Below the pieces are notes generated by a model that saw only the letters and a program-made list of their open reading frames with translations, did no database searches and was not told the DNA's origin. Both the position numbers and the translations under genes were made by a program. Shown here in pieces: positions 1 through 64,000 of a stretch of DNA of 64,000 bases. Every line of letters begins with the position of its first letter. The first letter of the stretch is position 1. Source of the stretch: Orbicella franksi (Eukaryota); NCBI GenBank assembly GCA_964199315.1, contig OZ116701.1, positions 22,382,001 through 22,446,000 of the forward strand, in the 5' to 3' direction.

Positions 1-3000
1 TCTAAGGAAGTTCAGGAAGATGTTCTATGTAGCATGATGGGTTTGGAGTGTGGGAAAGTAATGAGTGGTCTTTAATACTCTTTTATATCACTCTTATACT
101 CAACAGTGAGAGTAGTAAGTTACTACTCTTATTGTTGAGGATAAGAGTGACACTGAGAAGACTCTGACCGCTTTAGGCAACCATTTCATGCCTCACTAAC
201 ATTTGTTTTTTGAAAGAGTCAAGTTTGGATTTGCCAATCAAACTGAGCATGAAACTATTGACCAGTATGTTGTGAGATTACACCAGCTGGTGTAATCTCA
301 CAACAGCTGAATTTGAGAGTCTCTGTGAAACTTTAATTCACAAGATTCAGCACCTTGTGACAGGCTACTTAGGGAACGCCCAGTCCCTTGTTTAACAAGA
401 TGCATAGACACCCTGAGAGCCAGTGGATTGTCTAGAAAACACAAGGAGCAGCTTAAAGATGTAGTGAGTGATCCACAAACTACCATACATGCAGCAGACA
501 AACAGATTCCTGGAAACAGAAAGCAAAGTCGACACAATTGAGGACTTGAATCAAAGTGTAAACAAGACAAAAGCAAGTGCAAAGCAATGCAAGTTCTGTG
601 GCAACAATCACCCTTATGATAGAACCAAATGTCCAGCTTCTGACAAGACCTGTCTTAAGTGTGGCAGACAAGGACACTTTGCCCTTAAGTGTCAGGAGAA
701 GAATCGTGTCTCATGTGCACCAGCCAACAAAGGTACACCACACAAGTGCAATGCCAGGATATGCAGAAGGTGGCAAGTCAGCCTCTGACACTGATGAGTC
801 AGAGTGAGTATCTTTGTTGCTGAACATGTTGGAGTTGTTAGCAGTAACATGGGCAAATCCTCTTTCATGGTACCACTCACATTTTACACTGAGTACATTC
901 CTATCATCACAACTCAACTAGACACGGGGCAACACAAAGCACTATGTCTTCTACCGACCCCCTAAATATATTGCAGAGTGGGGAAGTCAAGTTGGTACCC
1001 CCTGGTGGGAAGATAAGACTTTCCGATGGACATGTGGTTGAGCCATTGGGATCTTACACCTTGAAAGTCAGCTGAACAGTGGCTCAAGATGCAACACATG
1101 CATCAAGCAAGGCTGGATATCTCTAGGATCAGACCAGTTCATTCACTCATTAAACAGTAAGAATTACAAACCCCTCTCATTTGACAAAGTTATGAGAGAT
1201 TTTGAAGACATGTTCACTGGTCTGGGTTACCTTCCGGGGAAGGATCACAAAGAGATTGATCCAGACATGAGACCAGTTCAGCATACTCCCCAGCGTGTCA
1301 CAGTACCACTCAAAGCAAAGCATAAGGAAAAGATTGATGAGATGGAAAAGCAAGGGATCATCATCCAAGAAATCAAGCTGACCGACTGGATAAGCAGCTT
1401 GGTAGCAGTGCAGAAACCCGGAAAGTTAAAAGTCTGCATAGACCCTTGAGATTAAAATCAAGCTATCAAGAGGCCAAAGTACCAAATGTCTACAGTCCAT
1501 GAAGTTTTGCAAAGCTAACCAAAGCTTAAGTATTTACTGTCTTGGATGCAAAGGATGGCTTTTACCAAGTAAAGCTAGACAAAGAAAGCTCCTTGCTTAC
1601 AACATTGTGGACCCCATTTGGTAGGTATCCGTATTTACAAATGCCACAAGGTATCAGCAGCGCACCCAAAAACTATCAGCATTGTCAGGACAAAGCACTT
1701 GCAGGTCTTAATGGTGTAGAAGTAATTGCAGACAACATTCTGTGTTGCAGCAGTGGAGAAACTATTGAAGATACTTTAAAGGATCACAACAGCAATTTAC
1801 TGAACTTGCTGGATTGTGCTTGCAGCATGAATTTGGAGTTAAAAAAGAAGAAGTCGAGATTGAGGCTAGACCAAGTCACCTACATGGGCAATTCGTTCAC
1901 ATCTGAAGGACATAGACCAGATCCCATGAAGGTGGAGACCATTGCAAGCATGCCTCAACCAGATGACTAGAAAGCAGTTCAATGCCTTCTGGGTTTATGC
2001 CAACTTAGAAGTCTGACCCACTACTCAAATTAACAAAGAACAATGCCATGTTTGCATGGGAAAGTCAGCAAGAAGAAGCATTCCAAACCATCAAGAACAT
2101 GATCTGTTTGACAACAGTGCTCAAATGCTATGAGTAGCCAGTGAAACCACCATCCAATACAATGCATCAGAGTCTGGCCTTGCAGTCACGCTTCTTCAGA
2201 ATGGGCAGCCTGTGGCATTTGTGTCAAGGTCATTGTCAGCTGTAGAGCGCAGATATGCACGAAACAATAGAAAAAGACTGCTTGGCGATAGTTTTCGCAT
2301 GCAGCCGTTTCAATCAGTATCTGCGTGGAGGAGAATCAATGACAACGGAGACAGACCACAAGCCACTGGTGCCAATATTCCAGATCACTTCAATCTACAC
2401 CAAAACAACAGCGACAGATGCTCCTTTGATTACAGAAGTACAACCTTCATGTAAAGTACCTTTCTGGATCACAGATGTACATTGCTGACATGCTAAGCAG
2501 AGCTTACCTCCAAGTTGATCACAGCCAACACAGAAGCATCCCAGAGTATCAGCCATGAGCAATTATTGTTTCCAGAGATTGCTAACATTAATCAAGCTAC
2601 TTACATGCACTTATCAGAACGTACTCATCAGCAGATCAAACAGTACACAATCGCAGATGCCGCATTGCAAAGTCTTGTGAACATGATTAGGACAGGTTGG
2701 CCACTAACCAAAGAGGAGGTTCCAGATTGTATCTGCGAGTATTGGAACTACAAAGAAGAGTTGACAGTTCAAGGTGGAGTCAAGTGAAAGTGATTGTCCC
2801 TGCTTCTATGAGACCTTAAATGATTGCAAGAGCCCACTTCAGCCACCTTGGGCCCTATGCTTGTGTTTATCAAGCACAAGATGTGTTCAGAACTATGAAG
2901 TTTGCAATGACTTCTTAGCTAGCACACAAAAAAGAACCATTGATGACCCACAAGATTCTTCAAACTCCTTGGTCAAAGGTTGGACAAGATCTCTTCACCC

Positions 3001-3040
3001 TCGGTGATGAGAACTTTTTAGTGACTGTTGATTACTACAG

Positions 3041-3232
3041 ATGTATTTATGCTCATTGTGTTCTCTTCGTTGGTATTTTGGCTACACAATGTGTAACACA
3101 TTTAGGCGGGTTTTTCGCAGTCTTTTGTTTGTCGTATTATTTAAATACGCTTATCACGTATTCATCTTCACTTTAGGACAGTTCAGTGCCTATCAGTTGT
3201 ACTGTCGATTTAGTTAGTTTCTTACTTTCTCT
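3041..3232 (+). repeat. Split direct repeat A1 (partner A2 at 3979-4170)
   Basis: atgtatttatgctcattg...aatacgcttatcacgtattcatcttcacttt...ggacagttcagtgcctatcagtt is present at both 3041 and 3979; moderately diverged. Confidence 0.9.
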
Positions 3233-3237
3233 ATATA

Positions 3238-4429
3238 ATGCCCAAGGACGTTGAGGTTTTGGAGGATGCTAACACTGGCTCTATCGGACCTTTTGAAGAT
3301 CTTAGAGCTTATTTTGACCGAAAGTTTTCTCATCTGAAGTGCGAACTCTCAGATGATCAAGCTAAGTCTTCGTCGTCTTTAGTTAAGAAACTTAAGTCTG
3401 AAACGAACTTAACTTTCAAGTTTAGTGGCAACAAGAAACAATTTGAGTCCAACACTGAGATACGTTTCTCAGAGTCTTGCTTTCGTGCAGTTGCTAAAAT
3501 CCATTTTCGATCTTGAGTGCTTGGATAACCAAGAAGTCTCAGCATTAATTCTTAAACTTGAGAAGTCTCTCAACTCCACCTCCAAGGCCACTAAGTGGTG
3601 GTATAAACTCATTAGGATTGCTGACAAATCTGAAGCTGGCTGGGCTGCTGTTGATGAGTACAGTACTTGTCTGATGAGGTTGCTTCGGCATCTGAAGATG
3701 AAAAGAAGATCCGTTCTGCTGAGCAGAGAGCTTTGAAAAAGAAGAAAAATGCCCAGGTTGCAAAGTCCAGACAGAAATTGAGTATTTTTGCTTTGTTCTT
3801 CTTGGCTTTGCCCATTCTTTATTGTATTAAGCTGTTTTTCAGGTCGAATACTATGGGCACTGCTGTACCTATTCCTCCTTTACAATGAATTCATTGTTAT
3901 TGTATCACATTGGTGTGTTTTATGAGTGAGAGTTTAGAACATAAATAAGATATTTTCGGTACGCAGTTTAGAAAATAAATGTATTTATGCTCATTGCAAT
4001 CTCTTTGTTAGTATTTTGGTTACGCATTGCACGACGCATTTAGGCAAGTTTTTCGGAGTCTTTTGTTTGTCATATTATTTGAATACGCTTATCACGTATT
4101 CATCTTCACTTTACTTTAGGACAGTTCAGTGCCTATCAGTTCGACCGTCAATTAGTTTTTTATTTTCTCTTCTCTTACAGGTTCCTAGGCATCCATTATC
4201 GTCATCTAGTTTGGCATCGGCTTCCTCTATTTCTTCCCATAACTTCACTAATTGTCGTCCTCAACCACAGAAGAGCAGCTCCCAAAAAGCCAGGAATGAT
4301 ATCTGTTTCACCTGTGGAAAGGCTGGCCATTGGAGAGCCGAATGCACCTCATCCAACTCCTATTTCACAGCCAGATCAACGTTTAAGCAGCTCCCAGACA
4401 AAATCTCCGGCACTGCTGGGCTGCAGTAA
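3238..4429 (+). pseudogene. DIRS-type gag in two parts (3238-~3777 and 4181-4429), separated by the B1-A2 block
   Basis: N-part: KFSGNKKQF, IRIADKSEAGWAAVDEY, SDEVASASEDEKKIRSAEQRA (with frameshifts). C-part: Ser-rich linker followed by CFTCGKAGHWRAEC (CCHC knuckle). Confidence 0.8.
3841..3978 (+). repeat. Split direct repeat B1 (partner B2 at 4802-4939)
   Basis: aggtcgaatactatgggcactgctg...gcagtttagaaaataa, 138 bp in both copies, with few substitutions. Confidence 0.92.
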
Positions 4430-4800
4430 CTCCATATCGGAGCCTGATGTTGCCAGTGAAACTATTGAAGGTATTTCTGATTCTGGCCACGTTCTTGTGG
4501 ATTTTTTTTTAATTTGAAAGTGCTCTGTCTAGTATACCCATAGTTAAAGGTGGACTCAGAGCTCATTATAATTTCTGGTCTCAAACTTTAGAGACCAATA
4601 ATTTTATTCTTCCTGTCATTCAAAAGGGTTATGCTATTCCATTTATCAGTAATCACAGCTTTAGGTCCAGCGGAGCTACAGCAGCTGCAAATCTGAATGT
4701 TCCAGATTGTCTCTTTAAAGTTCATGGCAGAAGTCTGACTCAGCTAAGGATGGATATGTTTGTGATAAAGTCGATTCACGGCTCTTTGTGCCAATGAATA
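4430..4800 (+). pseudogene. Start of pol fused by a deletion to the tyrosine recombinase C-terminus
   Basis: IVKGGLRAHYNFW...ILPVIQKGYAIPF (pol start) joins at ~4653 directly to HSFRSSGATAAANLNVPDCLFKVHGR..SDSAKDGY (HxxR box and catalytic Tyr of YR). RT, RH and most of YR are missing. Confidence 0.85.
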
Positions 4801-6153
4801 TAGGTCGAATACTATGGGCACTGCTGCACCTATTCCTCCTTTACCATAAATTCATTGTTATTGTATCACATTGGTGTGTTTTATGAATGAGAGTTTAGAG
4901 CATAAATAGGATATTTTCGGTATGCAGTTTAGAAAATAATGATTTTGAGCTTGATCTCCTATCAGATACTACTGCAGAATCAGTGGTAAACACAATCACA
5001 TTTTTGCCAAGTTCTCTCACAAATGGGAATTTCAGCACACTACCAGTTCACCATTACACAGCCAAAGCAATGGAAAAGCTGAGTTGGTGGTCAAAATTGC
5101 AAAGAATCTAGTAAAGAAGGCAAAGCCAGGTAACAAAGATCTCCAGATGTCCTTGCTTGAGTCGCATAACACACCTGACAGCAATGGATTAAGCTCAGTC
5201 TAAAAAATGATGTCTCGAAGGACAAGGACCACCATTCCAACAACTGAAGCATTACTGAAGAAGAAATAACAACAACAAGCTTTATCACCACATTAAAAGT
5301 CAAACTTAAATTACAGCATAATATATTAATACAAATGGGGGTAACATTTACTCAGAATCACTAAAAAGCTAATCAAGCTGAGATACAAGCCAGAGGTTAT
5401 AGATAAGGTGTATGACAACATCAAAAGGAAGAGACAGCAGGCAAAAGCAGCACATGACAAACATGCAAAACCATTGCCCAAGCTCCAGGTAGGAGAACCA
5501 GTAAGGCTTCAACCCACAAATCCTAAAGCACCTTGGGAGAAAGGTTCATGTGTGCCAAAAGTTGGACCACGTTCCTTTCTTATTAAGACAGAGGGCAGAA
5601 ACCTGTACAGACGGAATCGCAAGTTCATTCATCAAGATCCTAGCCACAATATAATAATGCTTCATCGGACATCAGTGGCACAATTCCACAGAGTCGCACT
5701 TCACCCGACATGGGGTCACCAGCCAAGTCATTACCAGTTTCCAAGGCAGATTCTCCTGTGAAACAGGCACAAACAATGACACGGATTCATGAAAGTCCCC
5801 AGCCAAAGTCTACTGCAGTAGAAGAGATTGACTTTGCAGCCACAACAGACTGTTGTTACTTGAAGTGGTAAAACCAGTGTGCGTCCTTCCAGATTTTATG
5901 ATTTTGTGACCTAGAGACAATGAACTTTGAACTTTTAACATTTGTGAGTCTACAGCACTGAAGAAAACAAGATCTTGAACTACAAGTATTTTAAGAAGTA
6001 GAACTTTGAACATTGAGTTACTGCTAGAAAACAATTTAAAGAAAAGCATTACACCTTATCAGTGAAGAATTTTTCACGTTTAAGTCAGCTTTGTATGATT
6101 TGAATTAAACATTTTATTTGTTATTTGTTTGCTTCTCATCTTTTATTGTTACA

Positions 6154-6300
6154 GAAAAAGGAAGATGTTACATGAAGTAGTTTTTAAGAGCAGGCATAAA
6201 AGGCATGGTTTTGTTTAGTGTTGTTCATGTTACTCATCTCCTTGAATGTTGCCACCTTTCATAGTGATAAACAATATGTATCACAATTGCACTTCTAACA
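6154..6300 (+). repeat. Polypurine tract and probable 3' LTR of the Gypsy element
   Basis: GAAAAAGGAAGA (6154-6165) directly followed by TGTTACA (6166), downstream of the integrase tail. The LTR end (..TCTAACA, ~6300) is a guess because no 5' LTR is available for comparison. Confidence 0.55.
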
Positions 6301-6629
6301 ACTGATTTTTTTTCAGTGGAGACAAGTGACAGCTAGAAATATGTCTGCATTTGCAAGCTAGTGAATAAGTATCCTGAATGCAGATATGATTTTTAAATGT
6401 GGCTAAATATGATTTGGGCAAAGTTAGACTCAAACCAATGCAGTCAGCGGTTTCCCCTTTTACGGTACGTGACTTGCGGGGTGGCCCTTTGGAGATTTGC
6501 AGGGCTGTTGTCTCACATTGCATTGCACGTATTGTGCTGCCAGCTGATCGTTGCGGATCATTTGCTTGTACTTTGGCGAATCTTTGTGGATTCTCGCTCT
6601 GAGTATCGCCTGTCTTTGTCGCTTTTGAC

Positions 6630-7880
6630 GTGATGCACACTAGAAAAACGCTTAACAGCCGGTCGGCGGCTTACGATGCATTGTCTCTCGTGCCGGAGTC
6701 CGAGGAAATTCCTTCGCCACCGGTTTCAACGCCAGTGGATTCTAGCATGGCCTCAACAGCTCCATCCACTTTGCCATCATCTGTTTTATCGCCAACATCT
6801 CCCGCCTTTCTGGCCGCCGTGGCAAACGCCGTCCTGCAAGTACTTTCGGCCCAGCCAGTCCCAAGCCGTCCTAATTCTAGTTCTTCCACGAGCGTGGCCA
6901 TTTCCGGAGGCGTTTCTGCTCCGCTGGCTAATCCTAGCCAACTTGTTGCCCAAGCCTCGTCTTTTGCCGCTTCTGGCGTTGGCTTTGCATCCTCTCCACC
7001 GGCCACGACGACTCCTCTTGCTTCAGGTAGGCCAAATAATTTTGTTGTCCCTACCTTTGTGTCAACCTTCTCCGCTCCAATTCCGTCGCTCACTCTCTCG
7101 GCATCTTTTAGCACTGTCAATGCGGCTTTTCCCTCGAGTGCCATTAGCGCTACACCATTGGCTCCATTGCCTGTGTTGCATCAACAGTTCGTGGTGGGCC
7201 CTGGGTTTTCCCCCGTTCCGGAAAAGTTAGTCAGTCAGATCGTGGCTGGGAAGTTTGTTGAACTCCACGAGTTGCTGCCCTCAAACATTGTTCTCACAGA
7301 ACCTGAGCCTCAGTTGCTGTTCGATGGGCACCTTGTGTTAACGTCCCCGCCGAAGAAACCTGAGCGGCGCATCGAAGATATTTCCACATGGTTGGAGGCT
7401 TTCTGTTTACTACCTTATCATCGTGTCATACTTCCCTCATCGCTGGAAAGATCTCCTGCAGTATCAACTCCTGATACTCCGCACATATCGCCAGTTCTCC
7501 GGTCGGGTTTGGTTGTCGTACAACCGAGCGTTTAGAGAGAATGCCGCGGCCTCTAACCTGACAGATTGGTCGCAACTAAACAGCACGCTGTTCAGCTTTC
7601 ACTCGGCTGGCTGGTCCTCACGCTCTCCTCACGATTCTTTGGATGGCCAAAACGAGCCCGCAGTGCTGCTTCTTTGCAGATCATTTGCAAATCATGGAAC
7701 CCGGGTCATTGCGTAGCTCCCTCAGCGTCGTGCCATTTTGCTCACAAATGTGCCAGCTGCCATGGCCCGCACCGCGCTGGAGTTTGTCCAGCTGAGACAC
7801 TCACTAAGCCCAGCTTGTCCTCTAAGCGTTCTCCTGACTCTCTACCTCCCCGGTCCAGCAGCAAGTCCCGTCATGTGTAG
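6630..7880 (+). pseudogene. Ngaro gag-like ORF1 (frameshifted)
   Basis: Ser/Pro/Ala-rich N-terminus; VVGPGFSPVPEKLVSQIVAGKFVELHELL; IEDISTWLEAF; WLSYNRAFRENAA; C-terminal CKSWN..GHC....CHFAHKCASCHGPHRAGVC. Spread over three frames. Confidence 0.85.
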
Positions 7881-8166
7881 ACTTGCCCACCCGCCTCTTG
7901 CACTGTTTCCATTATTGAGTATTTTTGTCCCCAGTTTTTTTTTAGCCATGCCCATTAGGGATCCAGGACTAAATGGTGTACTTGTGACCGTTCTCGTGTT
8001 ATTAAAATTGATTGTTTCGTTTGTTACCTTGTCTGTCCATCTGCGTAACTCAGGGGGTTTTGGGAGGGCTATTTAGGCCTTCTTGGGGCTGTGATTTACC
8101 GGCACTTGTGTCTCCTGTTCTTTTTCCTTCCTAGTCAGACTCCCCCCAGTTTCTGCAGTCACCCCC

Positions 8167-9737
8167 TTGCAAGCAGAGCAGTTTGCCTGGGAGTTGCTAT
8201 TTCATCCCAATCAGCAGAAGGTCAATTTTGTGTTAAATGGACTGCGCCATGGGTTTCATTTGGGTTTTTCTCCCTACCAAAAGCTCAAGTCCACGAAGAA
8301 AAACAAGCCATCCGTAGCTCAACATCCCTCTGTGGTCAACCAGTATTTGGCCAACAAGGTTTCCCTAGGTAGGGTGGCAGGTCCTTTCAGTGTTCCTCCC
8401 TACCTGAATCTTCATGTTAGCAGCTTCCCAAAAAAGGCCAACCAGGGAAGTGGCGCCTCATCATGGACCTTTCCTCCCCAGGGGGGGCTAGTGTCAACGA
8501 CGGGATTGACCCGAAAGAATTCACCCTTCATTACATCACAGTCGATCAGGTGATCTGCCTAGTCTCCAAACTTGGTCTGGGGGCCCTCATGGCCAAATTT
8601 GATGTGGAGGCCGCCTACCGCAATGTGCCCGTACACCCTTCCCACCACGTCCTTCTAGGGATGAAGTGGCACGACCAATTCTACATGGACCTGGTTCTCC
8701 CCTTTGGCATTCGATCGGCTCCATTTATCTTCAACTCCATCGCAGACATGGTGGAGTGGATCCTCGTCAATTTCCACCAGATTCCAGATCTCCTCCATTA
8801 CTTGGACGACTTCATTACTGCAGGCCCCGCCCAGTCCCTCCAGTGCGCACAGAATTTGGCTACTGCCCTGGAGGTGTGTCAACGGCTTGGTCTACCGTTG
8901 CATTCTGGCAAGTGTGTGGGCCCCTCTACAGTGCTTGTTGTCTTGGGTATTAAGCTTGACTCTGTCAACCAACTGGCACGTCTCCCCCAGGAGAAGTTGT
9001 TACCACTGCAAAATCTGATCGGTTCTTGGCTTCCTCAAAAATGGTGCAACAGACATGAGCTTGAATCTCTTATTGGACACTTGCATCACAGTGCCAAGGT
9101 GGTCTGGCCGGGAAGGACATTCTTGCGCCGCATGATTGATCTGTTATGCTGCTTTCGGAGGAGAGATCACCCCATTCGTCTTAACCGAGAATTTCATCCA
9201 GATCTTCTATGGTGGCACCAGTTCTTGGAGGATTGGCACGGCGTTAGCTTCTGGCTCTTCCGAGGACTGCTGCCCGAGGCTGATGTTGAAGTGTCATCCG
9301 ATGCTGCAGGCTCGATCGGCTATGGAGTGTACATGAAGGGCCACTGGTTTGCTGGCTCCTGGGCTCCATCCCAGCAGCCACAGTCTATCACCTACAAGGA
9401 GCTCTTCCCTATAGTTCTCGCAGCTCATGTCTGGGGACATTTTTGGGTCAAAAAACATGTCCTGTTCCGCTCTGACAACGACGCGGTAGTCCACATCTTA
9501 AATACCAGAACGTCAAGAGTGCCTTGCCTAATGCGGTTGCTGCGCAGTCTGTTATTTTCCGCTGCACGTCACAGCTTCTCCTTTTCGTCTCAACATGTAC
9601 CTGGTGTTAACAATCAATTAGCTGATGCCTTATCTCGTTGCAATTGGCAGGAATTTCGGCGCTTGGCCCCAGATGCGCAGCCTCTTCCCACGGTGGTACC
9701 CCTCGAACTCCTGGCAGATTTGACATCTCCGCCTTAG
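8167..9737 (+). pseudogene. Ngaro reverse transcriptase-RNase H (one frameshift near 8430; 424-aa ORF 8463-9737)
   Basis: MAKFDVEAAYRNVPV, LPFGIRSAPFIF, HYLDDFI, KCVGPST; RNase H SDAAGSIG, ELFPI, FRSDN, NQLADALSR. Confidence 0.95.
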
Positions 9738-10722
9738 AACAGCAGTGCTACTCCTTCTTGACCCAGGGCCTTGCCCCCTCTACGCGTCGATCTTATGCAT
9801 CGGCCCAAGCTCAGTTTATCTCTTTCTGCACTCAACTTGGTAAGTTCCATTCCTTGGGTTCTCCAAGTCCTGCTGACGAATGGACGCTGTGCCTTTTCAC
9901 TACCTTCTTGGCCAAATGAATTCAGCACTCCTCCATTAAGGTCTACTTGTCCGGGGTTAGAGCACTCCACATTGAACAGGGGTTTCCAGACCCCCTTGCC
10001 AACTGTCTCCCCTTGCCAACTGTCTCCGCCTTAGGGTGGTCCGTGGTATCAAGCGCTGTCAGGGCTCCTCTTCTTCATCCCGCTTGCCTATTACTGATGA
10101 CTTGATGTTACTGATTTGGCAGTCTCTGGATCTTCGTCTCCCAGATCACCTCGTGTTCTGGGCTGCTTGCTCCCTTGTGTACTTTGGCTTTCTCCGCACC
10201 TCAGAGTTCACAGTGCCTAGTCTGGCTAGCTTCTCTTCATCACTTCATTTAGGAGTGCAAGACATTGCAGTGGATTCCTCATCTGCGCCCACGTGCATGC
10301 GCATTAAGAACAAAGGCTCAAAGACTGATCCATTTAGGAAGGGCACCTTTGTCCACATTGGCCTTGGCCGGCCCCCACTCTGCACGGTCCACTCAGTGAT
10401 GACGTATCTCGCCAGCAGAGGCGATGTTCCAGGTCCCTTGTTCCTGTTCCAGAATGGGCAGCCTCTTTCGCGTGCTTTGCTCACGGACTGGCTTCGGCAG
10501 ATCCTGGCCTCCGTGAACATTTCAGGCAACTTCTCTAGCCACAGTTTCCGCAGCGGGGCTGCCACTGTGGCAGCATGCAATGGAGTTCCTGATCACCTAA
10601 TACAAGCCTTGGGTCGCTGGTCAACCTCCGCCTATCAGCTTTACATCAGGACCCCCTCAGAGTCTTTAGCAGCCCTCTCCACTAAGCTGGCGTCTTCTCA
10701 GTGGCCATCAATCCCCCACTAG
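9734..10722 (+). pseudogene. Ngaro tyrosine recombinase (frameshifted)
   Basis: GLAPSTRRSYASAQ N-terminus; FGFLRTSEF (R), GSKTDPF (K), SHSFRSGAAT (HxxR), LGRWSTSAYQLY (W, Y). A tandem 17-bp duplication (ccttgccaactgtctcc x2, ~9994-10027) and another indel break the frame. Confidence 0.93.
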
Positions 10723-13687
10723 GGCTGCATCCACTTCCGCTGGCTGTGGACTACCAGTTCATCGGGCTATTGTCAGGCCATTTGCCCAGCAGCACAGCAA
10801 ACTTGCCCCCCAGCCAGATACCCTTCGCAGTTCTTGTGCCATTTTGCTCAACGCTGGCTTAGGCTTCGCTGGTCACCCGCGTCGCCTCTTAATGCCCGCG
10901 TCTTGCTTCCGCTTCAGAGCTCCTTCAGCGTCTTGGCCTGCAGTATCAGGTGGACGTCTGCATGGTCAGGTGTGTGCTGCTCCTTTTTTCGTTTGTTTGT
11001 GTGGGGCTAGGTGCTTGGGGTGTATTTGGGGATTGGAGGTTCCAGGTCACCCTATTCTCGGGTCCCTCCATTCTCCAAGCACCTGGAGAAAGGTTTTCCT
11101 TTGGGTGGTTCCCGCTTCCAGGGTTGCCATGGATACCTCCCCTTCCGCATACAGCTTCTGCTTCCCGCTAACCTTTCAGGCACCAGTTCCCAAGCTCATC
11201 TATTTGTGATGAGTTTAAATGTGGCTAAATATGATTTAGGCAAAGTTAGACTCAACCAATGCAGTCAGCGGTTTCCCCTTTTACGGTACGTGACTTGCGG
11301 GGCGGCCCTTTGGAGATTTGCAGGACTGTTTCTCACATTGCATTGCATGTATTGTGCTGCCAGCTGATCATTGCTGATCATTTGCTTGTACTTTGGCGAA
11401 TCTTTGTGGCTTCTTGCCCCTTCCCGTCCCTCCCTCTTGGTTGCTGGTCTCTAGGTAAGTACGGGTCAGGTAAGTTGTTTCCACTGATTCAAACAGTGTG
11501 ACGGTGCCAGTTAGCGGCTGCTTTTGGGGGTGGTTCCCGCTTCCAGGGTTGCCATGGATACCTCCCCTTCCGCATATGGTTTCTGCTCCCTGCTAACCTT
11601 TCAGGCACCAGTTCCCAAGCTCATCTATTTGTGATGTGTTTAAAACTTAAAACTCCAATCAGTACATTGAACATTAACCCTAAAAAGATGTTCTGTCCTA
11701 AAATTGTTTCTAAATATTTGTTTTGTGTGGTAATTTGTGATTAAGTATTTGATTCAAGTGGCCATATTAACAGGGTCAAATTTCAAAGCATTATACAGGT
11801 TGGAATTTCAGAATGTGGCTGTTGACCGTGTTAACGGAGTGGCCGCATTAATGGCATTTTCTAATAAAACTAGTGAGACAATCTCAGATAGTGCAGACTG
11901 CAATTAATAGCTCTGACACGGTAGTCCCATAAAGTACTCACCCCCGCTCGGTTCACTTCCAGTTTGTATCTACCTTGGTAGTCTGCTAGGGCTTTTCCCC
12001 TTAGCAGTGAGTACATTTCAAGGTTGTATTTTCATTCAAGGTCCGAAAATTACGTACAGTTACTGTTTGTCACAACAGCTTTTAAATTTTACTCTGGTGT
12101 TTTACGATGATTTTCATTCATTTTAAATTCAATAATACGTTGAACAAATGTGACAATTTAGCTCTTTGTTCTAACTTTGTACCTTGATACTTTTGTTTTC
12201 CTCGCAAAGGTATGTAACAGGAAACTCTTGTTTTCTCCAGAACACACAGAAGATGAGCTTGTTTTGGTGGATAAATGAAAGAAAGTTAAATATCTGACAA
12301 AGAAATGGAAGAGAAACAATTTTGTTTTTTCTCAAAACACAAATTTTCTTATCACAGATGAACAAGAACTAATTTAATTATCAGATAGTCAAAGAATACT
12401 TTCTTTTTCTGTTGCCATCTTTGTTGTTAACAACGAAACAATTCAAAATTAATAACAACAATATTGATTGATACCACTGGGAAGCGTTTCAATGAGAAGT
12501 ATTGAAGGTAAACAGCGCTACTTGGCCAATATTATCCTGCATCAATGAACGATGTTACCTCGGTAATGGTAAAATAACTAAATAGCAAGCCATAAAATGT
12601 TTGACTGAACAAACTACAGTAATCTGACACTTCTCCATATTAATGTAGATACCATCTTATCTTCTAACAGGCAATTTGATTCATTCTTTGATACAACCCA
12701 TACTGTCATTGGTGTGACACGCCCACATGCAAAACACTCTCACTCGCCGATCACATAGCCCTTCCAACCCCTAAGATGAATTTTTGCTCAAAAATACTCA
12801 AGTTAAGGACATTCGTGCCCAAGATGTTCCCACATACAGATTTTTTTAAACTTGCCACACAGAAAGATAATGATCTACTTTTGCCAAAAAGACAAAAAAA
12901 TGGGGGGGTGACCAACTTCATTTTGGAGAGAACATGCCTGGAAGAACACCCTAAATCTGAAAAAATTGGGTTTCGTAGAGCAAATGTGGCCACAGTGTCT
13001 GTAAGCCCAAAAATACTGCAATTAGATCTTTTAAGTGAAATGTTCTCTGCCAAATATTGCTTAAGTGGAGCTATTAAGTGAATTTTTTTAACTTCCCACA
13101 TTGATTTTTTGTCCATTTTTTCGACAATGTGGCGATAATTGTAGATAAAATCATTTCTGGTAAGAAAAGTAGGGGTCACCAAACGTCCAAGATCATTAAA
13201 TCCACGCAAAGCTATAACAATGGCCATCTGCCCTATCATTGTTCATTTTAGTACTTTGCATGTGTACTCAATGCATGACGTGGTGTGTGAATTTGGGTGC
13301 GCAATAAGGATGCGCAGAAACAATTAGCACAAATGTCCTCAAGAGAACTTTTTGCATTTAATACGAGTCGTAAGTTTACTCTTTTCACACAACACAACGC
13401 AATAACACTACTTCACTGAAAATAGAAAGAAAGACGAAAAAACCTCTCTGACACATTGAAAGTCTGATTTAATTAAATTGCACTTTAACTTGGTGCCACG
13501 CAGTCTTCTAAGAACATTTTAACAGTTTTCATACTTTTTACCTTTAAAAATATCGGACTGAAAAAGAATGTCATAAAATGCCCATCAAATAAAAATATTA
13601 AACTGCCACTACAGAGACATAAAAACTGTCCAGAAATGAAAGCTTCTTTTTCGTGTAATATACTGGGAACAGTAGCCAATAACTTGT

Positions 13688-14090
13688 CAGCTCTAATTGA
13701 ATATACTCCCATATAAAACACAAAAGTGTTAAGTTACCATTTGTTACTAAAGATAGCAAACATCTCGTGGGAACAAGTGGTGACGATTCGTCAGCTCTAA
13801 TTGAATTTACTCCGTTGTGAAAAACAAGAGTGTCAAATTACCCTTTGTAACTAAAAAATACAAATATCTTGTTATATTTGCATGCAACAAGAACAAAACA
13901 ATCATTACCTGCACTTCATTGTAAATGTTAGAGCTGTTTCAAATTTAAATAGTCTCGTCTCCTCTAAAACATGTCCTAAGAACTAGAAGCGACAATTCGT
14001 GACCTCTAATTGAGTTTACTCCTTGTGAAAAACAAAAGTATCAAGTTACCTTTGTAACTAAAAATAAAAATATCTCGCTTCATTTGCATA
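13688..14090 (+). repeat. Three diverged ~80-bp direct repeats, probably subterminal repeats of a non-autonomous DNA element
   Basis: (ag/ac)ctctaattga..t.tactcc...aaaa..caa.agt.t.aa.ttacc..tgt.actaaa recurs at ~13688, ~13790 and ~14000. Confidence 0.6.
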
Positions 14091-17000
14091 CTACTAACTC
14101 TTGAACTGTTTCAAAACTCAAGGCTCATGTCATTCATAACTAGCCACCATTACACTGAACATCATGCACTCTAAAACAACCCCAGCCGATGTATTTATGT
14201 AAATGTCACACTCCGCTCCAAACCAGGACTAAAAATCACAAGCTGGCAACGTACACATCAGTCTTTATTTTTCAATTACCAGAGTCCTTATGTTTAATAC
14301 AATAAAACGCTCAAGACTTCATGTACCTCACTTAAGTTACCTTGAACAAAAATAATTTCCTTTTCCTTCAACTACAATTTGTGTTAGTTTTTAATGTGAA
14401 TAAGCAAAAACCCTGATAACATTGAAGAGAAAAGATTTAGTTTCATTAAAACATATCTTCTCATTCCAGAAGTAAGCAAGAACCATTATACTTGTAAAAT
14501 CATCACAGGATAATATTTTTTTGTTCTGTTGACCAAATTGTAGTCTCTTCGCTTTTCACATTGAAACTTATCAATGGATGCTGAAATTAACGACACGCCC
14601 GGAACACTCATTACGAACTCTGCAGCAATATTTAGGTTTCAATACAACACGCAAACAATTTGAACCTGGTCACAACCTCTTCACATTCCCAGTAGTGCAT
14701 TCTGCCCCCCTAAAATACAATCGATCCTATCATAGAAACCACATCAACTTGTGTTTCATTCACATCTTAAACCTAGTGGTAGAGCAGCTAAGACTCAGTT
14801 CAGAAACTTATCAGTTATTCTAATGGGAAAAGCTCACCCTTCATCACATGCTCGTAGTTATATGCCAAACACTATGTTTCTTTGACTGATTATCCAGTTG
14901 CAAATGATTATCAAACCCGCCCACAAAATCCTCAGCCTAACCCACAGAAAATCTCGAAGTAAGCTTAATATAGGAATACTTCCTCCTCTTTTATAGAAGA
15001 ATAAATATGGCCATTCTGAGCTGTATCGGGATCAAATCTTCTCACATACCATTTACTTTTACAGCAAGAAATTTGATTGGCTGTTTATAGTAGATCCAAT
15101 CTGATTGGTGTGACATACATACATCTCTCACTCACTCATCCACTGACCCGTCCATAACATACCCGATGCACCGACTAAGAGGTATTTTTTTTACAAAAAA
15201 AATAACTCAAAAATTAGTATGTAAATTATACAAAGTTGGCCTGGTCGTCCATTGTTTGGAGGTCATTTTCACATGTGCTTGTGAGAGATGGATGCAAGTA
15301 CACCTAACTCCCGTTTTAGAGTTCCAAGAACAGTGGAAGAAGAGTCTGCTTTAGTCAGTGAAGCTAGACCAAGTAGCACATAGTACAAAGATAAGTGGGC
15401 AGTGGGAATTTTTCAAGAACGGCAAAGGATGGGAACACTGAAATTTCCAGATTTAGAAGTTGGAAGCGTTTTCAAAGATTACGATTTTCACCTCGTGTGT
15501 TCTGTCGAAGACAATCTGGAGTACATGGATGCTTTATCGTTCAACTACTGGCTTGTGAACGCTGTATGGTATTAAATGCAGTCTAAAGAGGCATTTAGAG
15601 AGGGTGAAGGGCACATCCGCATTCAATCGTTTGGATTATAAGGACAAGAGGTAGACATGTGCATATAGAAGTGACCAGTGTTTGTCTTTATTTTAAATCC
15701 AACTTTTACGATAATTAAAAAATGTTTCACTGTATTTAAAAGGTTCGAAATATTTTGCCGCGTACTGGACACTGAGATGAAAGATGGCACGTGTGCTGGT
15801 GTGGCCCTTCAGACAAAAAGAGAGGAAAAAGAAGCAGTATCTGACGAAGACAAACAGTTGTTTAGGAGGAATATTGAGATTTTTGCTTTTGTTATTGTAA
15901 TTTTGATATAAACGCACATGTGTTTTGACATCAAAACACAGTGTGTTTTCATCTGTTGTTCCATTGGGTATCAAGATGCATCCACCTGACCAAAATAGAC
16001 ATCATTTATTGGCTGGTCACTCATGAATTATTAATGAGTTTGAGAAGAATGTGAGGAACAGTGTCAGCTAATTAAACACCTTTGTCTGAATAGAGTCCAC
16101 TTGTGTGTTTAAGTTTGTTTTTTTTTCCTTTTCTGCTTCTTGGTTAGTCCTGTGCACATTGTATTTTGTATCAATTATTGAAACCTACTCAGTTTTTGGC
16201 AACATGTGTAAGGATATAATTATAATAACTTTCGAAATATAGCAATGCATGAAACATACAAAAAAGCACAAGGTGCCTACTGATGAGTACTATTATTTTG
16301 TCAAATTTCAAGTATACTCTAAAATCAAATTACAAATATAATAGAAATAGTACAAAGTTTGCATTTGATACAATGGCCCAGTACTGGAATGTGATCCTAA
16401 CAACCAACATAAACAAGTCTGACAATTGAACAGAAAATGCCTTAACAGATTCAGTCCAGAATTGCTATGAAAAAAGATATTTCATCCAATTCACCAAGCT
16501 GATCCTTTGTTAATTCTCCATCTATAATTTTCCCATTCTACTCGCTTTCTTATTCACTTGATGATATCCCTGTTCAGTAATAAATATGACATATTGCGTT
16601 ACAGCACTTATCTTCTTTCCTGCATCTTCATTATCTATATCTTTGATCTATAATGCACTTTTTTTAATTAGCTTTTTCCTGTATTACTTCTAGTCATCAG
16701 ATGGCAAAGGTTTTCAAATTGCAAGTCTGACTATGTATGCATTGCATACCTATTTTATACAAGCTGTAACCTCCTGTGCATGAGTATAGGCTACTTGGAG
16801 CCTCTTATTAAAAATATCTTGAAAACACACACTCATCAGCTCATTTATGTTGGGACTCTAGACAGAATTCGACTTAAAAGGTTTATCCCTATTGAAGTCC
16901 ATCCCTACCTAAGGTATAGGAAAGCATTATCAGTTTCTGTAAAGGAATATCAGAGAGAGTATTATTTTCTAAAAAAATGCTATGTGATTCGATCAGGAGT

Positions 17001-20000
17001 CCTCATTGGTATTAAGACTCCGACCTAATTGCATTCAAGTCAGTTGACGCTTATTAGCTCCAAAGAACCTTTGATTTAAACACTTACATCATGCACATGA
17101 GGTAAAGTTAAGGGAGAAATGAAAAGGCTTGAAATTCAATTTTGTGGATAAACAGACTGGATAACCACAAAACAAAACCTTTCAAATCTACTGTATTGCA
17201 GTTTTTTTATTGCTAAGCCGTCAAAAATCAAACTGTTTTCTCGCAAAATACTGTTAAAGAAAAAATCCTTAATCCCAAGATGAAGATGTTTGTATAACAG
17301 GAATATTGTGTGATTGATCTTCTGGAAGTGGCAGCGCAAGTGCCGCAAATTTTCATCTTATCTCTAATAAATAATCTAAATTGCATATATCAAATCAAAA
17401 GTGCTAATCGTTTCTGGATTTCACGGCTTGTTTTGGCATTGTTACAAAATTAAGTGTGGATAATTTGCATAAGATAAATGCTAGCATTCTTGTTGAAGCC
17501 CAGTTCATTTCGATGAACTTTAAATCTACCAAATAAAACCACAGCTATTGGTCTTATGATTTTGCCTTTGGGAAAGCAAAGCAGGGTTTTTCTTAGTTCG
17601 TTGAATTTTGCAATAAAGGAATCTTTATTATATATAGATCTTGAATTACTTTTATTGTAGAAATTTTAAGTGCTGTTAAGGGAGTTTTTATAGCCAAATA
17701 TATAACTGGTTATAAACATGCCTCCTAAATAAGCTCAATGAATTCGAGTTTCAGAAAACATTGCTTGTTTTCTTTTTCCTTCCTTGTTGCTTTGGATCGA
17801 GCTCATTTGCACTTCAAGATATATTCAAGAACACTTTTGCATCAACAAAAAATCTTACATAACAAAAATATTGTTCCAAAACACGGGCTTGAGCCTGAAT
17901 GAATTTGTGTTTCAGGAAGAGATATTTTCCCATTTTTGTTTATTTATCTGTTTTCTTTTGCATGGGTACATTTTGAACATTTTAAATCCCCTGCTTTCAA
18001 ATCATTGCCTGATCTTAAGTAAAGTTCTTTTATTTTGCATTTGAACACAGTGCTCTTCTTTGTTGATATGTGGCCACCATATTCACCCTTCCCCTGCTCT
18101 TCGTCAAAGTCAAAGTTGGACTCAAAGATGGAGAAAATATCGTTCATAAACACACTCAGTTACCGGTAATAAACATAAGGCTGTACAAAAAATTTGCCAC
18201 TTCAAAAATTCCACTGAGTTACATTTGTTTCAGAGCAAGTCCTGCAAGAAGTGGATCTTGAGTTTGAAATTTGAAATTTGAAATTTTTTCATAATGGCAG
18301 CCAGTCAAGTGAAATTTGGTTTTAATCACCTTTCAGCAAGGAAGACTGGTATACAATTATGATTAACAAGTACATTTGCTGTAAGATAAGATTATTAATC
18401 TGAAATTTTACAATAATTAGTCACTGTTAAAGCTGGGAACTCTGCTTATTAATTGCAGATCTTACAACAATTATTAACAACTGGACCAGAAGTCAAAACA
18501 TTATCGGATAATATTTTTGTATTATGTGTTATCAATCAGTTAAAGGATTACATGTAATTATAAAAGTCTTACCAGAATTAAGATGTCCCTTGCTTGACTG
18601 ATTTTATTTAATACTATGCAACTTAGCACTTCAGAGGTCCAATCTCGTGGTAAACGTTCAAAGATACTGCAACATCAAATTCAACAACATCTTTAAAGAC
18701 TTCTTTCTTGAAAGGCTTTAATCTGGGTCATATCTCTTGAGACACAGTAAGGGTAAGAAGTCCTAAACTGCTCATACCATTCAACTTGTTATTTTCTCAT
18801 TTGAAAGTCTACAAAAAGGAAGTTCTCCAAAAATATTTTTCTTTTTGAACCTAACATGAACTTTTTTATGATTGATTTAAAAACATTGTTCACAAATTAG
18901 TCATCATTTTGGTACAGCAGGCGATAATGAGAGGACATCAAGATAAAGAATCCTATTGGATACCTGTAATGAGATTGAAAATTTACACTGAAAAATCACT
19001 CTGGCCCCGTGAAAGGTAAAAGTCTCTGGCTTAGGCAGTAGTGCCTCCTTTTGTATGCTTCTCACCCCCAGGAGTTCACACAGCCATTTTTTCTTGCAGT
19101 TATCTTTCACCTAATGTATGATGGACTAAGTGAAAGAGGGACTACCCATAGTCTACTTACAAGCCACACAAACATTTAAATCAATAAAAGGTCACACAAA
19201 TCCTTGTCATCGATTGGTCATTGACTGTCAATATCATATCACGTAGCCAAGTGTGAAAAAAAATAACAAAATAAAATTGTACAAGGTGATAAAAGAATAC
19301 TGCCTTAAACAGCAGCAAATAAGACAAATACATAACAATGGTCAACCTAAAATACAGTACACTGTACCTTGAAATAACTTTCCTCATTGGATTTCTCGAG
19401 TCACATTCCACAAACATTTCAGCCAGAACAGCTAGGCATTTGCAAATACTGTCACATGGCAGTTTGGTCCCACTCGCAACTTGAAGAAGACTTTCAGCCT
19501 AAAATATTTCACAGGTTTCATTTAGAAATTAAAGGGACCTCTGTGCTATCTTAAGTAACTTTTCCCATCAATAATTTATTCAGGCTGCAAAGAAACCAAT
19601 ATTTGGTCTGGCTAAGCAGGCTTTATCTACGATCTACTTACTCAAAATTCATTCTCCCTAGCCCCCAAAACATTTCCTAATAGCATGATTAACTAATTTA
19701 TAAACTGACATGATAATATTTAATCTCTTGTGGTACTTTTCCCAAATAAATTTTCTAAAAAACTTCACTTGCCTGTCGGGCAAGCAGAGTATAGAATTAC
19801 TCCGCCATATTTTGCATTGTTGTTTAGTTCCCGCCATTGGCTCGCATAGCATGATGCATTGTGCATGCTGTCGTTTAGTTTGCTCCATTGTTTAGTTAGC
19901 CTCATGGCCTCATGGCCTCATGGTTAACGCATAATTAGCTTGGTACCTTTGTTACTGCTTTTGCGTGCTTCATTTGTATTCTATTTCCTTCTCGTCCTCG

Positions 20001-20158
20001 GTTAATAAATGTGTTCTCTCTTGCTCAGAGTTTCGGCTCAACTTATTGGTGTGGTGGCAGCGCCACATTTCCAAAGAACCCACAGAGACAAGGACATCAA
20101 AGTGTTCTTCGATTTTAGCTGCCTCTCTGAGCAACCAAGGCGGAATTCGTGAACTGTA

Positions 20159-20535
20159 GTGATGACTTCCCGCAGAGCACCGAAACAGAGGTCACTTTCT
20201 TTGAATGAAACTATCACTTTGATCGAAGCGTGGGAAAACAATTTAAAGACCATCCTGTCCCTCGATCCGAACTTTGCAGACTTTCTTACTGATAGATCGT
20301 CTTGGGGTAAAAAAAAAACAAATGCTACGGCTCTATGTGGTTTCTCCAATGATCCTGAATCTGTTCCACTGGCAAGAAGAACGACTGCTGCTCAAAAGGT
20401 AACACATTTGGAAATGATGCTCAGCCAAATTGCGAATTATGCCCCTATTATTTCCCGGAACTCAACCATCAAGAATTCTACATCTATTAGCCGCGTTTGG
20501 CAAACGATCCAACAGCATTATGGCTTGCAGTTAAA
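20159..20535 (+). pseudogene. N-terminal gag fragment of an LTR retrotransposon
   Basis: [38 protein letters not shown]...[38 protein letters not shown] resembles invertebrate LTR-element gag starts. A PBS-like TGGTGGCAGCG lies at ~20051. Confidence 0.65.
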
Positions 20536-20720
20536 TGGTTAATTAATCCATTGGGCAACATAACAGACTGAAATTTCAGTCCGTGTACTCTCGTGTCCAT
20601 TATACACAACTCTTTGTCCAGTACCAGGTCTTGAAATTGGCCGAAAAGTCCCATCTATAAAACCAAAGCAGTTGTCCAGTGGTGCACCTTTCCTTGATAC
20701 TGCTTCAGCATGTAATTTTT
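20535..20720 (-). pseudogene. PIF/Harbinger (DDE_Tnp_4-type) transposase fragment
   Basis: KGAPLDNCFGFIDGTFRPISRPGTGQRVVYNGH, then after a frameshift RVHGLKFQSVMLPNGLI: the GxIDGT and YNGHK..H..KFQ motifs. Confidence 0.85.
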
Positions 20721-20766
20721 TATCACTGATGTAAATTTTTAATGTAAATTTTATTTTTAATAACAT

Positions 20767-20814
20767 TTTTTACTGTAAAGCGCCATGAGCCCTGGATATG
20801 GCGCTATACAAATC

Positions 20815-20880
<66 letters not shown>
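20767..20880 (+). repeat. 3' tail of an L2/CR1-type LINE or SINE ending in (ATT)n
   Basis: tgtaaagcgccatgagc...gcgctatacaaat followed by about 66 bp of pure TAT/ATT repeat (20815-20880). Confidence 0.7.
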
Positions 20881-21182
20881 GTCTGAAGAGCAGCGGGGGC
20901 AAGGACGTCTCTGTTCCAATCTGTGACCAGATGTGAGTGGGTTTCATAGATGTACTCTAAGACCTCATTTGAGACATATGCTGCCCGTTTTAGGAACCTT
21001 TCGTGTACTTTCTTCTCTTAGTCATTGGCACTAAAGTACTAACCCGTTTGCCCAGTAAACTACCCTTACCAATAGTGTGTATTACTCGTATAGACTCCTA
21101 GCGTACCAGGCGACCCAAAACCCCAAAGATAAGCGTCTATTAAACACCAAAATCAATCACGAATAATTGCTTCAATAGCATG

Positions 21183-22090
21183 GATACTGTTAGTACTAGC
21201 GTACTACTAAATCCATAGGCGAAGATTGTGCACGTACAAACGTGATAACGTACTAAGCATACGAACAACCGATGAACATATAGCCACAAAAATCAGAATA
21301 GTACCAGTACTAGCGTACTAAGTGCCACCACAACCGAAGATTCTGCACGTACTATAATACCAGCGTACTAAGGGCCACCATGACCGAAGACTGTGCATGT
21401 ACTAACGTGATTACGTACTAAGCGTACGAACAACTGATGAACATATAGCCGCAAAAATTGGAATAGTACCAGTACTAGTGTACTAAGTGCCACCATAACC
21501 GAAGAGTCTGCACATACTATAATACCAGCGTACTAACGGCCGCCATGACCAAAGACTGTGCACGTACTAACATGATTACATACTAAGCGTACCTACAACT
21601 GATGAACATATAGCCGCAAAAATTGGTATAGTACCAGTACTAGCGTACTAAGTGCCACCATAACCGAAGAGTCTGCACGCACTATAATACCAACGTACTA
21701 AGGGCCGCCATAACCGAAGATTGTGCATGTACTAACGTGATTACGTACTAAGCGTACGAACAACCGATGAACATATAGCCGCAAAATTCGGTAGAGTACC
21801 AGTACTAGCATACTAAGTGCCACCATAACCGAAGATTCTGCATGTACTATAATACCAGCGTACTAGCCACAACCAAAGATTGTGCCCGTACTAACGTGAT
21901 TACGTACTAAGCGTACGAACAACCGATGAACATATAGCCCCAAAAATCTGAATAGTACCAGTACTAGCGTACTAAGTGCCGCCATAACCGAAGATTCTGC
22001 ACGTACTAACGTGATTACATACTAAGTGTATGAACAACCAATGAACATATAGCCCCAAAAATCGGAATAGTACCAGTACTAGTGTATTAA
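21183..22090 (+). repeat. Tandem array with a 165-bp unit (~5.5 copies), rich in GTAC/GTACTA
   Basis: The marker gatgaacatatagcc occurs at 21271, 21436, 21601, 21766, 21925 and ~22040 (spacings 165, 165, 165, 159, 115). The unit has internal accgaaga.tgtgcacgtacta sub-repeats. Confidence 0.92.
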
Positions 22091-22382
22091 GGAACTACTT
22101 CCATCACTAAAGGGTTACCTAAAGTTCACAATAACTAAAAATTAAACAGCTAATAAAATCATAAATACATAGATGTAGATTACCAGCTTACTAAACTGCC
22201 ACCTATGAAGCGTTGATAAAAAGGCGACTTTTAATTACGTAATTTAAATGACTGGACATGGGTTGTCTACTGTGCCATCGAGCAGAAGGATCTTATAAGA
22301 TGACCTTGGGGCCCTGGGGACTAGAATGTGCACGGGTGGATTGGGACAGAATTGTTTTGGCATTCCTGGAGTGATCAACGAA

Positions 22383-25300
22383 ATGGAGAATCGAAAGCGG
22401 AAGAAGCATCAGGCCAATCTATTCTCTCCTGAGGCCATAAGATCTCATTTGTCTGCCAAAAAAAGGTAGAAGCCGATATAGATAGTCATGTGGAATTTCT
22501 TCGCAGAGTTGACCTCAACGCAGTGGACAACCTCAAGGAAGATGAAGCACTCGCGATATTGTCGGCCAAGCTCACTTTGAATGGACTGTCAGTCTTGAAG
22601 TTGGCCATGAATCATGTACCATGTACGTACACGATGCATTGCAGGGAATTTGAAGGCTTTCCTTTACGTACTGTTTTAATCCATAACATTGTCACTGCCT
22701 GTTGTAGCTCTCGTTCCCTTGATTCGCTCGCCAATGTTCATCTGTATGTCAGTTTCCTTGAAAAGTATTGTACGGAATTCCTCTGTAGTCCCGAGGTTCT
22801 ACCGCACGACAAACTTTGGAAGTTATGTGAAAACGGTGGATACCGTTACACCAAATTTTTGTCACCTCCGACAAAATCTTGCCTAAACTGTGGGGAAGGC
22901 ATCACGATGCACAACCCACGCTCGAAAGCCAAATTGTTCACCCTTCAAGGCCCTATTCCTGCATCGAAAATCACTCTTGAGTGCAAAGGTTGCAAAATAA
23001 GCTATGGGATAACACAATTCACGGATAGTACAGGAGCCCATTTCTATCCAAATTCAATATCAAGTCATGTGATACAGATGACAAACACCTCATACATGAC
23101 TCAAGAGTTGTACAGGTGGATACCTTCTCTCAGGTAGGTAAAAAGCCCATATTTTTGATGTATGGATGGATTGATTGATTGAAGTGGATGTTAAAGTTTT
23201 CCAGAATGTTTCTGTAATTTATTGTGGCGAGTCTCTACTTACAATCTGCATCAGTAATAGTATCTAATGTTATGTCCTGTCATTGCTCACAATGTTTTTT
23301 TTTTTGTAACATCACTAGTTTTGATAGCAACAGTCAAAGCACCCTTCACGGTTGCTATAGGTGCTGATCACTTTCAAGCTTTCATTTTTGTTGCAATTGA
23401 TTAGTGATCAGCATATAACTTAGACATAAGTTCCTTTTTGCAATGTTAATCAAGTCCTTTTTTCTCACTTAAACAAAAAGTTATTTGTCTTTCAAACCCA
23501 CATGCTCATGATGCAAACTTTGTCATAGTCATTGATTTTCTTCATTGCAGCAAGCATTCTTGGGTTTCTTTTAGTGGCTTTTCAGAGTCGTACAATGAAG
23601 TGTACTTTAAAGAGATTGACAGGTTTTCAAACACGCTGTCTGGTAAGCAAATATTTAATTGTTATTTGGTTGTTGGGTTGTTGCTCCTGAACACTGTTAG
23701 AACTTTGCAAACTCAGTCATATGTGAGATTGTGGCATTTCCCAGAATTTTAACACATGAAACAAGCCTTTGACGTTTCCTTTCTATTATAATACATAGTT
23801 GACAAAGATGACTCTGAAGATGATGAAAAGGATGACCCTGAGAGTTCTTCTACCGGTAAGGTCTTCTCTTTTGCAGGGGGAGGGATGGGGGATGGCTGTA
23901 ATGGGGCTGTTGGCATTCACTTCAGAGGAGAAGATTGGTAAAAAGTTAAACAGTTCTGAGATGGCCACCAAAGGGACTGGTGGCCCATTATATAATATGA
24001 GTTATCTACAGAAAGTTTCCTGTTGTCCACAAAAATCTAGTGGCCTGCCATCTAATATATGTTGACACATTCCATTTCATGTGTTGAGAATGTATGCCAA
24101 GCTTGGTTATCAGCTTGTTATCAGTGTGTAACGTGTCTTATTTTTTATAATGTTAGGAGTGATGATCACTGGTGAACTGACAGCTAAGTTCGCTGCTAAA
24201 AGCTACTGGAAGAAGGAACTGGAGGAAGAGCTTAATGACTTGGGAATACAAGAAAAGTGGTCTTTCAACAAGACTAGTGCATTACCTTATTCTGGAAGTG
24301 AAGAGGATGCAATGGAATATGTGGAAAGCAGACGTTCTGAGCAGTTGTATGCTCACACTTGCTCTAAACTTTGCTCAGATAAAGGTCTGTTTTATACCAT
24401 ATAACTTACGCACCATTCACGGTAACAAAACATGTTTAATTAAACCAGGTTTAACAAAATGAAAATCCCCAAAAGGAGATGAAAAAGACTCCTTTTTACA
24501 TTGGATTCAACTGAGCCCTATCATGTGCTTTCACTGTGCTTAATTTGAAGTTTACAAGTAATGACTTCTATAAAGAATTTATTTTAAACTATGTTTAGCT
24601 ATACAACTTTCAAATGTGTTTTAGCTTTGCTGTGAATGAGGTATTAGATGTAAATAATGATTTTTGTTTCAACTGATAATTAAATTATAAGTCCCACATA
24701 GAAGATTCCTTGGATTAACAATGGTAATAGGACTGACTGGAGTCCAATTCGGTCTGTAATCATACGAGTGATTTGTTAATCACAAGTATGATTACAGACT
24801 GAATTGGACGACATGATGTCCTGTTACCGATTAATCAAAGCTACTACAAAATTCGATAAACAAACAAACCATCGATTGAGCACTGAACGATTAAACGTCG
24901 TTATGAATGCTGAAAAACATAGTAGTTTACTCAACATAGTGCACTGCAACAGCGTGCGCAAAATGATGCGTACTGTCCAATTACAAGCATGACACGTACA
25001 CTGTCCAATTAATGCTCAAATCAGGCTGCTGATAGCCAATCACATTCGAGAATTTTGTTATAGTTTTGATTAATAATGGTAATAGGACTGAGTGGAGTTC
25101 AATTCGGTCTGTAATCATACGAGTGATTAACAAAATCGGACGACCACGAAGCGGGAGTCCGATTTGTTTATCACGAGTATGATTACAAACTGAATTGGAA
25201 GACATGATGTCCTGTTACCAATTAATCAAAACTATGCCAAAATTCGAGAAACGAACAAACCATCGATTGAGCACTGAACAATTAAACGTCGTTATGAATG

Positions 25301-25610
25301 CTGAAAAACACGGCAGTTTACTCAACAGCACACGCAAAATGACGCATACTGTCCAATTACAAGCATGACGCGTACACTGTCCAATTAATGTTCAAATCGG
25401 GCTGCTGATAGCCAATCACGTTCAAGAATTTTGTTATAGTTTTGATTAGGGGTGAAATTGTTTTCATTGATTAGCATCTTCTTTATTTTATTGCATCACT
25501 GCTTAGATCTTGTATATTTTACTTTGCTGCACCCTAATTTTTTTCCCAAGGTTGGTAGGCTGTTTGTTGCTGATGGCAACTGGAAGTTGCGTTATGTTCA
25601 TTGCATGTAG
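22383..25610 (+). pseudogene. Spliced gene for a CxC5-like cysteine-cluster protein (KDZ/Zisupton transposase-associated type), truncated and disrupted
   Basis: Exons ~22383/22490-23133, 23551-23642, 23799-23855, 24157-24384 and 25551-25610. GT-AG boundaries keep frame through exon 4. Protein: FLSPPTKSCLNCG...ITLECKGCKISYG...HSWVSFSGFSESYNE...AHTCSKLC...GRLFVADGNWKLRYVHCM*. Exon 5 has a frameshift and a TAG stop. Confidence 0.7.
24719..25447 (+). mobile_element. Two head-to-tail copies (~355 and ~375 bp) of a hairpin-type MITE, in an intron
   Basis: aatggtaataggactga.tggagt.caattcggtctgtaatcatacgagtgatt...gagaattttgttatagttttgatta starts at 24719 and again at ~25074. Internal inverted arms are ctgtaatcatac / gtatgattaca. 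Copy 1 lacks the loop sequence present in copy 2. Confidence 0.8.
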
Positions 25611-25934
25611 ATAGAACAGAACAGTAACCAGTCTGGTGGTGTTCCTAACCAACTTTTGTTTTTGTTTTTTTTCAATCCCTTCTTAAGACTTCTTAAAAAT
25701 TCATTCAAATTCACGTTTACCCCCGCCTTAATGTACTCAAAGGACCCTTCGTGAGTTTCGCTGTTGTATTTAATGCAGAGCATGTCGCAATGGTAGAAAT
25801 CAGTGTGAAACTTCTTAAGATAATTACCCAGTCTTCCAAAAACACAACCTACAACAATGCAATAAGATTCCGCTTCATCATGCAAACAATTTCGGTATCA
25901 TCGAAATTGGAAGAGGCTGACTAGGGTTGAAAAA

Positions 25935-26110
25935 ATTTGTGATAATCACGCGGGTTCTAATATCAGGAGGTAGAGAGTTCCATAATTGTACAGATCTATT
26001 ATACTGAAGGCAGCGTAGTGTAATATGGCCATAACGTGAGGACCTTATTGATATGTCTCTAACACGTACTAATAAATTGAGTAAGTAATCTGGGCATTGC
26101 CCATTTGGGC
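25935..26110 (-). pseudogene. CR1/L2 LINE RT C-terminal fragment
   Basis: Minus strand reads CPDYLLNLLVRVRDISIRSSRYGHITLRCLQYNR..SVQLWNSLPPDIR, a typical post-RT segment. Confidence 0.65.
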
Positions 26111-27988
26111 ATTTTGAAAAAGTAATAACTTATTTAAATTGATTTGTTGTTGTGCCTGCCGTTTTACATAATGTGAATAAGCCCTGTCTGTTCACTAGAT
26201 ATATTTCCCTAGCCGTAATTGACGATGGTATGATGATTGACGAATTTTTGTTTTGAACCTTACACTGACTGAAACTTGTTCCTCAGAGTACTCTCTTTGC
26301 TTCGAGAGAGGAACTCGCCACGATTCCAAATAACGGTAGGAAACACTACAACTCTACTAAGTACACCAAATGAATTCTATATAAACAATCATAACTGTAA
26401 ATTCAAACATTATGTAACCAGGCCTAAAGTACATTATCATTAGGAATAATGTTGGGCCCTGGCGGACAGACGACCTTTTAGGAGACAAACGCTAGAAGTT
26501 CCAACTAGTAGCCCACCAGTGTTGGCTATACCAATGCCTGACCATGCCACCCTCCCGTTTTAACAGTGAAAAGCCGAAATAATCGTGAATGATGTCCAGC
26601 AAATATTATGAACTTACAGTGCGATGAATTTGTTAAGTTTGATACCTTTGTCTTCATCGTCGAGGTATTTTTCAAGAGTACAAGAATACAAGCCTAATTT
26701 CGCGAAAATAGGGTGTTGCGAGACTTGAATTTCGCGATGCAGCCAAAAATTGCGTTGAAGGGGGCTAAACCCTATTACTCTATGATAACGTTCAAAAGTA
26801 CACAATTCTGCAGTTCCGAAAATGTCTTCTCTCAATCTGTTATTTGACTCAGTGGAAGAGAGCATGAACATGTAAACTGAATCGCACAATGGTTGACTTT
26901 AGTACGCTAGTACGTAGTACGTGGGACGTGTACAAGCTATCTTATTGACTCCCTTAGCACTTAAGTGCGTTAGAACAAAGTATGGACACGTACGTGTGAT
27001 TCTTGTACATGTTGTTGATACGTTAGAACTAAAGCACCTGCCAAGGTAACTTTGTGCTCTTGCACTATAAGAATATGTCGATGTTAACAGTCAGGAAAGA
27101 GTGAAGCAAATGCATAGATAAGGGACCAATGATGCAAAAAATGTAAGAAAAACTGATGTCTAATTCAATTGTCTTGAACGTTTAACAAGCTACCATTGTT
27201 TTGCTTACAAGTACTAAAATCATCCGTACTAAGAAAAAAATTTAGAAAACGGCATCCTACTTCAGGCATGGTATAATTTGAGATCAAACTTAGGACAGAT
27301 GCTGGACGTGGAAGTCGAGGAATTATATCACTATATCAACAAGGATAGCTTGTCCACCTCAGTAGCAGGCACAACCCTTCGAGGCCATCACATAGGCTCC
27401 TTTATCTGCATCTGATCACAGGAGGAATTTGTAATACATCTGCAAGTCGGGGGAGATCAGCCTTCTCTATTCAAAATTCCGCCTTGCAGTCAGCTTGGCC
27501 CATATCATCTAAGTCGAACTTATAATACGACTCGTAACTGAAATCTGGATTTTTCAACTGAAAACAATCGTGAAGTAAAACAAATTCTTTAGTGTTCTCA
27601 TTGTGAGATAGCAATAGCAGATCTTGGATATTTTTAAACTTGTTCATTTTTAATTAAACGCTTAAAAAATTCTCTGGAAAGACTGTGCTCAGCAACGGCC
27701 ATCTAGCGCCGCCGCAACGTGAAGGAAGCTGCTAAAGGTTTGTATTTGGCTGGAACGTCGTTCTCGATCCAGACCCTCTCGTACACCGCCGTTGCCGTCG
27801 CTCAAAAAAAACGAATTGCTAAAGGTCTCTAATGTCTAACAGGAAGTGACCAAGTGAAGGAATGATGGAGTGAAATCACTTCACCACATCACTACAACTT
27901 GAAAAATGATATTTTCCAACTTAAAAATGACCATACTTAAAAAACAAAGAGCGACTATTTACAAATTCTGTAAAAAGCTAGGTCTTAA

Positions 27989-28226
27989 AGGGGCTCGGTC
28001 ACCGTATTTTGAGTTATTTTGGCCACATACAAAATTACCTTTAAATGGCAGGAAACCTGAAAATAACAGTTTAATAAGATAGAAAAACACCAATGACATG
28101 ATGATAAACCATAAAGAAACAAGGATGGCTAAGGATGGAGAAGATTAACACGGATTACAAACGAAGAATTTGAAAAATTGAGGCTAAACTTTTCAATAAT
28201 TATGCGCAAACCATGACTGAGCTCCT
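27989..28226. mobile_element. Kolobok-like MITE with TTAA target-site duplication
   Basis: TTAA|AGGGGCTCGGTCA ... TGACTGAGCTCCT|TTAA: 13-bp TIR (2 mismatches) with RR...YY termini. Confidence 0.75.
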
Positions 28227-28429
28227 TTAAGGGCCCTGTTAAAAGTATCAATCGAATTCAATCCACGCAAAGCTAAGGGTAAATCAGTCTAAAGTCTTGG
28301 GAAAAATACAGAGAACCCTCTATCTTTGTAAGTCTTAGTAAATGAGCTGGGCTGATCTAGAAGCATATAATTAGTAACAGAGCGCATGATCTTAAGTGAG
28401 TACGAGAATGGAATGTAAGGTATACATTT

Positions 28430-28622
28430 CCCCCCCCCCCCCCCGCCTCTTCCCCCTCAAACAATGTTGAGATTTCTATTTCTTAGACTGCACAGGCCAC
28501 AGCACCTACACAACATTGGATTGGGGGGCCGGGGCTATTAGAGAATTAACGCTAGAAGCAAATAAAAATTAATAGAATAAGAGGTTAAATATCAATGAGC
28601 ACCATTTTCTAAAAGTGTCCCA
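28430..28622 (+). repeat. Dispersed ~190-bp repeat (second copy ~29885-30062)
   Basis: ccccctca.acaatgttga...cttagactgcacag.ccacagcacctacacaacattg.attggggg...caccattttctaaaagtgtc occurs twice, 1.45 kb apart. Confidence 0.8.
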
Positions 28623-28624
28623 AC

Positions 28625-29056
28625 TACATGTTACACCAGCGCTTTATGAGCTGCACTGACTGCCGGTTTCTTTGCGTATTGATTATAAGATTTTACTTTT
28701 GACTGTTAACTGTATTTATGGCCTTGCATCAACTTATCTTAGTGATGTCATTAGTATAAAATCAAATTCATCATATAATCTTAGGTCTACTGGTAAGCTC
28801 TTATTGAACCATCCCAAGGGTAAGATGCTTCCAACACTGGGGGCCAGATCATTTTCAGCAGCAGCTCCAAAACTCTGGGATGGCCTACCTGAAGAGCTTT
28901 GTCAAGCAACATCACTTGACAGTTTCAAATCTCGACTTAAGACTTATCTTTTTAAGAAGTATTTTTATAACTTATAACTTTTATTATTTTATTTTCATGG
29001 TGATTGTAAAGCGTTATTGATCAGAATATGTAAATATGTGCTATATAAATTGGTAA

Positions 29057-29088
<32 letters not shown>

Positions 29089-29111
29089 CATCATTATCAT
29101 TATCATTATTA
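28625..29111 (+). mobile_element. 5'-truncated L2-type LINE 3' end
   Basis: HVTPALYELH*LPVSLRIDYKILLL...YNLRS...TLGARSFSAAAPKLWDGLP...SLDSFKSRLKTYLF, then a 3'UTR and an (ATT/ATC)n tail. Confidence 0.9.
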
Positions 29112-30904
29112 TGTACTTTTGTCACCCATTGTCTGGAGTCTATTTGTGTAAACTGTGGCGATTTCCATTAGATTTCCAAGTTCTAGCAAGTATATTTTTA
29201 CAAAATCCAGAGTGATTTGTGACTAAAGAAAAAGTGACAAGTGTTTTTTTTCTCACAAAAATTCTGATACAAAGACGAAACCTGGTCTATCCTGTAAATA
29301 AATTGACCCATATTTTGTCCTCAAGGTTGTGTTTATCACCACTTTTTCACTTCTAAAGCGCTCAAAGAGTGTCTATCTCACTTTCATTCAACACAATTTT
29401 CACCATGACACAATGGCTACAACTTTTTCTTTGTTCATTTGTCATGTTTTGATGGGAAACCAGAAATTGTAATGTTCTACGGCAATATTCTTATGTCTGA
29501 AGAAACGTTTTACCATTGCAGGTGACCACATAATGACTTCACAGTAACGTGTGCATCTCATTTTGATAACGGTATTGTACTGAGGACATAAAATTTGATA
29601 TCAAACAATGCTTTAAGTGCTTTTCAACTTTAACTCCAAATTTCCAACAATTTCCCATTGTAAACCATTTATATAGAGAGGTTAATAAATTTCTTCTATT
29701 TTTAATCCTTTTCCATTAACGAAACATTGAGACCTCACGACATGAAGTTCAAAAGCATGATAAAACAGGTGGTCTCGTGTAATTTTGTCTGCTGAACAGA
29801 ATGCTGTTAACAGAATGCTTCAAACATGTAAGTGTGACAGAAAAATGATGTCCAATGATGTTTGATTTTCGAGTGTCTTTTGAGTCCCCCCATCCCCCCT
29901 CACACAATGTTGATTTTTCTGTTTCTTAGACTGCACAGACCACAGCACCTACACAACATTGAATTGGGGGCCCAGGATATCAGAGAATTAACTCTAGAAG
30001 TAGATAAAATAGAATAAGAGGTTAAATATCCAAAAAACACCATTTTCTAAAAGTGTCTCTACTTTTGTTGCCCGTTATAGCTCTAGTACAACAGTATTGT
30101 ATCAAGATTATCAGACTCAGTGACAAGTCAAATTCCATGGCTATGTTTTTGTGAATACAGACAGATATATAATAAACAAATTACAGCACAGAAAGTGCTT
30201 TCTACAGATTTTTCTTCACCAGATACAAAACTTTGAAAAACAAAAGAGTGAACCCCAAAGTTTTGCAACACATGGATAAAAATCCATGTTGCACTTTATA
30301 TGAAGTAATCTAAATATCTTAAGATTAGCTAACAGATTTGCACTGAGTAAATGACATAACTTCCATTCAAATGTCCAATGTGTAACCATGACTATATCAA
30401 CTGCAACTGATGATAGAGAATCAACGAAAGTAATCATTCAGCTATGGGTCATAAATTATAATGTCCAATAAACTAACCTTTTTAAGCAAGGCACATTGCT
30501 TCAGACTGTCAGCCTCCTCCAGACAATGGGACAATACTATTGGCACTTCATCACAATCTGCTGACTCACATAACCCTAATAAAATATTCACAAAGCAGGA
30601 AAACAGTCATCAGAGTTATAGATGGATCGTTTCCAATGGAAAGTAGCAAGGTTATTCTCTTGGAAAGATATTATAAGACTGTCATAGCATTGATTGTCTA
30701 CAGGTACAGCTATGGCAAGTATACACTGTAGTACCCTTACAACATTCCCTCCCATTTCTTTTTGAAGATTGTAAAGCTCAGTGGCTTGAAAATAAATACA
30801 CCATGAAAAAACTGTTTCAGAGAAGACCAAATAAATTTTTATTTGTGTTTGGGAGACCAGGAAGTGATGTACTCAAAGCTCAAGGGACAGTTACAATATA
30901 ATGG

Positions 30905-32387
30905 GGCTAAATGTAATTTAGGCAAAGTTAACCTCAAGTCAATGCTGCTCAGCGGTTTTTTCGTCTCACGTGGCTTAGGGTGGTCCCGGCCCTTAAACAG
31001 GGACTCCTTGTGACCTTTGCTAACAGCTGCTTTCTTGCAGTCTTTCGCAAAGGTTCAGTTGCTTGCCGTTTTGCTCACGCTAGCTGCTCGCTCGCCATCT
31101 CCACTGGCAATTTGCATGCCAGGCCTGGTGGTGCTTCAGCTGAGTTTTCCAAACCTTCTGGAGGCTCATAGTCCTAAATCATCTGTCATCAGCCTTTGAC
31201 TCTTAAGCCTTTCAGTTGATAGGTTATTTGCCACCACCCTAATCCCTTTTCCCGTTTTTTGGCCCACTACTCCTTGTGCATGTTCTTGCTCCTTCCTTGC
31301 AGCCGGTTCAGTGCTTCCTTCCATAACTGTGGATGTCGAGGAATTCATGCAGGAATTGGCCAGTCATCCTAATCAGCAGGTGTTCTATGTCCTTCAGGGT
31401 CTCCAACATGGCTTCAAACTGGGCTTCCATTCCACCCATCCACTCAAGACAGCCAAAAAGAACAAGCCATCTGCCCTTTTGCATGCTAACGCTGTTGGCC
31501 AGTATCTAGACAATGAGGTCTTGCTTGACAGGGGTGCGGGGCCCATTCCCTTCTCCCCCAATTCTCCGTTTGCACATCAGCAGCTTTGGGGTAATTCAGA
31601 AAGGACAACCAGGAAAGTGGCACTTGATCATTGACCTGTCCTCTCCTGGGGGATCCAGTGTGAATGATGACATTGACCCCATAGGACTTTACTCTCCAGT
31701 ATATTCCACTTGATGGGTTGATCCACATGGTCTCTCGCTATGGGTGTGGGGCCTCGATGGCTAAGTTTGATGTTAAGGCTGCTTACCAGAACATTGGCAT
31801 CCATCCTGATGACCATTCCCTTCACAATATGAAATGGCACCTGCAATTTTAAGTTGATCTTATCCCACCCTTTGGTCTTCGATCGGCCCTGTTTATCTTT
31901 AATTCCGTAGTTGACATGGTTGAATGGATCCTACTGAACCAGCATCATGTTTCAGACCTGTGGCACTATTTAAACAATTTTTACACAGCTGGTTCTCTGC
32001 AGTCCGTTCAATGCACACACAACTTAAATACTGCACTTGCAGTTTCCAAGAGATTATGGCTACCTCTGCACCCTAACAAGTGTGTGGGTCCCTCGACTTC
32101 CCTCACTGTCTTAGGAATCGAGCAGGACTCATTAATTATTCAGCAACTGGCTCATCTGCCCAAAGACAAACTGCTAGCACCCAAAGAGCTGATCCTCTCG
32201 TGGCTTCAGCATCATTGATGCCGCAAGCGGGAACTCAAATCTCTCATTTGCCACTTGCACCATGCCACTAAGGTAGTCTGGCCAGCCAGAACATTTCTCT
32301 GATGGTTTGATTACTTTGCTGTTGTGCTCCTGCAATAAAGATCATCCTATCCACATCAATTGCAAATTTCACCTAGACCTTCAGGAA
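30905..32387 (+). mobile_element. Second, older Ngaro-type fragment (A-like repeat and decayed RT), truncated at its 3' side
   Basis: The start (taatttaggcaaagtta.cctcaa.tcaatgc.gctcagcggttt) resembles repeat A of the 6398 element. Decayed RT: QELASHPNQQ..YVLQGLQHGFKLGF, GKWHLIIDLSSPGGSSVNDDID, MAKFDVKAAY, VEWILLNQHHVSDLWHYLNNF, DHPIHIN..FHLDLQ. Confidence 0.88.
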
Positions 32388-34230
32388 ACCTAGACCTGAG
32401 GAAATTTGAGGTTATTTTCATAGACAAGATCAGTATGGTAGGCAGTGGCACATTCATGTTCTTGAACTTACGCTTACAGCAGATCATGGGTACACCAAAA
32501 CCCTTTGGAGGAGTAAATTTGATAACTGTTGGTGACCTGTTTCAGTTAAAGCCAGTTTTTGACAAATGGATCTTTGAGAATTCAAAGGATGCCTATAGTG
32601 CATTAGCCACAAATATTTGGCAAGAACATTTTAAGATGTATGAATTGTCAGAAATTATGAGACAGAAGGATGACAGAGAATTTGCAGAGCTTTTAAATCA
32701 CCTAAGAGAAGGAAAACACACAACAAGATATTGAGGTCCTAAAAGGAAGGATTTTAAAAGTAAAGCCAGGTGAAAATGATTATCCCCTAAACATCACACA
32801 CTTGTTTAGTACTAACCAAGCAGTAGATGGTCACAATGTTAAAATATTCAACAACTCCAAAAACCAGAAAGTAATCATTTGTGCAGTTGACATTATAATA
32901 AGAGATCTGTCTGATGAACTAAAAGAAAGAATGAAACAAAAAATCCCACATGATCCAACCAAAACCATGGGATTATTTTCTGTTTGTTCTGTTCATGTTG
33001 CAGCAAAATATGACCTAACAACAATTGTCTCTGTCCTTGATGGTATGACCAATAGAGCAGAATGTACAGTTAAAAAAATTGACTACAGAGTAGTTGGCTC
33101 TACTAGACCAAGTATTATATGGGTAATATTTCAGGATCCTAACATCGGTCGTCATTGGCGAAGAGAGTATGCACATTTGTATAATGGACATAGATGTATA
33201 CAGAGCACCTGGACACCGATCTTGGAAATCACAAGACAATTTAGATTGTACAAAAGAAATCAAGTTCAAGTTCTTCGTAGACAATCCCCTTTACGACCAG
33301 CTGCAGCCAAAACAATACATCATTGTCAAGGTGACACACTTGAGGAAGCAGCTGTTGATTTACCAGCTTCAGCAAGAGAACATATGCATTATGTTGGTCT
33401 AAGCAGACTTCAGAATATTTCAGGATTGCATATCTTCAATTTAAACGAGAAAAAGATAGCAGTTAGCAAGAAAGTGGAAGCTGAAATGTTTCGACTAAGG
33501 TCAGAAGCATCTCTAAAACCATGCATTCCCTTTCTTTATGAAACATCAAGTAACAAAAGCAACTTGAAATTTTTGTTCCAAAATGTAAGATCCTTGCATC
33601 TGTATATTGAAGATGTAGCAAGTGATTATAGTCTACAAGCAGCACATGTAAATATATTAGTTGAGAGAGATTTATGTTCAAGAAACATTAATGAAACATA
33701 TGACATGGCTAATTTTCGCCTCTACAGAAATGATTATGATCCACAGAATACTACTCAAACAACATATGGAACAGCTGTGTATATCAGAAATGATTTGAGT
33801 GCACCTGTGACCCCTTTAGATGGAACTACAACAACACAGAAATGACTGTTGCTGATTGCAATCTACCTGGTTGCAACAATATACATGTTGCTGGGATATA
33901 TCGCTCGAAATCAAAAGTTGTATTTTCTAAACTAATTGAAGCTTTTAGAACACTTACATCGGACTATTCTTAGTGAACCACAGACTCCAGTCATAATTTT
34001 CGGAGACTTTAATGTCAATTTTATGGAAGTCACCTCTCAACAGAAAGCTCTTCTGGAATATATGATCGAGCAAAAAGGATACACTCAGCTGATAAAATAG
34101 TACACAACAGATTATAAAACTCGAATAGACCACATATACACTAATATTCCACACCAAGTTCAAAGTTCTGATACATTAGAGTCATATTATAGTGACCATA
34201 AGCCCATTTTCGTTTGCCTAAACATAACCA
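32388..34230 (+). pseudogene. Helentron (Helitron2)-type PIF1 helicase C-half fused to an AP-like endonuclease; 5' part missing
   Basis: FIDKISMVG, FGGVNLITVGDLFQLKPV, MRQKDD, AAKTIHHCQGDTL, YVGLSR. Then FQNVRSL, IFGDFNVNF, DYKTRIDHIYTN, YYSDHKPIF (EEP/APE motifs). Confidence 0.88.
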
Positions 34231-34510
34231 ACTAGACCTATTGTTTTCTATCATTGGTTATTTTGTGAAGATAAGGAATGATTACATTGTTGGCTATGAC
34301 ATTTGCTTTGTTGGTTTAGCTTGAGCACTTGTACATGTAAGTCTGTTATCTTCATATTACAGTTGGTTTGATTTTCAATAGCACTGGTCACAGGTATACC
34401 CACGTAATTTAAAAATATACATAAGAAAAGTAAAGGTTTTAGAGGTAGAAAATTATGATGTATCAATTAAAATGGGTTGTTTCTCAGTGGAGATGAGTAA
34501 AAAGGGAAAG

Positions 34511-34576
34511 TGACCTCACTCTCACCATGAGTGAGGTCAATGTGTGCTGTGGCGAGGTAGTGACTTATCACTACCT
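34511..34576. other. Two adjacent perfect hairpins ~300 bp downstream of the Helentron ORF (candidate 3' terminal structure)
   Basis: TGACCTCACTC-7 nt-GAGTGAGGTCA (34511-34539) and AGGTAGTGA-4 nt-TCACTACCT (34555-34576). Confidence 0.6.
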
Positions 34577-37160
34577 GATGCCAGCCTGCAGGCCAACAGA
34601 GTTGAATGTAATTTAGTCATATTTTATTTTTTGAGAGGGGGTGGGGGGGGGGGCAATTAGTTGAATTTAATTTAAGGTACATATTAGAGCAGCAAAGTAT
34701 ATTTTCCCAATGTAAACTAGAAGTAATGTTCTGATTATTTTTTTATACATTATTTTGCAGACTGCTGTTTGAGTGAATTATCTTGGAATGTTTATGATTC
34801 CCATTTAGCCAATAATCTCAGTGGACTCTTCGTGTATTGCCAAGACACTGAAAGCACTGTGGATACAACTCTTCACTGTACTTTACCTTCTTCTTATTCA
34901 AGATACTATGAAGAACAGTATAAATGCACATTAAAGCTTCTATATGTATGTTACATTCATGTATGCTCCACACCCAACTTGTCATGGTATGCACAAGCTC
35001 AGCTTATTTCCAACAACAATGGATGTTACTCTAAATATGCTACTACAGACAGCTTTTGGAAATCAATGAGTGTGGTGTAAAATTTCCTCTAAAGAGGGAT
35101 TCCAGAACGTTATGGAAGTCACTTTAAATATGCTGGATAAGTCATGTGGAAAAAGATCACAACTTGCAATCATCTGCTTTGTCTCAAAGCAAGAATGACC
35201 ACAAATGGTACTCTGAATATAACAAATGAAAAACAACAACAACAACAACAACTGACATAAGGCAATACAGATGGCTATTTACAAACTTTACAAGGGAGTT
35301 GAACTTGGGTCTGCCTAAACTACTCAGCCATACTGATTTATGTGAGAATTTTGTGATGTGGTCCACAGTCCAAGAACTGTTACTGGGCATAGTGGTCTGT
35401 GTCATTTGTAAACAGCAAGTAGTACTTCACTTGGCAGAGACTGCCAATAGCGTGGCCTGTGAGGAACACTGGAATAGTCTTAAGCTAGTTTACATAGTTC
35501 TCCATGAAAGCGTGGTAATTATCTATCACAGGTGTTGTAAAAGTTTGCTGTTATCCATTAAAGCATTGGAGTAAAAAATACAAGTTTGAGTTGAAATACA
35601 CGTAAGTGATGTCAAATTTTTTTTCTCTGTTGAGTGTACACACTGAAAATAATAACACAACAGGAATGACTATTAATCAAGGTTTCTACAGTATCCACCC
35701 ACATTTGTTGAGGGCAAGGCCTAAGCTGTCTAGGGGACCACACGTCACCTATGTAAATGACTGGATTAACTGCTGTACATTACTGAGCTGTCATTAAGGC
35801 CCATAACCCACACACCCCTTATGTCTGAGTATGCTTGATGGGCCTTAATTTTGCGGCTGAACTTGCTTGTTGTTGATACAATTCACCCAAAAACCAACAA
35901 GTTCATTAAGGGTGTGAAGATCCAGACAGCAGATGACTCCGCTTAATGACAGCACTGAAGTACACTCTGCACTATCGGAGATTGTCTCACTAGTTTGTAT
36001 TAATTCTTTTATTTTTTCACTTTTGCTTTTCCTCACTTTGGCCTTCTACTGGGCTTGCTTTTAGTTCCAGAATTCCCAAGAAAGTATCATCGAAACGACA
36101 AATTCGTACCATGGAGTAGCCAAGGGATGAAGAAGGAAATTTTCCCCCGAGTTTTTCACTCAAATTTCCAAGCGTTTTTCTACATATTTCAAGCTCAATT
36201 AGCACAATCACTCTGATTTGGGTATCACTGGAAAGATCTCTTCCTCCTGCAGATCTTGAGTATGAGAGGTGCCTTTTCATGTAAACACTCGGAGAGGATG
36301 GCTCCGGTGATGGCCAGGCAAGGACAGCAAGGGGTAATTCTCCTACCAGGGTCAACTTTTCTCCATATATATATAGGCCCTCAGTTAAACTAATTCCACC
36401 CCATGGTAGGTAGTACAAAGTGTTCGTTATCAGTTGTACTTAATATTCAAGTACAGTTTATTTCATGATTGCTTGAAATTGAAACTAACATCGCATTTTA
36501 TTTGCTAAGAATACAGTAATTTTCAGAACAGTGTAAAACAGTTTAAAGGTCTCAAATCAAAATGAGGCATAGTATTGTATAAGTCATCCTGTACGCAACA
36601 TATACTAACCAATTGTCAAAGACCGCACAATAATCACTCACCAATTACAATAATTTCAAGTTTGTATTAACTATAGATGTTTTTGAAATTGTTGCTCATT
36701 ATGTTGACACTACAAGTAACACTATCAAACTGTATTTTCAAGTGGAAAAGGTATTGTGCAAATATTTGGAGACTGCATTTGGTTCACTGAACTTGGCCAA
36801 ATATTCCAGAATAATAGCTATTAGTCTCTTATGTAGCCTTTTGTTCTATTTCACATAAGCAGGATGCTTATTTTAGAGGGGGAGGGGTGTTCCGTCTACA
36901 CTTAGCCAGCTAAAATCAAATCATAACAGAGGTAATAAAGTTGTCAAAGTAATACTGCGACTGAAGTACTTTTTTGGTACGTGTTCTCAAACCAGACGTA
37001 ACAACTTAGTAAGCTTTTAGCATTTATCTGTGCACTAAAACAAGACTTGAAACAAGGTCTGAGAGCAAAAAACGATGCAAAGCGAGCAATCAGCGGTCAG
37101 CAGTTTTTCGACTGCGTGACAGCAGGTCATCTTTTCTCTCAAAATTTGACAGCGAACAAG

Positions 37161-38364
37161 AGGGTCCCCTATACCTCTTCTGAAAACAGTTTCACGCAAA
37201 ATTGGCCTTTTCATGCATCACAAAAAATTCGAAAAACAGCTTCACATTCACAGAAAAAAGTAAGCAATCACGTTTCACGCGAAAATGCAAATTCTATTCA
37301 CGTTTCGCAAAACATACAAATACAATCATTACAAAAATGTATCTGGCAATACTGAAATGTACCACAGTAGATATAGCTGCACATGGCCATATTTTGATAA
37401 TTTCAGACTCTCTCATTGTCAGCAAGTCTAGATCTCTTGTGGATTAGGGTATTATGCATGTACAGTGGAACCCCGTTAAGACAGACACCAAGGGGACATG
37501 CCAAAGTGTCCGTATTATCGGGGTGTCCGTATTGAGCCGTATTTAAGTGGGCTCTCAAATAAAAAGTCACAGACACATGTTTTATCGATACCAAGACTAA
37601 GGCAGACATTTTTTACGGCAACAAAACGTTTTGATTGTAATGTAACTGTAAAATTAAACTATGGAAACCTTATGGTCATTTAACTATAAAGGTTGACAAT
37701 GCAGACTGCAGCTAGGTCATGCACAAGGTCACCAAGCAATAAAGATGACAATATGAATAAAATATGCAAATGCTACCTTCATGAAGACAAAAGAAAGAAT
37801 CCAAAAGACATATTAACACTTTGTTGACATATTTCAGTTATGACATCGAAGCGATGGTTGAGCAGACATCAGTTAAGGCTGAATAGAGTGTGGATACTGA
37901 GAGATTAACTCACCTTTTGCGAAGAACCCTCCATTTTCTGCCTTTTCTCGATCGAAATGGCGTGATACCCCGCGTGTGTGACACAGCGTGACAGACTAGA
38001 TTCTAGGCCCTCCTGGTTCACTGTTGCTGTGGTTAGTTCTCAGTCCTTCATCCTCACGCGCGTCGAGAGATGTCGAGAAAGGCAGGCCATCACACTTTTT
38101 ACATCCAGTTTGGTGTAGTTTACGAGCTTTTATGACACTAAAATCTCCAAAAATGTGAAAAATTATTCCCACAAAAGTCGATGGTTCACAAATCACACGA
38201 AAGTAAATGCATTTTTCACGGATCACGAAAAAATCGAAAACCAGTTTCCCAAGGACGGAAAAATATAGATTCATGAATCACGGAAAAAAAAAATCCTCAT
38301 TCACGCTTCACACAAAGAAAAAAACGCCCATTCACGCGTCACGAAAAAAGTATAGGGGACCCCC
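37161..38364. mobile_element. Non-autonomous TIR element with TTCACG-rich subterminal repeats and a nested Tc1/pogo-like MITE piece (~37463)
   Basis: AGGGTCCCCTATAC at 37161 and GTATAGGGGACCCC at 38350. Many ttcacg/tcacga motifs lie near both ends; TA|CAGTGGAACCCCG at 37461. The TSD is unclear. Confidence 0.6.
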
Positions 38365-38518
38365 AAACAAGGGGGGATTTGTATATATCCCATGATGCAT
38401 TGCATTTGAAGTATATTATTGAAATCGTTAGATCACATGATCCTTCAGTTTAAAGATGGATGCTGTAGTGAAAAGGCTGTGTGACATCAAAATTTTCTGT
38501 CAGAATCGTTTTATCTAG

Positions 38519-39773
38519 GTGCACTGTCTTGACCAAAATGACAGATTCGAACTATCAGTTGACAGTTTTCCGATATTAAAGCTGAAGTGCTTATACAGAC
38601 ACGTCTGCTTCATGATGGACTTGTCGGAACGACGATTAGTTGTCTTTCCTGACTGTGATGCTGTGCTTGGAAAGTTTGCTGGAGTGAAATCACCATGCTG
38701 TAAAGAAGTCAAGTCAAGTGCTGCATTTAATATAAGTAAACTTATTTAATTATTGATAACCGTGGCCAAACCATTTAAAGAAAAGTGCTCACGGCCTTTG
38801 AATAGATCATTTCGTTCGAACATTTCCTTTACAGTGCAGAAGCTGGTCATTTTGTTTACTTGTCGTTTCGTATTCAACCAGTTTTTACAAAACTGCAGCC
38901 TCTCTGTTTCCAGCTCTACATACCGATAACTTTGAAAGATTATGTACATTTCTTGTTCCGAAGCGTATATCACGAAAGGTTACCTGTATTCCTCATCTTG
39001 ATTTATGATTTTCTTCACACATCAAGGTTGCCCCTGAAGAGACAGAGGATGGCGAAGAGGCCAAAATTGCTGTTGTGTGGGAGTTTGATCATGCAAGTGG
39101 CATGACAGCCGCAGCTTATGCAGTGCATCCAGAGGAAAACCCAGCAGATGGCTTGGTGATTATGCCAAGACTCGTGTTTGGTAAAGTTAATTGTAATTGC
39201 ACCAAGTTTCCACACCTGGGGGATATCACTGTTTCTTCACAAGATGAAACTGAAACAGTCTCCCAAAATTTAGACTTGGGCAGCAAGTCAAATGGTGAGG
39301 AAGACGTATCTGAGAGTGAAGAACAGGAACTTAGTTCTGGAGATAGTGACGACACTGATGTTGGAAATGTTGAGCTTTTCACTGAAACAATGAATCTGAA
39401 AGGAAGCAACTATCATTCATCATTTCAGAGTCACTTAAGACAATGGAAAGAGGCACTGATGAAGAAGGAAACAGTGTCTGTTCGTTTACACTTCAAACCA
39501 ACAAACAGACATGATGAGAATGCGATTGTTGTTCAGGTGAAATTAGGTCAGTCAGGGTCAGAAGAGCTGTGGAAGCCCATTGGATATATTCCTGGTCCAA
39601 AAGTGCCCAAAGTGACAACTGCACTGTGGACTAATGAAGTTCAACTGGTCACTGTTAAAAATGTTTTTTATCAGTATGTTCCACCCATCAATGATTTTAG
39701 GTTCTTTCCATCAATTGCTGTTTCAAAGATGGGTAGGTGGCCCCAGAACAAAAAAAGACTACAAATACAATGA
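38519..39773 (+). pseudogene. Spliced gene encoding a C-terminal HIRAN-like domain (frameshifted)
   Basis: Candidate exon from 38519 (after tttatctag|) and a large exon ~38960-39773. Acidic linker, then MNLKGSNYH...VRLHFKPTNRHDENAIVVQV...KPIGYIP, the HIRAN pattern (L..EP.N.hD.NAI.V...hGYhP). Frameshift near 39050. Confidence 0.7.
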
Positions 39774-41591
39774 CAGCATTTAGTTGCTGGAATATGAGGG
39801 GAAGTTGTATATACAGTTATAATGCAACATTGCAGACTTTTGTTAAATAACCCACCAAAAGACACCTGATGAATTCAACAATACAAGTGCACAACAATCA
39901 GGGTTGGACACAATTGCTCGAGCAGGCTAATAATAACTATTATTTAAGACTTTTTAATTCATCAAAATTTTGTAAGGAAAGAAAATATCCAATGATTTGT
40001 TTAGATTTGCACAAAAAATATTAACTTAAGGTTGCAACTTTCTTTCTGTTTAACTTCTTTAAATAAAGTTCATCTTGTTCTTCCAGGCACCCCTGCCTGA
40101 GGGTTTTGTTTGAAACTACATGTAATATTCTGGCAATTTGCCACTCAACTAATAGCATGGATACATTAAACTAGCTAATTTCACACACAAACCGCCATTT
40201 GAAAGTGCAAATTTATAAATTTTATTAGGAATGAATTTCCAAAACAGCCAAGATGAGAATACACCCATGAAAACAGTATGGACAAAAGTTTGGGATGAAT
40301 TAAATGTGTAAACAACTCTTGGTGGTTAATCTAGGGCACCCGATGTATTACTGCATGAGGCTTTTTGTGAATAATGTTAACCAACACCACTGTTGGACAA
40401 CTTTCTACACTATACAAAAAGAAGTGATTTATATCCTGCCACTGTACCATGCACAAGTTTTTTGGAAGGAGAGATACACTACAAAACCTGTTTTCTTGAT
40501 AAGCTTTTTTCTCCACAATGTTCTACTGCCTGATTGTTGAGGAATATTCCTTGTTGTATCCTGATCAAAATTTTCAGCCTTGTGCTTAGTGACTATTTCA
40601 AGGCCAAATGAAATCTTGTGGAAGGGGAGTAATTTAGATACCTTACAATTAATGTCAACAGGCCATTTTGCTAATGCAAATATTTGCTAGTTCCATTCCC
40701 TTGTGTGGGCAAGAAGTGATCACTATGCCAAAAATTGCCTCTTTCATTCAATACATGGCTCAAATTTTGCCCCACAAGGGCCTGGAGCTACACTGTAGCA
40801 TTAGCAAAATGGTGTGCAATAGCCTAACTCCTACTTTCTTTTCACTGTTTCAAAACAGGTACAGGAAATACGAAATGTTATATTTATCAGTATGATACCA
40901 TTGTTTTCACTAAGCAAAAGATTATTTTTCCATATTTTCTCATAATTTGAAGAGTAAATTTAACTTGCTAGTTTTCAATTTGAACAGATTCTATTTTGGA
41001 AAACCATACATAAGGTAATTGAAGAGTGTGCTTATTGAGAGCAGTTGTTATTGCTTTTGTTGAAAATTGAAATTTCCTTTTAAAACTGAAGTGTAGCATT
41101 TTAAATTTTACACTCTTTATCTAGCTTAAACAAGGGAAAGAGTAATGTGTAACTAAGTAGGCTAAATTAATTTTTAGGACCGGTTTTAACAACAAAATGA
41201 GAGTTGCAGTATTAATCCCATTATAAAATGGTATTGTCCAATAAATTGTGTAATTCAGTGTGAAAGTAAAAACTTCACAAATAAGGGTGACATTTCCCTC
41301 CTCAATTGCACCACACCCTTCAACAGGACATTTTACAGTGGATTTGGTAAAATATCTTTGTGGTGAAAATGACATTGTAAAAGGCCCTCTTAAAGGCCCT
41401 CTAGACACTTGAACACTGCAAGTGTTGCGTTACATTATAATTCATTGTGTCGTACATGTAGTGTGATTTAACTTTATTATATGAGCCTGCAATCCTTGTG
41501 GTTACCTCATGGTTGCAGTTGGCTGCCATGTTTTGTGTTAGTAAGAGATTTGATAATTAAAGCCTAATATTCTGCAGGCAAACGTCTTCTC

Positions 41592-44500
41592 TCATTTACA
41601 ACAATCTTCAGGCTTATGGAACGATTGTCGAATGGTTTTCTTATGCCTTGCTGGCAGGTGTGCATGGCCAGCAACAAAGATTGAACTGTCCTCTCTTTGG
41701 TTAATGACTAGTCTGTGCAGACGGAGAGGGTGGCTCCTCAGTTCCTGGTCCTCATCAATTTCAGGACAGACATCAAAGGAGGGGAGTTCTTCTTCTGAGT
41801 ACCTTTCACTCAGGGTCCAATAATAAAATGGAAGGTCACCATCCATTCTCTTGCTGAATTCCCTAAATAAAACAAGAAAACTCTATGAGCTTAATTTTCA
41901 AAACGGTATCCTGGTAATTTACATGGTAGAGTGAATGTAATTCACAATTTATCAACATTGCTCTTGCCGTGATAGGGGTGCCTGCGATTTTGGGTGATGT
42001 GGTGGCCTTATGGTTATCAAGTTAGACTCCAGACGGGTGGGTTCTGGTTCTAGCCCTGAATGGAGGTCATTGAGTTAACACACAACTTGACACTTACAGT
42101 GTCTTTCCACCTTGAAAAATTGTGGTACCACTAGACTATTATGGTAACCTAACAGCATGCTCAGGGGCTGTCTGTAGAGGAGTATTATCCCATCCCAAGC
42201 AACTCAGTTTGTCCAAAAATACCACCATTTAGAAGAAACTTTTTTCAAGAATAACTTGAATATTAATGCACTATACAGTCCACAGTAAATTTAATTAACA
42301 AGCAATACATACATGTAGTTATAAAAGTTTCTGTTTTCAAAATAGTATTTATGCAACCCTTGCACTCTTCCAGATAAGCAAGGGGTCTCTGGTCAAAAAC
42401 CCAACAAGGTCAGCTACATGACCTGACAAATTAACAGAAAACTTATAATGATTTAGCGAGAGCAGTGGGAATTGACCTGGAATTCTTTATTGACACCTTG
42501 CCTTGTAAACCTCTCTGAAACCCTGCCTAGACTGGCTGGCTTTCGTTTAACTTGAGTTTATATATCTACATGTATTTATAATGTATAGTTACCTAACTCC
42601 CTTTGGCCAGTACTCTTTGAACTGCTTTAGAATGAAGACATTTCCAATGTCTCTGTGACTAATGGCAAAAAAGGTTTCCAAGTCATTAGTAACACCAGCA
42701 TGAGAGTGTTCAGGATATCCAATAACACTGTTCTGTAACCTTCTCTGTTCCTAGCTCTCGATGTTGGTTGTGACTTCAATTACAGTCTCACATCAAAAGC
42801 CACAAATGTTTTTAACAGGCCTGCAAATTGGTCCAAATATATGAACACATTAATGTCAGTGAGTGGATAATGCTGCTTTCATGTTACTATTTCCTATTTT
42901 AAGGAAAAACTTTCCAAGACTGATTAAACCCAGACATATGTTGCCATTACTCCAAGTAAACTCAACTCATTTGTTTTTAAGGTATACCATTATTTCTCAA
43001 ATTTTGCTTGCTCAAGACACTCCCCCTTCCCCTCACTTAAGGATAGCTTATTAACTATTCATGAAACAAAAATAAAACAAAATCATACTCTCATTTAGGC
43101 CTTCTGTTTAGCTCTCTGTTAATAACAATTTTATTTGTCTAACCACAAAATCTGCTTGTCCAAGACAACTGCACAGCTAAACTACATTATCTAACTGTCT
43201 TTTCAGTTACCTGTTGATGTCTATTGTAGAGAAGTCATAGTTTGTGGGATGCCAATGCATCCACTCAGCAAGGATCAATGCCAGCATCTGGTAATTGTAC
43301 TTGCATCTGGTAAGCTGAGACAAGCCACGCCCATCTGACGCTTCATGCCACTGTACAAGTACTTTCACATATTCAGCCTCTCTGACATGACCGTGTCTTT
43401 CCAATGAATGTACCACATGGTACAACAGAAGCCTTTCAGCATCTTTCAGGCTCTGCTTTCGCTTGCCACTGAAAGCTGTGTGGATAAGACCACTACTGGG
43501 ATCTTTCCAGACATTGTCAAAAGCTTCGTAGTTCAACATTGTGTAACCACAATTTCGCACATGCTGCACCATCCTCTTGTAAATGTGGTTATGATCACCC
43601 CGATCATGCCGCTCCTCAGGAGTAGTGGGGTCCACTTCAGGGATATATAGATGCTGTGTGAAGTCAACACCTTCTTGTTTGAACTCCTGGATGGCATGCT
43701 GGTAGACAAAGGTAGCCACAATGGGGCGCAGTTTACCCAGCATGGTTTCTTGTGTGTCCTTCCTGAATGGGTGAAGGTGATGGCATCCTCCAATGTCATC
43801 CCTTGAGCATACCTCAGGTTGTGCAGTTGGACAATGACATTGCCAGGAATAGCAGGGTAGTTGCTTACAGTTTGTAGTTTACCTTCAGCACCTACTGAAT
43901 TAAAAAAAAATTGTTTCATCAAATTGAACATTAAAACCGGTGTTCTTTGTTCATCATTAAAATAAGAACCTATTTTTATACACAGTAAATGCTTACAATG
44001 TGTCATAATCAACATTTCCAGCAATGTTGCTTTGCTCTTCTTCACACTTAAGTTGCCAAACATGCAGAGCCCTCGTCTCCCCTTGCGTTCTCAAAGAGCA
44101 AAACTCTCCATTTGAAACAGTGCCTGAAAAGGAGTAAACATTGACTTGTATAAGGTAATAAAGAAAATCCATTCCTCAATTACTCTAGAGTTATAAAACA
44201 ATACCTAGACTTAGGCAATAAATTCAAAATTTCAAAATTTCACACTGAAAAGTGAATTACACTGTAACTTAGAAGCTGTGTCAGTTTAAACTTTATCAGG
44301 ATGTAATTATTCTTCTCACTTAAACTACCGTGGAATCTCGATTTTTCAAACCTCCCAGGGAAAACGAAAATTGTTTTAAAAAATTGGATAGTTCAAGAAT
44401 TTGGGGGTAAAATTCCAACGTCTGACTGACAAGGGGAAGCGACTTTTGGATCAAGTTCTCCAGAGGTTTGAAAAACTGAGGGTTTGAGAAATCGTGGTTC

Positions 44501-47500
44501 CACTGTACATCATCCCCTAAAAAAAATATGACATAGGGGTCATGGGATCCCTTTTGAGTAATTTTGTTGCTAATAAGTGCATGACAGGTTTACCTACCCA
44601 CTAGTTTTAATCCCTTTTCCTTCATCTTCAACTTGATGTTTCGGCTGAAATCCCTGATGAATTGGTCTTTCAATGTCCTGTAAGGTATGTACCTTACTGG
44701 AAGAGCGTACGGCTTTCAGGCCCTCTTTTCATCAGACAACATGAAAACCAGGACATGGGATGCTGAAGTTCGTTTCTTTTTGAAAAGGTTCTTGAGATAG
44801 AGCTCAATCTTAAGATCCTTAAGAATGACTATGGCCCTCTGAAAGATCCGATTAGTACAAGTGGTAGGGTTGAGAGTAGCAAGAACTGTTTCCAAGGTGG
44901 AAAGAATTGACTGGGCTTGCTGAATGAGGGTTTGGTATTCCCAATTTGCATTCTTTAAGGCTTCTTCTGATGTGCTGTTGTTGTTGAACTTTTTACTGTA
45001 GTCCTCAACAGCAACACTTAGCCCATTCAGTAGAAAATTTTTGTCTGTATTCAATTCGTCGAGCCTTCTCCATAGAGTATCCTCCAAAACATTTCTGCTT
45101 TCAGCCTTTGACAAAACTTTAAACACCTGGAGCCGATTCTCGTACTCTGACCTCAACTGTTGTAGCTTTCCATCGCCAAGATCTACATCTCCATTCCACA
45201 CTCCTTTCACTGATTCCATAAGGCATGCCTTCACATCCATTCCATCCAGTTTCAACCAAAGCCTCCCATCAGGATTTGCCTACTTAAGTACCTCCAAAGC
45301 TGCTTCCTGAATGATATAAAAAAGACAGTTGTTGTAGTGACATGCCATATTTCTTCCATTATGCACATGTACAGTAGCTCAGTCAGGAGATGTAAAATAT
45401 AAACACACCCATCTCTGCTTTTGGAATGCACGTCTGACGTAAGGGAAGCAGTGATTACACCAAGCTCATATGCTTAAATTCACTTGTGAAAATGAGCATC
45501 ACATTCATTATATATCCCTTAACACGTAACATAAAACGTTGTTAGGTTCACTAGCAGCCATTTAACCCCATATAAAAAAAAACAAACAAACCTAGAAGGC
45601 TATATGGTCAGAATTTGCCAATGCTTTACCAATTGGTGTCAACCTATTGGCAAATTTAGACAATCTTATATGAATTGGCAACCAAAAAAGATTACCTGTA
45701 CAGCAGTGCTCTCAGTAAATGGCGATTTCTTGCCTTGTCTCCACTGTATGGTAATCCTCCTGCAAGGCACATTTGTCTTTGCCTAAATAGAGAATAACAA
45801 GAAAAAAGAGTATTACACCGCCAGTAATAATAAAAGTATGGTCTTCATTCCCTGCTTAGCAGGTGTTTCTTATGCAAACTTTCTACTGATAGACAGTTTG
45901 ATCATACAATGTAATAAGCGGAATTAATGTTATTAAATAAACTCAAAGAGTTTCCTATAATCTAGAAATCTGAGTTTATATTTGCCAGCCGTAATCAAGC
46001 ATGAAGAGTAATTTAAACTCATCATGATCACAACATTGGAAAAATCACATGGGACCTTAACTGTTTATGTATTCATCACCTATATTGATATCTTTTATCT
46101 AGTCTCACCTTCAATGGGTTGCGGATGTCATCTTTTGCAGCTCCACTCCACATTGGACCTGCAAACAGTCACTGAAATCTTGTTGGAAATTCAGCCAACA
46201 TTGTTTCGTACCATAACCTATAATCATCTGGAACGGATATCTGCAAAAGCCAAAGGGAAACACAATTAATCCTTTGAAAATCACAAACAAATGTACACTG
46301 TCAAAATAAAATAGAACAACTTAATATTTGCAAACATAAAAACATGTCCTTTTGTCATATTAGTGCAACATTCTGTTTCAAGTCTTCACAGCCAATGATG
46401 TGAATAGCTGGAGACATAAGCTGGACTGAAGAAACTCCTAACTTAAGATATTTTTAAGTTAAAACAACCCTATTCAAAAGGTTTAAAAATCAAAATAAAG
46501 ATGAACTTCCATAGGTAGAAAAGTATCAAAAGGTATGTTCGAAAAATAAATATATCCATTGCAATTTTTTGACCAGCTGATCCTTGCCCTGTCGTCCTCG
46601 TGATAAAATACTAAACTAGCCAGGGCTGTCATTAAGGCCTGCAACCCGCAACACCTGTAACAGCTGCGTATACTTGATTGGTCCTTGATGTTACAAGTGA
46701 AATTGTCTGTTATTCATGGAATTCATCTACAAAGTAACCAGAATGTGGTTTGGAGAACAAGGCTACAAGTGACTTAAAACTTAATGACAGCCCAAAAAGC
46801 AATTGAAATTGGACCATTAATACACATTCGACAAAGTTTTTATGTCATCAACACTGCATTCTTGAAATTTCATTTCGTTAACATTAAGAAAAAATCTCAC
46901 TATAGTTACCTGCATCACATTTGTGCTTGCAAAGAAGTCCACTATAAACTGGATCATTCCAAATGGCATCCACCTCAGAGGCATCAAGGAGTCACTTCCA
47001 TCAGGTCTTGATTCCAAAATAACCTTGCTTAGGTTGTACACTGTGTTAGATTTATCAAGGTCCTGAAGTTTTTTCATTGCATACAGGCACAACTGGGGAA
47101 AATTTAAGACATTAGTTGTTATTCCAATCTTCTTGGAGGAAATATCAAAGCACTTATTAAGTACTAAGATACAGTTTTGAAAACTGGCATTTTTAAACCA
47201 GGTTTCAAATCACTGGGCAAGATGTGTAGTTATCCAATTCATTTCTAAAAGAGTGTTAGCCACTTGTTCCAGTAGGGTGGTTGGTGGTGTGTATAGTTTG
47301 GTCAGTAGTTGCAGTGACTGAACTATCAACTCCTTTAGCTGGATAGGTGTGAGATGGTTCAGCTTTTCAAGTAAAGTCTGGCTGGAATGGAGTGGAGCAG
47401 GTGATGGTGTGGTTCGATCATTCAGGATGCTGTCATCTAAGTATGCTTCTATTGACAAACCAAGTGCATCCTCTGCTTCATCCACAGTCTGGAACTTTTG

Positions 47501-48901
47501 CTTGAGGTCTGTAAGAATATGCTGCCTCACACCAGAAGCTGCAACCATATAAATATTACTTCAGAACAGAATAATATCATATTTGATTGAAAAATCAATA
47601 CACTGATTGGCAAACAGGAGAACATCATCAAGGCAGCACTCACTAAGCTTGAGAGTTGAGTGATTGGTTAATGTAGTGGGCTGCTTCCTTCCAGTAAATG
47701 TTCGTAAGTAGCACTAAATGATGGCCAGCATTTATCAGCAGGGAGATATTCTTGATGAAGAGCAACAAACTGCACAAGGGCAGTGTCCTCTGCAACTGTC
47801 CATTGATGCCTTCGTTTCCCGGAGCTGTTAGTAAATTTTAATGGTGAAGATTTCTTAGCATTTTTTAACAAAGAGTGTGCAACCTATAATATGTAAGAAC
47901 AGAACATTCATAAGACAATAATTATAATGATATTTTTATAATAATTATAAATGAATTGTGATGATTATAATAAGGTATTTTCTGCACCAACTATCTCAAC
48001 AACTTTGACAATAAATCAAACCATCATTCCCCAAAAGGTAAGGGACACAAAATGATAATTAATTGTAAAGAAGACAAACACAAAAACCTTACTCTTTGCT
48101 GTCATCTTGCTTGAAAACGACGATGAAATAGACCGTCTAACCGGTTTAGAAACTGGAGAAACACTACACACTGGTGAAACACTAGATCGTCGCTTGCTCC
48201 ATGGTTTCCCTGGCATGTCGGTTGATGACCTCGCTTTAACGAAACTTCCTTCTCATTCATCACAAAGCAAAGACCACTGAAAACAACAGAAGTATGCTTA
48301 CTTGAGAAATAATAGCTCAAAAGTGTACCTGAATAAAATCTAAACGAAACAAAACAAATAGAAAATCAGGTCATTCTTAGTTTTATTGACTAAGTTAAAT
48401 AATGAATAAGTGACTTACTTTCAAATTTGCAACACAATTATTGCTCTCATGATGGAAAAGAACTGATCTCCAGGCATTACTGAAGTTGATAGTGTCACTT
48501 GAACATCACACAAACACCCGAATATTAGCATCTCAACTGCCAAAACTGGAGAGGTCAATAGAGGTCAATACACAAATTCCAAATATTTGACCTTTGTTCT
48601 ATTTGAAGGACGCTTAACAATTCGTACATATGCAAAGAGAGTATAGAAAAATTGAATTGAATCGAAGCACCCATCCGTTCACAAGACAACAAAGGCCAAC
48701 TATTGGAAACGTGCTCTATTGTTCTACTTCAATTTTCACACTTCAAAGCGACCAGCATTCAATTTAAACAAACATCATCATTTATAAAGCTTATTATAAC
48801 AATGTAAGCAAACTCCACTTACCAGACTGACACAGAAGCAGTAAAAAAGGCTAGTCAAAAACTGGCTAAAACCTCCGCTTGTGACAGGCATTATCCGCCA
48901 T
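41592..48901 (-). pseudogene. Multi-exon gene: N-terminal Myb/SANT-like motif plus DDE transposase with a P-element-like motif order; several stops
   Basis: Minus-strand exon blocks at ~48823-48901 (AAAATGGCGG start, GTAAGT donor), 48090-48216, 47670-47870 (HQWTVAEDTALVQFV...W), 47215-47550, 46900-47090, 46108-46240, 44716-45310 (RLWLKLDGMD), 43210-43745 (DHNHIYKR; KQSLKDAERLL; WHEASDGRG), 42595-42817 (TNDLETFF) and 41592-41860. GT-AG boundaries are seen at several blocks. Confidence 0.7.
44328..44505. mobile_element. Tc1/pogo-type MITE with TA TSD, in an intron of the transposase gene
   Basis: TA|CCGTGGAATCTCGATTTTTCAAACC ... GGTTTGAGAAATCGTGGTTCCACTG|TA. Confidence 0.8.
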
Positions 48902-62200: not shown

Positions 62201-62709
62201 TCCCCTAAGGATGCTAATCGACAATTGGATGATTACCTAACCAAGAAGGGAGCGGCGCAGACCTGCTCATTTGACTGATTATGTCATGTGGACTTTAAAT
62301 GAAAACAGTTAGCTTTGAGTGGAATCTTGGCATATACGAGTCATTTAAGAGACATTCGTAGTCGATCAATTTGACTATGATTTTCATTAAGTAATATTTT
62401 CATTGCTATCGTACTAACATACTAATTTAGTGTGTTAAGTTTAGGGAACTTTGGCCCTGGGGCATCGAACTATTATTGTTTTATTAACTTAGGGCTTGCA
62501 TGTAAGCATCCGTAAAAAAGGGAGATGTCATATCGTGAGTGTCTTACATGAATATGTTACTCTTGTAAGTCTGGTGTTTCTTACATGACGTCGTTTAGCA
62601 CCTGATAACTACGGGAACTTTACATATGTGTATGTGGCATTATTTTCTCAGAATGTTTTAAGCAGCTCGTGGTTGTGAAGTGTTCTGTTGTATATTGACG
62701 GTCTCAACA
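59219..62709 (+). mobile_element. Internally deleted Gypsy LTR element with both LTRs
   Basis: 5' LTR 59219-59400 and 3' LTR 62526-62709 (TGTCATATC...TCAACA). PBS-like TGGCAACGAGG at 59402; PPT AAAAAAGGGAGA before the 3' LTR; flanks TATAC / GATAC (5-bp TSD, one mismatch). Integrase piece NGLPFNSKEF...VTPQHPRANGQVE (~59450-59710). Confidence 0.88.
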
Positions 62710-63359
62710 GATACATTAACCGGCAGTCACACAAGTGATTTAAAGGATAAATTTTCACAATGAAAAAGTCACTATTAGATAGTAACTGACCCTTTACTGA
62801 CACCCAACGAAAAATGCCAGCATCCTCTATAGAATCAAATGAGGGATCCACTGTAATTGGCTAGGCTGTAATGGTCTCCCTGCCTAATAAAAATGTTATG
62901 TAGATAACTATTTTAGTCAGGCAAAGTTGAATAAATAAATAAATAAATAATATCTGATTTGGGAACATAGGCTTATTACCCAGGCAGTGATGCCTGGGTT
63001 TAAACTTCAGCTCTCTTTTTTTTTCCTCATTCAGTCACCAATCGCCATCTGGTCTCTAAAGCGCATGCGTCACCTGTGCATGAGTACAGCACATGGAATT
63101 TTCAGAAGTTGTTGTCATGAAAAGTTAGCATGGATTCCATGATTTCTAGGGTGATGAAATCCCATACAAAGGAACACACCGGTCGTGGTAGACCAACACC
63201 AAAGGACGTTGAGCATTTTTGGAATTGGTCGGTCTGCAAGCCTTATGAGAGATCAATTTACAAGCAAACATTTTGAGTGAATTTATCAAGAATCATGTTA
63301 TACCAAACCAGCTATCAACTGGGGCTATCAACTCTTCAACTTGATAAAAATCATCTTCA

Positions 63360-64000
63360 GAAGCATCATCATGTTTTTAGATGTGATCGTGAACCAAGAA
63401 GAATCCCAGCATGAACTCAAGAATGTCTGAGCAACAAGAGCAAGAGTACATTGCAAGGGAAAAATACCAAAATCAACCACATCACTGATGTTCTATGAGC
63501 CAACAACTATCCCTCCTGTGTTATTTCCAACATCTTAATTGGAAATTTTCCAAACCACCCACACACGCCATCCCCACACCTGAAGAATTGGTTTGCATGT
63601 TTTTTAAATGGACTGCACCTTAAGAGAAACCTAACAGTTTTGCAGAACATTCAAGTTGTAAATAAGCCTTTCAAGACTTTACAATAAGAATTTCCTTCTC
63701 CCAAATTCAGATGATCTATTGAACATCAACCAAACGTGATTTATAAAATACCCTGTGCTGATTGTTATTGGTGTTATTTAGGCAAAACCGGCTGGTGTTT
63801 TGAAACTCGCAAGAAAGAACATATCAGGAATGTCAAAACGTGTGTTAATGGATCAAACATTGCGAAACATGCGTGGTCATTCAACCATTGCATAGATTTT
63901 GATAATGCTAATGACATTGACAAAAGCTCTTTTTGCATTGGAAAAACTTTGGACGTGTGGCACACCTCTGCTACCAAGCATGCTTTTAATAATTCTAAGT
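63360..64000 (+). mobile_element. Penelope-like element remnant (RT C-terminus and GIY-YIG endonuclease)
   Basis: HITDVL.ANNYPS; VIYKIPCADCYWCYLGKTGWCFETRKKEHIRNVK...SNIAKHAWSFNHCIDFDNA. Confidence 0.88.

Follow-up and report, generated by a model that had tools for sequence, protein, structure and literature searches.

A PAT-like retrotransposon family of anthozoans with its internal repeats inside gag and a putative non-canonical intron across them

The retroelement at 3041–4939 of the window (the whole 64,000-nucleotide stretch of Orbicella franksi DNA analysed here; the features below lie on its plus strand) carries its internal repeats within gag. It possesses the split direct repeats of PAT-like elements (A1 ... 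B1A2 ... B2), where B1A2 is the junction of both ends, in the order A1, gagN, B1, A2, gagC, pol start, end of the tyrosine recombinase (YR) and B2. The terminal repeat A1 (3041–3232) starts with ATGTATTT, contains a TATA-like box (TATTTAAATA) at 3138 and is ATG-free from this box to the gagN start, while its segments 3041–3175 and 3166–3232 share 87% and 78% identity, respectively, with segments 3979–4113 and 4109–4175 of the internal repeat A2 (3979–4175). The internal repeat B1 (3841–3978) is 95% identical to the terminal repeat B2 (4802–4939) and ends in GAAAATAA; the B1-A2 junction is GAAAATAA/ATGTATTT (slashes mark boundaries), and the first A of A2 completes an AATAAA exactly at this point. 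As aligned with other copies, B extends about 15–20 nt further to the left, and about 22 nt are absent there from B2 of the window. The element is bounded exactly by 3041 and 4939 and has no target duplication, and the host reading frame (..VTVDYY/S-DFELD..) runs on across the 3040/4940 insertion site. This host is the pol region of a decayed LTR retroelement, which occupies the left flank (2255–3040; RT_RNaseH in Pfam, E 1e-08, then an integrase-like stretch) and resumes at 4940–5110, as judged by frame continuity. A scan of 2900–5100 against Rfam for ribozymes and known RNAs gave only a sub-threshold snoRNA match.

The window element is a dead copy: frameshifts disrupt its gagN, and the greater part of pol and YR is gone. 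This gagN (3238–3777, proposed exon 1) starts at ATG 3238, is covered by three overlapping open reading frames (3238–3516, 3425–3736 and 3667–3888) and is 87–88% identical to a second Orbicella franksi copy, C1. The gagC part (4181–4429, proposed exon 2) encodes a serine-rich linker, a CCHC zinc knuckle (zf-CCHC, PF00098, E 2e-06; E 2.6e-06 in the full-layout copy L060) and the conserved gag stop. Relative to CCHC, the remnant of the pol N-terminus (4296–4646) is shifted to the +1 frame, and in the window no other ATG stands between the A2 TATA-like box and its ATG at 4296. At the deletion breakpoint (4647), placed by BLAST against full copies, which joins query 1606 to 1608, about 3.6 kb have been lost, and with them the reverse transcriptase, RNase H, MT-like domain and the larger part of YR. 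Only a C-terminal YR remnant (HSFRS.GAT...; 4654–4797, to its stop) is kept, and it is homologous to L060 11330–11478, which sits inside an open reading frame with a Phage_integrase match.

The position of B1-A2 inside the gene had been read from the sequence as a possibly regular layout, and it is indeed a family trait, since the complete order A1-gagN-B1-A2-gagC(CCHC)-pol-YR-B2 is found in five copies from five assemblies (the window, L055, L056, L057 from Porites lobata, and L060). The repeats of L060 are near-identical (A1/A2 99.4%, B1/B2 99.2%), and both the gagN-to-B and the A-to-gagC boundaries recur in independent copies in the Orbicella franksi genome and four other assemblies, so that the arrangement is beyond chance. 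Clusters of gagN contain up to 107 members; no intronless close relative is present among the 120 best gagN matches, and a close sibling with unbroken gag is absent from this clade. The genome of Orbicella franksi has the family only as relics that are 85–88% identical to each other, gagN being carried by the window and C1 only, while its other gag-like matches are mostly open frames of 200–310 aa, a length which by itself would suffice for an unbroken gag. Two solo forms occur in this genome, A-gagN-B (C1) and A-gagC-pol-YR-B (C8), and they would be the products expected from B1xB2 and A1xA2 recombination, respectively. The C8 copy also carries an inserted high-copy repeat of about 730 bp. 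Two further sequences, L058 and L059, do not count as independent solo units, being one locus that is 99.9% identical over 4 kb.

The solo forms could also be taken to mean that the window copy is a one-off rearrangement, namely a tandem or deletion product formed locally from two damaged ordinary elements with a 3' B1-A2-B2 block. This explanation can practically be dismissed, as the same junctions and order recur in four other assemblies together with full pol and near-identical repeats, no copy of the clade has an unbroken gag, and the whole unit is a single insertion with clean ends in a host reading frame. The CAGGTT microhomology which had been proposed as a route to such a product is not common to the other lineages.

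The family is filed as a PAT-like (Pat1-type) tyrosine-recombinase retrotransposon of anthozoans and not as Ngaro. Its members contain a reverse transcriptase (RVT_1, E 4.4e-12 in L060 and 6.2e-13 in L056; lost in the window copy), a weak RVT_3 match to RNase H in the open reading frame after it, and a tyrosine recombinase (Phage_integrase, E 2e-07, above the Pfam cut-off, L060:10280–11497), and the Gag zinc finger of PAT-like elements is present in the window and L060. The Dam domain (PF05869) matches all three members scanned, weakly (best E 1.9e-05, all below the curated cut-off), and a search for a solved-structure match to this region returned none; the match is weak but consistent, which argues against Ngaro, where the MT domain is absent. 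The position of the internal repeats is that of neither group: B1-A2 lies between the gag halves in 5/5 full-layout copies, not after YR or in the MT-YR gap as in PAT elements, nor downstream of YR as in Ngaro.

That gagN and gagC are the halves of one protein follows from more distant relatives, in which both are homologous to the two parts of single Gag proteins (P0064, P0093 and P0118) with the pattern ..IRIADKSEAGW..DEYLSDEVAS.SEDEKKIR..KK.K, a linker and then CCHC; P0109, P0088, P0181 and P0185 are further relatives of this kind. In one relative, L061, with 47% identity in gagN, gag is unbroken, B1-A2-B2 form a block at the 3' side and the termini (..CATAA/ATGTATTT) are those of the family. 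In the gagN tree the split lineages all fall on one side of a branch with support of 96/98. Judged by these comparisons, split gag is the derived state, and the internal B1-A2 has apparently moved from after the recombinase gene into the gag linker.

The borders of the interval are those of a putative intron (3778–4180, 403 nt, holding B1 and A2, with six in-frame stops in the window). Across copies the interval measures 401–403 nt, with a variable length modulo 3 and 4–7 in-frame stops. Coding constraint ends at a donor-like motif, downstream of which the tails differ by frame-breaking indels, and coding resumes at the acceptor AG, after which indels are of 3, 6 and 9 nt. In three lineages about 30% apart in DNA the CCHC frame, the knuckle spacing and the stop are kept, with indels only in threes; the CCHC frame is hence translated. 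The acceptor proposed by the sequence-only reading at the end of A2, a pyrimidine tract followed by TTACAG (4156–4180, from sequence and alignment), is borne out by a conserved pyrimidine tract plus CAG/G in the window, C9, L055, L056, L057 and L060, which represent the three lineages where it can be seen, the most divergent L058 and L062 being a solo unit or short contig only. In L060 the acceptor lies outside the A1/A2 homology, and C8 has lost the pyrimidine tract and AG by deletion.

Repeat comparison and open reading frames likewise agree with that reading on the repeat positions, the order and the splice-like sites (TTACAG/ ending at 4180, CAG/GTTGCA at 3757 and AAA/TTGAGT at 3778), and counting from the ORF coordinates places 3757 and 3778 (gagN frame) and 4181 (CCHC frame) all in phase 0, as it had claimed. 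Removal of the interval restores a single reading frame that is unbroken in the homologs, as derived from phase counting on the separate exons, for which homologs were searched apart, and from the unbroken Gag relatives; phase agreement by itself has a one-in-three chance. The upstream candidate donor CAG/GTTGCA at 3757 does not survive comparison, as it is CGC/ATTGCG in the Porites lineage. The gene model P0136 of Porites lobata joins the halves by a copy-specific GT-AG pair and gives no support to the proposed intron: its phase 1 donor GA/GTATTT is used with a CCAG/AG acceptor that is absent from other copies, and the same donor with the conserved CAG/G acceptor leads to a stop after about 22 codons. 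A second AG 8–9 nt downstream is also rejected as an alternative acceptor, because its phase differs between lineages.

The donor side is unusual. The 5' splice-site-like motif AAATTGAGTAT (3775–3785) is AAGTTGAGTAT or AAGTTAAGTAT in all other copies, and the pattern AAG/TTRAGTAT is conserved in four lineages whose flanks are unalignable. L062 has AAAG/TTAAGTAT and L058 has CAAG/TTAAGTAT, while the others have AAG/TTGAGTAT; every copy except that of the window has preserved a G at -1. At the motif K-L-S-I is read by 40/41 open reading frames of relatives and K-V-S-I by none, and the motif is absent from L061 with its unbroken gag. The site at 3778 had been taken for a donor one base away from GTGAGT, with GT predicted at the equivalent position elsewhere. 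It is not a decayed GTGAGT: TTGAGT or TTAAGT stands there in every copy and lineage seen, so that the phase-0 register begins with TT where a U2-type donor has GT at +1/+2, and GT is found one base to the left (AA/GT). What the motif matches is the TT-type donor pattern ..G/TTAAGTAT, with high complementarity to U1 and a second GT at +5/+6. The identical 11-mer, aAG TTAAGTAT, is a natural donor of human FBXO9, used at +1 and -1, where GT at +5/+6 favours accurate use of +1 (PMC6280755). Donors with TT at +1/+2 form a rare and weak class of site, and T instead of G in every copy counts against splicing.

Taken together, the comparisons point to non-canonical TT-donor splicing across B1-A2 in this PAT-like family of anthozoans with B1-A2 in the gag linker, a reading to which we give a probability of roughly 0.6. 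The full-length RNA from A1 to B2 would be the genome, and part of it would be spliced over B1-A2, placing gagN in frame with the CCHC half for a complete Gag. The spliced RNA would be missing the junction template and would give rise to no new copies; that only unspliced RNA keeps this template may reasonably be supposed. The donor would be a TT-type non-canonical site with near-perfect complementarity to U1, and the inefficient use expected of it would suit an element whose RNA has to remain largely unspliced.

A cut at the GT one base upstream would connect gagN with the pol frame, not with the CCHC frame, and splicing may be imagined to use this canonical site only (AA/GT ... CAG/G), with gagN fused to Pol, the gagC region read in the +1 frame and CCHC expressed otherwise, for example by ribosomal frameshifting. 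Preservation of the -1 G in all copies save the window's would fit, as would the reporter result of Roca et al. 2012, which, as cited in PMC6280755, had a ..G TTAAGTAg site spliced solely at GT. Starting at the first base of exon 2, the window, L057 and L060 show no stop in the pol frame, nor does L056 until its indel. This openness is not significant as evidence for a fusion, since the amino acids of the CCHC frame by themselves would lead one to expect it (synonymous shuffle, P(no stop) = 0.61), and the same +1 frame is open for 111 codons in L061, where gag is unbroken. Substitutions in the overlap are even over codon positions, whereas about 60% fall at position 3 in the regions of gagN or pol only, a flat pattern which a weakly constrained linker could also explain. 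With the CCHC moreover left without an expression route, exclusive use of GT appears quite improbable.

The motif AAG/TTRAGTAT might instead be spliced in both registers, like the identical human FBXO9 site, TT giving Gag and GT one base earlier giving a GagN-Pol fusion. This is a doubtful extension. The geometry fits the window, L057, L060 and L056 up to its indel; the statistics of the open pol frame are not significant. Were it true, a one-nucleotide splice-site wobble would set the Gag:Pol ratio, a role played in retroviruses by ribosomal frameshifting, and because the intron would in addition hold the end-junction template, RNA that had been spliced would not be copied into insertions.

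The motif may also have been conserved for a purpose other than cleavage. Two transcription units could operate without splicing, an A1-to-B1 mRNA for a gagN-only protein and an A2-to-B2 mRNA whose first AUG is in the pol frame, with the motif as a non-cleavable U1-binding site that damps polyadenylation at B1 for some full-length genomic RNA, and with the CCHC expressed by another route or on its way out. Inhibition of polyadenylation is a known effect of a 5' splice site that lies upstream of a poly(A) signal, which counts for this alternative. A2 duplicates in full the A repeat with its presumed promoter, and B1 the B repeat with its presumed terminator; in every lineage a TATA-like box is situated about 100 nt into A, the AATAAA is completed exactly at the B/A junction, and the solo A-gagN-B form resembles a self-contained gene. 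The first ATG after the box is the gagN start for A1 and, in the window, L060, L056 and L057, the pol-frame ATG for A2; the xAT-Gxx codon pair that makes the latter is kept in three lineages despite differing CCHC-frame residues. The ATG-free stretch before the pol ATG is nevertheless not significant in shuffles (P 0.3–0.4 for the A2 part, the coding part being uninformative), and an 'AUG desert' after A2 is rejected as a signal on this ground. The conserved, hence translated, CCHC frame lacks a conserved start codon (L060 has one inside A2, at 7840, which is absent from the window lineage), and no role would be left for the pyrimidine tract and CAG that are specific to A2. Two unspliced units are thus considered unlikely.

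The closest known systems are the echinoderm-form Pat1-like elements, SpPat1 and the PAT elements of Nematostella and Lottia (PMC4157794), with which the family shares the reverse transcriptase, RNase H, a Dam-like MT domain (weak here), the tyrosine recombinase, the Gag zinc knuckle, the A1 / B1A2 / B2 repeats and presence in cnidarians. Their standard layout, with the repeat termini of this family, is seen in the relative L061. They differ in having the internal B1-A2 after the coding region, whereas here it lies inside gag as a non-coding interval with splice-like borders. The premise of the sequence-only reading that B1-A2-B2 is always downstream of the open reading frames in PAT and Ngaro elements is too broad, since the nematode form of Pat1 has its repeats between MT and YR. 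Repeats between domains are also known from Kangaroo of Volvox, which differs by an inverted YR and has no zinc finger; relocation of B1-A2 therefore has precedent, although a split of one gene or splice signals were not found reported for either. Ngaro elements, such as the neighbour at 6392–11644, share the split direct repeats, the tyrosine recombinase, the reverse transcriptase with RNase H and the lack of target duplication, but have no MT domain and carry B1-A2-B2 downstream of YR, and the pol of this neighbour is only 23% identical to that of the family.

Replication of DIRS, PAT and Ngaro elements is still largely a model, of which the internal B1-A2 repeat is a key part. Introns are retained in the genomes of other retroelements, such as Ogre LTR retrotransposons and Penelope-like elements, as in the suboptimal splicing of retroviruses; partial splicing in such elements separates message from genomic RNA, and the intron of Ogre interrupts the coding region. 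To our knowledge, none of these introns carries its own end-junction repeat or is known for a TT donor, and a search of the literature for a split-gag layout with a junction-bearing intron found no description. The family would thus link RNA processing to genome competence, with the junction template, in an apparent intron, on unspliced RNA only, and it suggests that internal repeats can undergo a further relocation among PAT elements. In annotation, one will probably mistake the solo forms A-gagN-B and A-gagC-pol-YR-B for distinct families of repeats, and the Porites lobata gene models P0136 and P0151 for host genes.

For the donor, the nearest counterparts are the TT donors of human FBXO9 and ETV1 (PMC6280755), which share aAG/TTAAGTAT, identical to that of L062, the second GT at +5/+6 and a purine-rich exon upstream; L058 has cAAG/TTAAGTAT, while in the Porites and window lineages +3 is G. 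The human sites belong to host-gene introns assayed in human cells, whereas here the motif is a putative donor in a cnidarian retroelement. Long-term selection on a TT donor, kept across lineages about 30% apart in DNA, would be rare for sites of this type, and the motif sits where a slip by one base, as known for such donors, would exchange the gag frame for the pol frame or the reverse.

The copy at 3041-4939 carries its gag in two halves, gagN (N-terminal) and gagC (with the CCHC zinc knuckle; PF00098, E 2e-06), on either side of B1-A2, a copy of the junction of the element ends. Every coordinate of the sequence-only reading was borne out by repeat search and inspection of the window, where A1 (3041-3175 and 3166-3232) matches A2 (3979-4113 and 4109-4175) at 87% and 78% identity, and B1 (3841-3978) matches B2 (4802-4939) at 95%. 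The gagN ATG lies at 3238, immediately downstream of A1, while A2 ends in a pyrimidine tract closing with TTACAG/ at 4180; the donor-like sites CAG/GTTGCA (3757) and AAA/TTGAGT (3778) and this acceptor are all in phase 0 by ORF coordinates, as had been claimed. The element is a single clean insertion, as the host frame (..FLVTVDYY/S-DFELDLL..) is uninterrupted across 3040/4940 and no target duplication was found at these borders, the mark expected of tyrosine recombinase (YR) insertion. It sits in a decayed LTR retroelement (Pfam RT_RNaseH at 2255-2488, E 1e-08), whose pol remnant (2255-3040 and 4940-5110) comprises RT_RNaseH and then an integrase-like region, ..FLVTVDYYS.., that the insertion splits. 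The window copy is a dead, inert relic, with gagN broken into three overlapping frames, a deletion of ~3.6 kb at 4647 that removed RT, RNase H, a methyltransferase (MT)-like domain and most of the recombinase, and a B2 short by ~22 nt.

In the same genome, for which the best hits fell on Porites lobata and Exaiptasia, the family consists of a few relics that share 85-88% identity, where C1 holds A-gagN-B alone, C8 holds A-gagC-pol-YR-B alone, and C9 and two others are fragments. These relics taken alone would still allow a one-off product, the case named beforehand as refuting. Protein searches with gagN, exon by exon, led to family members in other public assemblies, and comparison of their contigs revealed no such rearrangement but the same order, A1-gagN-B1-A2-gagC-pol-YR-B2, in loci L055, L056, L057 (Porites lobata GCA_942486035.1, stopping shortly into pol) and L060. 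In L060, A1/A2 are 99.4% and B1/B2 99.2% identical, and gagN and the CCHC ORF are both uninterrupted; gagN protein clusters contain up to 107 members. The shared order, the near-identical L060 repeats and the cluster sizes indicate the layout of a family that multiplied, and the split gag is almost certainly a real family trait. The solo forms would be the products expected from A1xA2 or B1xB2 recombination, comparable to solo LTRs.

Solo A-gagN-B units of ~0.95 kb (L016 6737-7681, which is C1, and L058 ~7380-8287, from a divergent lineage in another assembly) retain the ORF together with the repeats on its promoter and terminator sides, and may be either what recombination left behind or non-autonomous elements. 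In several independent copies the A repeat is broken by unrelated small insertions at differing positions (L017 6586-6790, L055 9377-9875, L056 9614-9889, L022 2390-3653), which in L055 and L056 strike A1 only and spare A2. C8 also bears an insertion, a ~730 bp repeat (L021 ~5224-5954) with very many copies in this genome (661 candidates at first pass; scored copies 93-96% identical), and the short inverted matches at either end of it point to an element of MITE type.

More distant relatives have a single Gag (P0064, P0088, P0093, P0109, P0118, P0181 and P0185 among them), in which the shared N-terminal part and a highly conserved block (..IRIADKSEAGW..DEYLSDEVAS.SEDEKKIR..KK.K) are followed by a linker of ~50-60 residues and the CCHC knuckle. 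One unbroken-gag locus, L061, has the order A1-gag-pol-YR-B1-A2-(85 nt)-B2, and its repeat ends (..CATAA/ATGTATTT) match those of the split family. In the gagN tree, which excluded the window copy (frameshifted) and C1 (stop), eight split-type rows lie across a 96/98 branch from thirteen unbroken-gag rows, a pattern that fits one single relocation of B1-A2 into gag. ATGTATTT is immediately preceded by the pair AA in four of seven copies (A flanks in L016, L021, L017 and L022 among those compared), a slight indication that the recombination site has a short AA overlap; the internal junction likewise has AA before A (..ATAA/ATGT).

Coding constraint stops at a single point, the donor-like motif: to its left the relatives align without frame breaks, and to its right indels that shift the frame separate their tails. 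It resumes at the AG, from which to the gag stop inter-lineage indels are of 3, 6 and 9 nt. The interval is 401-403 nt long, variable modulo 3, and contains 4-7 in-frame stops, and is thus not read through. Its right border, a pyrimidine tract plus CAG/G, is conserved in the window, C9, L055, L056, L057 and L060, representing three lineages ~30% apart in DNA, and in L060 lies beyond the A1/A2 homology, making it specific to A2. The left border is an 11-mer, always in phase 0 amid flanks unalignable between lineages, which reads AAGTTGAGTAT in C1, L055, L057 and L060, AAGTTAAGTAT in the divergent L058 and L062, and AAATTGAGTAT in the window, and is not present in L061. Of the two proposed donors, 3757 is not conserved, while 3778 holds as to position but not as to the predicted GT, since +1/+2 is never GT in any copy; K-L-S-I stands at the motif in 40 of the 41 relatives' ORFs reaching that far (K-V-S-I in none). 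The 120 top-ranking relatives of gagN in the database include no spliced or intronless ORF, in a search whose length range would have included one, which agrees weakly with spliced RNA not yielding insertions. From these comparisons, the interval is probably an intron (probability roughly 0.6-0.65) taken out of part of the RNA, yielding full Gag. Two NCBI gene models of P. lobata, P0136 and P0151, derive from copies of the split-gag element (L057 8001-9098; CALNXK010000176.1), the former omitting 24 gagN residues and the latter fusing gagN to a recombinase remnant; P0136 was rejected as splice support, being a prediction artefact that joins gagN to CCHC via a copy-specific GT-AG pair.

The motif agrees with the U1 consensus everywhere except +1, and its sequence is one already known from natural TT donors (Erkelenz et al. 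2018, PMC6280755). In reporter assays the human FBXO9 donor (aAG TTAAGTAT) was spliced at +1 (before TT) and -1 (before the GT of G-1/T+1), ETV1 at +1 only, and a different reporter noted in that paper at -1 only (PMC6280755). Accurate +1 use of TT donors is promoted by a second GT at +5/+6, which the split-gag motif also has, and TT donors as such rely on nearby enhancers (PMC6280755); the gagN exon end is purine-rich (..GAGAAAGAAGAAGAAC..). When each exon is translated separately, the +1 register with CAG/G is predicted to lead into the CCHC frame and full Gag, and the -1 register (canonical GT) into the frame of pol, which lies at +1 to gagC where the two overlap. From the first base of exon 2 onward, this frame runs without a stop in the window, in L057 and in L060 (in L056 as far as its indel), but this is not significant, as it stays open in 61% of synonymous shuffles of the CCHC frame; the equivalent +1 frame of L061 is open for 111 codons. 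Substitutions in the overlap are even across codon positions (e.g. 30/19/28), against ~60% at position 3 in gagN and pol-only regions; the even spread would fit either dual coding or a linker under loose constraint. That a one-base wobble of the donor would set Gag against Pol is the most interesting of the readings considered, and a distinctly improbable one.

The main rival to the intron, rather unlikely in our judgement, is that the element has two transcription units plus a U1-binding site, giving Pol a separate route. A TATA-like box lies ~100 nt into A. In four copies the first ATG beyond the A2 box belongs to the pol frame, and the codon pair forming it is kept in three lineages despite differing CCHC-frame residues; shuffle tests of the ATG-free stretch before it were not significant. 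AATAAA is completed precisely at the B/A junction. A 5' splice site ahead of a poly(A) signal can restrain polyadenylation, and a motif that pairs well with U1 yet is poorly cut, lying upstream of B1, might have this further effect there.

Returning to the element with the putative intron, RVT_1 and Phage_integrase are above the Pfam threshold in the split-gag family, while a weak Dam-like match downstream of RNase H, below the curated cut-off, is found in 3 of 3 members scanned (best E 1.9e-05); the MT domain distinguishes the DIRS/PAT group from Ngaro. A standard-layout YR retroelement lies nearby at 6392-11644 (A1 6392-6597, B1 11103-11219, A2 11214-11417, B2 11528-11644; RVT_1 8463-9737, Phage_integrase 10036-10722); pol identity between this separate element and the split-gag family is no more than 23%. 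Split direct repeats and a zinc-finger Gag further mark the split-gag family as Pat1-like, nearest to the 'echinoderm form' already known from Nematostella and Lottia (PMC4157794). The earlier premise that in PAT/Ngaro elements B1-A2-B2 lies downstream of the ORFs is too broad, as nematode Pat1 and Kangaroo have internal repeats between MT and YR (PMC4157794). Internal repeats within gag, or an intron around them, were found nowhere described in the searchable literature (Repbase/Dfam lying outside its scope), and the split gag is a new structural variant among known PAT-like YR retrotransposons.
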